From NCBI GenBank assembly GCA_034421575.1, contig DAOUKG010000066.1:66506-130505 (forward strand): a stretch of DNA of 64,000 nt, given 5' to 3'. The translations under genes were made by a program, and so were the position numbers. Positions within the stretch are counted from its first letter, which is position 1. Every line of letters begins with the position of its first letter. Of this stretch, positions 1-64,000 are shown piece by piece. Origin of the DNA: Dehalococcoidia bacterium. Its GTDB lineage: Bacteria; Chloroflexota; Dehalococcoidia; Lucifugimonadales; VXLM01. The notes beneath the pieces were generated by a model. That model did not search any database, was not told where the DNA came from, and was given only the letters and a program-made list of their open reading frames with translations.

Positions 1-1067
1 ACAACCAGGACGCGATTGTCTCTGAGCATGCCCGTGAACTCGACGTCGTCGTCGATGGGGGCCTTCGGGAACATGTAGAACGCGCCCTGCGGCTTTACGA
101 CCTCGTAGCCGATGTCCGTGAGGGCGCCGTGCATGAAGTCGCGCTGCGCCTCGTATTTGGCAACGTCTACCGTGACCGACTGCAGGTTCTTGACGATGTG
201 CTGCATCAGCGCGGGCGCGTTGACGAAACCGAGCGTCCGGTTGCAGAAGGTGAGTCCATCGATGAGCTCCTCCCTGTCGGCGTACTCAGGGTTGACGGCG
301 ATGAACCCGATGCGCTCTCCCGGCAGCGCGAGGTCCTTCGAGTGCGACGTTGCGACGATGCTGCGAGGGTGGTGTTTGAAGATGTGGGGGTACTCAAGGC
401 CGTCGAACAGTATCTTGCGATAGGGCTCATCGCTGACGAGGAACACCTCCGTTCCCAGTTCGGCCTCGCGCTTGCGGACCACCTCGCCCATCTCGGCAAG
501 CACCTCGCGGCCGTACACCACTCCCGTTGGGTTGTTCGGCGAGCTGGTAAGGACGATCCGGGTCTTCGGGCCGATGGCGTCCGCCAGCGCGTCGAGGTCG
601 GGTAGAAAATTCTCGTCGGCCGGGACGACCTTGCACGTCGCCCCGTGGTTGTCGGCATAGAAGAAGTACTCGACGAAGTATGGCGCGAAGATGACGACCT
701 CGTCACCCGGATCGAGAAGGGTGCGCATGACGACGTTGAGCCCGCCGCCTGCCCCGACCGTCATGAGAATCTCGTCGGCGGTGAAGGGCAGGGCGGTCTC
801 CCTGCTCAACTCATCGGCGACGGCGGCGCGGGTATCCACGTGTCCGGCGTTGGGCATGTAGCGGTGCAGTCCAGGCGGAGGATCGTTGGCGAACCGTCGG
901 AGCTCGTCGTAGAACTCAGGAGGCGGCTGCATGATCGGGTTGCCGAGCGACAGGTCGAAGACGTTCTCCTCCCCGTACTGCTGCTTGAGGGCGATGCCCT
1001 CCTCGAACATCCGCCGGATCCACGATCCCTGCTCCATGAACTGCTTGATCTTCTTCGACACCGCCAT
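1..1067 (-). CDS. PLP-dependent aminotransferase, class I/II (aspartate/alanine aminotransferase-like); C-terminus lies beyond the window start
   Basis: Own minus-strand translation from ATG at 1067: MAVSKKIKQFMEQGSWIRRMFEEGIALKQQYGEENVFDLSLGNP...LTSSPNNPTG...ATSHSKDLALPGERIGF... The frame stays open to position 1. It is absent from the supplied ORF track, apparently because no stop codon lies inside the window. Confidence 0.85.
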   Translation of the reverse strand, partial: MAVSKKIKQFMEQGSWIRRMFEEGIALKQQYGEENVFDLSLGNPIMQPPPEFYDELRRFANDPPPGLHRYMPNAGHVDTRAAVADELSRETALPFTADEILMTVGAGGGLNVVMRTLLDPGDEVVIFAPYFVEYFFYADNHGATCKVVPADENFLPDLDALADAIGPKTRIVLTSSPNNPTGVVYGREVLAEMGEVVRKREAELGTEVFLVSDEPYRKILFDGLEYPHIFKHHPRSIVATSHSKDLALPGERIGFIAVNPEYADREELIDGLTFCNRTLGFVNAPALMQHIVKNLQSVTVDVAKYEAQRDFMHGALTDIGYEVVKPQGAFYMFPKAPIDDDVEFTGMLRDNRVLV

Positions 1068-1452
1068 TGCCTTCGCCTCCCAATGTCTGACTGAAGGGCG
1101 AATGTATCAACGGGGAGAGGAGATGGCAAGCAGAAAATAGCGTCCTGTCTTTGAAGTTCGTTGCATAGAGAAGGGGGCGTGACACGGAAGAATCACCCTC
1201 ACCCCAGCCCTCTCCCACGACGGGAGAGGGGGTAAGAGGAGGAGATTCACTGCAGAGCGAGCAGAGTGGAGAGAAGGAGCGGACTTGGAGAGGCAGTTAC
1301 TCTCTCATACGCGGCCCCATGCTCGGGGCGTAACGCTGCTCAGGGTGAACGAAAGGGACAGTCCACTTGCGATTTTGGAAAGGCCGCGGTTCCAGAGTAT
1401 CCAACTGATACGGCGGCTCCCCCCGTGCTACAATGTGGGCACCGGTTGAACG

Positions 1453-2649
1453 ATGGATAATTCGACGAAAACCATCTATATGGACCATGCCGCCACGACT
1501 CCCTTGCGCCCCGAGGCGCTGGAGGCGATGCTGCCGTACTTCGGCGTCAGCTTCGGCAATCCGTCCGGCATCTACACGCTTGCCCAGGAGGGGCGCAAGG
1601 CCGTTGACGACGCCCGCGAAACGGTTGGACAGGTGCTTGGGGCCCGCATGAGCGAAGTGGTCTTCACCAGCGGCGGGACGGAGTCGGACAACACGGCCAT
1701 CAGGGGAGCGGCTCTCGCGCTCAAGAGCACCGGCAATCACATCATCACGACCGGCATCGAGCACCACGCTGTGCTCCACACGTGCCATTCCCTCGAACAG
1801 GCGGGCTTCGACGTGACGTACCTGGACGTCGATTCGGACGGACTGGTCGATCCCGACGACGTCGGCAGGGCGATCACCGACCGGACCGTCGTTGTGAGCA
1901 TCATGTACGCCAACAACGAGATCGGCACCGTGCAGCCGATACCGGAGATATCGAAGGTGGTCTCGTCCGAGGCCAAGCGGCGAGGGCGCACCATCGTCAT
2001 GCACACCGACGCCGTGCAGGGAGCGGGATACCTCGACCTCAACGCGCGTTCGCTCGGAGTGGACATGCTGAGCCTGTCGGCGCACAAGTTCAAGGGCCCC
2101 AAGGGCGTCGGCGTTCTCTACGTGCGTCGCGGAACGCCCCTCGAGGCCCAGCAGACGGGTGGGGGACAGGAGCGACAGCGACGCTCCGGCACGGAGAACG
2201 TGCCCGGCATCGTCGGCGCGTCCGTGGCGTTGAGCATGGCGGAGGCCGAGCGTGACGAGGCTGTCGCCCATACGGGCAGGCTGCGCGACCGGATCGTGCA
2301 ATCGATATTCGAGCGTGTCGACAAGGTCCGATTGAACGGCCACCGCACTCAACGCTTGCCGAATAACGCCAACCTGTCGTTCGAGCACATCGAGGGCGAG
2401 CCTGTCCTGCTTGGACTCGACCTGGCGGGAATCAGCGCCTCAAGCGGCAGCGCGTGCTCATCGGCGTCGCTCGAACCGTCACACGTGCTCACCGCCATCG
2501 GCCTGACCGCAGAGCAGGCACAGGGGAGCTTGCGCATAACGCTCGGCATGGACAACACCGACGAGGAGGTCGACTACCTGCTCGACGTGCTGCCTGGGCT
2601 CGTCCACAAACTGAGGGGAATGCCTTCTCTGTCGGCGGTCGGAGGATAA
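1453..2649 (+). CDS. cysteine desulfurase (NifS/IscS family, class V aminotransferase)
   Basis: 398-aa [37 protein letters not shown] and SSGSACSS motifs are typical of NifS/IscS. Confidence 0.9.
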
Positions 2650-2766
2650 ATCCCCACGCCTGACGCAGCATCAAATACTATAGAAGGACTCGTGCGGCAA
2701 ACGGACCGGCGATAATCGGCGAAATAGCCACCCCAACCCCGCACCAGCAAATCAACTGGAGGAATC

Positions 2767-3093
2767 ATGGCACATCCAACCGAAGTAACTGACGCGACAT
2801 TCGAAGACGAGGTCATCAACTCTGACATCCCGGTGCTCGTGGACTTCTGGGCCGACTGGTGCGGACCCTGCAAGATGATCGCGCCCATCGTCAACGACCT
2901 CTCCGAGGAGTACGACGGCAGGATCAAGGTCGCCAAGCTGGACGTGGACGCGAGTCCGCAGTCGGCGATGAAGTACGGTGTGCGCAGCATCCCCACGCTG
3001 CTCATCTTCAAGGGCGGCAGCCCCGTCGACACCATCATAGGAGCAGTGCCGCGAGGCAAGCTCAAGGGCGCGATGGAAGCGGCGCTCAGCTAA
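2767..3093 (+). CDS. trxA: thioredoxin
   Basis: 108 aa with the WCGPC active site and typical thioredoxin length. GGAGG RBS lies upstream of the ATG. Confidence 0.95.
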   Translation: MAHPTEVTDATFEDEVINSDIPVLVDFWADWCGPCKMIAPIVNDLSEEYDGRIKVAKLDVDASPQSAMKYGVRSIPTLLIFKGGSPVDTIIGAVPRGKLKGAMEAALS

Positions 3094-3105
3094 CCTACAC
3101 GCAAA

Positions 3106-3150
3106 AAGACGGGCAGGGGAGCCTTGAATGCGCCCTCCTGCCCGCGTCTT
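3106..3150 (+). terminator. imperfect GC-rich hairpin downstream of trxA
   Basis: GGGCAGG (3111-3117) pairs with CCTGCCC (3137-3143). The stem can extend outward across a 2-nt bulge. Only a weak T tract follows. Confidence 0.4.
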
Positions 3151-3172
3151 CGCACTTACCCTCACACCTCGC

Positions 3173-3270
3173 GGGAGTGGATGGGCTCCGGTGGGCCCTG
3201 CGGTCTTCAAAATCGTTGGTCCCGGTGCTTCCACCGGGACGGTGGGTTCGACTCCCTCACGCTCCCGCCA
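3173..3270 (+). tRNA. selC: tRNA-Sec (anticodon TCA) candidate, selC
   Basis: 98-nt fold built by hand. Acceptor GGGAGTGG/ACGCTCCC has one G-U pair and one G-A mismatch at its base. The 6-bp D stem GGGCTC/GGGCCC carries the 4-nt loop CGGT. The anticodon stem GCGGT/ATCGT carries the loop CTTCAAA (anticodon TCA at 3207-3209). There is a perfect 9-bp extra arm GTCCCGGTG-cttc-CACCGGGAC. The T arm is GTGGG-TTCGACT-CCCTC with one U-U mismatch, followed by discriminator G and an encoded CCA. Loop sequences match my recollection of E. coli selC. Confidence 0.8.
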
Positions 3271-3282
3271 GTTTCCCTGCAA

Positions 3283-3384
3283 GCCCACCAACCACCGTCA
3301 TTCCCGCGTAGGCGGGAATCCAATCCCCTCTGCCGTTCGCGGGAGAGGGCTAGAGCCTGCCCCATTGCAGGATGGGGGTGAGGG
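3283..3384. repeat. composite ~100-bp multi-hairpin intergenic repeat, copy A
   Basis: CCACCGTCATTCCCGCGTAGGCGGGAATCCAATCCCCTCTGCCGTTCGCGGGAGAGGGCTAGAGCCTGCCCCATTGCAGGATGGGGGTGAGGG. It aligns by eye at most positions with the reverse complement of 6121-6222, and partly with 5901-5985. Confidence 0.75.
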
Positions 3385-3533
3385 CTGTCCTACCCCCTAC
3401 ATCACCCCCGTTCGCTGACAACAGCTAGACCGATTCATGGAATTCCGATAGAATTCCCGTTCGATTGGGTACCGTTCGTGCGAAATTCGTGGTAATGTGA
3501 CTTATTAAGCACCCATACACGGGAGGGTTAACG

Positions 3534-4691
3534 ATGGGAAGCAACGGAAACGGCCACGCGAAAACAACCCACGAAGACCCGGTTCTCGTTGTCGTCCAGC
3601 TCAGTGGCGGCAACGACTTTATGAATACGGTGGTGCCGTACTCCGACCCGCACTACTACGACCACCGTTCCACTCTGGGCGTCCCCGAGGACAACCTCAT
3701 CCCCATCGATGAGGACCTGGCGTTCCATGGGAACGCCGCCCCGCTCAAGGAGTTCTGGGACGACGATAAGCTGGCGATAGTGCAGGGCGTCGGCTACCCG
3801 AATTCCAGCCGGTCGCACTTCCGCAGCATGTACATCTGGCACACGTGCGAGCCGGAAAAGATCTCGACCGAGGGTTGGCTGGGCATGACCACCGGCCAGT
3901 TGGACCCCGAAAAGGAGAACGTCCTCACGTCCGTCAACTTCGGGAGGGGCCTGCCACAGGCGCTGGTGTCCAAGGGCGTACCCGTCACGTCGGTCGGCAA
4001 CCTCGACAACTACGGACTGATGACGGGTCTCGACGACGAGGACGACCGGAACGAGACGCTCGAACGGTTCAAGGAGATGTACGCGCCCGCCGTCGGCACG
4101 GGAGCCGTGATGGACTACCTGTCGGAGACCGGACTCGGCGTGCTGGACGGGGCGCATATCCTCAAGACGGTGCCGGGCACGTACCAGTCCGAGGTCGAGT
4201 ACGGCGGCAACGAGATCGCGCGCGGCCTCAGGGACGTTGCGCGGGTTCACCTTGCAGACGTCGGGACTCGCATCTTCTACACGAACCACAACAACTACGA
4301 CACGCACTCGAACCAGGCGCCCACGCACACCACGCTCATCGGCGATCTCTCGCGGGCGATCATGGACTTCTTCCAGGACCTTGAGGACCACGGCAAGGCC
4401 GACAACGTGGCAATGCTGGTGTTCACCGAGTTTGGGCGGCGAGTGGCGGACAACGGCAGCGGCACCGACCACGGGGCAGGGGGCGGCGCATTCCTGATCG
4501 GGAACAAGGTCAACGGCGGCCTGTACGCGGAGTACCCGTCACTGGCTCCCTCCGAGTTGATCGACGGCGAGGACCTGCAGCACACCTACGACTATCGCGG
4601 CATGTACGCCTCGATCCTCGACCAGTGGATGGCCGTCGACTCGAAGCCCATAGTAGGCGGCACCTACGAGCAGCTCCCCGTCTTCGCGTAG
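3534..4691 (+). CDS. DUF1501 domain protein (sulfatase/alkaline-phosphatase-like fold)
   Basis: 385 aa. Motifs LSGGNDFMNTVVPY, GVGYPNSSRSHF and FTEFGRRVADNGSGTDHGAGG are characteristic of DUF1501. GGGAGGG RBS. Confidence 0.85.
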   Translation: MGSNGNGHAKTTHEDPVLVVVQLSGGNDFMNTVVPYSDPHYYDHRSTLGVPEDNLIPIDEDLAFHGNAAPLKEFWDDDKLAIVQGVGYPNSSRSHFRSMYIWHTCEPEKISTEGWLGMTTGQLDPEKENVLTSVNFGRGLPQALVSKGVPVTSVGNLDNYGLMTGLDDEDDRNETLERFKEMYAPAVGTGAVMDYLSETGLGVLDGAHILKTVPGTYQSEVEYGGNEIARGLRDVARVHLADVGTRIFYTNHNNYDTHSNQAPTHTTLIGDLSRAIMDFFQDLEDHGKADNVAMLVFTEFGRRVADNGSGTDHGAGGGAFLIGNKVNGGLYAEYPSLAPSELIDGEDLQHTYDYRGMYASILDQWMAVDSKPIVGGTYEQLPVFA

Positions 4692-4764
4692 CTCAAGACT
4701 CGGCAAAACTCCGGCCCACGCATAGTTTCTCCCCCATTTGTGGAGAGGGACGGAGGCCTTTTCC

Positions 4765-4789
4765 GTTCGCCCTGAGCCAGTCGAAGGGC
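4765..4789. repeat. short interspersed repeat core GTTCGCCCTGAGCCAGTCGAAGGGC (copy 1 of 3)
   Basis: The same 25-bp core recurs at 14310-14334 (two differences) and at 40833-40857 (identical). Confidence 0.7.
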
Positions 4790-4808
4790 GCCGTTCCAGC
4801 CCGATGCC

Positions 4809-5411
4809 CTAGCTCGAGCCCTCCGGGTCATACTTCTTGGCGACCGCCGACTCGGCCTTCTTGGACATCTGGCCCTTCTGGACCTTGAACAGCCTGTCAG
4901 CCTCGTAGGGGTTCACGTCGGGGTCCCAGATGTTGTGCTCCTCGAAGTAGACGAGGGGCGGGTACCACAGGTTCCACGTCAGGGGCCACTCCTGGGCGAT
5001 GGTCACGTACCTCGGCTGCTTTTCGGGGTCGGGCACCAGCATCAGGACGATGGTGAGCGCCACTGCCAATATCATCCCCGGAATGAACAGGATCGGCCTC
5101 GTCCAGCCGTAGTTGAGCCAAAGCCAACTGCTCCCGACCAGCATCCCCCAGAAGGGGATCCACAAGGCCGAAAGGAGCATGAAGAACAGGAGTCCACCGA
5201 TATAGAAAAGACCAAGTACCCTGCCGAGATGAAAGATTATCTTGAAGAGCGATTGGCCAAGATAGTCCACCGGCTTCAGGACGAGAATGAGCACTCGGGC
5301 AATGTAGTAGACCACAAAGCGGGCGATCATCGTGAGAAGATCACCCGGAGCGTGTCGTCGGGCGAACTCCACGCGAGTTCGCATGTCAGGCACTTTCCAC
5401 AGCCAAGTCAC
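4809..5411 (-). CDS. hypothetical multi-pass membrane protein
   Basis: 200-aa ORF with several hydrophobic helices (LILVLKPV..., GGLLFFMLLSALWIPFWGMLVG..., ILFIPGMILAVALTIVLMLV). I recognise no family. Confidence 0.6.
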   Translation of the reverse strand: MTWLWKVPDMRTRVEFARRHAPGDLLTMIARFVVYYIARVLILVLKPVDYLGQSLFKIIFHLGRVLGLFYIGGLLFFMLLSALWIPFWGMLVGSSWLWLNYGWTRPILFIPGMILAVALTIVLMLVPDPEKQPRYVTIAQEWPLTWNLWYPPLVYFEEHNIWDPDVNPYEADRLFKVQKGQMSKKAESAVAKKYDPEGSS

Positions 5412-5519
5412 GTTGTGCAGATCTCCCTGTGTCCGTACCTGAGCCGGAAAATGGGGCAGTCCATTGGTTCAATCGTATCACAAGGGCAGGGTGGACGCTT
5501 CAAACCGGGCGAATGGTAA

Positions 5520-6255
5520 GTGTTCAGGGTTGGTGAGGTGGGTAGGGAAGACCCCCCTCTCTGTATCTCTCCCCCGGCGGGGGAGAGATTGATGGTCGTG
5601 TATCCCCGGCGGGGAGAGATTGATGGTCGTGTATCCCCGGCGGGGGAGATTGATGGTCGTGTATCCCCGGCGGGGGAGAGATTGGAGATTCTTCGTCGCT
5701 GCGCTCCTCAAAATGACAGACGATTCCTGCATATCTCACACAGTCTGCACAGTTACGAGTGGTGTAGTTGTTCAGAGTTGGTGAGGGGAAGATCCCCCAC
5801 GCCTATGGATACCCGCTTTCGCGGGTATGACGGTGGGTTGTGTGTGTTGAGCGGTCTCATGAAGTCTGAACAGTTACGTTCAGTCTCGGTAAGAGGAACA
5901 CTCTCACCCCCGTTCTGCAACGGGGCAGGCTCTAGCCCTCTCCCGCGAACAGGAGAGGGGATTAGGTTCCCGCCTACGGAGACCTTTGCGTAACTCACCG
6001 TGCGGGAAGACCTTGGCATGAAACACCAATGCTCAACCTCACCCCTCTGGATACCGGCCCCGTATCGTGGTACGGGGTGACGTTCCTTCGCCGGTATGAC
6101 GGTGGCTCTGTATGTCGAACGCCCTCACCCCCGTTCTGCAACGGGGCAGGCTCTAGCCCGCTCCGGCGAACAGGAGAGGGGCTTGGATTCCCGCTTTCGC
6201 GGGAATGACGGTGGGTTGTGTGTCGAGCGGTCTCATGAAGTCTGAACACTCACGC
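5520..6255. repeat. gene-less cluster of several interspersed repeat families (REP/MITE-like)
   Basis: Contains TGTTCAGRGTTGGTGAGG units (5521, 5771). Contains CCCGCTTTCGCGGG-ATGACGGTGGGTTGTGTG-...CTCATGAAGTCTGAACA units (about 5810-5875 and 6186-6250). Contains two CTCACCCCCGTTCTGCAACGGGGCAGGCTCTAGCCC units (5901, 6121). ORFs listed here translate into repeat-derived low-complexity peptides. Confidence 0.75.
5572..5686. repeat. tandem repeat, 30-32-bp unit x about 3.7
   Basis: Units at 5572-5603 (32 bp), 5604-5634 (31 bp), 5635-5664 (30 bp) and a partial unit at 5665-5686. The unit is CCCCGGCGGGGGAGAGATTGATGGTCGTGTAT. Length differences lie in the G run and the GA run. There are no unique spacers. 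Confidence 0.9.
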
Positions 6256-6271
6256 CAACTGTCGCCGGACG

Positions 6272-7483
6272 CTACTTCGTGGCCGTGTCCCCCGCGACCA
6301 TGGCGAGCGAGTCCGACCGCCGGAACGCGGACTTCCAGACTGCGTAGATGCCTACGGCAACGACTATGAGCATCACGCCCATCGAGGCCAGCGTAACCTC
6401 CAGGCCGAAGCGGTGGATGAGAAGCCCGGCGAATATCGGGCCGGCCACCTTCGCGGAGTTCTTCATCGCTCCCACCACGCCCATGCAGGCCCCAAGATCG
6501 CGTTCGCTGACTGCAGTGGAGACCGACGCCAGGGCGGAGGGGAACACGAGGGCTTGCGCCACGCCGATGAGAACGGCCGAGAGAACGAACGTGACAGGGT
6601 CATGCCCCAGCGACAACGTCAGAAGTCCGACCGCCATCGCAACCATGCCGAGCGCAACGGTCGGCATGTGGCCGAGCCGGTCGCCGAGCCGTCCGCCAAG
6701 GGGCGTAAGGACAAGATGCGTGCCCTCCTGCAGCGCAAAATACGCCCCGACCACCGCGATGTTCACGCCCTTTGAAAGGGCGTACACGGGCAAGAATGTC
6801 TTGAGCGCGTACTCGGCGACCAGCACCTGCGCGCTCATTCCGCCTGCCAGCCACACGCCGGACGAGCGGCTCGCAACGGAGAACCCACGCGCCACCTGTT
6901 TCACCAGTGGCGGCCTCTTCTCGCGTTGCGAGATTTTCGTCTCAGGAAGGAGGGCAACCGGCACGAACGCGACAGCGCTCAGCAGGCCGACGATCGTGAA
7001 GACCTGCACGGGATCCAGCCGCAGGAGCAGGACGCCCGCAACGGCAGGACCGACAACGTACCCGGCATGCCTCGCCATGGAGAACCAGCCCAGCCTCTCA
7101 GCGCGACTGGATGCGGAAAGTTCCACCACGTAGGCAAGCGTAACCGGGCCGTATATCGCCGTAGCCAGCCCATGGACGATACGGACAGCGACCAACTGCT
7201 CCGGCGAGTCCACGAACCCGTAGGCGAAGGGCATTCCGGCGAACACCGCCGTTCCCGCGAGCAGCCAGATCCGGCGTCCCGTTCGGTCGGAGAGTATTCC
7301 CACGAACGGCTTGAGCACCATGCCGGTCAGTGTTGAGACCGACACGATGAATCCCAGGAGCACGTCGCCCGCGCCCAAGCTCGCGGCAAACAAGGGTAGC
7401 AATGGCGTCTTGCCCATCTGGTACGCCGAACGTACCAGGAAGTCCGCCGCCGTTACGCCGAGAAAGCCCCGTGAGCGAAACAC
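6272..7483 (-). CDS. MFS transporter
   Basis: 403 aa with about 12 hydrophobic segments and an MFS-like loop motif (GILSDRTGRR). Confidence 0.9.
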   Translation of the reverse strand: MFRSRGFLGVTAADFLVRSAYQMGKTPLLPLFAASLGAGDVLLGFIVSVSTLTGMVLKPFVGILSDRTGRRIWLLAGTAVFAGMPFAYGFVDSPEQLVAVRIVHGLATAIYGPVTLAYVVELSASSRAERLGWFSMARHAGYVVGPAVAGVLLLRLDPVQVFTIVGLLSAVAFVPVALLPETKISQREKRPPLVKQVARGFSVASRSSGVWLAGGMSAQVLVAEYALKTFLPVYALSKGVNIAVVGAYFALQEGTHLVLTPLGGRLGDRLGHMPTVALGMVAMAVGLLTLSLGHDPVTFVLSAVLIGVAQALVFPSALASVSTAVSERDLGACMGVVGAMKNSAKVAGPIFAGLLIHRFGLEVTLASMGVMLIVVAVGIYAVWKSAFRRSDSLAMVAGDTATK

Positions 7484-7486
7484 TCC

Positions 7487-10400
7487 CTACGCCTTCGGGA
7501 TGATCGCAGGGATCTCAAGTTCATGCAGGGTGTCGACAAACCGCTGCAGGTCGCCGCTCTCAAGCTGCTCCAGCTTCTCTAGGGCGTTCCCGGCCCTCTC
7601 CGAGAGGACGCCGTACACCTCGTGCTGCTGCGTAGTCGGAGCGGAATCCGCAGAGGATATCGCAGCCATGAGTTCCTTCAATTTGAACCCCGCGCCCGCG
7701 GGAAGCTCAATGCGGTCGAGCCCCTCCTCGCCAAGGACCTGGGTCTGGATCATTTCCATCTCGATAGAGTCGAGCGATTCGTTCAGGCCGCCTGTCATCT
7801 CCGACAGTGCATCCTCCTTGCCTACGGATGCGGCCCTCTCCGCCCATCCCGCCACCTGCCCGCGTATGCTCCTGATGCGGTTGATGCCGTCGTGGACTTC
7901 GGTGACCCTGTCCCGCACCTGCAGCATAAGGTCAAGCTGCTCTCCAAGCTCATCTGCCGACGTGGACACGCGCGGGTCCTGCTCTATCGTCACGTCCTGG
8001 CTCACCGTCTGTCCGCCCACCGTGAGAGAGACCGTATACGTTCCCGGCACCACCAGCGGACCCTCTATCGCCCCGGACTTGGCACCGTCCTCCGTAACCT
8101 TGGACGACTGGTCGTAGCGCATGTCCCAGATATACCGGTTCATGCCCTCCTTCACGGGAAGGAACGGCCCCGCGGGCTTTTCCGCCTCGGACATATCGTC
8201 GTAGCCGCAAGGCTTGGGCCGAACGGTCCGCACGACGTTGCCATCGCCATCCGACACGGTCAGGACCGCGTCGTCAGCGGAATCGTCACCGACGTTGTAG
8301 TGGAAAATGGCCCCCGTCGGTGGGTTGTTCCCCGCGTCGAGGAAGATGGAGTGCGCCTGCTCGTTCTCGTCCTTTTCTTCTACCCACGTGGCCGCCGACC
8401 CCAGACGCAGCATGTACTTCTTGCCGTCTCCCGATGACCGTCCGGACGTCATCTGATAGGCGCTGCGTACGACACTTGCCGGCTTGAACAGGTGGAGACC
8501 GGAACCGCCTGCCACGTCGGGCGTCTGCCTCAGGTGCGTCAGGTCGTCGAGAATCCAGAACGAGCGCCCATGAGTGGCCACGGCAAGCTCGTTGCCCCTG
8601 ATCTTCATATCGTGCACGGCGACGACGGGCAGGTTGCCCTGCAGCGACTGCCATGACTCGCCGTCGTCGAATGAGACGTGGATGCCCATCTCGGTACCGG
8701 CGTAGAGCAAGCCCTCTCGCTCGGTGTCCGCCCGGATGACCCACGTGTACTCGCTCTCCGGTATGCCGTCGGTAATCCGCTGCCATGTTGCGCCATAATC
8801 CGAAGTCTTGAAGAGCAGGGGAGTGTTGTCCGCGAGCCGGTAGCGATGGGCCGCAATGTATGCGGCCCCCGGATCGTGCGGCGAAGGCTCGATGATGGCG
8901 ATGGTTGACCACTCCGGCAGATCGGGGGGAGTAACGTTGTCCCACGTGTCACCGCCGTCGCGCGAAATATGAACGAGTCCGTCGTCCGAACCCGCCCAGA
9001 ATACTCCCGGCTCGTGGGGCGACTCCTGAAATGCGAAGATCGTCCCGAAGTTCTCCACGAAGGTCGTGTCCTTCGTGATCGGCCCGCCGGAGGCCTCCAT
9101 CTTCGAGCGGTCGTTTCGCGTCAGGTCGGGGCTGATCGCCTCCCAGCTATGCCCCTCGTTCGTCGAGCGGAACACCGTCTCGGCGGCCACGTACAGCGTC
9201 CCGGAGTCGTGCGGAGAGAAGACGATGGGGTATGTCCATTGAAATCGGTACTTGTGGTCCTTCACACCCTGACCGTAGACGAATTCCGGCCAGACCGAGA
9301 CGATCTTGCTCTGGCCCGTCTTGTGGTCGTAGCGGTGCAGGGAGTCCCCGCCGCCGGAGGAACTGCCGATCGCGCCGGAGAAGACGACGTTGGAGTCGTC
9401 GGGATGGACCGCTATCTGCCCGCTCTCCGAGCTGCCGACGAAGTAGCTGTCGGCATAGAGGATAGCCCCCTTCTCGATGTCGCGACTGGCAGTGCTTATC
9501 GCGCTGTTGTCCTGCTGCGTCGCATACACGCGATAGGGATAGTCGTTGTCGGCGTCCATCCGGTAGAACTGCGCTGTCGGCTGATTGTAGATCGTCGACC
9601 ACGAGTCCCCGTCGTTGAAGGACACGCAGGCCCCGCCGTCGTTCCCCTGTATCAAGCGCTTCGTGTTCGTGGGGTCGATCCACAGGTCGTGGTTGTCGCC
9701 GTGAGGCATCGACACCTCGTTGAAGGTGCGCCCTCCGTCGGTCGACTTCCAGCACTTGAGGTTCAGGACCCACACGGTCTCGGAGTCCTGGGGATCGCCG
9801 AATACGTGGCAGTAGTACCACGGTCGCTGGATGAGCTTCGGATCGCCCGATACGAGCTCCCACGTCTCGCCCAAGTCGTCGGACCGGTAGAGACCCCGGT
9901 CTTCGGCCTCGATGATCGCCCAGACGCGACCGTCCCTCGCGGGCGATATGGCGACGCCCATGCGACCCTTGATGCCCCCAGGAAGCCCCTTGTTCCCGCT
10001 GATGCACTCCCACGTGTCGCCGCCGTCCGTCGTCCTGTATAGCGCGCTGCCCGGCCCGCCGGAGGAAAAATTCCAAGGCTTGCGTCGGGCCTCCCACAGG
10101 GCCGCGAACATGATTCGCGGATTGTTCGGGTCCATCGTCAGATCGGCCGCGCCACTCCTCTCGTCCCCGAAGAGCACGCGCTCCCACGATTCCCCGCCGT
10201 CCGTCGAGCGGAAGATACCACGCTCTTCGCTGTCGCCGAAGATATCGCCCAGCGCCGCGACGTAGACGATGTCGGGATTCGTTGGATGTATCCGAACGCG
10301 AGCGATGTGCTTGGTTGCCTCCAGGCCCACATGAGTCCACGTCCTGCCTCCGTCCGTGGAGCGGTAGACGCCGTCACCGGCTGAGACGTTGCCGCGCGGG

Positions 10401-10681
10401 CACGCCTCGCCGGTCCCCACGAATATGACGTTGGGATCGGACGACGAAACCGCGATTGCGCCGACGGCCGCGGAACTGAAATACCCGTCGGAGATGTTCC
10501 GCCAGTAGGTACCGCTGTCGTCGGACTTCCACACACCTCCGGCAACGGCGCCGAAATAGAACGTTGCCAGCTCTGTCGGATGTCCCGCAACTGCGACGAC
10601 TCTGCCGCCACGGTGGGGACCGATGCTTCGCCATCGAAGCGTGCTGAGAAGGGTGGGATCGACGGTGGGGGTAGCTGTCAT
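7487..10681 (-). CDS. large BNR/Asp-box repeat protein (VPS10/sortilin-like, GH74-like beta-propeller)
   Basis: 1064 aa with many S-x-D-x-G-x-T-W Asp-box repeats (SDDSGTYW, STDGGRTW, STDGGESW, TTDGGDTW, SDDLGETW, STDGGRTF, NDGDSW, SRDGGDTW, SDYGATW, FDDGESW). Its stop is 3 nt from the MFS start. Confidence 0.8.
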   Translation of the reverse strand: MTATPTVDPTLLSTLRWRSIGPHRGGRVVAVAGHPTELATFYFGAVAGGVWKSDDSGTYWRNISDGYFSSAAVGAIAVSSSDPNVIFVGTGEACPRGNVSAGDGVYRSTDGGRTWTHVGLEATKHIARVRIHPTNPDIVYVAALGDIFGDSEERGIFRSTDGGESWERVLFGDERSGAADLTMDPNNPRIMFAALWEARRKPWNFSSGGPGSALYRTTDGGDTWECISGNKGLPGGIKGRMGVAISPARDGRVWAIIEAEDRGLYRSDDLGETWELVSGDPKLIQRPWYYCHVFGDPQDSETVWVLNLKCWKSTDGGRTFNEVSMPHGDNHDLWIDPTNTKRLIQGNDGGACVSFNDGDSWSTIYNQPTAQFYRMDADNDYPYRVYATQQDNSAISTASRDIEKGAILYADSYFVGSSESGQIAVHPDDSNVVFSGAIGSSSGGGDSLHRYDHKTGQSKIVSVWPEFVYGQGVKDHKYRFQWTYPIVFSPHDSGTLYVAAETVFRSTNEGHSWEAISPDLTRNDRSKMEASGGPITKDTTFVENFGTIFAFQESPHEPGVFWAGSDDGLVHISRDGGDTWDNVTPPDLPEWSTIAIIEPSPHDPGAAYIAAHRYRLADNTPLLFKTSDYGATWQRITDGIPESEYTWVIRADTEREGLLYAGTEMGIHVSFDDGESWQSLQGNLPVVAVHDMKIRGNELAVATHGRSFWILDDLTHLRQTPDVAGGSGLHLFKPASVVRSAYQMTSGRSSGDGKKYMLRLGSAATWVEEKDENEQAHSIFLDAGNNPPTGAIFHYNVGDDSADDAVLTVSDGDGNVVRTVRPKPCGYDDMSEAEKPAGPFLPVKEGMNRYIWDMRYDQSSKVTEDGAKSGAIEGPLVVPGTYTVSLTVGGQTVSQDVTIEQDPRVSTSADELGEQLDLMLQVRDRVTEVHDGINRIRSIRGQVAGWAERAASVGKEDALSEMTGGLNESLDSIEMEMIQTQVLGEEGLDRIELPAGAGFKLKELMAAISSADSAPTTQQHEVYGVLSERAGNALEKLEQLESGDLQRFVDTLHELEIPAIIPKA

Positions 10682-10896
10682 GTTTTCTTTCCTCGTTTCG
10701 GGGGGTACTATACAGGCTGTGCGCGAACGCGACGGGTATTTTCGCAGATGGTGATGCTCACTTCAACGGCGCGCCGAACGGGCCAGTTTACACCGTCTTT
10801 CAAGTTTCCACCACACCAATCAGCTACAACCTGCCGGAAAATGGTAGGGGACAAGATGGCTAACCAACGGCCACGTAACATTCAGACGAACAAGCC

Positions 10897-11472
10897 ATGA
10901 CTGACATCGCGATAATTGCCGTCTGGACCATCGCGTCCTACCTGCTCGGCACGGTCTCCTTCGGCGACATCGTTGCCAGGGTGGCCGGTGTCGACATCCG
11001 TGCGATCGGCACCAAGAACCCCGGGGCCGCGAACTTCTATAGGGAGGTCGGCCCCAAGTACGGAATCGCCGTATTCGCCCTGGATATCGCCAAGGGAGTC
11101 ATCGCCACCGCTCCGCTGCTTGCGGTCGACGGGCTGCCGGTGTGGACGCCAATCGTCGCCGCCTTTGCGGTCATATTAGGACACATATTCCCCGTGATCG
11201 GGAAGAGGTCAGGAGGCACGGGCATGGCAACCGCCATAGGCGCTTCCGCCGGACTCGCCCCCTTCGGAATTCTCGTCGGACTGCCTTTGGGATTGGTCAT
11301 ACTGGCAGTCCTGCGAAATCCGGGTCTTGCGGGCGGAGGCTTCTTCGTCGGAACAGCCCTTCTGATAGGACTCTCGCAGCAGGACTGGACGAACGCGATT
11401 GCCGTGGTCGCCGTAGGCGCAGTCGTCCTTGTCAAGGCGAAGATACAGTATGGCAGCGGTTCATCGGAGTAG
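10897..11472 (+). CDS. plsY: glycerol-3-phosphate acyltransferase PlsY
   Basis: 191-aa membrane protein with GTKNPGAAN and LDIAKG motifs. Confidence 0.9.
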   Translation: MTDIAIIAVWTIASYLLGTVSFGDIVARVAGVDIRAIGTKNPGAANFYREVGPKYGIAVFALDIAKGVIATAPLLAVDGLPVWTPIVAAFAVILGHIFPVIGKRSGGTGMATAIGASAGLAPFGILVGLPLGLVILAVLRNPGLAGGGFFVGTALLIGLSQQDWTNAIAVVAVGAVVLVKAKIQYGSGSSE

Positions 11473-11482
11473 TTGATATACC

Positions 11483-12331
11483 GTGCAAGACGCAATGGAG
11501 ACCTCCGGACGGAAGGGCAGGCGAAGCACAGTCGAGACCGCTAATACTCCCCACATCTCCATTCGCCGGCTCAATCACCACTACGGCAGGGGCGAGACTC
11601 GCGTCGCCGCACTTTCGGACATAGACCTCGACATCCAAGAGGGCGAGTTCGTGTCCATCATCGGGCCGAGCGGGTGCGGCAAGACGACCCTGCTCCGCAT
11701 AGTCGGCGGCCTGATCACTCCCACGCAGGGAAGTGTCCGCGTTGCCGGTTCCTCGCCGGACGAATCTCGACGGCAACGGCAATTCGGCGCAGTATTCCAG
11801 GACCCTGCCCTCTTGCCCTGGCGCACTGCGGCAGGGAACGTGGCGCTTTCAATCGAACTGCGCGGGGGTTCTAACGGAGATACATACCCTCGTGAAGTCG
11901 CCACGCTGCTGACAAAGGTCGGGCTGGACGGGTTCCATGGCTCCTATCCTTACCAGCTATCCGGCGGCATGAAGCAGCGCGTAGCCCTCGCCCGTGCGCT
12001 TGCTGCGCGCCCGCGAGTCCTGCTGATGGATGAGCCGTTCGGTTCCCTCGATGAAATGACTCGCACCGACATGGGCTACGAACTCCTCCGCATCTGGGAG
12101 GAACGACCGACCACCGTCCTCTTCGTTACCCACAGCATCGCGGAGGCTGTCATGCTGTCCGACCGGGTGGTCGTGCTTTCGCCTCGTCCGGGAGAGGTCG
12201 TGGACGTGGTCGATATCGGGATGCCGCGTCCAAGAGTGCAATCAATGGAGGAGTCGAAAGTATTCGGAGACCATACGGCCAAGGTGCGAGGTCTGCTCAA
12301 GAGGACAACGGATGAGTCAATTGCCGTCTAG
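11483..12331 (+). CDS. ABC transporter ATP-binding protein (NitT/TauT family)
   Basis: Walker A GPSGCGKTT, signature LSGGMKQR, Walker B LLMDEPF. Confidence 0.9.
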   Translation: MQDAMETSGRKGRRSTVETANTPHISIRRLNHHYGRGETRVAALSDIDLDIQEGEFVSIIGPSGCGKTTLLRIVGGLITPTQGSVRVAGSSPDESRRQRQFGAVFQDPALLPWRTAAGNVALSIELRGGSNGDTYPREVATLLTKVGLDGFHGSYPYQLSGGMKQRVALARALAARPRVLLMDEPFGSLDEMTRTDMGYELLRIWEERPTTVLFVTHSIAEAVMLSDRVVVLSPRPGEVVDVVDIGMPRPRVQSMEESKVFGDHTAKVRGLLKRTTDESIAV

Positions 12332-13169
12332 TTCCACACGGCTCGAAGCTGCGTCCGATGAAGGCCGGTCCGTTCAGGGCAGGCTCATCCCGACCGTTGT
12401 CAGGTACTCGCGCCGCGCCGTCCTGCCACTTATCGCGCTCTTGCTCTTGGGAGTCGCATGGGAGTTGGCAGTACGCCTCAGCGGCGTCGCAGACTACCTC
12501 GTGCCGACACCCAGCGCCGTTGGCTCGCGCCTGTTCGACGACCTCGGCTATTTCCTGTTCCACGGACTCATCACCCTTGTGGAGGCCCTCGGAGGCTTCG
12601 CCATGGGCAGCATAGTGGCAGTTCTGGCGGCGGGAGTCATGGCCCATTCGCGTCTGTTCGAGCGTACCGTCTACCCCATCGCGCTGCTCATAAAGGTCAC
12701 GCCCATCGTCGCCATTGCGCCACTTTTTGTGATTTGGTTTGGTTTCGGCTCGTTCCCAAAGATGATGATCGCCGCCCTCATCACCTTCTTCCCGGTGATG
12801 GTCAACACCTTCGTCGGACTTCGGTCGGTAAACCCCACGACGCTGGACTTCTTTCGTCTCCTCGACGCCGGTGACACGCAGGTCCTGTTCAAGCTGAGGG
12901 CCCCGAGCGCGCTGCCATACGTCTTCGCGGCGTTTCGCATCGCCGTGCCACTCTCGGTAATCGGCGCGGTGGTGGGGGAGTGGTTCACCGGCGACCGCGG
13001 TCTCGGCAGCGTCATCATCGTCGCGCACCACAACATCGACATGCCGACGCTCTTCTCCGCCATCGCCGTCCTCGCATGCATCGGCCTCGGGCTGACAGGC
13101 ATCACCGCGCTTGTCGAACGACGCGTCCTCTTCTGGCACGACTCCCAACAATCAGGCCCCGTCCTCTAG
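12312..13169 (+). CDS. ABC transporter permease (NitT/TauT family)
   Basis: 285 aa, multi-pass. Overlaps the ATPase gene end by 20 nt, which suggests translational coupling. Confidence 0.9.
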   Translation: MSQLPSSSTRLEAASDEGRSVQGRLIPTVVRYSRRAVLPLIALLLLGVAWELAVRLSGVADYLVPTPSAVGSRLFDDLGYFLFHGLITLVEALGGFAMGSIVAVLAAGVMAHSRLFERTVYPIALLIKVTPIVAIAPLFVIWFGFGSFPKMMIAALITFFPVMVNTFVGLRSVNPTTLDFFRLLDAGDTQVLFKLRAPSALPYVFAAFRIAVPLSVIGAVVGEWFTGDRGLGSVIIVAHHNIDMPTLFSAIAVLACIGLGLTGITALVERRVLFWHDSQQSGPVL

Positions 13170-13236
13170 TGGAGATGCTCGTCAGTTTCTCTTCTCTTTC
13201 AGGTTATGGTGAGCGCAATCGTGTAGAATTCGGGGC

Positions 13237-14247
13237 ATGATTCGCATCCTCCTCTTGATTCTCCTTGTCACGGCTGTCTTTGCCGTCGCCTGTGGCGATG
13301 ACGAAGCGGACGCTCCCCGTGACAAGGTCGTGTTCATGGCCGGCTTCAAGCCCCAGGCCAACCTGCCCTTCGTCGCCGCCTACGTCGCGCAGGAGCAGGG
13401 GTACTTCGCCGAGCAGGACCTCGACGTTGAGATTCGCCATGCAAGCAGCGGCGAGCACCTCAAGCTGCTCGTTGCCGGCGATGTCCACGTGACCACCGCC
13501 GCCGCAACCTCCGTACTTAAACGTCGTTCCGACCCTGAACTGCCCATCGTCGCGTTCGCCCTGTTTGGACAGAAGGGGCAGCAGGCCTATATCGCCCTGG
13601 AAGACTCCGGCATCGACGACCTGAAAGGCTGGGAAGGCCGCACCTTCGGCTACAAGATATCCGTACCTCCCGACTACCTGGCAATGCTCGAAACCGCCGG
13701 TGTGGACCGAGACAAGGTCAACGAGGTCAAGGTCGGCTTTGATCCCAGGGTCTTGACGGAGGGAAGAGTCGATGTTCTAGCGGTGTTCAAGTCCAACGAG
13801 CCGAATGTCGTGAGAAACCTTGGGCACGAGGTCGTCCTGTGGGACCCTGCAGACTATGACGTCCCCAACATGGGCCTAACATATATCGCTACGGAAGCTT
13901 ATACCCAAGATTCAGGCGATGTCGTCGCTCGGTTCCTTCGCGCGACCCTCAAGGGCGTCGAGTTCGCCTTCGAGGAACCGGAGAAGACCCTCGACATCAT
14001 CATGAAGTTCGCGCCCAAGGAGGACCGAGCGCACCAGTCATTCATGTTGAACACGGAACTTGCCGACGCAACCGGCCCAGTGACGGACGAACACGGCCTC
14101 GGTCACATGACGGACGAGCAGTGGAAGGCGCTCTACGACCACCTTCTCAAGTTCGAAGCGTTGCCTCAGCCCTTCGACTACCGGACGGCCTTCATGACAT
14201 CCTTCTTAGAAGAGGCCTACGACGGCAGCAATCTCCGCTGGCCGTAG
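13237..14247 (+). CDS. ABC transporter substrate-binding lipoprotein (NMT1/THI5-like)
   Basis: Lipoprotein signal MIRILLLILLVTAVFAVAC. Adjacent to the permease and ATPase. Resembles NMT1/SsuA-like binding proteins. Confidence 0.85.
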   Translation: MIRILLLILLVTAVFAVACGDDEADAPRDKVVFMAGFKPQANLPFVAAYVAQEQGYFAEQDLDVEIRHASSGEHLKLLVAGDVHVTTAAATSVLKRRSDPELPIVAFALFGQKGQQAYIALEDSGIDDLKGWEGRTFGYKISVPPDYLAMLETAGVDRDKVNEVKVGFDPRVLTEGRVDVLAVFKSNEPNVVRNLGHEVVLWDPADYDVPNMGLTYIATEAYTQDSGDVVARFLRATLKGVEFAFEEPEKTLDIIMKFAPKEDRAHQSFMLNTELADATGPVTDEHGLGHMTDEQWKALYDHLLKFEALPQPFDYRTAFMTSFLEEAYDGSNLRWP

Positions 14248-14309
14248 AGAGACCATCTCAAAATACGCTTCGACGAGTGTTCTCCACTCATGAACTCAGA
14301 GAAAAACAC

Positions 14310-14334
14310 GTTCGCCCTGAGCTGGTCGAAGGGC
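14310..14334. repeat. short interspersed repeat core (copy 2 of 3)
   Basis: GTTCGCCCTGAGCTGGTCGAAGGGC. The flanks (AACAC...RATTCTC) also match the copy at 40833. Confidence 0.7.
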
Positions 14335-14423
14335 GATTCTCTGCCAACGTACATGGCTTTGAAATAGTATCTAATTCCAATTGGGTGTGATGAGGCCGTA
14401 TTCTCGACTGACGACGGGACTTT

Positions 14424-14456
14424 CTGGATTCCCGCCTTCGCGGGAATGACGGGTGA
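14424..14456. repeat. hairpin repeat GGATTCCCGCCTTCGCGGGAATGACGG
   Basis: Same family as 3296-3320 (inverted), 5808-5840 and 6186-6212. Confidence 0.7.
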
Positions 14457-14510
14457 GTTGGCTGTGTCACAGCCAATTCATGGTGTATTCAAAACGAATT
14501 GGTATAAGTC

Positions 14511-16562
14511 TCAGCCCACCAACTGTTTCGCCAGCTCTGCTGGGTCATTCACGGGAAGCCGGCAGACGTAGTTCTCGCAAACGTACGCGGTGGGGCGTCC
14601 ACCGACTTGCGGCCTCTCATGCAGCAACGGAAGGTCTGATCCGGAGTCCTGATTTTCTTCGTTCGTACCCACAAACACTCTATTGGGCAAGTAATTCCGA
14701 TATACCTCTCCAACGAGGTCTCCCGTAGCCTGACTGTCCGGCTCGCCGACTATGACGACCTCTTTGACCTTGGACAGGTAGAAGTCCAGTGCCCCCAGCC
14801 AGTGACCGGCTGCGGTTGGAAAGCGCTGCATCACCGCATTGGCGGACCGTAGGGACGTGGCCGCCTTCGAGTTGTACGCCGAGTCGCCCGTCAGGACGGC
14901 CATCCTGAGCAAGACGCTTACCGCCATCGAGCTTCCCGCCGGAGCCGCGTTGTCAGTCAGGTCGCGAGGTCGGATGACCAGTTCCTCATGGTCCGACCCG
15001 GTGTCATAGAACTGCTGGGAGGCATCATCCCAGAACAGATCGACCATCGACCCGCCAAGCTCCAAAGCGGCATCCAACCACCTTTCGCCGAAGGTGGCCT
15101 CGTGCAGGAGCAACAGCCCGTCGATCAGGAAAGCATAGTCTTCGAGGTAGCCATACAGCTTCGCTTGCCCGTCCTTGTAGGTGCGCAGCAGCCGCCCGGA
15201 CTCGTCCACGAGGTTGTCGAGCAGGAAAGCGCCGCTCGAAAGGGCAACCTCCCTGTAGTCGTCCCTTTCCAGAACGGCGGCCGCCTCGGCAAAGGCGGCA
15301 AGCATGAGCCCGTTCCACGACGTGAGGACCTTGTCGTCACGCTCCGGCGCCACCCTCGACCCGCGTCGCTCCATCAGCTTGTCCCGTGACTCCCGCAGCC
15401 GCTCCTCCAGCGTCGCCTCGTCCATACCGACGGCACGGGCGAAATCGGGCAGGGGAGTTGGAATGTGCAAAATACTCCGCCCCTCGAAGTTGCCGTGGAT
15501 CGTCACTCCATAGAAGTCGTTGACGAACGTGCCTCTATCCTTGCCCAGCACCTCGGAGACCTCCTCCGGCCTCCACACGAAGAACTTCCCTTCCTCCCCT
15601 TCGCTGTCCGCGTCCTGAGCAGAGTAGAACCCACCCTCAGGCGAGGTCATCTCCCGAACGACGTAGTCCAGCGTCTCCTCGACGATCCTGCGGTACATGG
15701 GGTTCCCCGTGACCTGGTAGGCGTGGAGGTACAGCCTTGCCAGGAGCGCGTTGTCATAGAGCATCTTCTCGAAGTGGGGGACGAGCCAGTAGGTATCGGT
15801 CGAGTACCGGTGGAACCCTCCACCCAGCTGATCGTAGATGCCGCCACGCGCCATACGATCAAGGGTCAACTCCACCATTTCGAGTACGGAGGGGTCTTCG
15901 GTGCGGAGGTATTGACGAAGCAGGAACTCCAGGGTCATCGGCTGAGGGAACTTGGGCTGCAGTCCGAACCCACCGTACGAGTCGTCAAACTGCTTACGCA
16001 GCTCTCGCACCGCATCGGACATGATGACGTCGGTCAGTGGCTCGATGCCGGGCGCGCTCCGGGTCATCTGCCGCATGTGCGTGACCAACTGCGCCGTGGT
16101 ATTGGCGACGTCCCCTCTGCGATTACGGTATACGTCCGCCATCGTGGTCAGCACGCGGGGGAAGGAGGGCAGGCCTCCCCGTTCGTCGGGTGGGAAGTAG
16201 GTGCCTCCATAGAACGGCTTGCCGTCCGGCGTCAGGAAGACCGTCATCGGCCATCCACCCTGGCCCGTCATCGCCTGGACCGCCGCCATGTAGATCGAGT
16301 CGATGTCCGCGCGCTCTTCCCTGTCTACCTTGACGGAGACGAAGTGCTCGTTCATCAGGGCGGCGATGGCGTCGTCCTCGAACGACTCCCGCTCCATGAC
16401 GTGGCACCAGTGGCACGCGGAATACCCCACGCTAAGAAGGATCGGTTTATCCTCGCGGACGGCGCGTTCGAGGGCCTCAGACCCCCACGGGTACCAGTCG
16501 ACAGGGTTGTTGGCGTGCTGGCGCAGGTAGGGACTCGACTCGTGGATCAGTCGGTTTGGCAT
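14511..16562 (-). CDS. thioredoxin-domain protein, DUF255/YyaL family (N-terminal thioredoxin fold plus alpha/alpha-barrel)
   Basis: 683 aa. [18 protein letters not shown] and the CHWCHVM motif are characteristic. Confidence 0.9.
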
Positions 16563-16648
16563 GTCAAGTAGCTTCCCCTAATTCACGAGGCCGAGAGACC
16601 GTTCGGTGTTACCGTGTTCAAGTACCGCATACACGGCTTGAGGCAGGG

Positions 16649-16822
16649 TCACTTCCTGGCTGTTACCTTGTTCAGCACGAAGAAAACCAGGCCCACGATG
16701 AACAGTCCAACCGCAGTCCAGAAGATGACACCGCCCGAAAACACTGAGCTAACCAGCATAATGACAGCCAGTACCCAGAAGAAGTATGCCGCGCCCATAA
16801 AGAAGACTCTTGCTGTGTCCAT
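16649..16822 (-). CDS. small two-helix membrane protein (57 aa), hypothetical
   Basis: Own translation: MDTARVFFMGAAYFFWVLAVIMLVSSVFSGGVIFWTAVGLFIVGLVFFVLNKVTARK. AGAGGGGGAA RBS lies 4-8 nt upstream. Not listed in the ORF track, whose shortest entries are 60 aa. Confidence 0.5.
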   Translation of the reverse strand: MDTARVFFMGAAYFFWVLAVIMLVSSVFSGGVIFWTAVGLFIVGLVFFVLNKVTARK

Positions 16823-17006
16823 AGTTTCCCCCTCTAAGTGCAGCCCTTGAGTTGCCCATACTCTACACGCTGTAGGCCGGAATGCAAAGTGGCGCCTGCT
16901 GCGGCCGGGAGAACAAGCCGCCTTGCTTCAAGGTCGAGGTCGCCAAAGGCAAGACCTGTGGCACAGCACCGTCAAGGCCAAGCGGAAGGAGAGGATTAGG
17001 TGGACA

Positions 17007-17083
17007 TGGCGTCCCTGGCAGGATTCGAACCCGCGACCCGCTGCTTAGAAGGCAGCCGCTCTGTCCAACTGAGCTACAGGGAC
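17007..17083 (-). tRNA. tRNA-Arg (anticodon TCT)
   Basis: Reverse complement GTCCCTGTAGCTCAGTTGGACAGAGCGGCTGCCTTCTAAGCAGCGGGTCGCGGGTTCGAATCCTGCCAGGGACGCCA. Clean cloverleaf, anticodon loop CTTCTAA, encoded CCA. Confidence 0.95.
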
Positions 17084-17149
17084 ATCCTATATAGGCAAGT
17101 GTAGCAATGCCCGCGCGATGCTATCAAGTCAAAAAAGGGTCGGGTGAGT

Positions 17150-17273
17150 GTTCAGACTTCGTGAGGCGAAGCTCCCCGCCCTTCTGGATTCCGGCCCCGT
17201 ATCGGAGTACGGGGCAAGCTCTTCGCCGGAATGACGGTGGGCTGTGTGTGTCGAGCAGTCTCATGAAGTCTGA
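17150..17273. mobile_element. MITE-like element with 15-bp terminal inverted repeats
   Basis: Left end TTCAGACTTCGTGAG (17150-17164). The right end CTCATGAAGTCTGAA (17259-17273) is its reverse complement with one mismatch. The interior carries the hairpin GGATTCCGGCCCCGTATCGGAGTACGGGGC...GCCGGAATGACGG. Related units lie in 5800-6250. Confidence 0.55.
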
Positions 17274-17277
17274 ATAG

Positions 17278-17778
17278 TTACAGGGTCGGTCCAGTTCCAA
17301 CCCAGTGCACGGTCACGCCGCCGATCCGAAAACCCTTCACCTGGCGGACCGAAACGCCGTCGGAGTCGGGTAGGGTAGTGAGGTGTTCCTGGACAAGTTC
17401 TCCCGCGCGCCTCCTGAGAACCATAGCGCCCATGATCCCCAGCGTTAGCGAAGAGACGCCTTTCAAGACGCTCTTGGAGCGGCCCCTGAGTACGGAAGAT
17501 ATGAGCAAGGCGATGAGAGCCGCAACCAGGATGTTCGTTCCACAGTACGGAGAGACCGCCAGATCTCGCCGACCTGCCTGCAGCCGTCGCAGGGCCTCCT
17601 CGGCCGCGCTTTGCACTTCCTCCGTCGATGCGCGGCTGTAGATGAAAAAGCCCCCGGGGGTAGCGTTTCCCGCTAGGGGAGGGCGGAGGCCCCGTTCGAG
17701 GAGCACGGCAACGGTCGCGTGTTCCCTGCCATGCTGACAGCGAACCTCCCGGAGCAGCCCAATCAATCGAGTGAACAC
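17278..17778 (-). CDS. conserved hypothetical protein with a central hydrophobic segment
   Basis: The track ORF is 17278-17982. I prefer the GTG at 17778 (AAGGGAG RBS about 8 nt upstream), because 17780-17982 is AT-richer and non-coding-looking. Motifs HGREHATVAVLLERG and SPYCGTNILVAALIALL. I cannot name a family with confidence. Confidence 0.55.
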   Translation of the reverse strand: MFTRLIGLLREVRCQHGREHATVAVLLERGLRPPLAGNATPGGFFIYSRASTEEVQSAAEEALRRLQAGRRDLAVSPYCGTNILVAALIALLISSVLRGRSKSVLKGVSSLTLGIMGAMVLRRRAGELVQEHLTTLPDSDGVSVRQVKGFRIGGVTVHWVGTGPTL

Positions 17779-18128
17779 CAATAAAGCTCCCTTTCCTACA
17801 GGGAGAACAGCGCTCTTGCAATCAAGGTGCCGTCCTCGCATCAGGGTTTGAGGGTAGCAGGCTTGTTCGGCGTCAGTCAACGGTACCACAATATCGTTTG
17901 TATCGGCTATTTCGCGTGTAAAGTCGTTATGGTTGCACGCTTGGCCTCTGTCAAAGGAAAGGTCTCGCACTTCGGCGCGCATGAGGGTTAGTTGAAAAGA
18001 TGGGCAAGGTGCTGACTTCTTTCTGAGCCTGAAACCCTTTGAAATTCTTGGAAAAGTGATAGAAAACGAATTGACACCGCGATTGCCGTAGGCTTAGCAT
18101 GAGACTACAGTACCTTGTGGGAGGAGTG

Positions 18129-18374
18129 ATGATGAGGAGAAAAACCAAGAAGATGATCGCCGTTGAGGAGAAGTTCCAGCAGCCGTTGGAGAAGATGCTG
18201 CCGCAGATGGTGACTGAGTATGGTCTAACTGCCACGGCCGACGAGCTCGGCGTGAGCAAGGCGACCCTGGGCTACTGGCTGCTCAAGCTGGGCATCAACG
18301 TTCATCGCGTCGCGCTGGCGCCAGGCGAGACGATCGAGGTCAAGAGGGTGGGGTATCCTTCCAGCAACAACTAG
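18129..18374 (+). CDS. small helix-turn-helix protein, hypothetical
   Basis: ATG at 18129 is preceded by GGGAGGAG; the track starts at 18099. Putative HTH LTATADELGVSKATLGYWLLKLG. A TTGACA hexamer at 18071 lies upstream and may be the -35 box. Confidence 0.55.
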   Translation: MMRRKTKKMIAVEEKFQQPLEKMLPQMVTEYGLTATADELGVSKATLGYWLLKLGINVHRVALAPGETIEVKRVGYPSSNN

Positions 18375-18404
18375 GCTTGGAGAAACTCTAGGAACCTTCC
18401 GCAC

Positions 18405-18432
18405 GGGCCGGGGCGTTGAACTGCTCCGGCCC
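18405..18432. terminator. bidirectional GC-rich hairpin between convergent genes
   Basis: GGGCCGGgGC-gttgaact-GCtCCGGCCC, between the HTH gene (+) and smpB (-). Confidence 0.5.
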
Positions 18433-18439
18433 GTATCGG

Positions 18440-18895
18440 TTAACGAGCTCGGCGTATGGCCATCCGGGCTTCCTTCTCCCGCTCTCGGTCGATGAGCGCT
18501 CGACGCTTGTCAAAGCGCTTCCGTCCCCTGGCCACTCCCACTTCGACCTTCGCCCTCTGCCGCTTCAAGTAGAGCTTCAGGGGCACCAGGGTCAGGCCTC
18601 TCTCATTCACCTGCCGGGTAAGCCGGATGATCTGGTCCTTGTGCAAGAGGAGTTTGCGCGGACGTTTCGGATCATGGTTGTTCTCTGCGGAAGCCGAGTA
18701 CTGAGAAATGTGGGCGTTCATGAGCCATATTTCGCCGTCAATGGGACGCGCGTATGCATCGCTGAAGTTGGCCCGCCCTTCCCGAATCGCCTTGATCTCC
18801 GTGCCGACCAGCACGAGGCCTGCCTCGATGCTGTCGAGGATGTCGTACTCGTACCGAGCCTTTCGATTAACCGCAAACGTCTTGCTGCCAACCAT
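18440..18895 (-). CDS. smpB: SsrA-binding protein SmpB
   Basis: 151 aa. NRKARYEY, GTEIKAIREGRANFSDAY and a basic C-terminal tail. Confidence 0.95.
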   Translation of the reverse strand: MVGSKTFAVNRKARYEYDILDSIEAGLVLVGTEIKAIREGRANFSDAYARPIDGEIWLMNAHISQYSASAENNHDPKRPRKLLLHKDQIIRLTRQVNERGLTLVPLKLYLKRQRAKVEVGVARGRKRFDKRRALIDREREKEARMAIRRAR

Positions 18896-18906
18896 GGGAC
18901 ATGCCT

Positions 18907-20325
18907 TTAGGAACTTCCGTCCACTTCGATCGAACCACCGCCCACGATGGTTTCCAACTCTTCGATGGCCCTGCGTAGCTGTTCAACATCGGCCTTCTGG
19001 GCGTCACGGCTGGTAACCTCGATGTCCGGCGCGACACCCTCTCCCTGGATGAGCCTCCCGTCGGGGGTGTACCAGTGGGCGACGGTGATATACAGGCCTG
19101 CGCCATTGCTGAGCCGGCGAAGCCAGTTGACGCTGCCCTTGCCGAACGTAGTGTCGCCGATGAGCATGGCGCGGTCATGGTCCTGGAGGGCGCCCGCCAG
19201 GATCTCGGAAGCGCTGGCGCTGCCTCCGTTGACGAGGACCACCATTGGGATATCCGTCAGGAACTCCCGGTCCTCCGTCTTGATGGGATAGTCGGTACGG
19301 CGCTTGTTGGCGTCAACGACGTAGAGGGCAAGACCGTCCTCCACGAAGAGGCTTGCCACGTTAACCGCTGCGGAGAGCAGGCCGCCACCGTTGCTTCTGA
19401 GGTCGAGGATCAGCCCTTCGGCCCCCGCTTCCAACTCCCGCTCGATAACCTGCCGGAGTTTCTCTGCCGTCTGCGGGTAGAAGTCCGTCAGGCGAATGTG
19501 CATGAATTTGTCACCCGGCTCACTTCGGAGTCGCACGCTCGTCAAGGGAATAACCGCGCGCTTCACCTCGACGATTATGGGGTCGATCTGCCCCAGCTTC
19601 TTCACCAGCAGCTGGGCGATGCTGTCCTTGGGACCCCTGATCTTCGAGACTGCCTCAAGTGTGGAAAGACCCTCAAGGCTGATTCCGTCGACCTCGAGGA
19701 TGATGTCGCCGGGCTTGATCCCGGCCAGCTCGGCCGGTCCTCCCTCGATTGGAGAGACGATCACGAGGTGCCCTCTGGCATTCATCTCGACGAAGGCCCC
19801 GATGCCCTGAAACTCGCCTTCAAACACATCGCCGAATTGGCCGGAGAGCACATCCGCGCGAACGTAAGAGGTCTGAGGGTCCCCCAGTGTGCTGGTAATT
19901 CCCCTGATCGCGAACTCCGTTGCGAGTTCGGGGTCAATCTTCTCGCGGTCGACATAGTCTCGGTTCAGGTGCTCCCAAGCCTCCCAGATAACGTCAAGGT
20001 CGGTTGGAATGTGCTTGGGAGGCACAATGTCGTCATCATTGACGACCACATTGGGAAACAGCGGGGCATCGGTCGAGTTCTCATGGACCTCGAGGGCTTC
20101 GGATACCGTTGACCGCACGAGAGCCTCGATCTCCTCGGACGTTGCATCCTCGTGCATCTTGGAGACTATCTCTCCGACAATTTTCTCCAGGTCAGGGGTC
20201 GGCTGGGCGGGTAGGGTACCGGCCGAGGGGTCATCTCCTCCGCCGATCGCGCCACAGCCGAGGCCAATTGCCAGGAGAAACGTGACTGCGGCATAGGCGA
20301 CCGTCTTGATTGCCCGATGTTTCAT
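18907..20325 (-). CDS. S41 family C-terminal processing peptidase with PDZ domain
   Basis: PDZ motif (GPAELAGIKPGDIILEVDG) and S41 core (LDLRSNGGGLL, VLVNGGSASASEI). I prefer the start at 20325 (MKHRAIKTVAYAAVTFLLAIGLGCG signal) over the track start at 20418. Confidence 0.9.
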   Translation of the reverse strand: MKHRAIKTVAYAAVTFLLAIGLGCGAIGGGDDPSAGTLPAQPTPDLEKIVGEIVSKMHEDATSEEIEALVRSTVSEALEVHENSTDAPLFPNVVVNDDDIVPPKHIPTDLDVIWEAWEHLNRDYVDREKIDPELATEFAIRGITSTLGDPQTSYVRADVLSGQFGDVFEGEFQGIGAFVEMNARGHLVIVSPIEGGPAELAGIKPGDIILEVDGISLEGLSTLEAVSKIRGPKDSIAQLLVKKLGQIDPIIVEVKRAVIPLTSVRLRSEPGDKFMHIRLTDFYPQTAEKLRQVIERELEAGAEGLILDLRSNGGGLLSAAVNVASLFVEDGLALYVVDANKRRTDYPIKTEDREFLTDIPMVVLVNGGSASASEILAGALQDHDRAMLIGDTTFGKGSVNWLRRLSNGAGLYITVAHWYTPDGRLIQGEGVAPDIEVTSRDAQKADVEQLRRAIEELETIVGGGSIEVDGSS

Positions 20326-20637
20326 AACGCTGGAGTGTCCTTTCTTGAGGCCGAATTGACCTATGCTGTCATAGTACCACGTACGCATTTGGTTCTCAGC
20401 GAACAGGGGTCTGCGCAACCTCGTGAGATAGTACGGGCGGGCGAAGACCCGTCACCATATTCAACGGCTCGCCGCACAAAGAGTTATCCACAGGCTTACG
20501 CACGCTGATACACGCCAAGCGAAGAGTTCCGATGAGCGACCCTCTCCAGACTATTGACCATGCATGCACCTCGTGATAACGTGGATTGAAAACATTTCAA
20601 GGAATCTTTCTCGCACAAATCAGTTCAATTACACTTA

Positions 20638-20686
20638 TTTTCAGACATACTGAAAACACTCGTGAAAACGATATTCATATTTTTCA
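20638..20686. promoter_or_regulatory. two operator-like inverted repeats built from TGAAAA/TTTTCA half-sites
   Basis: IR1 is TTTTCAG-acata-CTGAAAA (20638-20656). IR2 is TGAAAA-cgatattcatat-TTTTCA (20663-20686). A further TGAAAAC lies at 20587-20593. All are in the AT-rich stretch immediately upstream of the ATG at 20699. Confidence 0.4.
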
Positions 20687-20698
20687 GGCAGGAAGAAC

Positions 20699-21793
20699 AT
20701 GGCAGAAACGGCACAATCCACTATGAAAAAACGTACCAGGGTATCTCGTCCTTACCCTCAACACCGCCTTTCTGATGTGCTTGAAATCGCGCAATCGATT
20801 CAGGATAACAACGCGGGACTTGCCTTCGACCGAGTGAGACTTGCCAAGTCCCTGGGTACGACACCCTCCAGCAGCGCGTTCACGATGAAGCTTAATTCGT
20901 CGGCAAAGTACGGGCTTACTGAGGGAGGCTACAGCGACCCGCGCATATCGCTCACGGAGTTGGGATCACGTGCCGCGGGCGCGGACACGAAGGCGCAGAT
21001 TGAAGCGGTGATGGGCCCAGACACCTTCAAAAAGTTCTATGAGCTTCTGGACGGCAAGAAAATTCCTGGTCCAAACGAGGGATCGGGAGTCATCGTGGAC
21101 GACGTTGGCATTCCGGAAGAACTCGCTTCGGAATTCCTGGGAATCGTAGTGGGTAACGGAGTACTGATTGGCATCGTCACGGAGGTACGCGACTCATACT
21201 ACGTCAGCCTTGCCGGGCTGTCGGACGCGGATGAGCAGCCTGTCGCCGTCCAGGCTGGAAAGGAGTCGCAGCCTGCGCGTGAACCGGCCCGAACTGCACC
21301 TGAGAATCGCGCCACTCACGATACGCAGCCGCGAGCGGACCGAGGGCCGGGCAATGGAAGACTCCTCGTAGCTCACTCCGGCGCCGGCGCCGTAGCCGAC
21401 CGCATCGTTCGCATGTTGGACGACCTCAGCGTCCCGCACGGAATCGTCGAAATAGATCCTATCGATTCCTCGCCGCTCAGTGCGGAGTGGTCCAGCGAGA
21501 TAGACAAGTGCGGAGGAGCAATCGTCGTTATGGCCGGGCCGAGCCGGGTGGTATCGACTCCCGGCGTGGCCTCCTCACGCTCCTCCAAGATGCTGCTGCA
21601 GCTCGGCGCCGCCGTGGACCGATTCAAGGATCGCGTCGTCATGGTCGTCGGGCCGGATGGGGACCACTTTCTGCAGACGGCCCGCATTCAGAGGGTCCAC
21701 GTCGACGGCGACGACTCAGGACGATTCGAGCTGGACCTGTTGCGAGGGCTGCTGAACGCGGAAATGATGGTGGTATCGATTCCGGGGCAATAA
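20699..21793 (+). CDS. hypothetical protein: N-terminal winged-helix-like domain, low-complexity linker, C-terminal TIR-like (COG4271-type) domain
   Basis: 364 aa. The N-terminus (YPQHRLSDVLEIAQSIQDNNAG...SSSAFTMKLNSSAKYGLTEGG) resembles a recurrent wHTH module. The C-terminus has the strand/helix order LLVAHSG...IVRMLDDLSVP...GGAIVVMAGP...LLQLGAAVDRFKDRVVMVVG...RVHVDG, as in TIR-like nucleotide-binding domains. The domain calls are by eye only. Confidence 0.6.
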   Translation: MAETAQSTMKKRTRVSRPYPQHRLSDVLEIAQSIQDNNAGLAFDRVRLAKSLGTTPSSSAFTMKLNSSAKYGLTEGGYSDPRISLTELGSRAAGADTKAQIEAVMGPDTFKKFYELLDGKKIPGPNEGSGVIVDDVGIPEELASEFLGIVVGNGVLIGIVTEVRDSYYVSLAGLSDADEQPVAVQAGKESQPAREPARTAPENRATHDTQPRADRGPGNGRLLVAHSGAGAVADRIVRMLDDLSVPHGIVEIDPIDSSPLSAEWSSEIDKCGGAIVVMAGPSRVVSTPGVASSRSSKMLLQLGAAVDRFKDRVVMVVGPDGDHFLQTARIQRVHVDGDDSGRFELDLLRGLLNAEMMVVSIPGQ

Positions 21794-22070
21794 TTTCAGG
21801 CCGTCCATAGTTATGTCAAATAGCGCCGCAGCACCTACATAACCAATGCTGAACGTTACATAACATTTATAGTGCGAACTTATGGAATCTTGTGTTGAGA
21901 ACCCTCTTCTCTCCCCGACCGCGCCCTCTAGCGCCCCCCACCGATGTTTCCAGTCAACGGTTGGCAGCCTGGACCTTGAGTGGAGTTGGTTATCTTCGAG
22001 GCGACTTTAGAGGCCTTTTTCTCACACCGGAGTACATACACCAGCATCCCCACGCGAAAAGGGGCCTCTT

Positions 22071-23234
22071 TCAGGGGGTCGCGACAGGTGTTACTGCCGG
22101 TTGGTCGACGCCAATAAGCCGTTCGACCTCTTCAAGGAGTGCGTCGAGTCCACTACGCTCGACCGCTGAGATGAGGACGACCCCAGGGGGCGGATCTTCA
22201 AAGTCGAGAGTCGACCTGGCCCCGTCACCATTATCTGAAGTCTTTGCGGATGGAAGCAGATCGGTCTTGTTGAGCGCCAAAATGGTCGGCTTGTCGACAA
22301 CGTCGAGGTCTCCCAGGATACTCTCGACCTCTTCGATGTGAACTTCCAGGTTGGGATTCGAAATGTCCGCCACATGCACTATCAGCCGTGCCTCTCTGAT
22401 CTCCTCCAAGGTTGCCCTGAACGCGGCTACGATTGCCGGAGGGAGCTTCTGGATGAATCCCACCGTGTCGGTGAACAGGACTTCCCTGCCTGATTCGAGC
22501 CGGACCTTCCTGGTGACTGGATCGAGAGTGCTGAACAGCTTGTCCTCCGCGACAACGCCGGCCTCTGAGAGACTGTTTAGCAGCGTGCTCTTGCCTGCGT
22601 TGGTATATCCCACCAGACTGACGACGGGAATACCCTCGTTGCGCCTTCTCGAACGATAGAGGTCGCGTTGGCGGCTAACCTGGTCCAGTTCCTTGCGTAT
22701 GCGCTGAATTCGATTGCGGACCAGGCGCCGGTCGGTCTCAATCTGCGACTCTCCCGGGCCCCTCGTGCCAATGCCGCCACCCAGCCGTTCGAGGTGCGAC
22801 CACTGGCCGGCAAGACGGGGCATGAGGTATTCGTGCTGGGCGAGCTCAACCTGAAGGCGGCCTTCACGCGTCTGGGCGCGCGTGGCGAACACGTCCAGGA
22901 TAAGAGCCGTCCGGTCGATGACCTTGACCTTCTCCTCCAGAGCGCGTTCGAGGTTCCGTTGCTGGGTAGGCGTCAGTTCGTCATCACAGATGACGCTGTC
23001 GATACGCTTTGCGGCAACGGCTTTCTTGAGCTGTTCCAGCTTGCCTTTGCCCAAGTAGTAGTGAGTGGGCTTGCTGAGCCGCTGAGTGATCGAACCAACT
23101 ACCTTGGCTCCGGCTGTCCGTGCAAGGTCGGCCAGCTCCGCCAGGGAGGCTCGCATTGGCAGCGCTTCACGACGTCGAAAGACCTGCGCGCTGACCAGTA
23201 ATGAGCGCTCGGTCTTGCGGGCCGTCGGTATCAT
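22071..23234 (-). CDS. hflX: GTPase HflX
   Basis: HflX N-domain (GKGKLEQLK, DRTALILDVFATRAQTREGRLQVELAQ) plus G-domain (GYTNAGKST, DTVGF, NKTD). Confidence 0.9.
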   Translation of the reverse strand: MIPTARKTERSLLVSAQVFRRREALPMRASLAELADLARTAGAKVVGSITQRLSKPTHYYLGKGKLEQLKKAVAAKRIDSVICDDELTPTQQRNLERALEEKVKVIDRTALILDVFATRAQTREGRLQVELAQHEYLMPRLAGQWSHLERLGGGIGTRGPGESQIETDRRLVRNRIQRIRKELDQVSRQRDLYRSRRRNEGIPVVSLVGYTNAGKSTLLNSLSEAGVVAEDKLFSTLDPVTRKVRLESGREVLFTDTVGFIQKLPPAIVAAFRATLEEIREARLIVHVADISNPNLEVHIEEVESILGDLDVVDKPTILALNKTDLLPSAKTSDNGDGARSTLDFEDPPPGVVLISAVERSGLDALLEEVERLIGVDQPAVTPVATP

Positions 23235-23348
23235 TCCTCGGGCGATGGTTCAGGTCCTCCCGTTCGCGGGGATTCGACTATTGCCGGACATTATACCCCA
23301 AAATGGCGCACTTATACAACAGAATGGTAGCCAAACCGCACACTCCGG

Positions 23349-24509
23349 CTACGGACGCCAACCTGATACTCGATCGAGGGCTTTGTCAATCAGCTCATCC
23401 TGGAGCGTAATCGACAGTCGTACATAGCCCTCACCCGCGGCGCCGTAATTGCCTCCCGGAATCATAAGGACGTCGGTATCCTCCAGGAGCTTTTCCGCAA
23501 ACTCGGCGGAGGTATAGCCTTCAGGAACTCCCGCCCATATGTAGAGGCCAGCCCTGGGCGACTCGACCTTCATTCCCATGTCCTTGAGAACGGGCACGAC
23601 CCGGTCGCGGCGGGCTTGATAAATGGCATTTCGCTCATCAACCGACTCTAAAGGACGCTTCATGGCCTCGATGGCCATGTGCTGCACTGCCTGTGGCACA
23701 CCCGAGTCCAGGTTCGATTTGATGGTCAGCAGGGCGTCTATCATCTCGGCGTTCCCCACGGCCATCCCGATTCGCCAGCCTGTCATGTTGTAGGACTTCG
23801 ACAGCGAATGGAACTCGATTCCTACTTCCATCGCCCCCTCAGCCTGGAGAAAACTCGGAGGCCTGTAGCCGTCGTAGGCCACTTCCGTGTAGCAGGCGTC
23901 GTGCATGATGGCTATATCATGCTTCTTCGCGAATTCTATGGCCTTCCCAAAATAGTCAAGGTCCGTTACTGCGCCCGTTGGGTTGTTCGGATAGTTGAGC
24001 CAGAGCAGCTTGGCCTTAGCCGCCACATCGCCGGGTATCGAGTCGAGGTCCGGCAGCCAGTTATTCTCCTCGTTCAGTGGCAGCATATAGCTCTCGCCGC
24101 CCGCGAACAGGGTGCCCATGGCGTAAACGGGGTATCCAGGGTCGGGAACCAGTGCTACGTCGCCGGCGTCAAGGAAGCAGAATGCGACGTGGCCTATGCC
24201 CTCTTTCGCCCCGATGAGAGAAATGACCTCCTTCTCAGCGTCCAGTTCCACGCCAAATCTTCGCCGGTACCAGTCAGCAACACCTTCACGAAACTCCGGA
24301 AGGCCTTCGGACTCGGGGTATCGATGATTAGGGGAGTCATGAGAGGCTTCACCCAGCGCGTCGATGACATAGTCCGGCGTGGGTATGTCCGGGTCGCCGA
24401 TGCCAAAGCTGATTACTTCGATACCCTGAGCCTTCTTTTCGGCGATCTTCCTGCTGATCTGCACGAAGAGATACGGTGGGACTCTGTCCATTCGCTCCGA
24501 AAACCTCAT
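23349..24509 (-). CDS. class I/II aminotransferase, LL-diaminopimelate aminotransferase-like
   Basis: 386 aa with PPYLFVQI, GIGDPD and NYPNNPTG motifs. It lies directly downstream of dapF on the same strand, which supports a DAP-pathway role. Confidence 0.75.
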   Translation of the reverse strand: MRFSERMDRVPPYLFVQISRKIAEKKAQGIEVISFGIGDPDIPTPDYVIDALGEASHDSPNHRYPESEGLPEFREGVADWYRRRFGVELDAEKEVISLIGAKEGIGHVAFCFLDAGDVALVPDPGYPVYAMGTLFAGGESYMLPLNEENNWLPDLDSIPGDVAAKAKLLWLNYPNNPTGAVTDLDYFGKAIEFAKKHDIAIMHDACYTEVAYDGYRPPSFLQAEGAMEVGIEFHSLSKSYNMTGWRIGMAVGNAEMIDALLTIKSNLDSGVPQAVQHMAIEAMKRPLESVDERNAIYQARRDRVVPVLKDMGMKVESPRAGLYIWAGVPEGYTSAEFAEKLLEDTDVLMIPGGNYGAAGEGYVRLSITLQDELIDKALDRVSGWRP

Positions 24510-24651
24510 TTTGCCTCCGCTGCGACTATGACTGCCATTTGGTATGTTTCCAACATTCGACCAAAGACTTAGTTTGCGTGTATGTTAGCTCTGTCAGCTT
24601 AGATATTTCGTGCTAACTGGCATTTCTTTGGCGTATAGCATAGCCTGAGTA

Positions 24652-24665
24652 TTAGACATGTCTAA
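24652..24665. promoter_or_regulatory. perfect 14-bp palindrome TTAGACATGTCTAA
   Basis: Lies in the AT-rich spacer between the dapF stop and the dapL-like start. Extends to 22 bp (24648-24669) with one mismatched pair. Confidence 0.3.
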
Positions 24666-24667
24666 GA

Positions 24668-25519
24668 CTATACCTGGCCAGTAAACACCTCTGCCACGGG
24701 TCCTTCGAGGACGACCGGCCCTTCTCCCTGCCATCTGACGACGAGATCCCCGCCGGGGAACGACGTCCGCACCTCGTCACCCTTAGTGCGTCGTTTCAGC
24801 CTGGAAACGACGCCCACCGCACAGGCTCCGGTGGCACACGCCATCGTCTCCCCGGAACCTCGTTCCCAAACTCTAACCTTCAGGTGACTCTCGTCTATGA
24901 CGTTCACGATCTCAAAGTTCACCCTGTTGGGAAAGAGCGGGTGGTGTTCCACCAGAGGACCGAGTTGGAACAGCGGGACCTCATCAACCGGTTCGTCGAT
25001 GAATGCCACGGCGTGGGGATTCCCCATCGAAACGGCATTGATCTCGAACGTGACGCCGTCCACAGTCAAGGGGTAGTCCATTACCATCGCGCGATCATCG
25101 AGCGCGACCGGAATCTCCTCGACCTCCAAGCGCGGCTCACCCATGCTCACCCTGGCCCAGACCACATTGTCCTCTTCCCATGTGGGCGTAACCTCGAGGT
25201 CTCCCGCAAGGGTCTCCACCAGCACAGGGGAAGTCTCGCCCGGCACGATGCCTCTCTTGAGAGCAAAGCCAACGAGGCAGCGAATGCCGTTTCCGCACAT
25301 CTCCGCTTCGGAGCCGTCTGCATTGAACATCCTCATGCGAAGGTCGGCGTAGTCGGAATCCAAAGCGAGGATCAGTCCGTCTGCTCCAACACCCGTGTGC
25401 CGGTCGCTCAGACGCGCTGAGATCGCCGGCCAGTCCTCGTCCTTGGCGCGGGCATCAACGTAGATGTAGTCGTTTCCCGCCCCGTGCATCTTGGTGAATT
25501 CCAAGTTCGCCCTCCGCAA
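24668..25519 (-). CDS. dapF: diaminopimelate epimerase
   Basis: 283 aa with FTKMHGAGNDY, MCGNG and ACATGA catalytic-Cys motifs. Confidence 0.9.
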   Translation of the reverse strand: MRRANLEFTKMHGAGNDYIYVDARAKDEDWPAISARLSDRHTGVGADGLILALDSDYADLRMRMFNADGSEAEMCGNGIRCLVGFALKRGIVPGETSPVLVETLAGDLEVTPTWEEDNVVWARVSMGEPRLEVEEIPVALDDRAMVMDYPLTVDGVTFEINAVSMGNPHAVAFIDEPVDEVPLFQLGPLVEHHPLFPNRVNFEIVNVIDESHLKVRVWERGSGETMACATGACAVGVVSRLKRRTKGDEVRTSFPGGDLVVRWQGEGPVVLEGPVAEVFTGQV

Positions 25520-25568
25520 ATCTCAGGGTCGATAAAGTATATCACTCCGAGTCTATCGAGAACCGAAT

Positions 25569-26516
25569 TTACCGCGATGAAAGGCGGTTCAACTCAGGCT
25601 GAGAAACATATCTGACAACCCCTTCAATGCTTCCTGTCTCGTTCGGAAGCCAGTGGATTCGCTCGTCTCCCGTTCTGAACCAATTCCCCTGCTGACGCGC
25701 GAATCGCCTGGTCTTCCCCTTGATCGCTTCGACGGCGTCATCAAGTGTGCGCTCTCCATTCAGATGCTCAGAAATTTCGCGGTAGCCGAGGCTGGACATT
25801 GAAGGCAGTTCAGGGCCGAAGCCCATCTCATGGAGTTTTCGCACCTCCCCTACCCATCCGTCTTCCACCATCGCGTTCACGCGGGCGTTTATGCGGGCAT
25901 ACAGCTCCGAGCGGTCCATAGCAATTCCGACTATTGCTGCATGAAACGGCGGCGATAGCCTCGTCGGTGTTTCCGGTTCGCCGTGAGGAGACTCGTAAGC
26001 GAGTTCAAGCGCCCTGATGACCCTTCTGGGATTCAAAAGGTCAACTCGCTGTGCCGTTTTGGGGGCGACTCTTTGAAGCTCATCAACGAGATCGGCCAGT
26101 CCGTTTCGTCTGAGGCGTTCTTGAAACTCTTCCCTGAGCGAGTGGTCGGGCGAGACCTCCGGCACGTTCCATCCCTCCAGCAAGGCCCAAACGTACTGGC
26201 CGGTGCCACCCACCACGATGGGGACACATCCACGCTCAAGTACCTCCGATATGGCCTCTCGCGCCTGGCGAACAAAGAGCGCCACGCTGTATTCGTCAGA
26301 GGGATCAATGATGTCAATCAGATGATGGCGAACTCGTCGGCGGTCTTTCAAGGACGGCTTGGCCGTTCCTATGTCCATATACCGATAGACCTGGCGGCTG
26401 TCGGCACCGATGATCTCGCCATCTATGGATACGGCGATCTGCATCGCCAGCCGCGATTTGCCCGAGGCAGTAGGCCCGACGATGGCCACAACCCTGTCGC
26501 GTCCCGCAGCAGACAT
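25569..26516 (-). CDS. miaA: tRNA dimethylallyltransferase
   Basis: GPTASGKS P-loop, DSRQVYRYMDIGTAKP, GGTGQY. Confidence 0.9.
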   Translation of the reverse strand: MSAAGRDRVVAIVGPTASGKSRLAMQIAVSIDGEIIGADSRQVYRYMDIGTAKPSLKDRRRVRHHLIDIIDPSDEYSVALFVRQAREAISEVLERGCVPIVVGGTGQYVWALLEGWNVPEVSPDHSLREEFQERLRRNGLADLVDELQRVAPKTAQRVDLLNPRRVIRALELAYESPHGEPETPTRLSPPFHAAIVGIAMDRSELYARINARVNAMVEDGWVGEVRKLHEMGFGPELPSMSSLGYREISEHLNGERTLDDAVEAIKGKTRRFARQQGNWFRTGDERIHWLPNETGSIEGVVRYVSQPELNRLSSR

Positions 26517-26523
26517 GGGAATG

Positions 26524-27279
26524 CTACCCTGAAGCAGCGTGGGCGTTCTTGACCAACTGGACGAACTGTTCAGCGTTTAGGCTCGCGCTGCCCACAAGAG
26601 CTCCGTCGATGTCCGGTTGGCTGATGAATCCGGCCGCGTTGCCTGCATCCACGCTCCCCCCGTAGAGAAGGGGGAGGTCAAGAGCCGACCGTCCAAAGTC
26701 CTCCAGCATCAGCCCTCGAATGAACTCCATCACGTGCTGAGCGTCTGCCGGGCTGGCGGGTACGCCCGTTCCTATGGCCCATACGGGCTCGTAGGCTACG
26801 ATAATGCCGTCGAGCGATGGGACTTCCCTGAGGGCGGCGCGTACTTGTCTCTGGATCACGACGGTGGCATCGCCCGCCTCCCGTTCGGACAGGGTCTCCC
26901 CGACGCACAGAATCGGACTTAGTTCCACCTCGACGGCCGCGGCGACTTTCCTGGCCACCATCTCGTCGGTCTCGCCAAACTGCTGCCGTCTCTCCGAATG
27001 GCCGAGGATGACGTAGTCGCAGAGTTCCTTGACCATCGCGGGCGAGACCTCTCCCGTATGCGCCCCCTTGGACTCGTGGTGCAGGTTCTGGGCCCCCACG
27101 AAGACGTCAGAGCCTTTGAGACACTCTGACACCGCCGGAAGAGCGAGCGACGGAGGACAGACGATTTTCTTCACGCCTTGCACGTCCTGAAGGCCGTCAC
27201 GAAGGCGCTCGGCGAAGACTCCCGCTTCAGAGGGTAGGACGTTCATCTTCCAGTTGGCTGCGATAACGAGGTCGGGCAC
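26524..27279 (-). CDS. tpiA: triose-phosphate isomerase
   Basis: ANWKMN, GHSERR, AYEPVWAIGTG. Confidence 0.95.
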   Translation of the reverse strand: MPDLVIAANWKMNVLPSEAGVFAERLRDGLQDVQGVKKIVCPPSLALPAVSECLKGSDVFVGAQNLHHESKGAHTGEVSPAMVKELCDYVILGHSERRQQFGETDEMVARKVAAAVEVELSPILCVGETLSEREAGDATVVIQRQVRAALREVPSLDGIIVAYEPVWAIGTGVPASPADAQHVMEFIRGLMLEDFGRSALDLPLLYGGSVDAGNAAGFISQPDIDGALVGSASLNAEQFVQLVKNAHAASG

Positions 27280-27343
27280 AGGCTTTCCTTCAGGTCTGGG
27301 TTCTCATCGAGACCGAATTGTACACGACCTGAGGATTCTCGCC

Positions 27344-28549
27344 CTAAGGACCGTACTTCTGAAGTTTCCCCGCATTCGCCAGCGCCAATGTCATCACGCT
27401 GACAGCCGGAAGACGCCCAATTGATCCGCCGGCGAAGGCGCGTTCAGAGAACGATGAAAGCCCGTCTCCTGCATAATTCGACGAGTTCAACATGAACGGC
27501 ACGGGATGCCAGCTGTGGTTCCCCATGATCGCGGGTGTGGAGTGATCGCCCGCGACGACAAACGTGTCGATCTCCTGCTCCAACAGGCGGGGTATTCGCG
27601 CGTCGAGGTGCTCCAGAGTTTCCACCTTTGCGTCGAAGTCCCCATCCTCGCCCGCCGCGTCCGCCGGCTTGTAGTGCAGGAAAAAGAAATCGTGCTGCTG
27701 AAATGCCTTTTCAAGGGTATCAAGCTCGTCGTCGAACGTCCCGCCCGTTGGAATGACCTTCATTCCCACCAATTGGGCTAAGCCCCTGTACATCGGGTAC
27801 GCGGCGATTGCCGCCGGATTCAGTCGGTAGGTCTTGTCCATGCCAGGCAGGTCCGGCAGGGCTGAAAAACCCCTCAGGAGCACCATGTTGGCCGTTGACT
27901 GATCCCGCAGGACTCTTCGGGCCTCCAAGATGAAGGCGCGTACCGCAGCAGCGGTCTTTTCGGCCTCGGATACGAAAGCCCGTGCCTCTAAAGGCGGAAC
28001 TCCGAGCACCTGTGGATCGGTCTCGCCCACCCGTTCGTCCAGTCCTTCACCGCTGAGCACCAGCACGAAGCGGTGGTCTCTGACGGGATACACGGATATA
28101 TCGACGTCCTGCACCTCTATCCGGTCAAGCAGTTCTACCAACGGCGCACTCTCACTGGTCGTAATCCTTCCCGCCCTCCGGTCGACAAGCAGGCCGGATT
28201 CGTCGAGTGTGCAGAAGTTCCCGCGCGCCGCAACCTGGCCGGCTTTCAGATCGACTCCGATGCCGATGCCTTCGAGGACGCCCCGCCCAATGAGATACTT
28301 GATTGGATCGTAGCCGAAGAGGGCCAGGTGTCCCGGCCCGCTGCCGGGCGTGATGCCCGGAGCAACAGGCGTTGTCAGACCACAGGCGCTCTCAGCCGCC
28401 AGCCGGTCGAGATTGGGCGTATTGGCGGTCTCCAGTTCCGACTTTCCCGTTTCGGGATGAGGCAGGCCGCCAAGACCGTCGATGACCAGCATGACAATCT
28501 TGCTCGGCGTGGGAGTGCACAGCTCCGTTATTCCAGGAAAATCGATCAT
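27344..28549 (-). CDS. apgM: cofactor-independent phosphoglycerate mutase, archaeal type
   Basis: 401 aa with VIDGLGG, TPNLDRLA and GDHSTP motifs. Lies between pgk and tpiA. Confidence 0.85.
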   Translation of the reverse strand: MIDFPGITELCTPTPSKIVMLVIDGLGGLPHPETGKSELETANTPNLDRLAAESACGLTTPVAPGITPGSGPGHLALFGYDPIKYLIGRGVLEGIGIGVDLKAGQVAARGNFCTLDESGLLVDRRAGRITTSESAPLVELLDRIEVQDVDISVYPVRDHRFVLVLSGEGLDERVGETDPQVLGVPPLEARAFVSEAEKTAAAVRAFILEARRVLRDQSTANMVLLRGFSALPDLPGMDKTYRLNPAAIAAYPMYRGLAQLVGMKVIPTGGTFDDELDTLEKAFQQHDFFFLHYKPADAAGEDGDFDAKVETLEHLDARIPRLLEQEIDTFVVAGDHSTPAIMGNHSWHPVPFMLNSSNYAGDGLSSFSERAFAGGSIGRLPAVSVMTLALANAGKLQKYGP

Positions 28550-28565
28550 TGTGTCGTTCTCATAT

Positions 28566-29753
28566 TCATTCCGCGTCCATCAGTCCCGCAACGCCGGGCA
28601 ATTCTCTCCCTTCGAGGAATTCCAGCGATGCGCCGCCTCCGGTGGAAACGTGAGTCATCTTATCGGCGAGTCCGAGGCCGGTCACCGCTTCCGCAGTGGA
28701 CCCCCCCCCGATAACTGAAATCGTCCCTTCCTGGCCCGCCAGGGCCTCTGCGAGGCGTCTTGTTCCCGTAGAGAAGGCGTCCCATTCGAATACTCCCATT
28801 GTGCCATTCCAGAGCACAGTTCCCGCATCCACCAGCGCGCCTGCGTATCTCTCCGCCGTCACGGGACCAATATCCATTATTCGCCATCCAGGCTCAATTT
28901 CTGCCACATCGACAGTTCGTGTCGATGCATTCGTGGCAAATTCCGTGGACAGGACTACATCCGAAGGTAACATCACCGTGGTCTCTCCGCTATCAATTAT
29001 CTCTCCTGCCCGTCCGACGAGATCATCCTCGACAAGCGAGTCGCCGACTTCCAGCCCCTGGGCTTTGAGGAACGTGGCAGCCATCCCCCCGCCTACAAGG
29101 AACGCACTCGCGCGTCCGGTGAATCTCTCAATGACCGGCAGCTTGTCCGACACCTTTGCTCCGCCAACGATGGCCACCAACGGGTGCTTGGGAGAATCCA
29201 GTACCGTACCCAGCATCTCCAGTTCCCGCTCCATAAGCAGCCCGGCTACAGAGGGTAGGAAATGCGTCACCCCTTCGGTGGATGCGTGCGCCCGATGCGC
29301 TGCTCCAAAAGCGTCGTTCACGTACACGTCGGCCAGACTCGCAAGTTCCTGGGCGAACGCGGCGTCGTTATCTTCTTCACCGGGACTGAATCGCAGGTTT
29401 TCGAGCATGACGATATCTCCGGGCGACATCGTATCGATGAAATCCCGAACGTCGGACCCTGTCGGCTCGCTTGCCTGCACGACGCGGCGACCAAGAAGCT
29501 CAGCCAGGCGGTCTGACACCGGCAGCATCCGCAGTTCCGGCATCACCCTTCCATTCGGCCTGCCAAGGTGCGAGCAGAGGATGATGCTTGCGTTGCGGGC
29601 AAGCAAGTACTCGATGGTCGGCAGCGTCGCCTGGATGCGGGAGTCGTCTGAGATTGTGGTCGTCCCGGGTACAAACGTGACGTTGAAGTCCGCTCTGAGC
29701 AGGACCTTCTTGCCGTCAACCTCGATATCCCTAACCGTCTGCTTCCGTGCCAC
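28566..29753 (-). CDS. pgk: phosphoglycerate kinase
   Basis: GKKVLLRADFNVP-type N-terminus, a GGGxA-like stretch (VGGGMAATF) and STGGGASLE. I prefer the GTG at 29753 (V-ARKQTVRDIEVDGKK), which matches canonical Pgk N-termini and starts 7 nt after the upstream stop. The track start at 29831 would overlap the upstream gene. Confidence 0.9.
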   Translation of the reverse strand: MARKQTVRDIEVDGKKVLLRADFNVTFVPGTTTISDDSRIQATLPTIEYLLARNASIILCSHLGRPNGRVMPELRMLPVSDRLAELLGRRVVQASEPTGSDVRDFIDTMSPGDIVMLENLRFSPGEEDNDAAFAQELASLADVYVNDAFGAAHRAHASTEGVTHFLPSVAGLLMERELEMLGTVLDSPKHPLVAIVGGAKVSDKLPVIERFTGRASAFLVGGGMAATFLKAQGLEVGDSLVEDDLVGRAGEIIDSGETTVMLPSDVVLSTEFATNASTRTVDVAEIEPGWRIMDIGPVTAERYAGALVDAGTVLWNGTMGVFEWDAFSTGTRRLAEALAGQEGTISVIGGGSTAEAVTGLGLADKMTHVSTGGGASLEFLEGRELPGVAGLMDAE

Positions 29754-29760
29754 GATTCCG

Positions 29761-30771
29761 CTATCCGGGGAGTATGGATGCCGCGAGCCGGTTGAGAATC
29801 TCCTTGGACGACGCAGGAAGGCCGGCCTCATCCACCAGGGTGAGAGCCTCTCTGCGAAGGTTCAGCACCAGTTCACTGGCGAATTCTCTGCCGCCGCTCT
29901 CTTCGAGAATCACTCGGATTGCATCAACGTCCGCCGGGTCAAGCACGCGCTTGAAATAGATGTCTCCCAACCTGCGCTTCACCGATACATCCGCATGCTC
30001 GACCGTGTAGACCAGCGGAAGCAGCTTCTTCTTGTTCAGTACGTCGTCGCTAGCCTCATTCTTCCCCCAAAGCTCGTCCAGGTCATTCTGGACCTGCCGC
30101 GCGAGGCCGATCTTGGAACCGAACGCCGCAAGTGCGCTGGCTAGCGGTTCATCCGCCCCTCCCACGTGAGCGCCGAGACTCATGGCCCCAACATACAGCG
30201 CCGCGCCCTTGGCGGACGCCATTGCGAGGTATGGCTCGACACCCAGATTGATGCGTTCCCTTGCTTCGAGATCGCTGAATCGTCCTTCGCACAGGGCCAA
30301 GCTGGTCTCGTCGAGTATCTGTACCGCCCGGAACGTGCTCCCAGGGTCTAGGCCGCGCTCCTCGAGTCGGAACATCGCGATCCTTGCCAGGGCGTACATC
30401 GCGTCTCCGGCATTGATGGCTTGCGCCGGGCCCCACTTCCACCACACAGAGTCTCGTCCCGCTCGCTGCGGACTGCCCGACTGGACGTCGTCGTGGATTT
30501 CAAGGAATCCCTGCAAGAGCTCGAGCGCCGCTGCTGCAGGCAGGCAGGTGGCAGCGTCCCCTCCAACTGCCTCGCAGGCCGTCAGGCACGCCACGCCGTA
30601 TCTGCGCCCGTTCGCGGCCCCCCCAGGGTAAGGTGATCCGTCATGGCCCGAATCCCATCCCATGTGGTAGGCCATCATGTCGTACAGGGCAAGGTCGCGC
30701 GAGCGGAACATATCGCGGAGTTCCGCTTCGACCGCCGCCTCGTACTCGGATGCCTGCGTTGCCATTGCCAT
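29761..30771 (-). CDS. polyprenyl synthetase family protein
   Basis: 336 aa. The first Asp-rich region is variant (EIHDDVQSG). Second region QVQNDLDELWG. All-helical trans-prenyltransferase pattern. Confidence 0.8.
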   Translation of the reverse strand: MAMATQASEYEAAVEAELRDMFRSRDLALYDMMAYHMGWDSGHDGSPYPGGAANGRRYGVACLTACEAVGGDAATCLPAAAALELLQGFLEIHDDVQSGSPQRAGRDSVWWKWGPAQAINAGDAMYALARIAMFRLEERGLDPGSTFRAVQILDETSLALCEGRFSDLEARERINLGVEPYLAMASAKGAALYVGAMSLGAHVGGADEPLASALAAFGSKIGLARQVQNDLDELWGKNEASDDVLNKKKLLPLVYTVEHADVSVKRRLGDIYFKRVLDPADVDAIRVILEESGGREFASELVLNLRREALTLVDEAGLPASSKEILNRLAASILPG

Positions 30772-30803
30772 GCTTATACGCTCGCTCCAGAGTATGCCGC
30801 TTG

Positions 30804-31445
30804 CTAGGACGCCCCGATAGCGCGCCGGATGTCTTCCAACGTGATTCTGCCCTCGCGAAGTATGGTCGGGCTGTCGCCTGAGAGGTCCACAACGGTGGAC
30901 GAAATCGGTCCGGGGGTTGCTCCGCCATCTACTATGAGGTCGACGGCGCTTCCAAGCTGTTCTTCCACTTCCTTCGCGGTGGTCAGCGAAGGGGAACCGC
31001 TGAGATTGGCGCTCGTGCCGGTGATGGCCCTGCCAAGCGATTTGGACAGGTGGCGCGGAAGCCGGTGGTCGGGCACCCGCAGCCCTACCGTGTTGCGTCC
31101 CGCCGTCAGCCTTTCGGAGACGAGATCGCTTTTTTCCAGGATGATGGTCAATTGCCCCGGCCAGAATGTGTTCGCCAATGACCAGAAGGACTCAGGAACC
31201 TCGGCGACATATTGCTCCACCACATCGGCAGAGTTGAGAAGCAAGGGAATCGCAAGGCTAGGTGCCCTGCCCTTTATACGAAAAATCCGCTCGACCGCGT
31301 CGTCGTCATCGAATGTCGCCGCGAGTCCGTAGACCGTATCCGTGGGAATCGCAACGACACCGCCGTTACGGAGAACTTGGACCGCGTCATCCACGCGGCC
31401 GCCAAGCGTCTCCGAGACTGGAACGATAGGTGATGTCGCAGGCAT
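30804..31445 (-). CDS. L-threonylcarbamoyladenylate synthase (TsaC/YwlC/Sua5 family)
   Basis: VVAIPTDTVYGLA, RIFRIKGR, TSANLSG motifs. Confidence 0.85.
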   Translation of the reverse strand: MPATSPIVPVSETLGGRVDDAVQVLRNGGVVAIPTDTVYGLAATFDDDDAVERIFRIKGRAPSLAIPLLLNSADVVEQYVAEVPESFWSLANTFWPGQLTIILEKSDLVSERLTAGRNTVGLRVPDHRLPRHLSKSLGRAITGTSANLSGSPSLTTAKEVEEQLGSAVDLIVDGGATPGPISSTVVDLSGDSPTILREGRITLEDIRRAIGAS

Positions 31446-31490
31446 TTCGAGCTTGACTCAGTATAGCACAGATGCTACCTTTGGAGTCCC

Positions 31491-33170
31491 TTGGAAATGC
31501 GCGACAACGTCACCCCTACCCAAAGCCGACACCCCCTCGGCGAAGACGTTTCAGACCTCCCTGCACACGCAGAGACCGTAGAGGAACTATTGGGGGAGAA
31601 TCGTCGCTCCGAGCCGCATCACCACCACACACATCGCGAGTCGGTCTTGGTCATCGACTTCGGCTCCCAGTACAGCCGCCTCATCGCCCGCCGGGTGCGC
31701 GAAGCGAACGTCTACTGCGAGCTGATTCATCACACGGCCGGCTGGGACGACGTCGAGCACCTGAACCCCAGGGGAGTCATCCTTTCCGGCGGTCCCGCGA
31801 GCGTCTACGAAACGGGCGCGCCACTCGCCCCTGCGTGGGTATTCGACAGAGACCTCCCGGTTCTGGGAATCTGCTACGGGATGCAGGCGCTCGTCCACCA
31901 GCTTGGAGGTCAGGTCGAGCCCAGCAGCAAGCGTGAGTACGGCCACGCGATGCTGGAGCAGCAAGGCACGGACCATCCCATATTCGCCGGACTCTCTTCC
32001 GCTTTCCCCGTCTGGATGAGCCATGGCGACCGCATTACCGAACAGCCTCCGGGTTTCGCCACGGTCGCCCACACCGAGAACTCGCCCGTCGCCGCCACGT
32101 CGAATGATAAAAACGTCATCGGCATCCAGTTCCACCCTGAGGTGGTCCACACTCCGGACGGCACCCGGATAATTGAGAACTTCGTCCACGCAATTTGCGG
32201 CTGCGACCGTAGTTGGAATCCGAGGAATTTCGTCGAGGACGCGGTCGAGGACATCCGCGACCAGGTCGGCGACGGCAAGGTCATCTGCGCTCTGTCAGGC
32301 GGGGTCGACTCCGCGGTTGCCGCAAGCCTCGTGCACAAGGCCGTCGGCGATCAGCTCACCTGCATCTTCGTAAACAACGGTTTCATGCGCCATGAAGAAC
32401 CCGAACGCATACTCGATACCTTCAGGCGAAATATGAACGTCAATATCGCATACGTCGATGCTGCCGACGAGTTCGTGGACGCCCTGAGCGAGGTGATCGA
32501 CCCCGAGGACAAGCGTCGGACCATCGGCGAACTCTTCATCAGGATATTCGACCGTGAGGCCGCTCGCCTGGGCGAAGTGGACTTCCTTGCACAGGGCACT
32601 CTCTATCCCGACGTGATCGAGAGCCAGACGCCGGGCGACGACGTCTCCGCCAAGATCAAGACCCACCACAACGTCGGCGGCCTCCCGGAGGATATGAAAC
32701 TTGAGCTGGTCGAACCCCTCAGGTACCTCTTCAAGGACGAGGTGCGCATGGTCGGCTTGGAGCTCGGTCTGGCCGAGGAGATGGTCTACCGGCAGCCCTT
32801 CCCCGGGCCGGGACTCGCGATCCGGGTCATGGGCGCCGTCACCCGCGAGAAGCTGGACACGCTCCGAGCGGCAGACTGGATCGTCATGGACGAGATCAAG
32901 GGCAACGACCTCTACCGTGATCTGTGGCAGAGCTTCGCCGTGCTAACGGACACGATGAGCGTCGGCGTAGTGGGCGACTTCCGCGCCTACGGCTACGTCG
33001 TCGCCGTGCGGGCTGTGACGAGCGACGAGGCTATGACGGCAGACTGGGCGCGTCTGCCCCACGATGTGCTTGGCCGCATATCCAACCGCATCGTCAACGA
33101 GGTCCCGTCAGTAAGCCGCGTCGTGTATGACATCACCAGCAAGCCGCCCGGCACCATCGAGTGGGAATGA
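31491..33170 (+). CDS. guaA: GMP synthase (glutamine-hydrolysing)
   Basis: GATase domain ([17 protein letters not shown]), ATP-PPase SGGVDS, C-terminal KPPGTIEWE. The true start may be downstream of 31491. Confidence 0.9.
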
Positions 33171-33177
33171 CGCCCCT

Positions 33178-34449
33178 ATGAAGGTCCTCGTCATCGGCAA
33201 GGGGGGACGCGAGCACGCCATTGCGTGGAAGCTGTCGCAGAGCAGCCGTATATCCACGCTGCTTTGCGCCCCGGGCAACGCCGGAACGGCCAGGATCGCG
33301 CCAAACGTCCCCATTTCCGAGTCCGACATCGCCGGTTTGCTGGAATTCGCGGTACGTGAGCAGATTGATCTTACGGTCGTTGGCCCCGAGGCCCCGCTTG
33401 CCGATGGATTAGTCGATAGGTTTCAGGAGGCAGGACTCTCCATCTTCGGGCCAACGCAGGCCGCCGCGCGAATAGAGTCCAGCAAGAGCTTCGCGAAGGA
33501 TCTGATGCGCCGCGCGGGCGTGCCTACGGGACGGGCCGAGGTCTTTAACGACTTCGACACCGCTCGTGCATACGTCGAAACTACGCCCCCGCCGGTCGTC
33601 ATCAAGGCAGACGGACTCGCCGCAGGTAAAGGAGTCGTCGTAGCGGAGACTACAGAACGAGCAGTCGCCGCCCTGAGAGCGCAAATGGTTGACCGCGCAT
33701 TCGGATCGTCCGGAGACACTGTCCTCGTCGAAGAGTACCTGCAGGGGCCTGAATTGAGCGTCTTCGCCTTCGTGGACGGCAAGAACGTGTCCCCTTTGAT
33801 CGCCGCCGTCGATTACAAGCGCGTGGGAGAAGGCGATACCGGCCCGAACACCGGTGGCATGGGCGCTTACAGCCCTCCCCTGCCCGTTCTCTGGAACGAC
33901 GAAGTGGAGCGCAGCGCCCGCACCGACATCATGGAACCCGTCGTAGCTGCCCTGGCCGCCGACGGATGCCCATACGTGGGAGTCCTCTATGCCGGCCTGA
34001 TGCTGACTCGTGACGGACTCAAGGTCATCGAGTTCAACTGCCGCCTCGGAGACCCGGAGACTCAGGTCGTCCTGCCCCGCATCGAGTCAGACCTCCTCGA
34101 ACTCATGCTGGCTGCCGTTGCCGGCAATGTCAACGACGCACCCCTGCAAGTTAGTGCTGACTCATGCGTAGGCGTGGTCGTAGCCTCCGGCGGGTACCCC
34201 GACGCCTACAAGACGGGCTATCCCATAGCCGGACTGGACAGCGTTCAGGACGACGTAGCGGTATTTCACGCTGGCACGAAGCTCGACGAAAACGAACAGA
34301 CCGTCACCGACGGCGGACGAGTCCTCGCCATTAGCGCCACCGGCCCTACCCGTCGGATAGCCCGCCAAAAGGCCTATGATGCAACAGATGCTGTGTCGTT
34401 CGACGGATCATTCTTCCGCGGTGACATCGCCGACTTCGCAGGCAATTGA
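33178..34449 (+). CDS. purD: phosphoribosylamine-glycine ligase
   Basis: MKVLVIGKGGREHAIAWKL canonical N-terminus at 33178 (the track ORF starts at 33127). ATP-grasp motifs. Confidence 0.95.
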   Translation: MKVLVIGKGGREHAIAWKLSQSSRISTLLCAPGNAGTARIAPNVPISESDIAGLLEFAVREQIDLTVVGPEAPLADGLVDRFQEAGLSIFGPTQAAARIESSKSFAKDLMRRAGVPTGRAEVFNDFDTARAYVETTPPPVVIKADGLAAGKGVVVAETTERAVAALRAQMVDRAFGSSGDTVLVEEYLQGPELSVFAFVDGKNVSPLIAAVDYKRVGEGDTGPNTGGMGAYSPPLPVLWNDEVERSARTDIMEPVVAALAADGCPYVGVLYAGLMLTRDGLKVIEFNCRLGDPETQVVLPRIESDLLELMLAAVAGNVNDAPLQVSADSCVGVVVASGGYPDAYKTGYPIAGLDSVQDDVAVFHAGTKLDENEQTVTDGGRVLAISATGPTRRIARQKAYDATDAVSFDGSFFRGDIADFAGN

Positions 34450-34456
34450 CGTGACC

Positions 34457-35656
34457 ATGCCGAAGTCCACGAGCGACGTTCCCGCCCTCCTGGCGGCGTT
34501 CGAGTCCAAGACTTTGCTCCGCCCGCGATTCGATGCTCCCAACGTCGTTGACCTTTCAACGGCGATTTTCCGGTGGGCGGGAGTGCCCGACCTCGACTTG
34601 GGGAATAACGCTTGGCGAATACATGGAACATTCGCCGACGCCACCAAATTGGTATTCGTCATCGTCGATGGGCTGGGCATGAATTTCATTGAAAAGCTGG
34701 AACCCAACTCGTTCCTTCGCAGAAATCTCCGCATGGAGCTTCAAACGGTATTTCCCTCCACCACTTCGGCGGCCTTCACCTCCCTTGCAACGGCTTCGTG
34801 GCCCAACCGGCACAGCATCATCGGCTGGGACATGTACCTGGAGGAGATCGACACGGTCTCTGCGATCCTTCGGTTCGAGAGGCGTCAGGACGGCAAACCT
34901 CTCGACAGTCTGGGCATCCGCGAGGAACAGGCTTATCCGGTCCCGTCGCTCTTGGGTGCGATTTCCGGCGATCTCGTCTCCATAGTCCCGGAAGGGATAG
35001 CGAACACACCCTATTCCGACTACTGGGGCGGTCACAACGCGGAGTATGTCACCTACGAAGGGCTCGCCGATGGCATGGACGCGGCGATCTCCAAGAGCGA
35101 TGCCGCCGGTGAACGGAGCCTGACATACCTCTACGTCATTGACGTGGACTACGCCGCGCATGAGTTCGGGACTGACGCGCCCCAGACAATCGGGGCATTG
35201 GACCATACGGGCGCAATGATCGAGCGCCTGGCAACGCAGCTGCCGGCGAACGCCCGCATGGTGCTCATCGCCGACCATGGGCAGCTGAACGGGCCTTTCC
35301 AAGACATCCTCCCGACAGACTCGCTCGTAGACCATCTCCTGCACGAACCATGGGGAGACGCCCGCGAAATGCACTTCGCCGTGAAGCCCGGAAGGACAAG
35401 AGACTTCGAGATTGACTTTCGAAAGCGCTTCGGCGAGGTCGCTTTCCTGCTGACGGTGGACGAGGTGGAATCGCTGGAACTACTGGGCCCGGGGCGCATC
35501 GAGGATACCGCACGAAGGCGCCTCGGCACCCACCTTGCAATATCACGAGGCGCGGACGCATTCATGTACCACGCCAGGCCCAATTCGATGAAATTCATTG
35601 GAAGTCACTCCGGCCTCACGCCGGACGAAATGCTGGTACCATTAGTGGTTGTCTGA
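34457..35656 (+). CDS. alkaline-phosphatase superfamily protein (type I phosphodiesterase/nucleotide pyrophosphatase-like)
   Basis: VFVIVDGLGMNF, FPSTTSAAFTSLATASWPNRHSIIGW, IADHGQ. The ATG at 34457 is 8 nt after the purD stop (the track ORF starts at 34376). Confidence 0.75.
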   Translation: MPKSTSDVPALLAAFESKTLLRPRFDAPNVVDLSTAIFRWAGVPDLDLGNNAWRIHGTFADATKLVFVIVDGLGMNFIEKLEPNSFLRRNLRMELQTVFPSTTSAAFTSLATASWPNRHSIIGWDMYLEEIDTVSAILRFERRQDGKPLDSLGIREEQAYPVPSLLGAISGDLVSIVPEGIANTPYSDYWGGHNAEYVTYEGLADGMDAAISKSDAAGERSLTYLYVIDVDYAAHEFGTDAPQTIGALDHTGAMIERLATQLPANARMVLIADHGQLNGPFQDILPTDSLVDHLLHEPWGDAREMHFAVKPGRTRDFEIDFRKRFGEVAFLLTVDEVESLELLGPGRIEDTARRRLGTHLAISRGADAFMYHARPNSMKFIGSHSGLTPDEMLVPLVVV

Positions 35657-35688
35657 AGGCAAGAAACATCAACGCGAGGTAAGCGCAA

Positions 35689-36147
35689 ATGCCATTAGTC
35701 GGAGTTATCGTAGGAAGCAAATCGGACCGGCCCCTCATAGACGAGACCTCGGAGGTCCTCGACCAGCTTGGCGTCGAGCACGAGGTGGTCGTCGCATCGG
35801 CCCACCGCACGCCCGAGGCCGTCATGGAGTGGACGACATCCGCCAGAGACCGGGGCATCGAGGTCATCATCGCCGCCGCCGGAGGCTCAGCGGGGCTGCC
35901 GGGCGTCGCAGCGTCGTGGACCACCCTGCCCGTCATCGGCATTCCGGTGCCTTCGAGCGACCTCGAAGGAGTCGACTCACTATATTCCATCGCGCAGATG
36001 CCGCCCGGCATACCCGTCGCATGCGTCGCCATCGGGTCGTGGGGAGCGCGAAACGCCGCCTTCCTCGCCGCCCAGATCCTCGGCATCAAGCACGAATCCA
36101 TCCGAGCGGCCTACGACGAATACCGCCAGGGCCTCAAGTCGAGGTAG
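35689..36147 (+). CDS. purE: 5-(carboxyamino)imidazole ribonucleotide mutase
   Basis: VGVIVGSKSD, SAHRTP, AAGGSAGLPGV. Confidence 0.95.
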   Translation: MPLVGVIVGSKSDRPLIDETSEVLDQLGVEHEVVVASAHRTPEAVMEWTTSARDRGIEVIIAAAGGSAGLPGVAASWTTLPVIGIPVPSSDLEGVDSLYSIAQMPPGIPVACVAIGSWGARNAAFLAAQILGIKHESIRAAYDEYRQGLKSR

Positions 36148-36160
36148 GACGGAACGCACC

Positions 36161-37453
36161 TTGATCGAACGTTACACCAGGCCCCGGATGGGCGCAGTCT
36201 GGTCCGAGCGCAATAAGTACGACCGCTGGCTCCAGGTCGAGTTGGCCGTCTGCGAGGCGTGGACTGAGCAGGGCACTATTCCCCTCTCCGACATGGAGAG
36301 GCTGCGGTCGGCCAACTACAACTATGAGCGCCTTGAGGAGATTCTCGTCGTCCATCGCCACGAGATGACGGCGTTCCTCCAGTCCATCACCGAGTTCATC
36401 GGGCCCGAAGGCAGGTGGCTTCACCTCGGCCTGACCACGAGCGACGTTTGGGATACCGCGACCAGCCTCCAGATCCTCGACGCCATTGATCTCCTCGACG
36501 AGGAGATAGTCGCCCTGATGGACGCCATCAAGGTGCGGGCCGTCGAGCACAAGGACACCCTGATGATCGGCCGGACGCACGGCATACACGCCGAGCCGGT
36601 CACCTTTGGCCTCAAGCTCGCCGTGTGGTATGACGAGATGCGCCGCAACAAAGACCGTCTCGCCCGCGCGAGGGATACCATCGCCTACGGCAAGCTCTCC
36701 GGCCCCGTCGGAACGCATGGTACCGTGCCCCCGTCAATCGAGGCGGCGGTGTGCGAGCGCCTCGGCCTGCAGGCCGCCCCCGCCTCCACGCAGATACTCC
36801 AGCGCGACCGCCACGCCGAATACGTCACGACGCTGGCCCTCATCGCGGCCTCGTTGGAGAAGTTCGCCACCGAGATCCGCGGCCTCCAGCGTACGGAGAT
36901 CCGCGAGGTTGCCGAGTACTTCCCGAAGGGACAGCCCGGCTCTTCGTCAATGCCGCACAAGCGCAATCCCGAACTCTCAGAGAGGGTATGCGGACTCGCC
37001 CGCCTGATTCGAGGCCACGCCGTCACGGCAATTGAGAACGTCGCACTCTGGCACGAGCGCGACATCAGCCATTCATCCGCTGAACGCCTCATACTGCCGG
37101 ACGCCTCTATTGCCCTCGACTACATTCTCAGCCTCATGACGGGCCTGACTCGCGACCTCAACGTCTACCCCGACCGCATGATGTACAATATCGAATCAAC
37201 TCACGGCGTCCTCTTTTCGCAGCGGGTGCTCCTCGCCCTCATCGAGCGGGGCATGGAGCGGGAAACGGCCTACGGCATCGTCCACCACCGCGCGATGGAA
37301 AGCTGGGAGACGGCACAGGACTTTCGGGATATGATGCGGTCCGACCCCGAAGTGAGCGGGTTGCTGGCTTCCGACGATCTGGAAGCCCTGTTCGACTACA
37401 GATACTACGTCCGGCACGTCGACGAAATTTTCGAACGTGTCGGCTTGAAATAG
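36161..37453 (+). CDS. purB: adenylosuccinate lyase
   Basis: A TTG start at 36161 gives (M)IERYTRPRMGAVWSERNKYDRWLQVELAV, matching canonical PurB N-termini. SSMPHKRNP signature. The track ORF (35768) includes a spurious 131-codon extension that overlaps purE. Confidence 0.9.
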   Translation: MIERYTRPRMGAVWSERNKYDRWLQVELAVCEAWTEQGTIPLSDMERLRSANYNYERLEEILVVHRHEMTAFLQSITEFIGPEGRWLHLGLTTSDVWDTATSLQILDAIDLLDEEIVALMDAIKVRAVEHKDTLMIGRTHGIHAEPVTFGLKLAVWYDEMRRNKDRLARARDTIAYGKLSGPVGTHGTVPPSIEAAVCERLGLQAAPASTQILQRDRHAEYVTTLALIAASLEKFATEIRGLQRTEIREVAEYFPKGQPGSSSMPHKRNPELSERVCGLARLIRGHAVTAIENVALWHERDISHSSAERLILPDASIALDYILSLMTGLTRDLNVYPDRMMYNIESTHGVLFSQRVLLALIERGMERETAYGIVHHRAMESWETAQDFRDMMRSDPEVSGLLASDDLEALFDYRYYVRHVDEIFERVGLK

Positions 37454-37454
37454 G
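37406..37454. repeat. 49-bp direct repeat, left copy (authentic 3' end of purB including its stop)
   Basis: TACGTCCGGCACGTCGACGAAATTTTCGAACGTGTCGGCTTGAAATAGG, identical base for base to 37961-38009. Confidence 0.95.
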
Positions 37455-37960
37455 CAGACTAGCCCATGGATGAGAGTTGGCGTGAGGATATTCTATCCGC
37501 GTTGGAAGATTTCAGTGTCATATCTGGTCTAGCTAAGAACAGAATAGTCCTTGGAAGTAGAGACGTTGAATTCCTGTCTGCACCTCATAGGCCAAGGACA
37601 TTACCGACTGGAAAGATGGCCGTATACGGCTTTTGGCTCAACGGTGAATGGCTGAAGATAGGTCAGGCGGGGCCGAAGTCCAATGCGCGGTACACGTCTC
37701 AGCACTATACTGGTAGTGCACAAAGCACATTGTCAGGGTCGCTCAGGAAAGATGTAGCAATGCGAAATGCCGCTGGCCTTGAAGATGACGCTCTGACGGA
37801 GTGGGCTGCATGGATAAAGCGGGAGACGAGCCGTGTGAATATCTTGCTACCGTCTACGCAAAGCAAGAGCTTACTCTCGTTATTGGAGTCGTTCTTGCAT
37901 GTACGTCTCAACCCTAGATACGAAGGTTGAAGACCTAAGGCTATGTTCCAATACAAAAAA
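37455..37960. mobile_element. 506-bp AT-richer insert between the two 49-bp repeat copies
   Basis: Bounded exactly by the duplication. Carries one ORF. Ends in ACAAAAAA. I found no terminal inverted repeats. Confidence 0.6.
37466..37930 (+). CDS. hypothetical protein, GIY-YIG/T5orf172-like nuclease-fold candidate
   Basis: 154 aa. The motif order AVYGF...LKIGQAG...R-x3-QHY...LLESFLH...PRYEG resembles the GIY / YIG / R..H / catalytic-E layout. By eye only. Confidence 0.55.
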   Translation: MDESWREDILSALEDFSVISGLAKNRIVLGSRDVEFLSAPHRPRTLPTGKMAVYGFWLNGEWLKIGQAGPKSNARYTSQHYTGSAQSTLSGSLRKDVAMRNAAGLEDDALTEWAAWIKRETSRVNILLPSTQSKSLLSLLESFLHVRLNPRYEG

Positions 37961-38009
37961 TACGTCCGGCACGTCGACGAAATTTTCGAACGTGTCGGCT
38001 TGAAATAGG
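37961..38009. repeat. 49-bp direct repeat, right copy (non-coding relic that supplies the purC RBS context)
   Basis: Identical to 37406-37454. Followed by AGGAAATAACGG-ATG of purC. Confidence 0.95.
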
Positions 38010-38021
38010 AGGAAATAACGG

Positions 38022-38894
38022 ATGCAAGCTTTGATGGAGTCCCCCCTACCCGATCGCGTGTACCGCGGCAAGGTCCGTGACACCCACGACCTCGGCGACG
38101 AATTCCTGATGGTGGCCACCGACAGGATTTCCGCCTTCGACGTGGTCATGCCGAACGGCATCCCCGACAAGGGCGCCGTGCTGTCACAGATTTCTGCCTT
38201 CTGGTTCGCCAAGACGGAGCACCTCGTCCCAAATCACCTCATCGACATGGGCAGCGCACGCCCGGATCTCGGGCTGTCGACCGACATGCAACGACGGTCG
38301 ATGATCGTCAAGAAGGCCGAGCGCATCGACGTCGAGTGCATCGTGAGGGGCTATATCACCGGCTCCGCGTGGAGCGAGTACCGTAAGACCGGCACCGTAC
38401 AGGACAAGCCCATGCAGCCGGGACTCGTCGAGGGCGACAAGTTCCCTGAGCCGCTGTTCACCCCGACGACCAAGGCTGAGGTCGGCCACGACGAGAACAT
38501 GAGCTACGAAGAGGTCGTAGACATGGTCGGCGCGGACACCGCCGCCCGGCTCCGCGACATCGCCATCGAGGTCTTCAACTTCGCGCATGACGTGGCTATC
38601 GAGTGCGGGATACTCCTGGCCGACACCAAGATGGAGTTCGGCTTCATCGACGGCAAGCTCTCACTCATCGACGAGCTTCTCACACCCGATTCCAGTCGGT
38701 TCTGGGATGCTGAGGGCTATGCGCCCGGCAAGTCTCAGCCAAACTTCGACAAGCAGTTCGTCCGCGACTACCTCGACTCGCAAGGCTGGGACCACGAGCC
38801 TCCGGCCCCTGCCTTGCCCGACGACATCGTCGCCAAGACCCGGGAGCGTTATCTGGAAGCCTTCAAGCGGTTGACCGGCACGGACCTGGCCTAG
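38022..38894 (+). CDS. purC: phosphoribosylaminoimidazole-succinocarboxamide synthase
   Basis: GKVRD, ATDRISAFD, ADTKMEFG. Confidence 0.95.
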   Translation: MQALMESPLPDRVYRGKVRDTHDLGDEFLMVATDRISAFDVVMPNGIPDKGAVLSQISAFWFAKTEHLVPNHLIDMGSARPDLGLSTDMQRRSMIVKKAERIDVECIVRGYITGSAWSEYRKTGTVQDKPMQPGLVEGDKFPEPLFTPTTKAEVGHDENMSYEEVVDMVGADTAARLRDIAIEVFNFAHDVAIECGILLADTKMEFGFIDGKLSLIDELLTPDSSRFWDAEGYAPGKSQPNFDKQFVRDYLDSQGWDHEPPAPALPDDIVAKTRERYLEAFKRLTGTDLA

Positions 38895-38935
38895 TACGAG
38901 CGGGGCGAGAGTGTTCGGCAGTCAAGGAGCCCGAT

Positions 38936-39658
38936 GTGGCCAATAGAAGGCGACAGAATAAAGAGGGCCTGCAGCGCTTCCTAAGCCTCCCTTACCTCCT
39001 CATCGGAGGCGGAGTGATCGTCGCCGCAGCTGTGGCCGTAATTCTCATCGCGGCTCTCGGCGGGGACTCAGAATCCGACTCCTCAGTTCAGGCTATCGTT
39101 CAGGAGGAGTCCTCAACTTCTCCTTCCGAGGTTGAGTCCGGTCAAAACGAGTCCATAGCAAAGCTACCCGCTGTCTTACTCGAAGAGTTCGGCGACTTCC
39201 AGTGCTCGCACTGCGCCCAGTTCGCCGTGGGAATCGGCAAGCAGATCAAGGCCGATTTCGTCGATACGGGCAAGATTCGCTTCGTCTTCCGCCACTTCCC
39301 CTTCATCGGCCCGGAGTCCTTCCGTGCCGCCGAGGCGACCGAGTGTGCCGCCGACCAGAACAAGTTCTGGGAGTACCATGACATAGTGTTCGAGAACTGG
39401 AAGGGTGTGAACGAGGGACACTTCTCCGATGACAACCTCAAGCTCTTCGCCAGCACTCTCCAACTCGATAGAGGCGCGTTTGATTCCTGCTTCGATAGCG
39501 GCAAGTACCGCGGCAAGGTCCAAACCGACCTCCGCCGTGGCGAGCGACTCGGCGTCCAGGGAACGCCAACGCTCTTCCTCAATGGGAAGATGCTCACTCC
39601 GTCATCAAACGAAGAGCTAATTCATCTCATCGAATCGGCAATCGCGGACGGGCAATGA
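38936..39658 (+). CDS. DsbA-family thiol:disulfide oxidoreductase, membrane-anchored
   Basis: GTG start, N-terminal TM helix, CSHC active site in EFGDFQCSHCAQF, GTPTLFLNG. Confidence 0.85.
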   Translation: MANRRRQNKEGLQRFLSLPYLLIGGGVIVAAAVAVILIAALGGDSESDSSVQAIVQEESSTSPSEVESGQNESIAKLPAVLLEEFGDFQCSHCAQFAVGIGKQIKADFVDTGKIRFVFRHFPFIGPESFRAAEATECAADQNKFWEYHDIVFENWKGVNEGHFSDDNLKLFASTLQLDRGAFDSCFDSGKYRGKVQTDLRRGERLGVQGTPTLFLNGKMLTPSSNEELIHLIESAIADGQ

Positions 39659-40107
39659 AACCGGCAGCCGGAGCACGCTGGGCTATCGCTGCCCTGAGCC
39701 TCGTGGGTCTGGCGGTGGCAACTTACCTCAGCGTTGAGCACGTTACCGGCGGAATCCCCGCCTGCGGAGTCTCGGCCGGCTGCGATAGCGTGACGACCAG
39801 CGAGTACGCCGTCCTGATGGGAGTGCCGGTTGCCATTGTCGGAGTCGTGGGGTACGCGGCGCTGCTGCTCGGAACCCTCGCCTACCTGGGACTCGACGAC
39901 CCTCCCACCGGCCTGTCGTACGCGCTCATGGGGATTGCGTTGCTTGGGGAGGGATTCACTCTGTACCTTGTCTACACCCAGGCCTTCCGCATCCATGCGT
40001 ACTGCGAATACTGTTTGAGCTCCGCCGCGATCATGACCTCAATCCTCGTTTTCACCGCATACGCCACGTTCAAAGCGAGACAGAATTCTCCCGTCGTGCT
40101 AGAGTAG
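39655..40107 (+). CDS. vitamin K epoxide reductase (VKOR) family protein
   Basis: 150 aa, 4 TM. Loop cysteines CGVSAGC, active site CEYC. Overlaps the DsbA-like stop by 4 nt. Confidence 0.85.
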   Translation: MKPAAGARWAIAALSLVGLAVATYLSVEHVTGGIPACGVSAGCDSVTTSEYAVLMGVPVAIVGVVGYAALLLGTLAYLGLDDPPTGLSYALMGIALLGEGFTLYLVYTQAFRIHAYCEYCLSSAAIMTSILVFTAYATFKARQNSPVVLE

Positions 40108-40138
40108 AATTCGAGAACATCCAGAAATACCCGGCTAA

Positions 40139-40765
40139 TTGCGAGGCGACATGGCCACAGACGCCACCGGAAGACGAAGACAGACACCGACACAGGCGCG
40201 AGCAGCTCGGCGCGAGCGCAGAAACCGACGGACCAGGCTGAAGAGAATACTCGCCCTCACGGCCGTCGGAGGAGTATCCGCCCTTTTCCTCATCGCCCTC
40301 TTCATACCGCAGAGCTTTGGCGGCGGCGGCAACCGTGACCTGCCCGACGGTCCCGGAGTCAGGCTGGAAGACCAGGGCCGCGAGCACATCCCCGAGGGTG
40401 GTTCACACGCGCCCTACAACATGTCCCCTCCCACTTCGGGCTGGCACTACGACCGGTGGGCCTCCTGGGGCATAAAGACCGAACCCCTGCCGGCCGAACT
40501 GTTTATCCACAACATGGAGCACGGTGGCGTGATCCTCCACTACAACTGCCCCGACGGCTGCCCGGACGAGGTCACTCAAATGGAGGAGATCGTCCGTCGC
40601 ACCGACGAGACCATCCTCATGCCGAATCCCGACATGGAAAGCAGGTTCGCGCTGACCGCATGGAACTGGATTCTCACGATGGAAGAGTACGACGACAACC
40701 AGGCTCGCGACTTCGTTCGCAGCCACTTGAACTCGCCCAACGCCCCTGAGTGGCCCAGCCGGTAG
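40139..40765 (+). CDS. DUF3105 domain protein, membrane-anchored
   Basis: PPTSGWHY, HNMEHGGVILHYNCPDGCP, FALTAWNW motifs. Confidence 0.8.
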   Translation: MRGDMATDATGRRRQTPTQARAARRERRNRRTRLKRILALTAVGGVSALFLIALFIPQSFGGGGNRDLPDGPGVRLEDQGREHIPEGGSHAPYNMSPPTSGWHYDRWASWGIKTEPLPAELFIHNMEHGGVILHYNCPDGCPDEVTQMEEIVRRTDETILMPNPDMESRFALTAWNWILTMEEYDDNQARDFVRSHLNSPNAPEWPSR

Positions 40766-40832
40766 TCCGGGCATCGTTCGTCTTCCGGCACTTGGAACCG
40801 GTCCTGCACAAAGAAACAGGAACCATGAACAC

Positions 40833-40857
40833 GTTCGCCCTGAGCCAGTCGAAGGGC
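40833..40857. repeat. short interspersed repeat core (copy 3 of 3)
   Basis: GTTCGCCCTGAGCCAGTCGAAGGGC, identical to 4765-4789. Confidence 0.7.
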
Positions 40858-40957
40858 AATTCTCCGCTTGACTAAAGGACCTGGGACCTCCCACATACCA
40901 CGCAACCCAACGACACACCATTCGTACCCTGCGAATCCGTCCTAACCTACAGAAAAA

Positions 40958-41215
40958 ATGCAGAAATTCCTCGCAAAGGTCTACGTCTCGCTCAAACCCA
41001 CGGTGAATGACCCCGAAGGTCTGACCATTCGCGGCGCTCTTGTCACCCTGGGCTACGACAAAGTCGAAACCGTGCGCGCGGGAAAGTACTTCCAGATCGA
41101 GATTGAGTCGGAATCCCAAGACGACGCCTCAAAGGCAGTCGAAGGAATGTGCAGCCAACTCCTGGCCAACCCCGTCATCGAGCAGTATGACTTCGAGCTA
41201 ACCTGCGCTGAGTGA
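40958..41215 (+). CDS. purS: phosphoribosylformylglycinamidine synthase subunit PurS
   Basis: 85 aa. KVYVSLKPTVNDPEG...VRAGKYFQIEIE is typical of PurS. Confidence 0.9.
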   Translation: MQKFLAKVYVSLKPTVNDPEGLTIRGALVTLGYDKVETVRAGKYFQIEIESESQDDASKAVEGMCSQLLANPVIEQYDFELTCAE

Positions 41216-41303
41216 CGCGGTGGGAAACTGGATGGCGGCGCGCTGGCTGGCTGGATAACGATTCAGCTACGGATTCAGCACTATCGCCCCTCTGGTACCA
41301 CCA

Positions 41304-41696
41304 TCAACCCTTTAGCAGTTCCACTATCACGTTGACGACTATGTCGGCAAGCGCAAGCGTCGCAGTAATTGCGGCCACAAGAACCGGAAACCAGTTTTCG
41401 CGTATCCAAGGGAAGCGGCGCTGCAACTTTCGCATCCGCCTGACTCCCTTTGGCGTAATTCCTCTTGCGTAATTCCTCAGTTCGATTTCTGTGTTGTTGT
41501 CAAAGTAAGGCCATAGATAACGCGCTTCGAGGAGATACTGAACGGTAACCATCAAGGCTTGCTGCTCGCGCTCCGAAATGTACTTTGCATTTAGAACTTG
41601 TGCCGCCTCAGAATGAGCACCGTTGATATACCCTAATTCACCTTTCTCATACATCAACTCAAGAATATCAAGCTCCATTTCATCTAGCTTCACCAC
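41304..41696 (-). CDS. hypothetical protein with C-terminal transmembrane anchor
   Basis: 130 aa. GTG start with a GGAGG RBS 7 nt upstream. C-terminal helix WFPVLVAAITATLALADIVVNVIVELL. Visibly lower GC than the core genes. Confidence 0.6.
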   Translation of the reverse strand: MVKLDEMELDILELMYEKGELGYINGAHSEAAQVLNAKYISEREQQALMVTVQYLLEARYLWPYFDNNTEIELRNYARGITPKGVRRMRKLQRRFPWIRENWFPVLVAAITATLALADIVVNVIVELLKG

Positions 41697-41781
41697 TTAT
41701 CGACCTCCTTAGCATGTTGTTCGTCCACAGCTTCGAGGTGTAACCAGCTAGGTCGTCGTGCAATCAGCTAGTCGTCATGTT

Positions 41782-42141
41782 CTACCGCTTTGGTTTCCCG
41801 ATTACGAATGGGCCGCTGGGCCTGTTTATCCGGCTCGGCCTATACGTTACCGACTTGCTTCCCCTGAAACCCTTCTTGAAAGAGTTCTGGACTTTCGATA
41901 TTGCTAGGTGCCTAGCTTGGTCGAGAAATGCTTGGCGGGCAGCATCGCCTGTTAGCGAAACTCCACAAGATGGACAGGTAATCCTGCTAACCTGACCACC
42001 AACAGATTCGACGTGGGCTGCGTCCCTGCACTTGTGGCAAATGAGCGTATTGTCATTAGGTGAGCTTGCAGTTTCAGTTTCACGTATCTCCACTTGCATC
42101 CTCCGAACATAGGTTTCTATCCATCGTATCAGAGATGTCAA
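41782..42141 (-). CDS. hypothetical zinc-ribbon protein
   Basis: CHKC...(18 aa)...CPSC motif and a basic C-terminal tail. The start is uncertain: TTG at 42141 (which also reads as a TTGACA -35-like hexamer) or ATG at 42099. Confidence 0.5.
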   Translation of the reverse strand: MTSLIRWIETYVRRMQVEIRETETASSPNDNTLICHKCRDAAHVESVGGQVSRITCPSCGVSLTGDAARQAFLDQARHLAISKVQNSFKKGFRGSKSVTYRPSRINRPSGPFVIGKPKR

Positions 42142-42221
42142 GATACTTGTGTTCGGAAACTCGTACGCTTAGAGGTATAGCATCGGAGTGGAAAAACGGG
42201 GGAACAGCGCAACCGGCGCAT

Positions 42222-42298
42222 TGGCAGGGGTGGCAGGATTCGAACCCGCGGCCTACGGTTTTGGAGACCGTTGCTCTACCAGCCTGAGCTACACCCCT
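42222..42298 (-). tRNA. tRNA-Trp (anticodon CCA)
   Basis: Reverse complement AGGGGTGTAGCTCAGGCTGGTAGAGCAACGGTCTCCAAAACCGTAGGCCGCGGGTTCGAATCCTGCCACCCCTGCCA. Anticodon loop CTCCAAA, encoded CCA. Confidence 0.95.
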
Positions 42299-42464
42299 GC
42301 GCTCTAACCGCCTATCGATTGTAAGGCCCCCGTCCTCACAGGGTCAATATTGCCGAGTGGCATCATTCCCCAGGGAGTGCCCTCCTCAGCCATCGCGATG
42401 GGCCGTTCGACCCACCTTCGATACGGTATAATTTGCCGACACCAATAGAAGCGAGGTCAACCAT

Positions 42465-44132
42465 ATGCGAGGCGCGGATGCAGTTGCGAGGACACTACAG
42501 GTTGCCGGCGTGGAGCGAATCTTCACCCTTTCCGGCAACCAGATCATGCCGCTATTCGATGCCTGTCTGGACGCCGACATCGACCTCTTGCATGTCCGCC
42601 AGGAGGCCGCCGCCGTTCACATGGCTGACGCTTGGGGACGACTCACCGGCCAGCCCGGCGTGGCACTGGTCACCGCCGGCCCCGGCTTCGCAAACACCCT
42701 GACCGGTCTGTACGTGGCTACCATATCGGAGTCCCCGTTGGTCCTGCTGAGCGGCTGCGCTCCGATGGAACAGCATCCCAAGGGCGCGTTCCAGGCAATG
42801 GCGCAGGCCGAGATCGCAAGCCACGTCTCAAAAGCCTCGTGGACCGCCGAGTGCGCGTCCAGCCTTCCCAACGACATCCGCAAGGCCCTCGACATCGCTG
42901 CTTCCGGACGTCCGGGTCCGGTGCACATCGCCCTACCCTTCAATACCGTAGACGATGAAGTGGATTCCCCAGAAGACGCGCTCGTTGCCGAAGGTAATGG
43001 CGGGTCCCTACCACGCATCATCGACGACGGGGATGCGGCTCAGTTTCTCGCAGAACTCCGCGACGCCAAGACGCCGCTGATTCTCGCTGGATCGATGATG
43101 ATGCGCGCGGACGGGACCACGGTGTTGGGCGAACTGTCTGCCGTAACCGGGGCGCCCGTGGTCGAGATGGAGAGTCCGCGCGGAACGAACGACCCTGCTC
43201 TTGGTGCGTTTGCCGAGGTGCTTGCGGAGGCCGATCTCATTGCACTGATCGGCAAGAAACTGGACTTTACCCTCAAAATGGGAGCGGAACCAGATATCCG
43301 CCCCGACTGCCGATTCATACAGATCGACCCCGATCGCTCTGCAATCGACCTCACTCAAAGAAACGTTGGAGACCCCGCTAGAGTCGCATTGAGCGTCGTC
43401 GCCGACCCGGTTCCCTCCGTTAGCCGAATTGTCGAGCTTGCTACCGGCGGATCAAGCGAGAGCGGCTGGGCGGACGAGGTAACGTCCGCTGTCAGCTACC
43501 GCCCCGCCTCTTGGACGGAAATGCGGGCCGAACAAGGACAGCCGCTGCACTCCTATGAGGTCGCGGAGGCAGTCCAGCAATATCTGGACGAAGACCCGAA
43601 CTCGGTGTTCATCTGCGACGGCGGCGAATGGGGTCAGTGGGCGCAGGCCTGCATAAGCGCTCCCACACGGATACTCAACGGCCCCGCTGGCTCCATCGGA
43701 ACCTCGATTCCCTTCGCATTGGCGGCGCGGCTGGCGCGCCCCGACTCTCGGATCGTCACCGTCCTCGGCGACGGCACGGCCGGATTCCACGTCATGGAGT
43801 ACGATACGGCTGTGCGATACGACATCCCCTTCGTAGCCGTGCTCGGCAACGACGCCGCATGGAACGCCGAATATCAGATTCAGCTTCGCGAGTACGGAGA
43901 GGAACGGCTCGTGGGCTGCGAACTCTTCCCTTCAAGGTACGACCGCGTCGCCGAGGCCCTCGGCGGTCATGGTGAAAACGTCGAGTCGGCCAACGACTTG
44001 GCACCGGCTCTTGCACGGGCGGAAGCGTCAGGTTTACCTGCCCTCCTCAACGTTAATCTCGCCCGCGACGCCGCGCCGGTGGTTCGCAGAGCAACCGACG
44101 CACCTCAGGCCAGCTCGGCAATGCTGCACTGA
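42465..44132 (+). CDS. thiamine-pyrophosphate-dependent enzyme (acetolactate synthase large subunit / oxalyl-CoA decarboxylase-like)
   Basis: 555 aa with a three-domain TPP enzyme layout. GPGFANT, and GDG...(N)DAAWN TPP-binding motif. Confidence 0.85.
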   Translation: MRGADAVARTLQVAGVERIFTLSGNQIMPLFDACLDADIDLLHVRQEAAAVHMADAWGRLTGQPGVALVTAGPGFANTLTGLYVATISESPLVLLSGCAPMEQHPKGAFQAMAQAEIASHVSKASWTAECASSLPNDIRKALDIAASGRPGPVHIALPFNTVDDEVDSPEDALVAEGNGGSLPRIIDDGDAAQFLAELRDAKTPLILAGSMMMRADGTTVLGELSAVTGAPVVEMESPRGTNDPALGAFAEVLAEADLIALIGKKLDFTLKMGAEPDIRPDCRFIQIDPDRSAIDLTQRNVGDPARVALSVVADPVPSVSRIVELATGGSSESGWADEVTSAVSYRPASWTEMRAEQGQPLHSYEVAEAVQQYLDEDPNSVFICDGGEWGQWAQACISAPTRILNGPAGSIGTSIPFALAARLARPDSRIVTVLGDGTAGFHVMEYDTAVRYDIPFVAVLGNDAAWNAEYQIQLREYGEERLVGCELFPSRYDRVAEALGGHGENVESANDLAPALARAEASGLPALLNVNLARDAAPVVRRATDAPQASSAMLH

Positions 44133-44380
44133 AGACTGGTCGCTCCGCGACATGTGTACTAATAGCGCCAACCCTTTGAAAGCCGGATTTGACGCGACCA
44201 GACGGCAAACCTAAACTGGATTGTAACGGCTTATCGAATAGTGATGTCGTTGGCCGTCACGGAGCAATTGGGCATGACATTGAGAGCGAGTCGGCAATGT
44301 TACGAAGAGGCGAGCGACCTGCCGTGTTGGCGCGGTGTGCGCCTCCGATAAATACCCAATGAACTTGACAATAAGAAGAG

Positions 44381-44410
44381 AATGGCGCGGAATGGCGCGA
44401 AATGGCGCAC
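44381..44410. repeat. 10-bp tandem triplet AATGGCGCGN x3
   Basis: AATGGCGCGG AATGGCGCGA AATGGCGCAC. A TTGACA hexamer lies 10 nt upstream. Sits inside a 440-bp gene-less stretch. Confidence 0.8.
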
Positions 44411-44573
44411 TTTTCAAAGAATTTTTCTCTTGACCTTATCAGGTCCCACGCCTGTCCCGTACCTCGACGCGGGGCGAAGATCCATTCCGCGTTCTCCGCT
44501 CCCTCTGCAGTGGATCCCTCCGACCTACGCATCCCTTCTATTTTCTTCTCTGTGCTCTCTGCGGTGAGACTTC

Positions 44574-45326
44574 CTACTTCCCAAACCCGTCAGGCCACCA
44601 GTCCGGCCAAACCGATTCACCTTGGTAGGGTGATCGAGGGTCCCAGAAGCTGCGCGTTTGAATCGTCAGCTCGCGAATGTTTGGGCGGTCAAGCTCTTCC
44701 GGTAACGGCAGGACCTTCCCGGGCACGCCGATGACGAAGCTACGTGGCGGGATGTCCTTTGTTACCACCGCCCCGCCGGCGATGAAACTGCCTTCGCCGA
44801 TGGTGATGTCCGGCATCACGGTAACGCCCCCTCCGATCATCACGTCGTCCTCGATGGTCGCGCCTCTTGGCGTGGGCATCGGCTCGATGCGGCCGGGAAA
44901 GCGATCGTTGGTGAAGGTGACGCCCGGCCCGATGAACACGTGGTCGCCCACCCACGTCCGAGAAGGGATGTACACGTGCGACATCACCCGCACCCCCGTC
45001 CCGAACCTCACGATGCCCTCTATCGTCGACTGGTTCATCAGGGTGCAGTAGTCGCCCATCTTCACGAGCGCTCGTACAACCGAGTTGTACCCGGCTTGGA
45101 AGTGATCGCCAATCCGCGTGTCGCCGTAGATTACCGTCCCTCTTCGGATCATGCAGTCCTTGCCCAGCACGGCGGGCCCGCACTCTTCGTGGTACCGAAA
45201 TCCGATGTCCACGCCCGGCTCAATGAGGGTGCCCTCACCTATCTCAGCGTTTACGAAATTGCTTGCGTCTATGGTATCCATCCTGTCCTCCGGCTTCCCA
45301 CTCAGGTAGTTGCGGAAGGATACCAT
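44574..45326 (-). CDS. hexapeptide-repeat (left-handed beta-helix) acyltransferase
   Basis: 250 aa with repeated [LIV]-G-x4 hexapeptides (IGEGTLIEPGVDIG, IGDHFQAG, IGPGVTF, IGGGVTV, IGEGSFIAGGAVV). Confidence 0.85.
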   Translation of the reverse strand: MVSFRNYLSGKPEDRMDTIDASNFVNAEIGEGTLIEPGVDIGFRYHEECGPAVLGKDCMIRRGTVIYGDTRIGDHFQAGYNSVVRALVKMGDYCTLMNQSTIEGIVRFGTGVRVMSHVYIPSRTWVGDHVFIGPGVTFTNDRFPGRIEPMPTPRGATIEDDVMIGGGVTVMPDITIGEGSFIAGGAVVTKDIPPRSFVIGVPGKVLPLPEELDRPNIRELTIQTRSFWDPRSPYQGESVWPDWWPDGFGK

Positions 45327-45376
45327 GCGGGCCTGGCTTTGTTGACTGCCTCCTACCCCATTGCTACGCTTGACCG

Positions 45377-46846
45377 ATGAGCACTTGGCTTCGCGCGGTG
45401 TCGGTGATGTTTCTCGCTCTGATCGTCCTTTCAGGGTGCGAGCAAGAGGAGCACTCCCTAAGACCTGTGCCGATCGACCCGTCCGACGTCAGGGTAGTCA
45501 CGTTTAGCGACCAGGGCTTTACACCGCTGCGGATCGAGATCGAGGTGGGCCAAACGGTGCGGTTCCGCAACACATCGGAGACCTTCTTCTGGCCAGCTTC
45601 GAACATCCACCCAACGCACCAGATTTACCCTGAGTTCGATGCCGGGGCGCCTGTCGAGGCGGGCAAGACGTGGACTTTCACCTTCGACCGTCCCGGCTTC
45701 TGGCGGTACCACAACCATCTGGGCCCGGAGCGCAGCGGGCTGGTGGTGGTAACCGGCGACCCGGTCGAGCCGCCCACCCCTCTCGTTCTTACCTCCGAGG
45801 GACTGTCATTCGGCACGCCGTCTGACCTATCTCTCACGCAGTACATGGAGCTCTACGAGAGCGACAACGCGATGAGGAGGTTTCTGCGCGACTACGGACC
45901 ATCTGAGACCGTGAGGGCGTTGCTGGAAGGGTCTATACGCACGAATGCCGACTGTCATCAGCGGGCACACGATGCCGGTCGAGTGGCCTACGAGCTATTC
46001 GGGGCCGCCGCCTTCTACCTGGCGAGTCACGAGTGCCAGGCGGGTTCGTACCACGGAGCGACCGAGGCGCTCTTCCACGACCGTGGCACCGTCAATCTGC
46101 GTGAGGACGTCTCCGTGCTGTGCAGCTATGCCAACGTCTCGTTCTACTACCTTCAGTGCCTGCACGGTGTCGGCCATGGCCTCATGGCGTGGACCAGCTA
46201 CGAACTGCATGACGCGCTCTCGCTGTGCGAGGAGCTCGAAACGCCATCCGACCACCGGGCCTGCTACTCCGGGGTCTTCATGGAGAACGTCATCGGGGGC
46301 CTTTCGGGACTCATGGGACACGTGACCGATTACCTGTCCGACGACCCCCATTTCCCCTGTAACTCCTTGGAAGAGAAGTACGTGCAGATGTGCTACTTCT
46401 ATCAGAGCACCCGCATGATGATCCTCTACGAAAACGACCTTGCCAGGGTGGCGGAAACCTGTGCCGCGGCACCCGAAGAGGCCCACCATTACTGTTTCCG
46501 AAGTCTCGGCCGCGACGTGGGCGGCTTCACGGTCGGTGATCCCGCGCGGGCCCTAGAACTGTGTGGCCTTGCCGATGATCCGAAGAACCGGGCTTACTGC
46601 ATCGAAGGGGCGGTGCAAAACAGGTTCTGGGATGTATCAGGGGCCGATGAAGCGCTCAGCATGTGCGCGATGTCCACCGACCAAGGGGACCGCTTTGCCT
46701 GCTATCAGACCATCGTCTTCCGCGCTCAAGAGCTCTACGAGAGTGAAGACGCGTTTGCGGCGTTCTGCAGCCGCGTGGACGAGAGCTTCAAAGAGTGGTG
46801 CCTGAGCAAGGAGCTAACCCGGGTTGGCAATGAGGCCCGGAAGTGA
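45377..46846 (+). CDS. lipoprotein with N-terminal cupredoxin-like domain and C-terminal paired-cysteine repeat region
   Basis: Signal/lipobox LALIVLSGC. Cupredoxin-like segment VVTFSDQGFTPLRIEIEVGQTVRFRN...HPTH...WTFTFDRPGFWRYHNHL. This is followed by about 8 modules, each with two Cys. Confidence 0.7.
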   Translation: MSTWLRAVSVMFLALIVLSGCEQEEHSLRPVPIDPSDVRVVTFSDQGFTPLRIEIEVGQTVRFRNTSETFFWPASNIHPTHQIYPEFDAGAPVEAGKTWTFTFDRPGFWRYHNHLGPERSGLVVVTGDPVEPPTPLVLTSEGLSFGTPSDLSLTQYMELYESDNAMRRFLRDYGPSETVRALLEGSIRTNADCHQRAHDAGRVAYELFGAAAFYLASHECQAGSYHGATEALFHDRGTVNLREDVSVLCSYANVSFYYLQCLHGVGHGLMAWTSYELHDALSLCEELETPSDHRACYSGVFMENVIGGLSGLMGHVTDYLSDDPHFPCNSLEEKYVQMCYFYQSTRMMILYENDLARVAETCAAAPEEAHHYCFRSLGRDVGGFTVGDPARALELCGLADDPKNRAYCIEGAVQNRFWDVSGADEALSMCAMSTDQGDRFACYQTIVFRAQELYESEDAFAAFCSRVDESFKEWCLSKELTRVGNEARK

Positions 46847-47012
46847 AGGAATTCGCAATCCTGAGGTTTACAATCTCACCTATCCGACTACGTGGGATAC
46901 AGAACCTGGATGGAATGTTGACAGTTCCCCTCTGCGTTCATAGACTTACAGCCGACTTCGACACTCGTAGTTTACGAGTCTCCCAAGACGGGCAATCTCA
47001 ACGAGGCCCTCG

Positions 47013-47771
47013 ATGACCGAATACCCTGAGCAAGAGTCCATCGGAAGGAAGATTGCCGGGCACATACGTGGCACGCTCATCGCGGGTGTGCTTATCCTCG
47101 TTCCCATCGCAATTACCTATGTGCTGGTGGTTTGGGTCTTCAACAGCATCGATGGGCTTCTTCAGCCCCTGCTGGAGAGTATCACCGATCGTCATATACC
47201 CGGTCTTGGTTTGCTCGCCCTGATCATAATGGTCTATATCCTAGGACTCATCTGGACCAAGCGACTGGGCCGTCGAACGATCCGTACGCTCCAGCACTTC
47301 TTGCTCAAGGTCCCCCTGATCGGCGCCGTCTACGGCCCGGCCAGGAAGCTCATCGAGTCGTTCACAGGCGATAGCACGGCGGGATTCAAAAGGGTGGTCG
47401 TCGTCGAGTACCCGAAGCAGGGCACCTGGATGATCGGGTTCCTCACGGGCATTGCCAACGTCGTGCCGGGCACGACCATGGGGGTGATTTATCTACCCAC
47501 GGCGCCCACTCCGAATTCGGGGTGGGTCGCGATGGTGCCAATCCAGAACATCTACGACACGACGATGACCGTTCAGGAGGCAATGACGATGGTGCTGTCC
47601 GGCGGGATATCATCGCCGGTGCAGATAGACCTCAAGCCGATGGACCCCCTCGAGGTGGCAGAGTTCGCGATGGTCGGATCGGAAGGAGCCACGCCCACGG
47701 TAAGACCCGAATCGGGAGTTTTCAACCTGCCTTTCATCAGCCGCGATGACGAAAGCGAAGAGAGTAGGTGA
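47013..47771 (+). CDS. DUF502 domain membrane protein
   Basis: Two N-terminal TM helices and the conserved LPTAPTPNSGW motif. Confidence 0.85.
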   Translation: MTEYPEQESIGRKIAGHIRGTLIAGVLILVPIAITYVLVVWVFNSIDGLLQPLLESITDRHIPGLGLLALIIMVYILGLIWTKRLGRRTIRTLQHFLLKVPLIGAVYGPARKLIESFTGDSTAGFKRVVVVEYPKQGTWMIGFLTGIANVVPGTTMGVIYLPTAPTPNSGWVAMVPIQNIYDTTMTVQEAMTMVLSGGISSPVQIDLKPMDPLEVAEFAMVGSEGATPTVRPESGVFNLPFISRDDESEESR

Positions 47772-47777
47772 CTTAAT

Positions 47778-48374
47778 ATGGGAGTCGATGCCAACAAAGT
47801 CCGACTGACGGGAGAGAACTCGTTTCTGCGATTAGGTGAATCAGCCGAGGCCGACCCTACGACCAGCAACAGTCATTGGCGAATCGTTCACTCGCCAAAA
47901 GGGCCGGGACACGTCCTGTTTACCAAGGGCGAGTTGACGGGAGGTGAGGCCCGCATCTATTCCGACAACATCGACATGGCCCGCTGGCTTCAGGAAGGCG
48001 TGCAAGCCTCAATGGGCGACCAGTATGCCGGCGACATACCTATCATCGAGGCGGACTTTTGGAAGTCGGGCGACACCCTGTCGTTCTGGACCGAGTACGT
48101 CGAGTCTCGCGACGATCACATCATCCTGACCTGGTACGACCTCGGAGAGCCGGTGATGGTCGCGAATCCACCCGGCGAGAAGGAAGGACAACCTCACGGA
48201 GTGTACAGCCTGCTCATACCGGCGGGACGCGCCCAAATGACGGTGAATGGCGTCGTTGCATCAGGCAAGGCCCACCCGCGACCTCTCGATGACTCCACCA
48301 ACATCAGCACCTGCTGCATCGCCCTATCGGAAACGTGGACCATTCCGCGAGACCACGAGTGGGCATGCGAGTGA
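47778..48374 (+). CDS. hypothetical protein
   Basis: 198-aa ORF starting 6 nt after the DUF502 stop. Coding-like composition. I recognise no family. Confidence 0.55.
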   Translation: MGVDANKVRLTGENSFLRLGESAEADPTTSNSHWRIVHSPKGPGHVLFTKGELTGGEARIYSDNIDMARWLQEGVQASMGDQYAGDIPIIEADFWKSGDTLSFWTEYVESRDDHIILTWYDLGEPVMVANPPGEKEGQPHGVYSLLIPAGRAQMTVNGVVASGKAHPRPLDDSTNISTCCIALSETWTIPRDHEWACE

Positions 48375-48384
48375 GGGGTTCGTT

Positions 48385-49578
48385 CTAGGGGGCCACACCA
48401 GGTTTTGGCTCCCTATCGGGTCGCCGTCGCTGTGCCTCGAGCCACTTGCGCTTCTGCTCCCGCCGGGTCTTCTCGTCCGGGGGTACAAATCGTTGGTGGA
48501 ACTTTGTGCGATACCCTTCGAAGGCACCGTCACGGATGGCCGCGCGCATCTCCTCCATCAGGCGCAGTATGAACCGTACGTTGTGGATCGTTGCCAGACG
48601 GAATGCCAGCAGCTCGTTGGCCCGGAAGAGGTGGTGGATGTAGCCTGCGGTGAAGGTCCGGCAAGCATAGCAGTCGCAGTCCTCCTCTATCGGCGATTGC
48701 AGGTCTCGGAAGCGCGCCGAGTCCACGTTTATGCGACCCTCGCGAACGAAGAGCGCACCGTTGCGAGCGATTCGGGTGGGCAGCACGCAGTCGAACATGT
48801 CGATGCCGCGCGCCACGGATTCGACAAGATCCTCCGGCGAACCAACTCCCATGAGGTAGCGTGGGCGGTCCGAGGGCAGCAGCTCCGTGGTGTGTCCAAC
48901 CGTCTCTATCATCTCGCTCTTGGACTCTCCTACGCTCAGGCCACCAAGTGCGTACCCAGGGAATTCCAGTGCCGTGATCTGCGCGGCAGACCTCTCTCGG
49001 AGATCGAGGAATGTCCCGCCCTGAACGATGCCAAACAGCATCTGGTCGTCTCGTATTTGGGCGTCACGGCACCGCTCCGCCCATCGGGTTGTCTGCTCAA
49101 CGGCGGCAGCCACACCGGCGCGGTCGCTGCCTCCCGGAGCGCAGACGTCAATGGGCATGATAACGTCCGCCCCGATGCCCTCCTGGTGCGCAATGACCGA
49201 TTCGGGACTGAACATGTGCTTGCTGCCGTCGATGTGGGACCTGAATTCGATACCCTCCTCGCTCATGGTCCTCAAGTGTTCGAGGCTGAAGCCTTGAAAT
49301 CCTCCGCTGTCGGTCAGCGTGGGACCGTTCCATGCCATAAACGAGGCAAGTCCTCCCGAGTCCCGCACCGACTCAACCCCTGGGCGCAGGTACAGGTGGT
49401 ACGTGTTGCCCAAGAGTATCGCTGCACCCATCGCGCGGAGGTCATTCGGGTCGACGGCCTTCACCGAGCCCTGTGTCGCCACGGGCATAAAGGCCGGAGT
49501 CGGAACGTCGCCATGGGGCGTGTGAAGCGTCCCAAGGCGGGCCTTGCCGTCCGTCTTGTGAAGATTGAAATCAGTCAT
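48385..49578 (-). CDS. tgt: tRNA-guanine transglycosylase (queuine tRNA-ribosyltransferase)
   Basis: TPAFMPV, LTDSGGFQ, and Zn site CDCYAC...H. Confidence 0.95.
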   Translation of the reverse strand: MTDFNLHKTDGKARLGTLHTPHGDVPTPAFMPVATQGSVKAVDPNDLRAMGAAILLGNTYHLYLRPGVESVRDSGGLASFMAWNGPTLTDSGGFQGFSLEHLRTMSEEGIEFRSHIDGSKHMFSPESVIAHQEGIGADVIMPIDVCAPGGSDRAGVAAAVEQTTRWAERCRDAQIRDDQMLFGIVQGGTFLDLRERSAAQITALEFPGYALGGLSVGESKSEMIETVGHTTELLPSDRPRYLMGVGSPEDLVESVARGIDMFDCVLPTRIARNGALFVREGRINVDSARFRDLQSPIEEDCDCYACRTFTAGYIHHLFRANELLAFRLATIHNVRFILRLMEEMRAAIRDGAFEGYRTKFHQRFVPPDEKTRREQKRKWLEAQRRRPDREPKPGVAP

Positions 49579-49730
49579 CGAGTCTTGTGCCGGTCACGCT
49601 GTTCTGTCCGGTAACGGTAGACGTGTGGATTCATCTTCATTATATGCCAGACATTTCGTAATCATTCTTTGCGGCGAAGCCGATTGAGTATAATGAAGCT
49701 TCCAACAATGCCAATAGAAAGCGAACGCCG

Positions 49731-52391
49731 ATGAACTCGAACGAGATACGCGAACGATTCCTCAGCTACTTTGAATCGCAGGGGCACTCACGGGTTGCCA
49801 GCTCCTCGCTGATTCCCGTCGGAGACCCCACCCTGCTTCTGACCAACGCGGGCATGGTGCAGTTCAAGCCCTATTTCTCAGGTGAGGCAACGCCGCCGAA
49901 CCGCCGGCTGACATCATCTCAGAAGTCCTTCCGAACGGTCGATATCGACGAGGTAGGCGATTCGACCCACCTGACCATGTTCGAGATGCTGGGGAATTTC
50001 AGCTTCGGCGACTACTTCAAGGACGGGGCGATGGGGTTCGCGGTCAACTGCCTGGAAGCGGCTATGGGGCTGCCGAGAGAGAACTTCGCCGCTACTGTCC
50101 ATGAGGGCGACGACGAGGCTTACGAGCTCTGGCAGAAGCACGGCATCCCCGAAGAGCACGTTTACCGGTTCGGTGACGCCGACAACTGGTGGGGCCCTCC
50201 AATTCATGGTGAAGAGGGGCCATGCGGTCCGTGCGCCGAACTCCACTACGACTTCGGCGATGCCCGACCAGGCTGCGGTCAAGACGACTGCGGCCCCAAC
50301 TGCGAGGACGTAAACCCGGAAACCGGCGAAATCTGCGAGCGCTACGTCGAGCTTTGGAACCTCGTTTTCATGCAGTTCTACCGCAATCCGGACGGCAGCA
50401 TGCCTCCCCTGCCCCAGACCGGGATCGACACCGGCATGGGCTTCGAGCGTCTCGTTGTCGTCCTGCAGGACGCCAGGGACATCTATGAGACGGACCTTTT
50501 CCTGCCCTTAATTCGCAAGGTCGAGGCAATTTCCGGTCACAAGTCCGATGAGAGCCCAGAGGTGCGGCAGGCGATGCGCGTCGTCGCCGAGCATGGCCGG
50601 AGTTCGGCGTTTCTCATAGCGGACGGCGTGGTCCCCTCCAATGACGGGCGGGGCTACGTACTCAGGCGGCTGGTACGAAGGGCCATTCGTCACGCCCGCA
50701 GGCTGGGAATGGACGACCCGTTCCTGGGCGAGATAGCGGACGCCGTAACCGACATCATGGGGGACGCCTACCCGGAACTCCGAAACAACCGCGATTTCGT
50801 GCAGACGGTCATCAAACTGGAGGAAGAGCGCTTCCTCTCGGTCTTCCAGAACGGCTACGCGATGCTGAACGACGCCCTTGAGGGAGCGGACTCCCTAACT
50901 GGTGAGACGGCCTTTCGGCTGTGGGACACGTACGGATTTCCGATTGAAATGACCCAGGAAATCGCAGAGGAAAGTGGCGTCGGCGTGGACATGGAGGGCT
51001 TCGAAAGCCACATGGCCGAACAGCGTGATCGCGCACGCGCAGGCGCGACGTTCGGCGCAGACCGCACGAAGATACGGCAGTACGAGAGCCTTGGCGTCGG
51101 CGGAGTGAATTTCCTCGGATACGAGTCGCTGGTGTCTCACTCCGTGGCAGTCGGCATGATTTCAGGCGGCGAGGTCGTGGGTGAAGTCAGCGAGGGAGAC
51201 GAGGTCGAGATCGCCTTAGTCGAAACGTCGTTCTACCCGGAGGGCGGCGGTCAAATCGGAGATGCAGGCGAGATGATCGGCCCTGAGGGCAAGATCGTCA
51301 TCCACGACACCCAGAGGGTAATGCCCGACCTTATCATGCACTTCGGCAAGGTGACGCAGGGGAAGATTGCGCTGGGGCAGACAATCGACGCTTACGTCGA
51401 TCCCGTGCGCCGGGAAGATACCGCAAGGAATCACACGGCTACACACCTGCTTCACGCGGCATTGCGTGAAGTGCTGGGGGCGCATGTTCGACAGGCCGGT
51501 TCGCTCGTGGCGCCCGACAGGCTCCGCTTCGACTTCTCCCACGTCGAACCCGTGACGCCCGAAGAGATGCGGCAGATACAGTTTCTTGTCAACGAGAAAA
51601 TTCGCCACAACGCTACGGTGACGAAATCGGAGGACAGGTACTCCAACGCCATCGAGCGCGGCGCACTGGCGTTCTTTGGCGATAAGTACGAGGACACCGT
51701 CCGCCTCATCGAAATCGCAAACGGCGCCACGTTCAGCTTCGAGGTCTGCGGCGGCACACACGTGGCGCGGACGGGGGAACTCGGCTCAGTCTTCGTGCTC
51801 GGGGAATCGAGCATCGGGGCGGGAATGCGCCGAATCGAGGCCACGAGCGGACGGGGGGCGGAACGCGTCGTCAATGAGCGAATTCATGCGACGAATGCCG
51901 TGGCCACCAAGCTCCAGACCCCGATAGCCGATATCGAAGGGCGAATCGACGGGCTGCTCGACGAACTGTCCCAGCTGCGTCGCGAGAAGGAGACACTGGA
52001 GCGCAAGCTATCGCTCACATCCGCAAGCGACCTGCTGGATGGACGGGAGGAAGTCGGAGGCGTTTCCGTCTTGGCGGCTCAAGTAGATGCCGCGAACGTG
52101 GACGCGATGCGGGAAATGGGTGACTGGCTCCGAGACAAGATGGGCAGCGGCGTTGTCGTCCTGGGGTCCGTCATAAACGACCGTCCCCTGCTCATATCGA
52201 TGGTTACTCCCGATCTTCGTTCGTCGGGACTCGACGCTTCCCAGATAGTTCGCGGCGCGGCCAAGGTCATCGGCGGAGGCGGCGGAGGCCGACCCGATAC
52301 CGCGCAGGCAGGGGGACGAGACGCATCCAAGCTCGGCGACGCGCTCGGTCTCGTGCCCAGCCTCGTAGAAGAGCAGATGGGCCAAGATTGA
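49731..52391 (+). CDS. alaS: alanine-tRNA ligase
   Basis: 886 aa. FEMLGNFSFGDYFK, editing-domain HTATHLLH, C-terminal DHHA1 GGGGGRPD. Confidence 0.97.
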   Translation: MNSNEIRERFLSYFESQGHSRVASSSLIPVGDPTLLLTNAGMVQFKPYFSGEATPPNRRLTSSQKSFRTVDIDEVGDSTHLTMFEMLGNFSFGDYFKDGAMGFAVNCLEAAMGLPRENFAATVHEGDDEAYELWQKHGIPEEHVYRFGDADNWWGPPIHGEEGPCGPCAELHYDFGDARPGCGQDDCGPNCEDVNPETGEICERYVELWNLVFMQFYRNPDGSMPPLPQTGIDTGMGFERLVVVLQDARDIYETDLFLPLIRKVEAISGHKSDESPEVRQAMRVVAEHGRSSAFLIADGVVPSNDGRGYVLRRLVRRAIRHARRLGMDDPFLGEIADAVTDIMGDAYPELRNNRDFVQTVIKLEEERFLSVFQNGYAMLNDALEGADSLTGETAFRLWDTYGFPIEMTQEIAEESGVGVDMEGFESHMAEQRDRARAGATFGADRTKIRQYESLGVGGVNFLGYESLVSHSVAVGMISGGEVVGEVSEGDEVEIALVETSFYPEGGGQIGDAGEMIGPEGKIVIHDTQRVMPDLIMHFGKVTQGKIALGQTIDAYVDPVRREDTARNHTATHLLHAALREVLGAHVRQAGSLVAPDRLRFDFSHVEPVTPEEMRQIQFLVNEKIRHNATVTKSEDRYSNAIERGALAFFGDKYEDTVRLIEIANGATFSFEVCGGTHVARTGELGSVFVLGESSIGAGMRRIEATSGRGAERVVNERIHATNAVATKLQTPIADIEGRIDGLLDELSQLRREKETLERKLSLTSASDLLDGREEVGGVSVLAAQVDAANVDAMREMGDWLRDKMGSGVVVLGSVINDRPLLISMVTPDLRSSGLDASQIVRGAAKVIGGGGGGRPDTAQAGGRDASKLGDALGLVPSLVEEQMGQD

Positions 52392-52804
52392 GGATACTGG
52401 CGCTTGACGTTGGAGACAAACGCATCGGCGTCGCCGTCAGCGACCCTCTGGGCGTACTCGCGTCGCCCCTGACCGCGATCGAGCGCAGGTCGGACGCCTC
52501 CTCCATCGACGCGATCCTGGAGGTTCTGAGCCGAGAGGAAGCGGCTGAGCTCGTTGTAGGTCTCCCCATCTCGCTCAGGGGTGGACACAGTGCTCAGACG
52601 AATTCCGTTGCCGCGTTCGTGCGGAAGCTTGAGGAACGTTCCCCTGTTCCTGTGACCACAGTGGACGAGAGGTATTCCACCGTTGAGGCAGAGCGACTCC
52701 TGAGCCAGTCCAAGCCCACGAGGTCGCGGAGTCGCGGCGAAATCGACGCCGCAGCGGCGGCGGTCATTTTGCAGACCTATCTCGATAGTCGATCTTCCGC
52801 CTAG
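52388..52804 (+). CDS. ruvX: Holliday junction resolvase-like protein RuvX (YqgF)
   Basis: MRILALDVGDKRIGVAVSD. Overlaps the alaS stop by 4 nt. Confidence 0.9.
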   Translation: MRILALDVGDKRIGVAVSDPLGVLASPLTAIERRSDASSIDAILEVLSREEAAELVVGLPISLRGGHSAQTNSVAAFVRKLEERSPVPVTTVDERYSTVEAERLLSQSKPTRSRSRGEIDAAAAAVILQTYLDSRSSA

Positions 52805-52918
52805 TCGTGGCCAATCGGCGGGCTACTCAGGCCGCTGCGCTACTGTTTCGAGTCCCAAGGTCGCCAAGTTCGTCCATGCCGTCTGATATACTACGGCCAC
52901 ATTGATCCGGGACACCTG

Positions 52919-53755
52919 ATGGCCAAGCAACTCGGCGTCATTGGATATCCGCTCTCTCACACCCTGTCGCCCGTATTTCAGCAGGCGGCACTCGACTACC
53001 ACGCGATTCCGGCAACATACTCGGCATGGCCGACACCTCCGGAGTCCCTAGACGATGCCGTTGAGAGCTTTCGTGGAACGAAATACCTCGGATTCAATAT
53101 TACGATTCCCCACAAGCAACGGCTGTTGGAATTGGTCGATGAAGTGGATGACATGGCCCGTGACATCGGCGCCGTAAACACCGTCGTCAACCGGGAAGGA
53201 ATGCTGACCGGCTACAACACGGACGCCTATGGTTTCGTCAAAAGCCTCGGGGAAAAGGCGGGGTTTGAGCCGAGGGGGAAGGTTGTACTTCTCCTTGGGG
53301 CAGGTGGCGCCGCGCGAGCTGCCGCCTACGCCCTCGCGGCGGAAGGCGTCGAGGCGCTCACGATCGCCAACAGAACTATCGCTCGTGCGGAGGCCCTTGC
53401 GGAGGATGTTGCCCCGCGCCTCAGGGCAGTCAACGCAGTCGCGCTTGAGAACGCGCCGCATGAAGTCGATCTGATCGTCAACTCCACGTCGGTGGGCATG
53501 GCTTCCAGCGATGGCGCGGGACAATCTCCATTGCAGGGAAGCTCGATTCGTCAAGGAACGCTGGTGTATGACATGGTATACACTCCGGCATTGACCCCCC
53601 TGCTGCAATGTGCCCAGAGGGCGGGTGCGCAGGTCTTGGGAGGCCTGTGGATGTTGATCTACCAGGGAGCGGCCTCCTTTGAGCTTTGGACCGGCAAGCA
53701 GGCCCCCACGGATGTAATGTACCAAGCAGCCCAACAAGCTCTAGATAAGAAATAG
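52919..53755 (+). CDS. aroE: shikimate dehydrogenase
   Basis: GVIGYPLSHTLSP, NITIPHK, GAGGAARA. Confidence 0.9.
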   Translation: MAKQLGVIGYPLSHTLSPVFQQAALDYHAIPATYSAWPTPPESLDDAVESFRGTKYLGFNITIPHKQRLLELVDEVDDMARDIGAVNTVVNREGMLTGYNTDAYGFVKSLGEKAGFEPRGKVVLLLGAGGAARAAAYALAAEGVEALTIANRTIARAEALAEDVAPRLRAVNAVALENAPHEVDLIVNSTSVGMASSDGAGQSPLQGSSIRQGTLVYDMVYTPALTPLLQCAQRAGAQVLGGLWMLIYQGAASFELWTGKQAPTDVMYQAAQQALDKK

Positions 53756-53765
53756 CAAGAGATCA

Positions 53766-55418
53766 ATGGGACCGAATATCTACCTGACAGGATTCTCCGG
53801 CAGCGGCAAGACGACCGTCGGCAAGCAGGTCGCGGCCATGACCGGTTGGAAGTATCGCGACACTGACGATGAAATCGTCGCGGCGACGGGCCGCGCCATC
53901 GAGGATATCTTTCGCGATGACGGCGAGGAGGCGTTCCGGCAGTTGGAGCGCAGCATCTTGGAATCGGTGTCAAAGGGAGAACGACAGGTAGTCTCCACAG
54001 GCGGCGGCATCGTGGTCGACGAGGAAAATCGGCGAACGATGGATTCAACCGGAATCATCGTCTGTCTCGAAGCACGCGCGGATACCATCTACCGTAGATT
54101 GTCCGGCTCGCATGAGACCCATGACGAACAGGTGGTGCGCCCTCTCTTGCAGGACTCCGATCCGTTACGGCGCATCATCAGCCTGAAGGCCGAGAGACAG
54201 CCCATCTACGCTCTTGCCCATTGGACGGTGCATACCGACGATCTTTCCGTCAATGAGGCAGCATCCGAGGTTGTGAGGGCGAGAGATATGTTCTCAAACA
54301 GGGGACTTTCGGGACCGGCCCATGACGCCGACCTTGCGGCAACGGTGCGTACATCGTCGGGCGATTACCCTGTCTGGGTCGGCTGGGGCCTCTCCCAAAC
54401 GGTCGGCGAGCGAGTGAAGACCCTGATAGACCCGGGGGCCGCGTACGTCATTACCGACAACTTCGTACACCGATACGCTCGGACCGTGCAGATGTCGATG
54501 GAGGCGGCGGGAATTCCGAGTCACATCTTCGTAATGGAGTCCGGTGAAAGGCACAAGAGCCTCGACACGCTGACGCACATTTATCGATGGCTGGCGGAAA
54601 GAAAGGCGGAGCGCGGTCACCTGATCGTGGCCGTTGGCGGAGGTGTCGTCGGCGACGTGGCGGGATACGCCGCAGCGACGTATTTGCGAGGGATGCCGGT
54701 AGTGCAGTCCCCGACGACCCTGGTGGCGATGATGGACGCGGCGGTTGGTGGGAAGACGGCTGTAGACCTTCCCGAAGGTAAGAACCTCGTGGGCGCGTTC
54801 AAGCAGCCGGAGTTTGTTCTCGCCGACGTGGAGGCCCTTGCCACTCTCCCAGAGCGAGCATTGGTTTCCGGTTGGGCCGAGGCGATCAAGCACGCACTCA
54901 TCCTGGATGAGCCTCTGCTGCGCGTGTTCGAGGAGAACGCAGAGTCGATTGGCTCGCTGGAGCCGGAGACCGCAAGCGACGCCCTTCGGCGCAGTGTGGC
55001 AATAAAGGCCGACGTGGTATCGCGAGATGAGCGAGAAACGCTGGGCATTCGCGCGCTCCTGAATTACGGACACACCACCGCTCACGCCCTCGAGGCGGTC
55101 ACAGGCTATGAACGCTATCTACACGGCGAAGCGGTGTCCATCGGCATGATGGCGGCGGCCGACATCTCCAACCGGATGGGCCTCTTGTCCGATGCCGACG
55201 TTCAGCGCCAACGCTCCGTGCTGGAGGCATACGGGCTGCCTCTGACCTATCGAGACGTGGACCCCGCCGCCATAAGAGCAGCCATGAGCATGGACAAGAA
55301 GACGGTTGGCGGAAGGATACGATGGGTACTATTGGACGGAATCGGCCATGCTGTCACAAGAAGCGACGTTCCGCCCGAGTTTATTGACAGAGCACTCAGA
55401 GGGGTTTCAGAGCAATGA
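53766..55418 (+). CDS. bifunctional shikimate kinase / 3-dehydroquinate synthase
   Basis: N-terminal P-loop GFSGSGKTT with a GGGIV-type kinase core. C-terminal AroB motifs GGGVVGDVAGYAAATYLRG, GGKTAVD, NYGHTTAHA. Confidence 0.9.
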   Translation: MGPNIYLTGFSGSGKTTVGKQVAAMTGWKYRDTDDEIVAATGRAIEDIFRDDGEEAFRQLERSILESVSKGERQVVSTGGGIVVDEENRRTMDSTGIIVCLEARADTIYRRLSGSHETHDEQVVRPLLQDSDPLRRIISLKAERQPIYALAHWTVHTDDLSVNEAASEVVRARDMFSNRGLSGPAHDADLAATVRTSSGDYPVWVGWGLSQTVGERVKTLIDPGAAYVITDNFVHRYARTVQMSMEAAGIPSHIFVMESGERHKSLDTLTHIYRWLAERKAERGHLIVAVGGGVVGDVAGYAAATYLRGMPVVQSPTTLVAMMDAAVGGKTAVDLPEGKNLVGAFKQPEFVLADVEALATLPERALVSGWAEAIKHALILDEPLLRVFEENAESIGSLEPETASDALRRSVAIKADVVSRDERETLGIRALLNYGHTTAHALEAVTGYERYLHGEAVSIGMMAAADISNRMGLLSDADVQRQRSVLEAYGLPLTYRDVDPAAIRAAMSMDKKTVGGRIRWVLLDGIGHAVTRSDVPPEFIDRALRGVSEQ

Positions 55419-55441
55419 GACTGTGGGCGTAAGTTCGCCAG

Positions 55442-56272
55442 ATGGTTGAATGGCTGGCGCTGGTGATCATTGGCTGCGCTACGGCAGCGTTCGGTGTCAT
55501 GGTCGGCACCGGCGGCGGCATTATCTTCGTTCCCATGTTGCTGCTGTTCTTCAATCTCGAACCGGAGATCGCCGCCGGGACATCGCTCACACTGGTTGCC
55601 ATGAACAGTTTCGCGGGTACAGTCACCTATACACGCCTCGGCTTTGTAGACTTGAGAAGCGGTATTCTCTTTGCCGCGGTGGCGATCCCGGGATCAGTCA
55701 TTGCTCCGTTCATGGTCTCCAAGGTCGGCGGCGAGTGGTTTCGCATTCTCTTCGGCATGCTGCTCTTGATTCTCGCCACACAACTGCTCCTTAGATCCTA
55801 TATGCCGAAGGGTGTGACAAAGCCCAAGAGAATGCGGTCCTTCAGGTCGTTCATCAAGGAGCGCCGAATAGAGACCAAGCGCGGGCAGCGGTTCCGCTAC
55901 CATTTCAATGAGCCGCTGGCGACATCGACGAATTTCGCCATTGGATTCATGTCAGCCTTCTTCGGTACGGGCGGAGGGTTCTTGAGGACTCCTCTACTCG
56001 TGGGCATGTTCAACTTCCCGGTTCGGGTCGCCGTGGCGACATCGGTATTCTCCCTTTCGTTCTACTCGACCGTCGGCTCCGTTGTCCATGCCTCCCTATT
56101 TCACGTCCAATGGTTCCCGACGGTACTGTTCGCCGGCACCGGCATACTCATTGGCGGGCAGATAGGCGCGCGGCTTGCAGTGCGAGTCCAGAGCGCTTGG
56201 CTCGTAAGGCTGCTCGTCATGCTTCTGTTCGTAATGGGCGGGCAGGTACTCTTCGAAGGCATTCGCGGCTAG
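55442..56272 (+). CDS. TauE/SafE family sulfite exporter-like membrane protein
   Basis: 276 aa with 7-8 TM helices and duplicated GxGGG motifs (GTGGGIIFVP, GTGGGFLRTP). Confidence 0.85.
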   Translation: MVEWLALVIIGCATAAFGVMVGTGGGIIFVPMLLLFFNLEPEIAAGTSLTLVAMNSFAGTVTYTRLGFVDLRSGILFAAVAIPGSVIAPFMVSKVGGEWFRILFGMLLLILATQLLLRSYMPKGVTKPKRMRSFRSFIKERRIETKRGQRFRYHFNEPLATSTNFAIGFMSAFFGTGGGFLRTPLLVGMFNFPVRVAVATSVFSLSFYSTVGSVVHASLFHVQWFPTVLFAGTGILIGGQIGARLAVRVQSAWLVRLLVMLLFVMGGQVLFEGIRG

Positions 56273-56301
56273 AGACCATTCAATTCTCTCAAGGAGACGT
56301 C

Positions 56302-57432
56302 ATGAACATAAGTGAACGGGCCCGTGAAATCCACTACTCCTCCCTTGTTGTGGATACCCACTCGGACAGCCTCGCGTGGCCGACGCGACACGGAATCGAT
56401 ATCGGGCAGCCGCAGGACGAAACGCACATGGACCTTCCCCGCATGAAGGAAGGCAACCAGAACGTTCAGTTTTTCGCTTGCTTTGCAGCCCCAAGCTGGA
56501 TTGAGAAGAAGAGGGTCGTGCAGGTGACCCTCGATTACATGGACTCGTTCCACACTCTCATGAGGGGCTATCCTGAGCAGATCGAGCAGGCGACAACGGC
56601 TGACGACGTACGGCGCATAACCGACGCCGGAAAGCTGGTCGGCATCCTGTGCGTCGAGGGCGGACATTCCATCGACGACGACCTCGGCATCCTGCGTATG
56701 TACCACCATCTGGGAACGCGTTACATGACGCTCACCTGGAACAACACCAACAACTGGGCAGACGGCGTCCTCGGAGAGCCACGTCACGGCGGTTTGAATC
56801 ACTTCGGCAAGGAGGTCGTGCGAGAGATGAACCGGCTGGGAATGCTCGTGGACATTTCACACGTCGCTCCGGCAACCTTCTGGGACGCCATCGCGACCAC
56901 GACCAAACCCGTCATTGCCTCCCACTCGTCGGCGAAGGCAATATGCGCCGCTCCTCGAAACCTTGATGACGACCAGATAAAGGCAGTTGCCAATAATGGT
57001 GGCGTCATAGGCGTCAACTACGAGATTACCTTCGTAGGAGAATCCTACCGCGTTGCGAAGAATGCCGTCGATGACGAGAAGGCCGAGGAAATCAAACGTG
57101 TCGAGAAGGACCATCCAGCCGGTTCGCACGGCCTGAGCAATTCTCTACGGGATATAGACGAGCGCTACGACGAAAAGGTCGCGGAGCTATCGAAGCCACA
57201 CTACACCGAGATCGTGGACCACATCGACCACATGGTGTCAGTTGCGGGGATAGAGCACGTCGGGCTGGGATCGGACTTCGACGGCGCGACCATGCCCGAG
57301 GGTATGGAGGACTGCACCAAGGTACCGCTGATTACCGACGCGTTGATCAGCCGGGGTTACAGCGCAGGTGATATTCGCAAGATTCTCGGCGAGAACTTCA
57401 TGAGAGTGATGGGAGAGGTGCTTACGGACTAA
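56302..57432 (+). CDS. membrane dipeptidase (peptidase M19 family)
   Basis: ATG at 56302 with an AAGGAG RBS (the track ORF starts at 56110). VVDTHSD, TLTWNNTN, DISHV, GLGSDFDG. Confidence 0.9.
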   Translation: MNISERAREIHYSSLVVDTHSDSLAWPTRHGIDIGQPQDETHMDLPRMKEGNQNVQFFACFAAPSWIEKKRVVQVTLDYMDSFHTLMRGYPEQIEQATTADDVRRITDAGKLVGILCVEGGHSIDDDLGILRMYHHLGTRYMTLTWNNTNNWADGVLGEPRHGGLNHFGKEVVREMNRLGMLVDISHVAPATFWDAIATTTKPVIASHSSAKAICAAPRNLDDDQIKAVANNGGVIGVNYEITFVGESYRVAKNAVDDEKAEEIKRVEKDHPAGSHGLSNSLRDIDERYDEKVAELSKPHYTEIVDHIDHMVSVAGIEHVGLGSDFDGATMPEGMEDCTKVPLITDALISRGYSAGDIRKILGENFMRVMGEVLTD

Positions 57433-57472
57433 GCCGCCACCCCTCGCAAGAGTTGGCCAATATTCACAGCTG

Positions 57473-57495
57473 AGCCAAGCAGCTTCGGCTTGGTT
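57473..57495 (+). terminator. hairpin downstream of the dipeptidase gene
   Basis: AGCCAAGC-agcttcg-GCTTGGTT. 8-bp stem including one G-U pair. Only a weak T tract follows. Confidence 0.3.
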
Positions 57496-57538
57496 ACATG
57501 CCGACCTGCGAGTCCAGTTTGGTCGTTGTGCAGCTACT

Positions 57539-57772
57539 CTACCCGACTGTCGCGTGAGGGTTGCGGTCGGCAAGCTCCTTGATGACGGTGTCCTTGTCGG
57601 TCTCGCCAGTCCATGGAGTGGGAAGCCTGTTCGTGCCGAAGATCCGCGTCATGATCGGATCGTCGTTCCCGTCACCGTCGGAGTGGACCGTGTACCAGAC
57701 GTTCTCACCGTCGTCCAACTCCACCGCGATGTTCCGTGTTTCGCCCGTCCAACCGAAGCTAACGTATCCCAT
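57539..57772 (-). CDS. small acidic hypothetical protein (77 aa)
   Basis: ATG with a GAGGA RBS 7 nt upstream. I recognise no family. Confidence 0.5.
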   Translation of the reverse strand: MGYVSFGWTGETRNIAVELDDGENVWYTVHSDGDGNDDPIMTRIFGTNRLPTPWTGETDKDTVIKELADRNPHATVG

Positions 57773-57813
57773 GTCGAATCCTCAGTTGATATGTGTTCGT
57801 CGCTTTCGCCGTT

Positions 57814-59319
57814 CTATGATACTCCAAGGAGGTTCTTTTGAAAACCAGAAACTCCCAGGGCGGTGAGGCCGCCTCTCGCCTTGTCAAGCGTCTCCTGGTA
57901 TTCGGCTTCAGGATCGGAATCGGCAACGATGCCTCCTCCGACCTGAAAATACACCCGGTTCCCCTTTTTCAACATCGTTCGAATGGGGATGGACAGCTGC
58001 ATCGAGCCGTCGAATCCGATGTATCCAATGGCTCCGCAGTACACGCTGCGTTGGACGGGTTCGATCTCGTCGATGATCTCCATGGCCCGGATCTTCGGCG
58101 CACCTGTAACCGATCCGCCCGGGAAGCATGCCTTCAACAGGTCAATTACATCGTGCTCAGGACGAAGCCTACCGGTGACGGACGATACGAGCTGGTGTAC
58201 GTTCGGGTATTGCTCAACGGTAAAGAGCTCCGGTGTGAGAACCGTACCCGGCATACATACTCTCCCAAGATCGTTGCGGAGAAGATCGACGATCATGATG
58301 TTCTCCGCACGATCCTTCACGCTCTGGGAAAGCTCAATGCACAGATGTGCATCGGCTTCCCGTGAGGCCCCTCGTGGCCGGGTGCCCTTCATCGGGCGGG
58401 TCTCGACGAATCCGTCTTCAACGTGCAGAAACTGTTCAGGAGAGGCGCTCAATATGGTGACTTCGGGCAGATCGAGATAGGCGCCGAAAGGGGCAGAGGT
58501 GGAGCTTCGCAACGCACGGTAGAGCGTCCAATCGTCCGTGTGGATGGTGGCCTCGAAGCGCTGGGAGATATTTGCCTGATAGATGTCGCCCGCGACGATG
58601 TACTCCTTCACGCGTTCGACAGCGTTCACATACCGCTCGCGCGTGAAGTTGGAACGGAGATCCGTCGCAATCCCGACGCGCCCGTTCGCACGCCTCAGGG
58701 TTTCGCGGCCCACATCAATTCGGTCCCGCACCCACTGTGCCCTACCCTCCCCACTGAACTGGGTGGTGACTATCCACGCCTTGTCGTCCAGGTGGTCGAA
58801 TGCGAGGACCCAGTCGTAGAGACCGATGGTCATGTCCGGCAAGTCGAGGTCGTCGACTGCCTTACCGGGTAGGCGTTCGAGAAGACCGCCCATTTCGTAG
58901 CCGAAGTAGCCTATTGCGCCACCCTGGAATGGAGGCCCGCCGGGATGACGATTAGCCCTGAAGGCCGAGAGTAATCGCTTTACGACGGAGAACGGATTGT
59001 CCTCGGACAAGGTGACTGCGGTTCCCTCGATCAGCTCGACCGCCCTTCCCTTCGAACGCATTACCAAGAACGGGTCGGCCGTGAGGTAGGAATATCTTCC
59101 GAGGCCCGGTCTCAAGAGCGCGCTGTCAAGCAGGATTGGGTAATCGGCATCCAGAAAGCCGTAAGTCGCCTCAACAGGGTCCAGAGGGAATTCCAGTTCT
59201 TCCACCCGAGTTTCGGTTGATACGGCTTGTTGAGTTTGCAAGGGTGGGCCATTTGACGGGACAATGTCGCGAGTGCGACATCCCTGAACGGATGAGTTCG
59301 CTGAAAGCGTCGACCGCAA
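57814..59319 (-). CDS. pabB: chorismate-binding enzyme, aminodeoxychorismate synthase component I-like
   Basis: PFGAYL, SASPEQF, RPMKGT, GGSVTGAPK, GAIGY, GGGIVADS motifs of the TrpE/PabB family. The PabB versus TrpE assignment is tentative. The start may be downstream of 59319. Confidence 0.75.
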   Translation of the reverse strand: MRSTLSANSSVQGCRTRDIVPSNGPPLQTQQAVSTETRVEELEFPLDPVEATYGFLDADYPILLDSALLRPGLGRYSYLTADPFLVMRSKGRAVELIEGTAVTLSEDNPFSVVKRLLSAFRANRHPGGPPFQGGAIGYFGYEMGGLLERLPGKAVDDLDLPDMTIGLYDWVLAFDHLDDKAWIVTTQFSGEGRAQWVRDRIDVGRETLRRANGRVGIATDLRSNFTRERYVNAVERVKEYIVAGDIYQANISQRFEATIHTDDWTLYRALRSSTSAPFGAYLDLPEVTILSASPEQFLHVEDGFVETRPMKGTRPRGASREADAHLCIELSQSVKDRAENIMIVDLLRNDLGRVCMPGTVLTPELFTVEQYPNVHQLVSSVTGRLRPEHDVIDLLKACFPGGSVTGAPKIRAMEIIDEIEPVQRSVYCGAIGYIGFDGSMQLSIPIRTMLKKGNRVYFQVGGGIVADSDPEAEYQETLDKARGGLTALGVSGFQKNLLGVS

Positions 59320-59379
59320 TACTGTATAGTATTTCTCGCGACCAACACCACTGAACAGTTAGTCTCACACTTCACGATC

Positions 59380-59841
59380 ATGGCTCTCCGACGGCTTCAA
59401 GACCGTCCCCGCATTCTCGAAATCGCCTACGTAGCGACCCTTGCCATGCTGCGTCTGTTCAGGCGTGGCTTGAATCCGGGAGGGTTTGTCGAGTGGTTCT
59501 TCGTCAAAGGCGAGAAGGTGTCAAAGGGCGTCATTTTCAGCTGCCAGATGTGTGGGGACTGCGTACTGCACAGCACCGGCATGACCTGTCCGATGACCTG
59601 CCCGAAGAACCTGCGCAACGGTCCCTGTGGAGGTGTTCGCCAGAATGGGAACTGTGAGATCGTGCCGGATATGCGCTGCGTGTGGGTTGAAGCCTGGGAC
59701 CGATCACAGCGCATGAAGCAGTTTGGCGGGGAAATTCACACGGTGCTTGCGCCTACGGATAGGCGACTCGAAGGCACCTCATCGTGGATCAACGACATCA
59801 GTCCGAACGTTGCCAAGCGGCCGACCGGGTGGGCTGAATGA
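59380..59841 (+). CDS. metV: methylenetetrahydrofolate reductase C-terminal-domain (MetV-like) zinc-ribbon protein
   Basis: CQMCGDCVLHSTGMTCPMTCPKNLRNGPCGG motif. Overlaps the metF start by 4 nt. Confidence 0.8.
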   Translation: MALRRLQDRPRILEIAYVATLAMLRLFRRGLNPGGFVEWFFVKGEKVSKGVIFSCQMCGDCVLHSTGMTCPMTCPKNLRNGPCGGVRQNGNCEIVPDMRCVWVEAWDRSQRMKQFGGEIHTVLAPTDRRLEGTSSWINDISPNVAKRPTGWAE

Positions 59842-60809
59842 GATCGGGTTCGCGACTCGAACGAGTCCTGCGGTCAGGCTACTTCGCGGTCACGGCAGAG
59901 CTACTCTCCCCCGACAGCGCGGATCCGCAGACCGTGATCGAACATGCAAGGATCATCGGCGATTCGTGCGACGCCATCAACGCAACCGACGCTTCGGGCG
60001 CCCACGCCCACATGTCGAACGTCGCCGTCGCCGCCCTGCTTCGTCAGGCAGGATACGACGCAGTCGTGCAGCTCGCGTGTCGTGACCGGAACAGGATCGC
60101 CATGCAGGGAGACCTATTGGGCATTGGGGCGCTCGACATTCGCAATGTCCTTTGCCTGACCGGCGACGGGGTGGGCACGGGCGATCACCCCGAGGCGAAA
60201 CCGGTATTTGACATGGACTCGATCACGCTCCTCCGAACGGCTCGAATCCTTCGCGACAAGGGACAGTTCCTCAGCGGCAGGCCGATCGACTCCCCTCCCC
60301 GTCTATTTCTGGGAGCGGCGAGCAATCCCTTCGTGCCGCCGTACGACTTCCGCCCTCTCCGCCTAAAGAAGAAGATCGGAGCGGGAGCGGACTTCATCCA
60401 GTCCCAGTACTGCTTTGATATTCCCCGCCTTAAGTCGTTCATGGAAACCGTCTGCGACATGGGGCTCCACGAACGCGTATTCATTCTGATAGGGGTGGGT
60501 CCATTGCGGTCTGCGCGGGTGGCCTATTGGATGCGTGACAACATACCGGGCGTCGTAATCCCAGACTCCGTGATCAGGCGGCTGCTCGGCGCAGGGAAGC
60601 GTTCAAGGACCGAAGGCAAACGCATCTGCATCGAAATGATCCAGCAGATAATGGAGATTCCAGGAATCTCGGGGGTCCACCTTATGGCCTACCGGCAGGA
60701 AGAACTCGTGCCGGAGATTCTCAAGGAGGCAGGTCTGCTTCCGAGACCACGATTGGACGACTCAGACCAGACTTTCGACTACGGCGATGCGAGTGTTGAC
60801 GGAGCCTAG
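59838..60809 (+). CDS. metF: methylenetetrahydrofolate reductase
   Basis: 323 aa. FAVTAEL, CRDRN, LTGD, QYCFD motifs of the MTHFR TIM barrel. Confidence 0.9.
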   Translation: MRSGSRLERVLRSGYFAVTAELLSPDSADPQTVIEHARIIGDSCDAINATDASGAHAHMSNVAVAALLRQAGYDAVVQLACRDRNRIAMQGDLLGIGALDIRNVLCLTGDGVGTGDHPEAKPVFDMDSITLLRTARILRDKGQFLSGRPIDSPPRLFLGAASNPFVPPYDFRPLRLKKKIGAGADFIQSQYCFDIPRLKSFMETVCDMGLHERVFILIGVGPLRSARVAYWMRDNIPGVVIPDSVIRRLLGAGKRSRTEGKRICIEMIQQIMEIPGISGVHLMAYRQEELVPEILKEAGLLPRPRLDDSDQTFDYGDASVDGA

Positions 60810-60872
60810 TGGACCGAAATCATTGAAGTGACGGGCAGTAATTGGGGGCTAGAATTTCGTTCCACAACCACA

Positions 60873-60893
60873 GGGCGGGTTTGAAACCCGCCC
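60873..60893. repeat. GC-rich hairpin GGGCGGG-tttgaaa-CCCGCCC between convergent genes
   Basis: Perfect 7-bp GC stem. May act as a bidirectional terminator, but no U tract follows. Confidence 0.45.
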
Positions 60894-61098
60894 CTACCGG
60901 GTCATCGTGTCGCTACCGTTCAAATCCAGGATGTTGAACCACCAGACGCTTTGCGTTCGAAAGGCTGATTCGATTCCCCTAATGCGAATACGCTTCTTCG
61001 CATGGGAACCGTTTTCTGGGCTGCCGGTTTGCGCTCGGTGACCTTGTCTTCGTCCACGACCGAGAAGGGACTTTGCCGAGAGATTCCCCCGCGGCGGC

Positions 61099-61683
61099 TC
61101 ACGTCCGAGGGTTATCAACTACCACCTTCGTGCGCGCCATGTAGTCATGCACGCACCGACGGTTCTTGGCAAAGATGAAGAGGTGATCGATGAGGATGTA
61201 CGGGGGGATCAGGGTTAGGAGCCAGTTGACGAAATACCTGAGCGCCACGTTGTTGAATACGGTACCCGTCAGACCCGATTGCTCGTCAACGATGCGAATA
61301 CGCATTAGCTGCTTTCCTACGGTCTGTCCCTCACGTCGAAGGAGTACCACCTGGTACGGCACGCCGACGATGCCGAGCACCAGAAGGAGGAGCGAGGCAA
61401 TCGCCGGCGCACCTGAATCGGCGAGAAGCATTCCTGCGACGAAGGAGGCCGGGGACAGCGGCAAGTCTATGAGCCACGCCACGAGACGCTTCCATCTCTC
61501 AGCGGGGAACAGCACATCCGGCGGTGCGTAATTCGAACCACCAAGGGGAGCCTTGCACCGTCGGCAAATCTGCACATTTCGCGCATTCGTGGTCTTGCAC
61601 CGAGGGCAATTGATGGACTGAAGCGGCTGACGGGTCAATGTGCCCTCCGCCGTTGTTGACCGGTCTATGGAGCGCAAATACAA
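61099..61683 (-). CDS. RDD family membrane protein with N-terminal zinc ribbon
   Basis: CPRC...CRRC ribbon, RLVAWLIDL RDD-domain start, C-terminal RRCVHDYMARTKVV. Confidence 0.8.
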   Translation of the reverse strand: MYLRSIDRSTTAEGTLTRQPLQSINCPRCKTTNARNVQICRRCKAPLGGSNYAPPDVLFPAERWKRLVAWLIDLPLSPASFVAGMLLADSGAPAIASLLLLVLGIVGVPYQVVLLRREGQTVGKQLMRIRIVDEQSGLTGTVFNNVALRYFVNWLLTLIPPYILIDHLFIFAKNRRCVHDYMARTKVVVDNPRT

Positions 61684-61723
61684 TAACGCCTCAGTCGAGA
61701 CGCCTGTCGAGAGGAACCCAACT

Positions 61724-62224
61724 ATGTCGGAGCTTACCCTAAGTCCTACTGCCGTTCAAGCGGAGCTGCACAAGAACGGCGTGACCGACGTCGTGTGGCT
61801 GCCGGACACCGAGAGCGGCCACATGTACAACCTGCTTCAAGCTGACCCTTCCCTGCGGATCATTCCGATCGCTCGCGAGGCCGAGGGGATGCCCATTGCG
61901 TCCGGCTTGTGGATTGGGGGACGAAAGCCCGTCGTGATGATCCAGAACACGGGATTCTTCGAGTCCGGCGACTCGGTGCGTGGGATGGCTGTCGACATCC
62001 AAGCGCCTCTCGTCATCTTCATCGGGTATCGAGGATGGACACGCCGGGGCGTCACCACCGACTCGGCGGCGATCATCACCGAACCGACCTTACATGCCTG
62101 GAGGATGAGCTACTACCTGGTTGAGCACGATGGAGACGTGGACAGAATCTCCGTCGCGTTTGAAGACGCGGAGAGAATGCAGCGCCCGGTCGGAGTGCTC
62201 ATCGGCGGGGAGTATACCGGGTAG
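61724..62224 (+). CDS. TPP-enzyme N-terminal (pyrimidine-binding) domain protein, sulfopyruvate/phosphonopyruvate decarboxylase alpha-subunit-like
   Basis: 166 aa from the ATG at 61724 (the track ORF starts at 61640). REAEGMPIASGLWIGGRKPVVMIQNTG resembles ComD-type alpha subunits. Confidence 0.65.
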   Translation: MSELTLSPTAVQAELHKNGVTDVVWLPDTESGHMYNLLQADPSLRIIPIAREAEGMPIASGLWIGGRKPVVMIQNTGFFESGDSVRGMAVDIQAPLVIFIGYRGWTRRGVTTDSAAIITEPTLHAWRMSYYLVEHDGDVDRISVAFEDAERMQRPVGVLIGGEYTG

Positions 62225-62267
62225 GCAAGTTTCCGGTTTCAGGCGGTCTTGACGGCCAGGCGTTCGA

Positions 62268-62729
62268 TCAGGAATTACGCCGCTCGATGGCGAGTACCTT
62301 GTTGAGTCGCCGCACGTACTTCTCTTCGCTCTGTATGAATCTCGCCGAAAGGAAAGCCGCGACGATCTCCTTGGCGAGTTCCTCGCCAATAATGCGGGCG
62401 CCGATGCAGACCACGTTCATATCGTCGTGCTCTACACCCTGTCGCGCCGAGTAGGTGTCGTGACACAAGCCTGCACGGATTCCCTTGACCTTGTTTGCCG
62501 CGACACTCGCGCCGACACCACTGCCGCAGACGACCAGTCCCCGTTCGGCCCTGCCGTCGGCCACGCGGACTGCCACAGCCTCGGAGAAGTCGGGGAAATC
62601 GTCAAGGGCATCGTATTCGTACGCGCCGGCATCGATCACCGTGTGGCCGAGCGACTTCACATGCTCGGCGACCAGGTTCTTCATATCGAGACCTGCGTGG
62701 TCTCCACCTACGGCAACTCGCATTGGCAC
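62268..62729 (-). CDS. rpiB: ribose 5-phosphate isomerase B
   Basis: MRVAVGGDHAG, VCGSGVG, NVVCIGAR. Confidence 0.95.
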   Translation of the reverse strand: MPMRVAVGGDHAGLDMKNLVAEHVKSLGHTVIDAGAYEYDALDDFPDFSEAVAVRVADGRAERGLVVCGSGVGASVAANKVKGIRAGLCHDTYSARQGVEHDDMNVVCIGARIIGEELAKEIVAAFLSARFIQSEEKYVRRLNKVLAIERRNS

Positions 62730-62815
62730 TCCCCGACGCGGACTGTTCTCGATTCACAGCTTACCACAGAGGTCACTTGGCCCTCAGATGGTAGAATCGA
62801 GCCGAACATTTCCCT

Positions 62816-63613
62816 ATGGACGTTTCTCTCATGGGCAACAAGAGATCAGGCATGGCGACGGTAAGCGAGAGGTACTTCGCCAGCCCTGCACGAGTCCGCC
62901 GGCTGCTTGATGAGCTGAGCCAAGAAGACAGGGTGTTCCATTCGCTGTCTCTGAAGTCAGGGTCGCCACATACAAGGCCTATTCGTCCCCGAGACCTGCC
63001 AGCAGAAGGCATGCCGCTGCCTGACTGGGTAGTAGAGGCCATAGGTGTCGTCTCAGACTCGGAGACGGGAGTAGCGCTGTTTTGGAATGGCGAAAGGGCG
63101 TGGGGCGTACTTCCGCCATTTCCTATCGAGGAGAACCGTCTGTCCAGCGGTCTGGACGGATCGGAAGTTCTCGAAATCTTTGAGCGCAACATTATCGTCG
63201 GCGTCATTCTCCTAAGAATGGGGCGGTACGCCATTGGAGTTGTGCGAGACAATGAGCTTCTGGTCTCGAAGACAGACACGCGGCTCGTGAAGAATCGTCA
63301 CCGGGCAGGCGGCTCATCGCAGCGGCGATTCATGCGGAGCCGTGACCGGCTAATCAGAGAGTTGTATGACGAAGCGTGTGAAGTGACTCGACGGCTGTTC
63401 GAGCCTCGTTTGAACTCAATCGACTACGTGCTAACCGGCGGAGAGCGCCAGACGATCAACGGCTTCCTGAAACGATGCGGCTTCCTCGAAAAGTCAGGGC
63501 TGGAAGTGATGAGTCGACTGCTGGCGGTCGACCGGCCAAATCACAAGGCGCTTGAAGGCATCCATCGCGAGGTCTGGAAGAGCCGTGTCATCGTCTTCGA
63601 CAGGGACGAATGA
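62816..63613 (+). CDS. Vms1/ANKZF1-like (VLRF1, eRF1-fold) putative peptidyl-tRNA hydrolase
   Basis: 265 aa. ILLRMGRYAIGVVRDNELLVSKT...KNRHRAGGSSQRRFMRSRD has the GG(S)SQ loop in the position of the GSQ/GGQ motif of VLRF1 domains. By recollection of the family pattern. Confidence 0.6.
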   Translation: MDVSLMGNKRSGMATVSERYFASPARVRRLLDELSQEDRVFHSLSLKSGSPHTRPIRPRDLPAEGMPLPDWVVEAIGVVSDSETGVALFWNGERAWGVLPPFPIEENRLSSGLDGSEVLEIFERNIIVGVILLRMGRYAIGVVRDNELLVSKTDTRLVKNRHRAGGSSQRRFMRSRDRLIRELYDEACEVTRRLFEPRLNSIDYVLTGGERQTINGFLKRCGFLEKSGLEVMSRLLAVDRPNHKALEGIHREVWKSRVIVFDRDE

Positions 63614-63616
63614 AGG

Positions 63617-64000
63617 CTACTGAGCCGTATAGCCCCCGTCGACCGGCAGGTATGAACCGGTCATAAAGGACGCTTCGTCGGAAGCTATGAAGAGGGCGGC
63701 GTAGGCGATGTCCTCCGGCTTGCCCAAGCGGCCCATTGGGTGTCGCTCTTCCAGGAATGCTCGCATATCGGCATCCACGGTAAGGGACCTAGTCAGGGGA
63801 GTCTCCGTGAAGCCTGGACCGATGCAGTTTACGCGAATATTCTTCGCCGCCATATCGATGGAAAGGTTGCGGGTGAACTGGAGGACGGCGCCCTTGGAAA
63901 CGGGATATGGATTGAACCCGCTCTTCCACTCAGGCGGGTAACCCACAACGCTCATTATGGAACCGAGATTCACAACCGACCCGCCTCCGGCCTTTTCCAT
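63617..64000 (-). CDS. short-chain dehydrogenase/reductase (SDR), C-terminal part; N-terminus beyond window end
   Basis: YPVSKGAV (Y-x3-K), IRVNCIGPGFTETP, FMTGSYLPVDGGYTAQ C-terminus. Confidence 0.85.
   Translation of the reverse strand: MEKAGGGSVVNLGSIMSVVGYPPEWKSGFNPYPVSKGAVLQFTRNLSIDMAAKNIRVNCIGPGFTETPLTRSLTVDADMRAFLEERHPMGRLGKPEDIAYAALFIASDEASFMTGSYLPVDGGYTAQ

Follow-up and report, generated by a model that had tools for sequence, protein, structure and literature searches.

Two questions are raised by positions 3173–3270 of the window, the 64-kb stretch of DNA analysed here: whether this intergenic segment encodes a selenocysteine tRNA (tRNA-Sec), and whether the bacterium that carries it decodes UGA as selenocysteine (Sec). 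A preliminary description of the DNA had proposed a 98-nt selC gene at this place and had suggested ARAGORN or a covariance model as a check, and both programs do return a tRNA-Sec. ARAGORN reports a tRNA-SeC on the forward strand at 3173–3270 with the anticodon tca at position 35, while the Rfam covariance model RF01852 (tRNA-Sec) matches 3173–3266 of the same strand along the full model (1–91) with 66.8 bits and E = 1.9e-11, above its gathering score of 47. The proposed gene is thus base-exact, with coordinates and strand on which the two methods agree; the word "hidden", by which it had been introduced, is not appropriate, as each of the two programs calls selC directly. The 98 bases, which include an encoded CCA, read GGGAGUGGAUGGGCUCCGGUGGGCCCUGCGGUCUUCAAAAUCGUUGGUCCCGGUGCUUCCACCGGGACGGUGGGUUCGACUCCCUCACGCUCCCGCCA on the forward strand. 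The only other tRNAs found by ARAGORN in the 64-kb window are a tRNA-Arg(UCU) and a tRNA-Trp(CCA), both of which match RF00005. Folded on its own, the sequence has an energy about two standard deviations better than that of shuffled sequences (z = −2.05), and, as this value is modest, the strength of the selC call lies in the covariance model and in the comparative covariation, including the compensatory changes among orthologues, and not in thermodynamics. Taken together, the evidence makes it highly probable that 3173–3270 is a functional selC and that the selenocysteine tRNA it encodes belongs to an uncultured member of the Dehalococcoidia (Chloroflexota). It is an ordinary further member of a well-known family and is easily called by standard tools.

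The tRNA is laid out in the bacterial 8/5 manner, with an acceptor stem of eight positions and a T stem of five that together make 13, and 11 of these 13 are standard pairs. All of its parts lie on the forward strand. The 5′ strand of the acceptor stem (tRNA positions 1–8) occupies 3173–3180 and faces the 3′ strand (positions 87–94) at 3259–3266, an assignment taken from the phylum alignment, and G8 stands opposite A87, which is not a Watson–Crick pair. The D arm (3183–3198) consists of a 6-bp stem, GGGCUC/GGGCCC, and the 4-nt loop CGGU, both of which are recovered in the minimum free energy (MFE) fold. The anticodon arm (3200–3216) comprises a 5-bp stem and the 7-nt loop CUUCAAA, within which ARAGORN, Rfam and the fold place the anticodon UCA at 3207–3209. 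It is followed by a long extra (variable) arm (3219–3240), found as the inverted repeat I1, whose two strands (3219–3227 and 3232–3240) form a perfect 9-bp stem around a 4-nt loop. The T arm (3242–3258) has a five-position stem, made of G70–C86, U71 opposite U85 and three G–C pairs, and the loop UUCGACU. The T region, GGTTCGACTCC, leads to the discriminator G73 (the G at 3267) and the encoded CCA, which close the gene at 3267–3270. The anticodon loop, the D arm, the perfect extra-arm stem, the T loop and the G73-CCA end had all been read correctly in the preliminary description, from which a third non-pair is missing: in the Rfam alignment, U27 and U45 also face each other unpaired, as the topmost position of the anticodon stem.

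Species-representative genomes were scanned with a degenerate pattern in which the D and anticodon arms were fixed while the acceptor, extra and T arms were left free. The scan returned 120 loci, nearly all of them from Chloroflexota (Dehalococcoidia, Anaerolineae and Thermoflexus, with a few from Chloroflexia, Ktedonobacterales and Caldilineae), in addition to Collinsella. Alignment A1 comprises 110 distinct Chloroflexota-type tRNA-Sec sequences, and a separate parse covers 107 sequences. Under the 8/5 structure, 96.1% of the cells of the 110-sequence alignment are paired, compared with 82.9% in shuffles and 43–58% when the partners are slid against each other; 21 of the 33 pairs have changed on both sides, and none of 500 shuffles reached any of these measures. 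The acceptor pairs from 1:94 to 7:88 are standard in all 110 sequences, with five of them changing on both sides, and changes on both sides are seen among relatives in all nine pairs of the extra arm. Pair 32:40 of the anticodon stem alternates between U–A (56 sequences), A–U (49) and G–C (5). Cells of the D stem are paired in 99.5% of cases, a figure for columns that the search pattern had in part predetermined; since the same holds for the columns of the anticodon arm, conservation in these two arms is not independent evidence. At the 3′ end, the discriminator is G in 105 of 107 relatives, and CCA is encoded in 67 of the 107.

The alignment also bears on the two non-canonical pairs, U71/U85 and G8/A87, which the preliminary description had offered as caveats. 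Both are present; what does not stand is their status as defects, since they prove typical of the lineage. At 8:87, the 110 sequences contain G–C (38), U–A (13), C–G (5), A–U (4) and G·U (1), with 47 unpaired and two gapped, and two purines face each other in about 43% of the sequences; in the 107-sequence parse, the unpaired cases are mainly G–G (37) and G–A (6). As many as 22 cells have changed on both sides, among four Watson–Crick types (G–C, U–A, C–G and A–U), which makes 8:87 a genuine pair position in which two purines often meet. Every close relative has G opposite a purine here, and an A at position 87 is confined to the window and three related contigs (L003, L009 and L012), the other close relatives having G. 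A87 is therefore private to the window's own population, and the G87 of its relatives is likewise unable to pair with G8. At 71:85, U–A prevails (91 of 110), next to G–C (2), A–U (1) and 16 unpaired cases, and the variety of its pairs across the phylum supports 71:85, too, as a pair position. The separate parse contains U–U at this position in 14 distinct sequences, each of which has G–C at 70:86 instead of the usual G·U. The U–U apposition is fixed in the window's lineage, and the subgroup that has it includes Thermoflexus. In the 107-sequence parse, the combination of G·A, G–C and U·U was found only in the window's own population. The distribution of these states indicates that both odd positions are inherited characters of the lineage and not signs of decay.

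The mismatch at 8:87 could also be read as a different fold of what would still be a tRNA-Sec, with G8 paired to C86, the purine at position 87 bulged and the T stem reduced to four positions, giving a 12-bp branch. The Rfam alignment draws the molecule in this way, pairing G8 with C86 and leaving A87 opposite a gap, and G8 can pair with the pyrimidine at position 86 in most of the sequences that are mismatched at 8:87. Bulged 12-bp forms are documented as well: Actinobacteria and Chloroflexi include a minor (8/4) form of tRNA-Sec in which nucleotide 51a is bulged and the branch has 12 bp (Mukai et al. 2017, PMC5389517), and variants with 12 bp in the acceptor and T stems include that of Dehalogenimonas (Santesmasses et al. 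2017, PMC5330540). However, the alternative pair 8:86 (G·U in 64 sequences, G–C in 20 and A–U in 8) has not changed on both sides in a single case, as against the 22 such cells at 8:87, and the 3′ strand still counts 13 nt from the T loop to G73, the number found in the 8/5 tRNA of E. coli. Moreover, the published bulge 51a, which belongs to the 5′ strand of the T stem, has no room here, where G72–G74 pair contiguously with C82–C84, and the rearrangement would cost the G70–C86 pair. An 8/4 fold with a bulge is thus less likely than the 8/5 fold and, taken as the structure of this tRNA, rather improbable; a G8–C86 conformer may occur in solution.

With the 8/5 structure as the preferred one, the location of the odd pairs suggests a possible role for them. 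The passage of PMC6267555 that cites Rudinger et al. 1996 gives C7:G66, G49:U65 and C50:G64 as the antideterminants by which E. coli tRNA-Sec avoids EF-Tu. Positions 7:66, 49:65 and 50:64 correspond to 8:87, 70:86 and 71:85 of the window tRNA, which are the three positions where the lineage is unusual. As the odd pairs fall within the EF-Tu antideterminant box, the irregularity of the helix plausibly weakens the binding of EF-Tu and leaves the tRNA to SelB. By analogy with E. coli, we hypothesize that the non-Watson–Crick appositions plausibly help to keep this tRNA off EF-Tu.

Orthologues of the gene occupy the same place, in the order nifS–trxA–selC–DUF1501, in at least 12 related metagenome-assembled contigs. 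Among the species-representative genomes, the nearest named one, OY762443.1, is syntenic, with about 74–88% nucleotide identity (mean 83%) over 5.4 kb. Compared with three related contigs (L014, L015 and L017), whose NifS proteins are 85, 79 and 73% identical to that of the window, the tRNA differs at 5, 7 and 17 of its 98 positions, respectively, while the flanking DNA is about 72–76% identical and the spacers do not align. Within the species-level set, variation is confined to the pairs 6:89 (U·G, C–G or U–A) and 47:68 (G–C to G·U), position 45 and position 87 (A or G). Among the differences from L014, L015 and L017 that preserve pairing are the changes from G–C to A–U at 47:68 and from U–A to A–U at 32:40; further double changes turn U–A into C–G at 48:67 and 54:61 and G–C into C–G at 55:60. 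The remaining stem changes comprise G·U to G–C at 31:41 and four swaps in the D stem, between G–C and G·U only. Substitutions in stems that preserve pairing, often by a double change, are the signature of a working structured RNA, and the pattern shows selC to be under structural purifying selection across the related genomes.

This pattern has to be weighed against the possibility that selC is a relic in a genome without selA, selB, selD or selenoproteins, in which the tRNA is drifting towards a pseudogene or is kept for another role. A relic is not expected to evolve slowly and by compensation, whereas this gene evolves several-fold more slowly than its flanks and has accumulated compensatory substitutions over genus- to family-level divergence. 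The two or three non-Watson–Crick appositions, which could be taken as early signs of drift, are common to many lineages, including some with adjacent selA and selB. More favourable to a decaying gene is a single contig: a tRNA-SeC stands at the syntenic site in all related contigs that reach far enough, except in L016 (NifS 75% identical), where nifS and trxA are present with no tRNA after them, so that the gene can be lost from this site, or moved, within the group.

The surroundings of selC are those of an ordinary chromosome, with about 60% G+C and housekeeping genes throughout the window. Pfam assigns these genes to, among others, glycolysis, purine and aromatic amino-acid synthesis, alaS, miaA, hflX and an MTHFR pair. 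Upstream of selC and on the same strand, a NifS-like class-V aminotransferase (cysteine desulfurase) is encoded at 1453–2649 (PF00266, E = 6e-77); its homologues are named cysteine desulfurase NifS, those at about 71–73% identity are labelled Chloroflexi or SAR202, and the gene is syntenic with the trxA–selC pair. The thioredoxin gene trxA, with the active site WCGPC, follows at 2767–3093 on the forward strand (PF00085, E = 1e-32) and ends 79 nt upstream of selC. The same TrxA protein is also encoded on long-read metagenome contigs of 3.5–4.4 Mb, one of which is circular. Downstream, a DUF1501-family gene at 3534–4691 (forward strand; PF07394) is a conserved neighbour by synteny and, as far as can be seen, apparently lies outside the Sec system.

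Between trxA and selC, a stable hairpin at 3101–3153 on the forward strand resembles a terminator in shape and has no U tract; the RNA of 3094–3172 folds with −27.1 kcal/mol (z = −2.7). A scan for consensus terminators made no call on this hairpin, and a sigma-70-like promoter was not detected immediately before selC. A hairpin lacking a U tract, together with the lack of a promoter before selC, makes read-through transcription from trxA possible, and selC would then be transcribed together with trxA or just after it.

Across the collected loci, selC occurs in two mutually exclusive arrangements, either by selB (25 loci) or behind trxA (24 loci). The 25 selB-linked loci have selB within a few kb of selC, most of them together with selA and four with selD. 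In the Dehalococcoidales, selB lies downstream of selC on the opposite strand; in Collinsella, selA and selB lie upstream on the same strand. In the 24 trxA-linked loci, trxA is located upstream on the same strand, 14–242 nt from selC. This group comprises the window's lineage, other Dehalococcoidia metagenome-assembled genomes and Thermoflexus hugenholtzii; in its distant members, TrxA identity is only 51–68%. Neither arrangement was seen in the other 83 loci, many of which are 8-kb blocks that end close to the tRNA.

The arrangement behind trxA and the unusual helix may belong to the same history. We suggest, tentatively and with more doubt than confidence, that in a branch of the Chloroflexota that includes this lineage and Thermoflexus the antideterminant pairs have been replaced by a purine–purine apposition at 7:66 and U–U at 50:64, clamped by G49–C65, and that selC has moved out of the selAB cluster to a fixed place directly behind trxA. 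If true, this would amount to a different structural solution to the exclusion of EF-Tu and to a redox-linked transcriptional coupling of selC.

Does the organism then decode UGA as Sec? Among 43 Pfam-supported genes of the window, 14 end in TGA, 23 in TAG and six in TAA. The use of UGA as a stop in 14 of 43 genes, along with a normal tRNA-Trp(CCA), indicates that the codon is not globally reassigned, an alternative that can be rejected, and since UGA is still a stop, any recoding would be site-specific. No selA, selB or selD was detected in the 64-kb window, either by Pfam scans of 60 ORFs or by tblastn with the E. coli SelA, SelB and SelD proteins, and no sel gene was found in about 7 kb upstream or about 7 kb downstream of it. 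Nor did joining ORF halves of at least 60 aa each across a TGA yield a convincing selenoprotein gene in the window: the candidates were artefacts (out-of-frame or opposite-strand readings of known genes), adjacent genes in the same frame, or unconserved upstream DNA. The last applies to 1183–1447, before nifS, which was dismissed as a selenoprotein candidate, being unconserved and without alignment to L014.

The lack of sel and selenoprotein genes from the window and its flanks is what would be seen if selC had outlived its system, and the searches for SelA point the same way at first sight. The queries were the SelA of a Dehalococcoidia relative (L116) and P0242, the next-nearest cluster among 50%-identity SelA representatives, and the SelA of the window's lineage was absent among the best 120 matches listed, all of which belong to other clades (at least 73% identity with the former query and at least 61% with the latter). 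However, this outcome reflects a listing of the best 120 matches and is not evidence of absence. Given the mode of evolution of the gene, we consider it very unlikely that selC persists here without its partners.

Working Sec systems are indicated elsewhere in the class. The selD genes of three selB-linked relatives (L077, L092 and L086) have an in-frame TGA at the catalytic Sec/Cys position, where the motif G-x-G-*-A-x-K-x-G-P corresponds to GAGCGCKISP in E. coli; together with the selB-linked loci, these genes indicate active Sec use within the class. In the genome under study, too, a functioning Sec system is the most probable condition, given how strongly purifying selection has acted on the tRNA, and we infer from this that the organism is likely to decode UGA as Sec. 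Following the established bacterial pathway, the tRNA would be charged with serine by SerRS, which would recognize the long extra arm and G73; SelA would convert the serine to Sec on the tRNA, using selenophosphate supplied by SelD; and SelB, in place of EF-Tu, would bring the tRNA to an in-frame UGA followed by a SECIS hairpin, other UGA codons being read as stops. For practical purposes, selC marks the genome, and those of its relatives, as probably using Sec, and a Sec-aware annotation step is advisable, as gene callers will truncate or split selenoprotein genes at UGA, in the way already seen for SelD in the Dehalococcoidales.

Comparison with known systems places the gene within the family and sets it apart from several neighbouring ones. 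Enterobacteria have genomic islands associated with selC, and the DNA immediately 3′ of selC in the window's lineage is likewise strain-variable, with DUF1501 genes, small unannotated ORFs and one DUF2513 gene as neighbours. Unlike the enterobacterial islands, the site in this lineage has no integrase and no repeat of the tRNA 3′ end, and its inserts measure 0.1–2 kb; across eight loci, no direct repeat of the tRNA 3′ end (at most 3 mismatches in 18 nt) was detected within 6 kb downstream. An integration hotspot or island at selC was rejected on the lack of an integrase and of att-like repeats.

Mimics of tRNA-Sec are known that tRNA-Sec covariance models pick up: the selC* tRNA-Cys and the allo-tRNAs share with the window tRNA a long extra arm, a long D stem with a tetraloop and, possibly, a UCA anticodon (Mukai et al. 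2017, PMC5389517). The gene at 3173–3270 might then be such a tRNA, or a general opal suppressor inserting Ser or Cys at UGA. Its features argue otherwise. A selC* tRNA-Cys would have U73 and an 8/4 branch with the bulge A51a, whereas the window tRNA has G73, a 3′ strand of 13 nt and no extra base in G72–G74; the allo-tRNAs have a 12-bp branch (8/4 or 9/3), as opposed to 13 positions in the 8/5 register; and no selB* or cysS* gene adjoins selC. Close homologues of this tRNA do adjoin selA, selB or selD, and a general suppressor would be costly where UGA is a frequent stop. An identity of this kind is therefore exceedingly improbable, and the gene is better understood as a selC proper.

[quoted passage not shown] It is set apart from them, according to their published descriptions, by the length of its 3′ strand and by a T stem whose 5′ strand has no additional nucleotide; as the 3′ strand keeps the 13 nt of E. 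coli selC, the tRNA does not fit the 12-bp descriptions.

E. coli selC (b3658) is only 55% identical to the window tRNA overall, yet its anticodon loop CUUCAAA, D loop CGGU, T loop UUCGACU and G73-CCA end are identical, and the two share the 6-bp D stem, the long extra arm, the 8 nt and 2-nt linker before the D stem and the 13 nt from the T loop to the discriminator (8/5). The differences lie in the eighth acceptor pair (C–G in E. coli, G/A in the window), the second T position (C–G against U/U) and the first T pair (G·U against G–C), and also in location, the window selC following trxA with no sel gene in the 64 kb of the window. The closest resemblance is to the tRNA-Sec of other Chloroflexota, which have the same lengths and loops and, for three representatives, 70–81% identity to the window tRNA; where the window has G·A at 8:87, its close relatives have G·G. 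The scientific addition is accordingly small, given that tRNA-Sec is a textbook subject and that both Sec use in Chloroflexota and imperfect 8/5 pairing are already known. Mildly useful to specialists are the clustering of the mismatches in the EF-Tu antideterminant box and the linkage of trxA and selC, which is conserved across lineages.

In the window, trxA (2767-3093, forward strand) lies directly upstream of selC (3173-3270), and the same arrangement, with both genes on the same strand, recurs in distantly related Chloroflexota, including Thermoflexus (related loci L021, L026, L047, L052, L063, L066, L068, L083, L085, L095, and L104). Among the collected loci, the trxA-selC arrangement and selA or selB adjoining selC never occur together in one locus. 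The relative L016, represented by a 3.79-Mb contig whose NifS is 75% identical, has no tRNA-Sec behind trxA, although nifS-trxA is kept; the place behind trxA (L016 11600-11720) is occupied by a REP-like palindrome and a DUF6226 gene on the opposite strand. L016 may represent a lineage in which selC was lost or moved. The Anaerolineae MAG contig L051 carries two tRNA-Sec starts 155 bp apart (6492-6745); because the sequence of the first continues into a block of masked N bases, the pair is due either to tandem duplication or to an artefact of assembly.

The spacer between selC and the downstream DUF1501 gene (window 3271-3533) differs sharply between genomes with an identical TrxA protein, as seen in the comparison with the related loci L001, L002, L004, L005, L010, L014, and L015, and the divergence begins directly after the CCA end of selC. 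L010 has a spacer of 155 bp, the window and the related locus L003 have one of 263 bp, L001 one of 526 bp, and L004 one of 852 bp; in L002 it reaches 1455 bp and holds a pair of small ORFs, and in L005 it reaches 1968 bp and holds a DUF2513 ORF. Neither an integrase nor an att-like repeat was found at these spacers in the compared loci.

A 20-nt palindrome, ATTCCCGC-N4-GCGGGAAT, is present in three copies in the window (3300-3319, 6187-6206, and 14428-14447), all of them intergenic, against 0.01 expected by chance, and two further hairpins (3326-3349 and about 3359-3378) adjoin the first copy. Variants of the form ATTCCGGC...GCCGGAAT are present in L001, L004, and L016, and the copies look like a small REP-like repeat family.

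In the Dehalococcoidales relatives L077 (3362-4426), L092 (630-1700), and L086 (minus strand), SelD carries an in-frame TGA at its catalytic position and is itself a selenoprotein, which an ordinary gene caller would truncate at the TGA.

The DUF502 gene of the window (47013-47771) ends in TGA, and six bases further on, in the same frame, an ATG starts a 198-aa ORF that likewise stops at TGA and overlaps a 455-aa ORF, neither having a Pfam match (region 47013-49614). We read these as probable adjacent genes, not as read-through. Elsewhere in the window, a methylene-THF reductase gene is preceded by an "MTHFR C-terminal" small subunit gene (PF12225; 59380-60809), and a VLRF1-type release-factor-like protein of the Actinobacteria/Chloroflexi type (PF18859) is encoded at 62816-63613. 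Among the stop codons of the 43 Pfam-supported window genes, TAG is the commonest (23), followed by TGA (14) and TAA (6), and this lead of TAG is unusual, because TGA is usually the leading stop codon at about 60% G+C.
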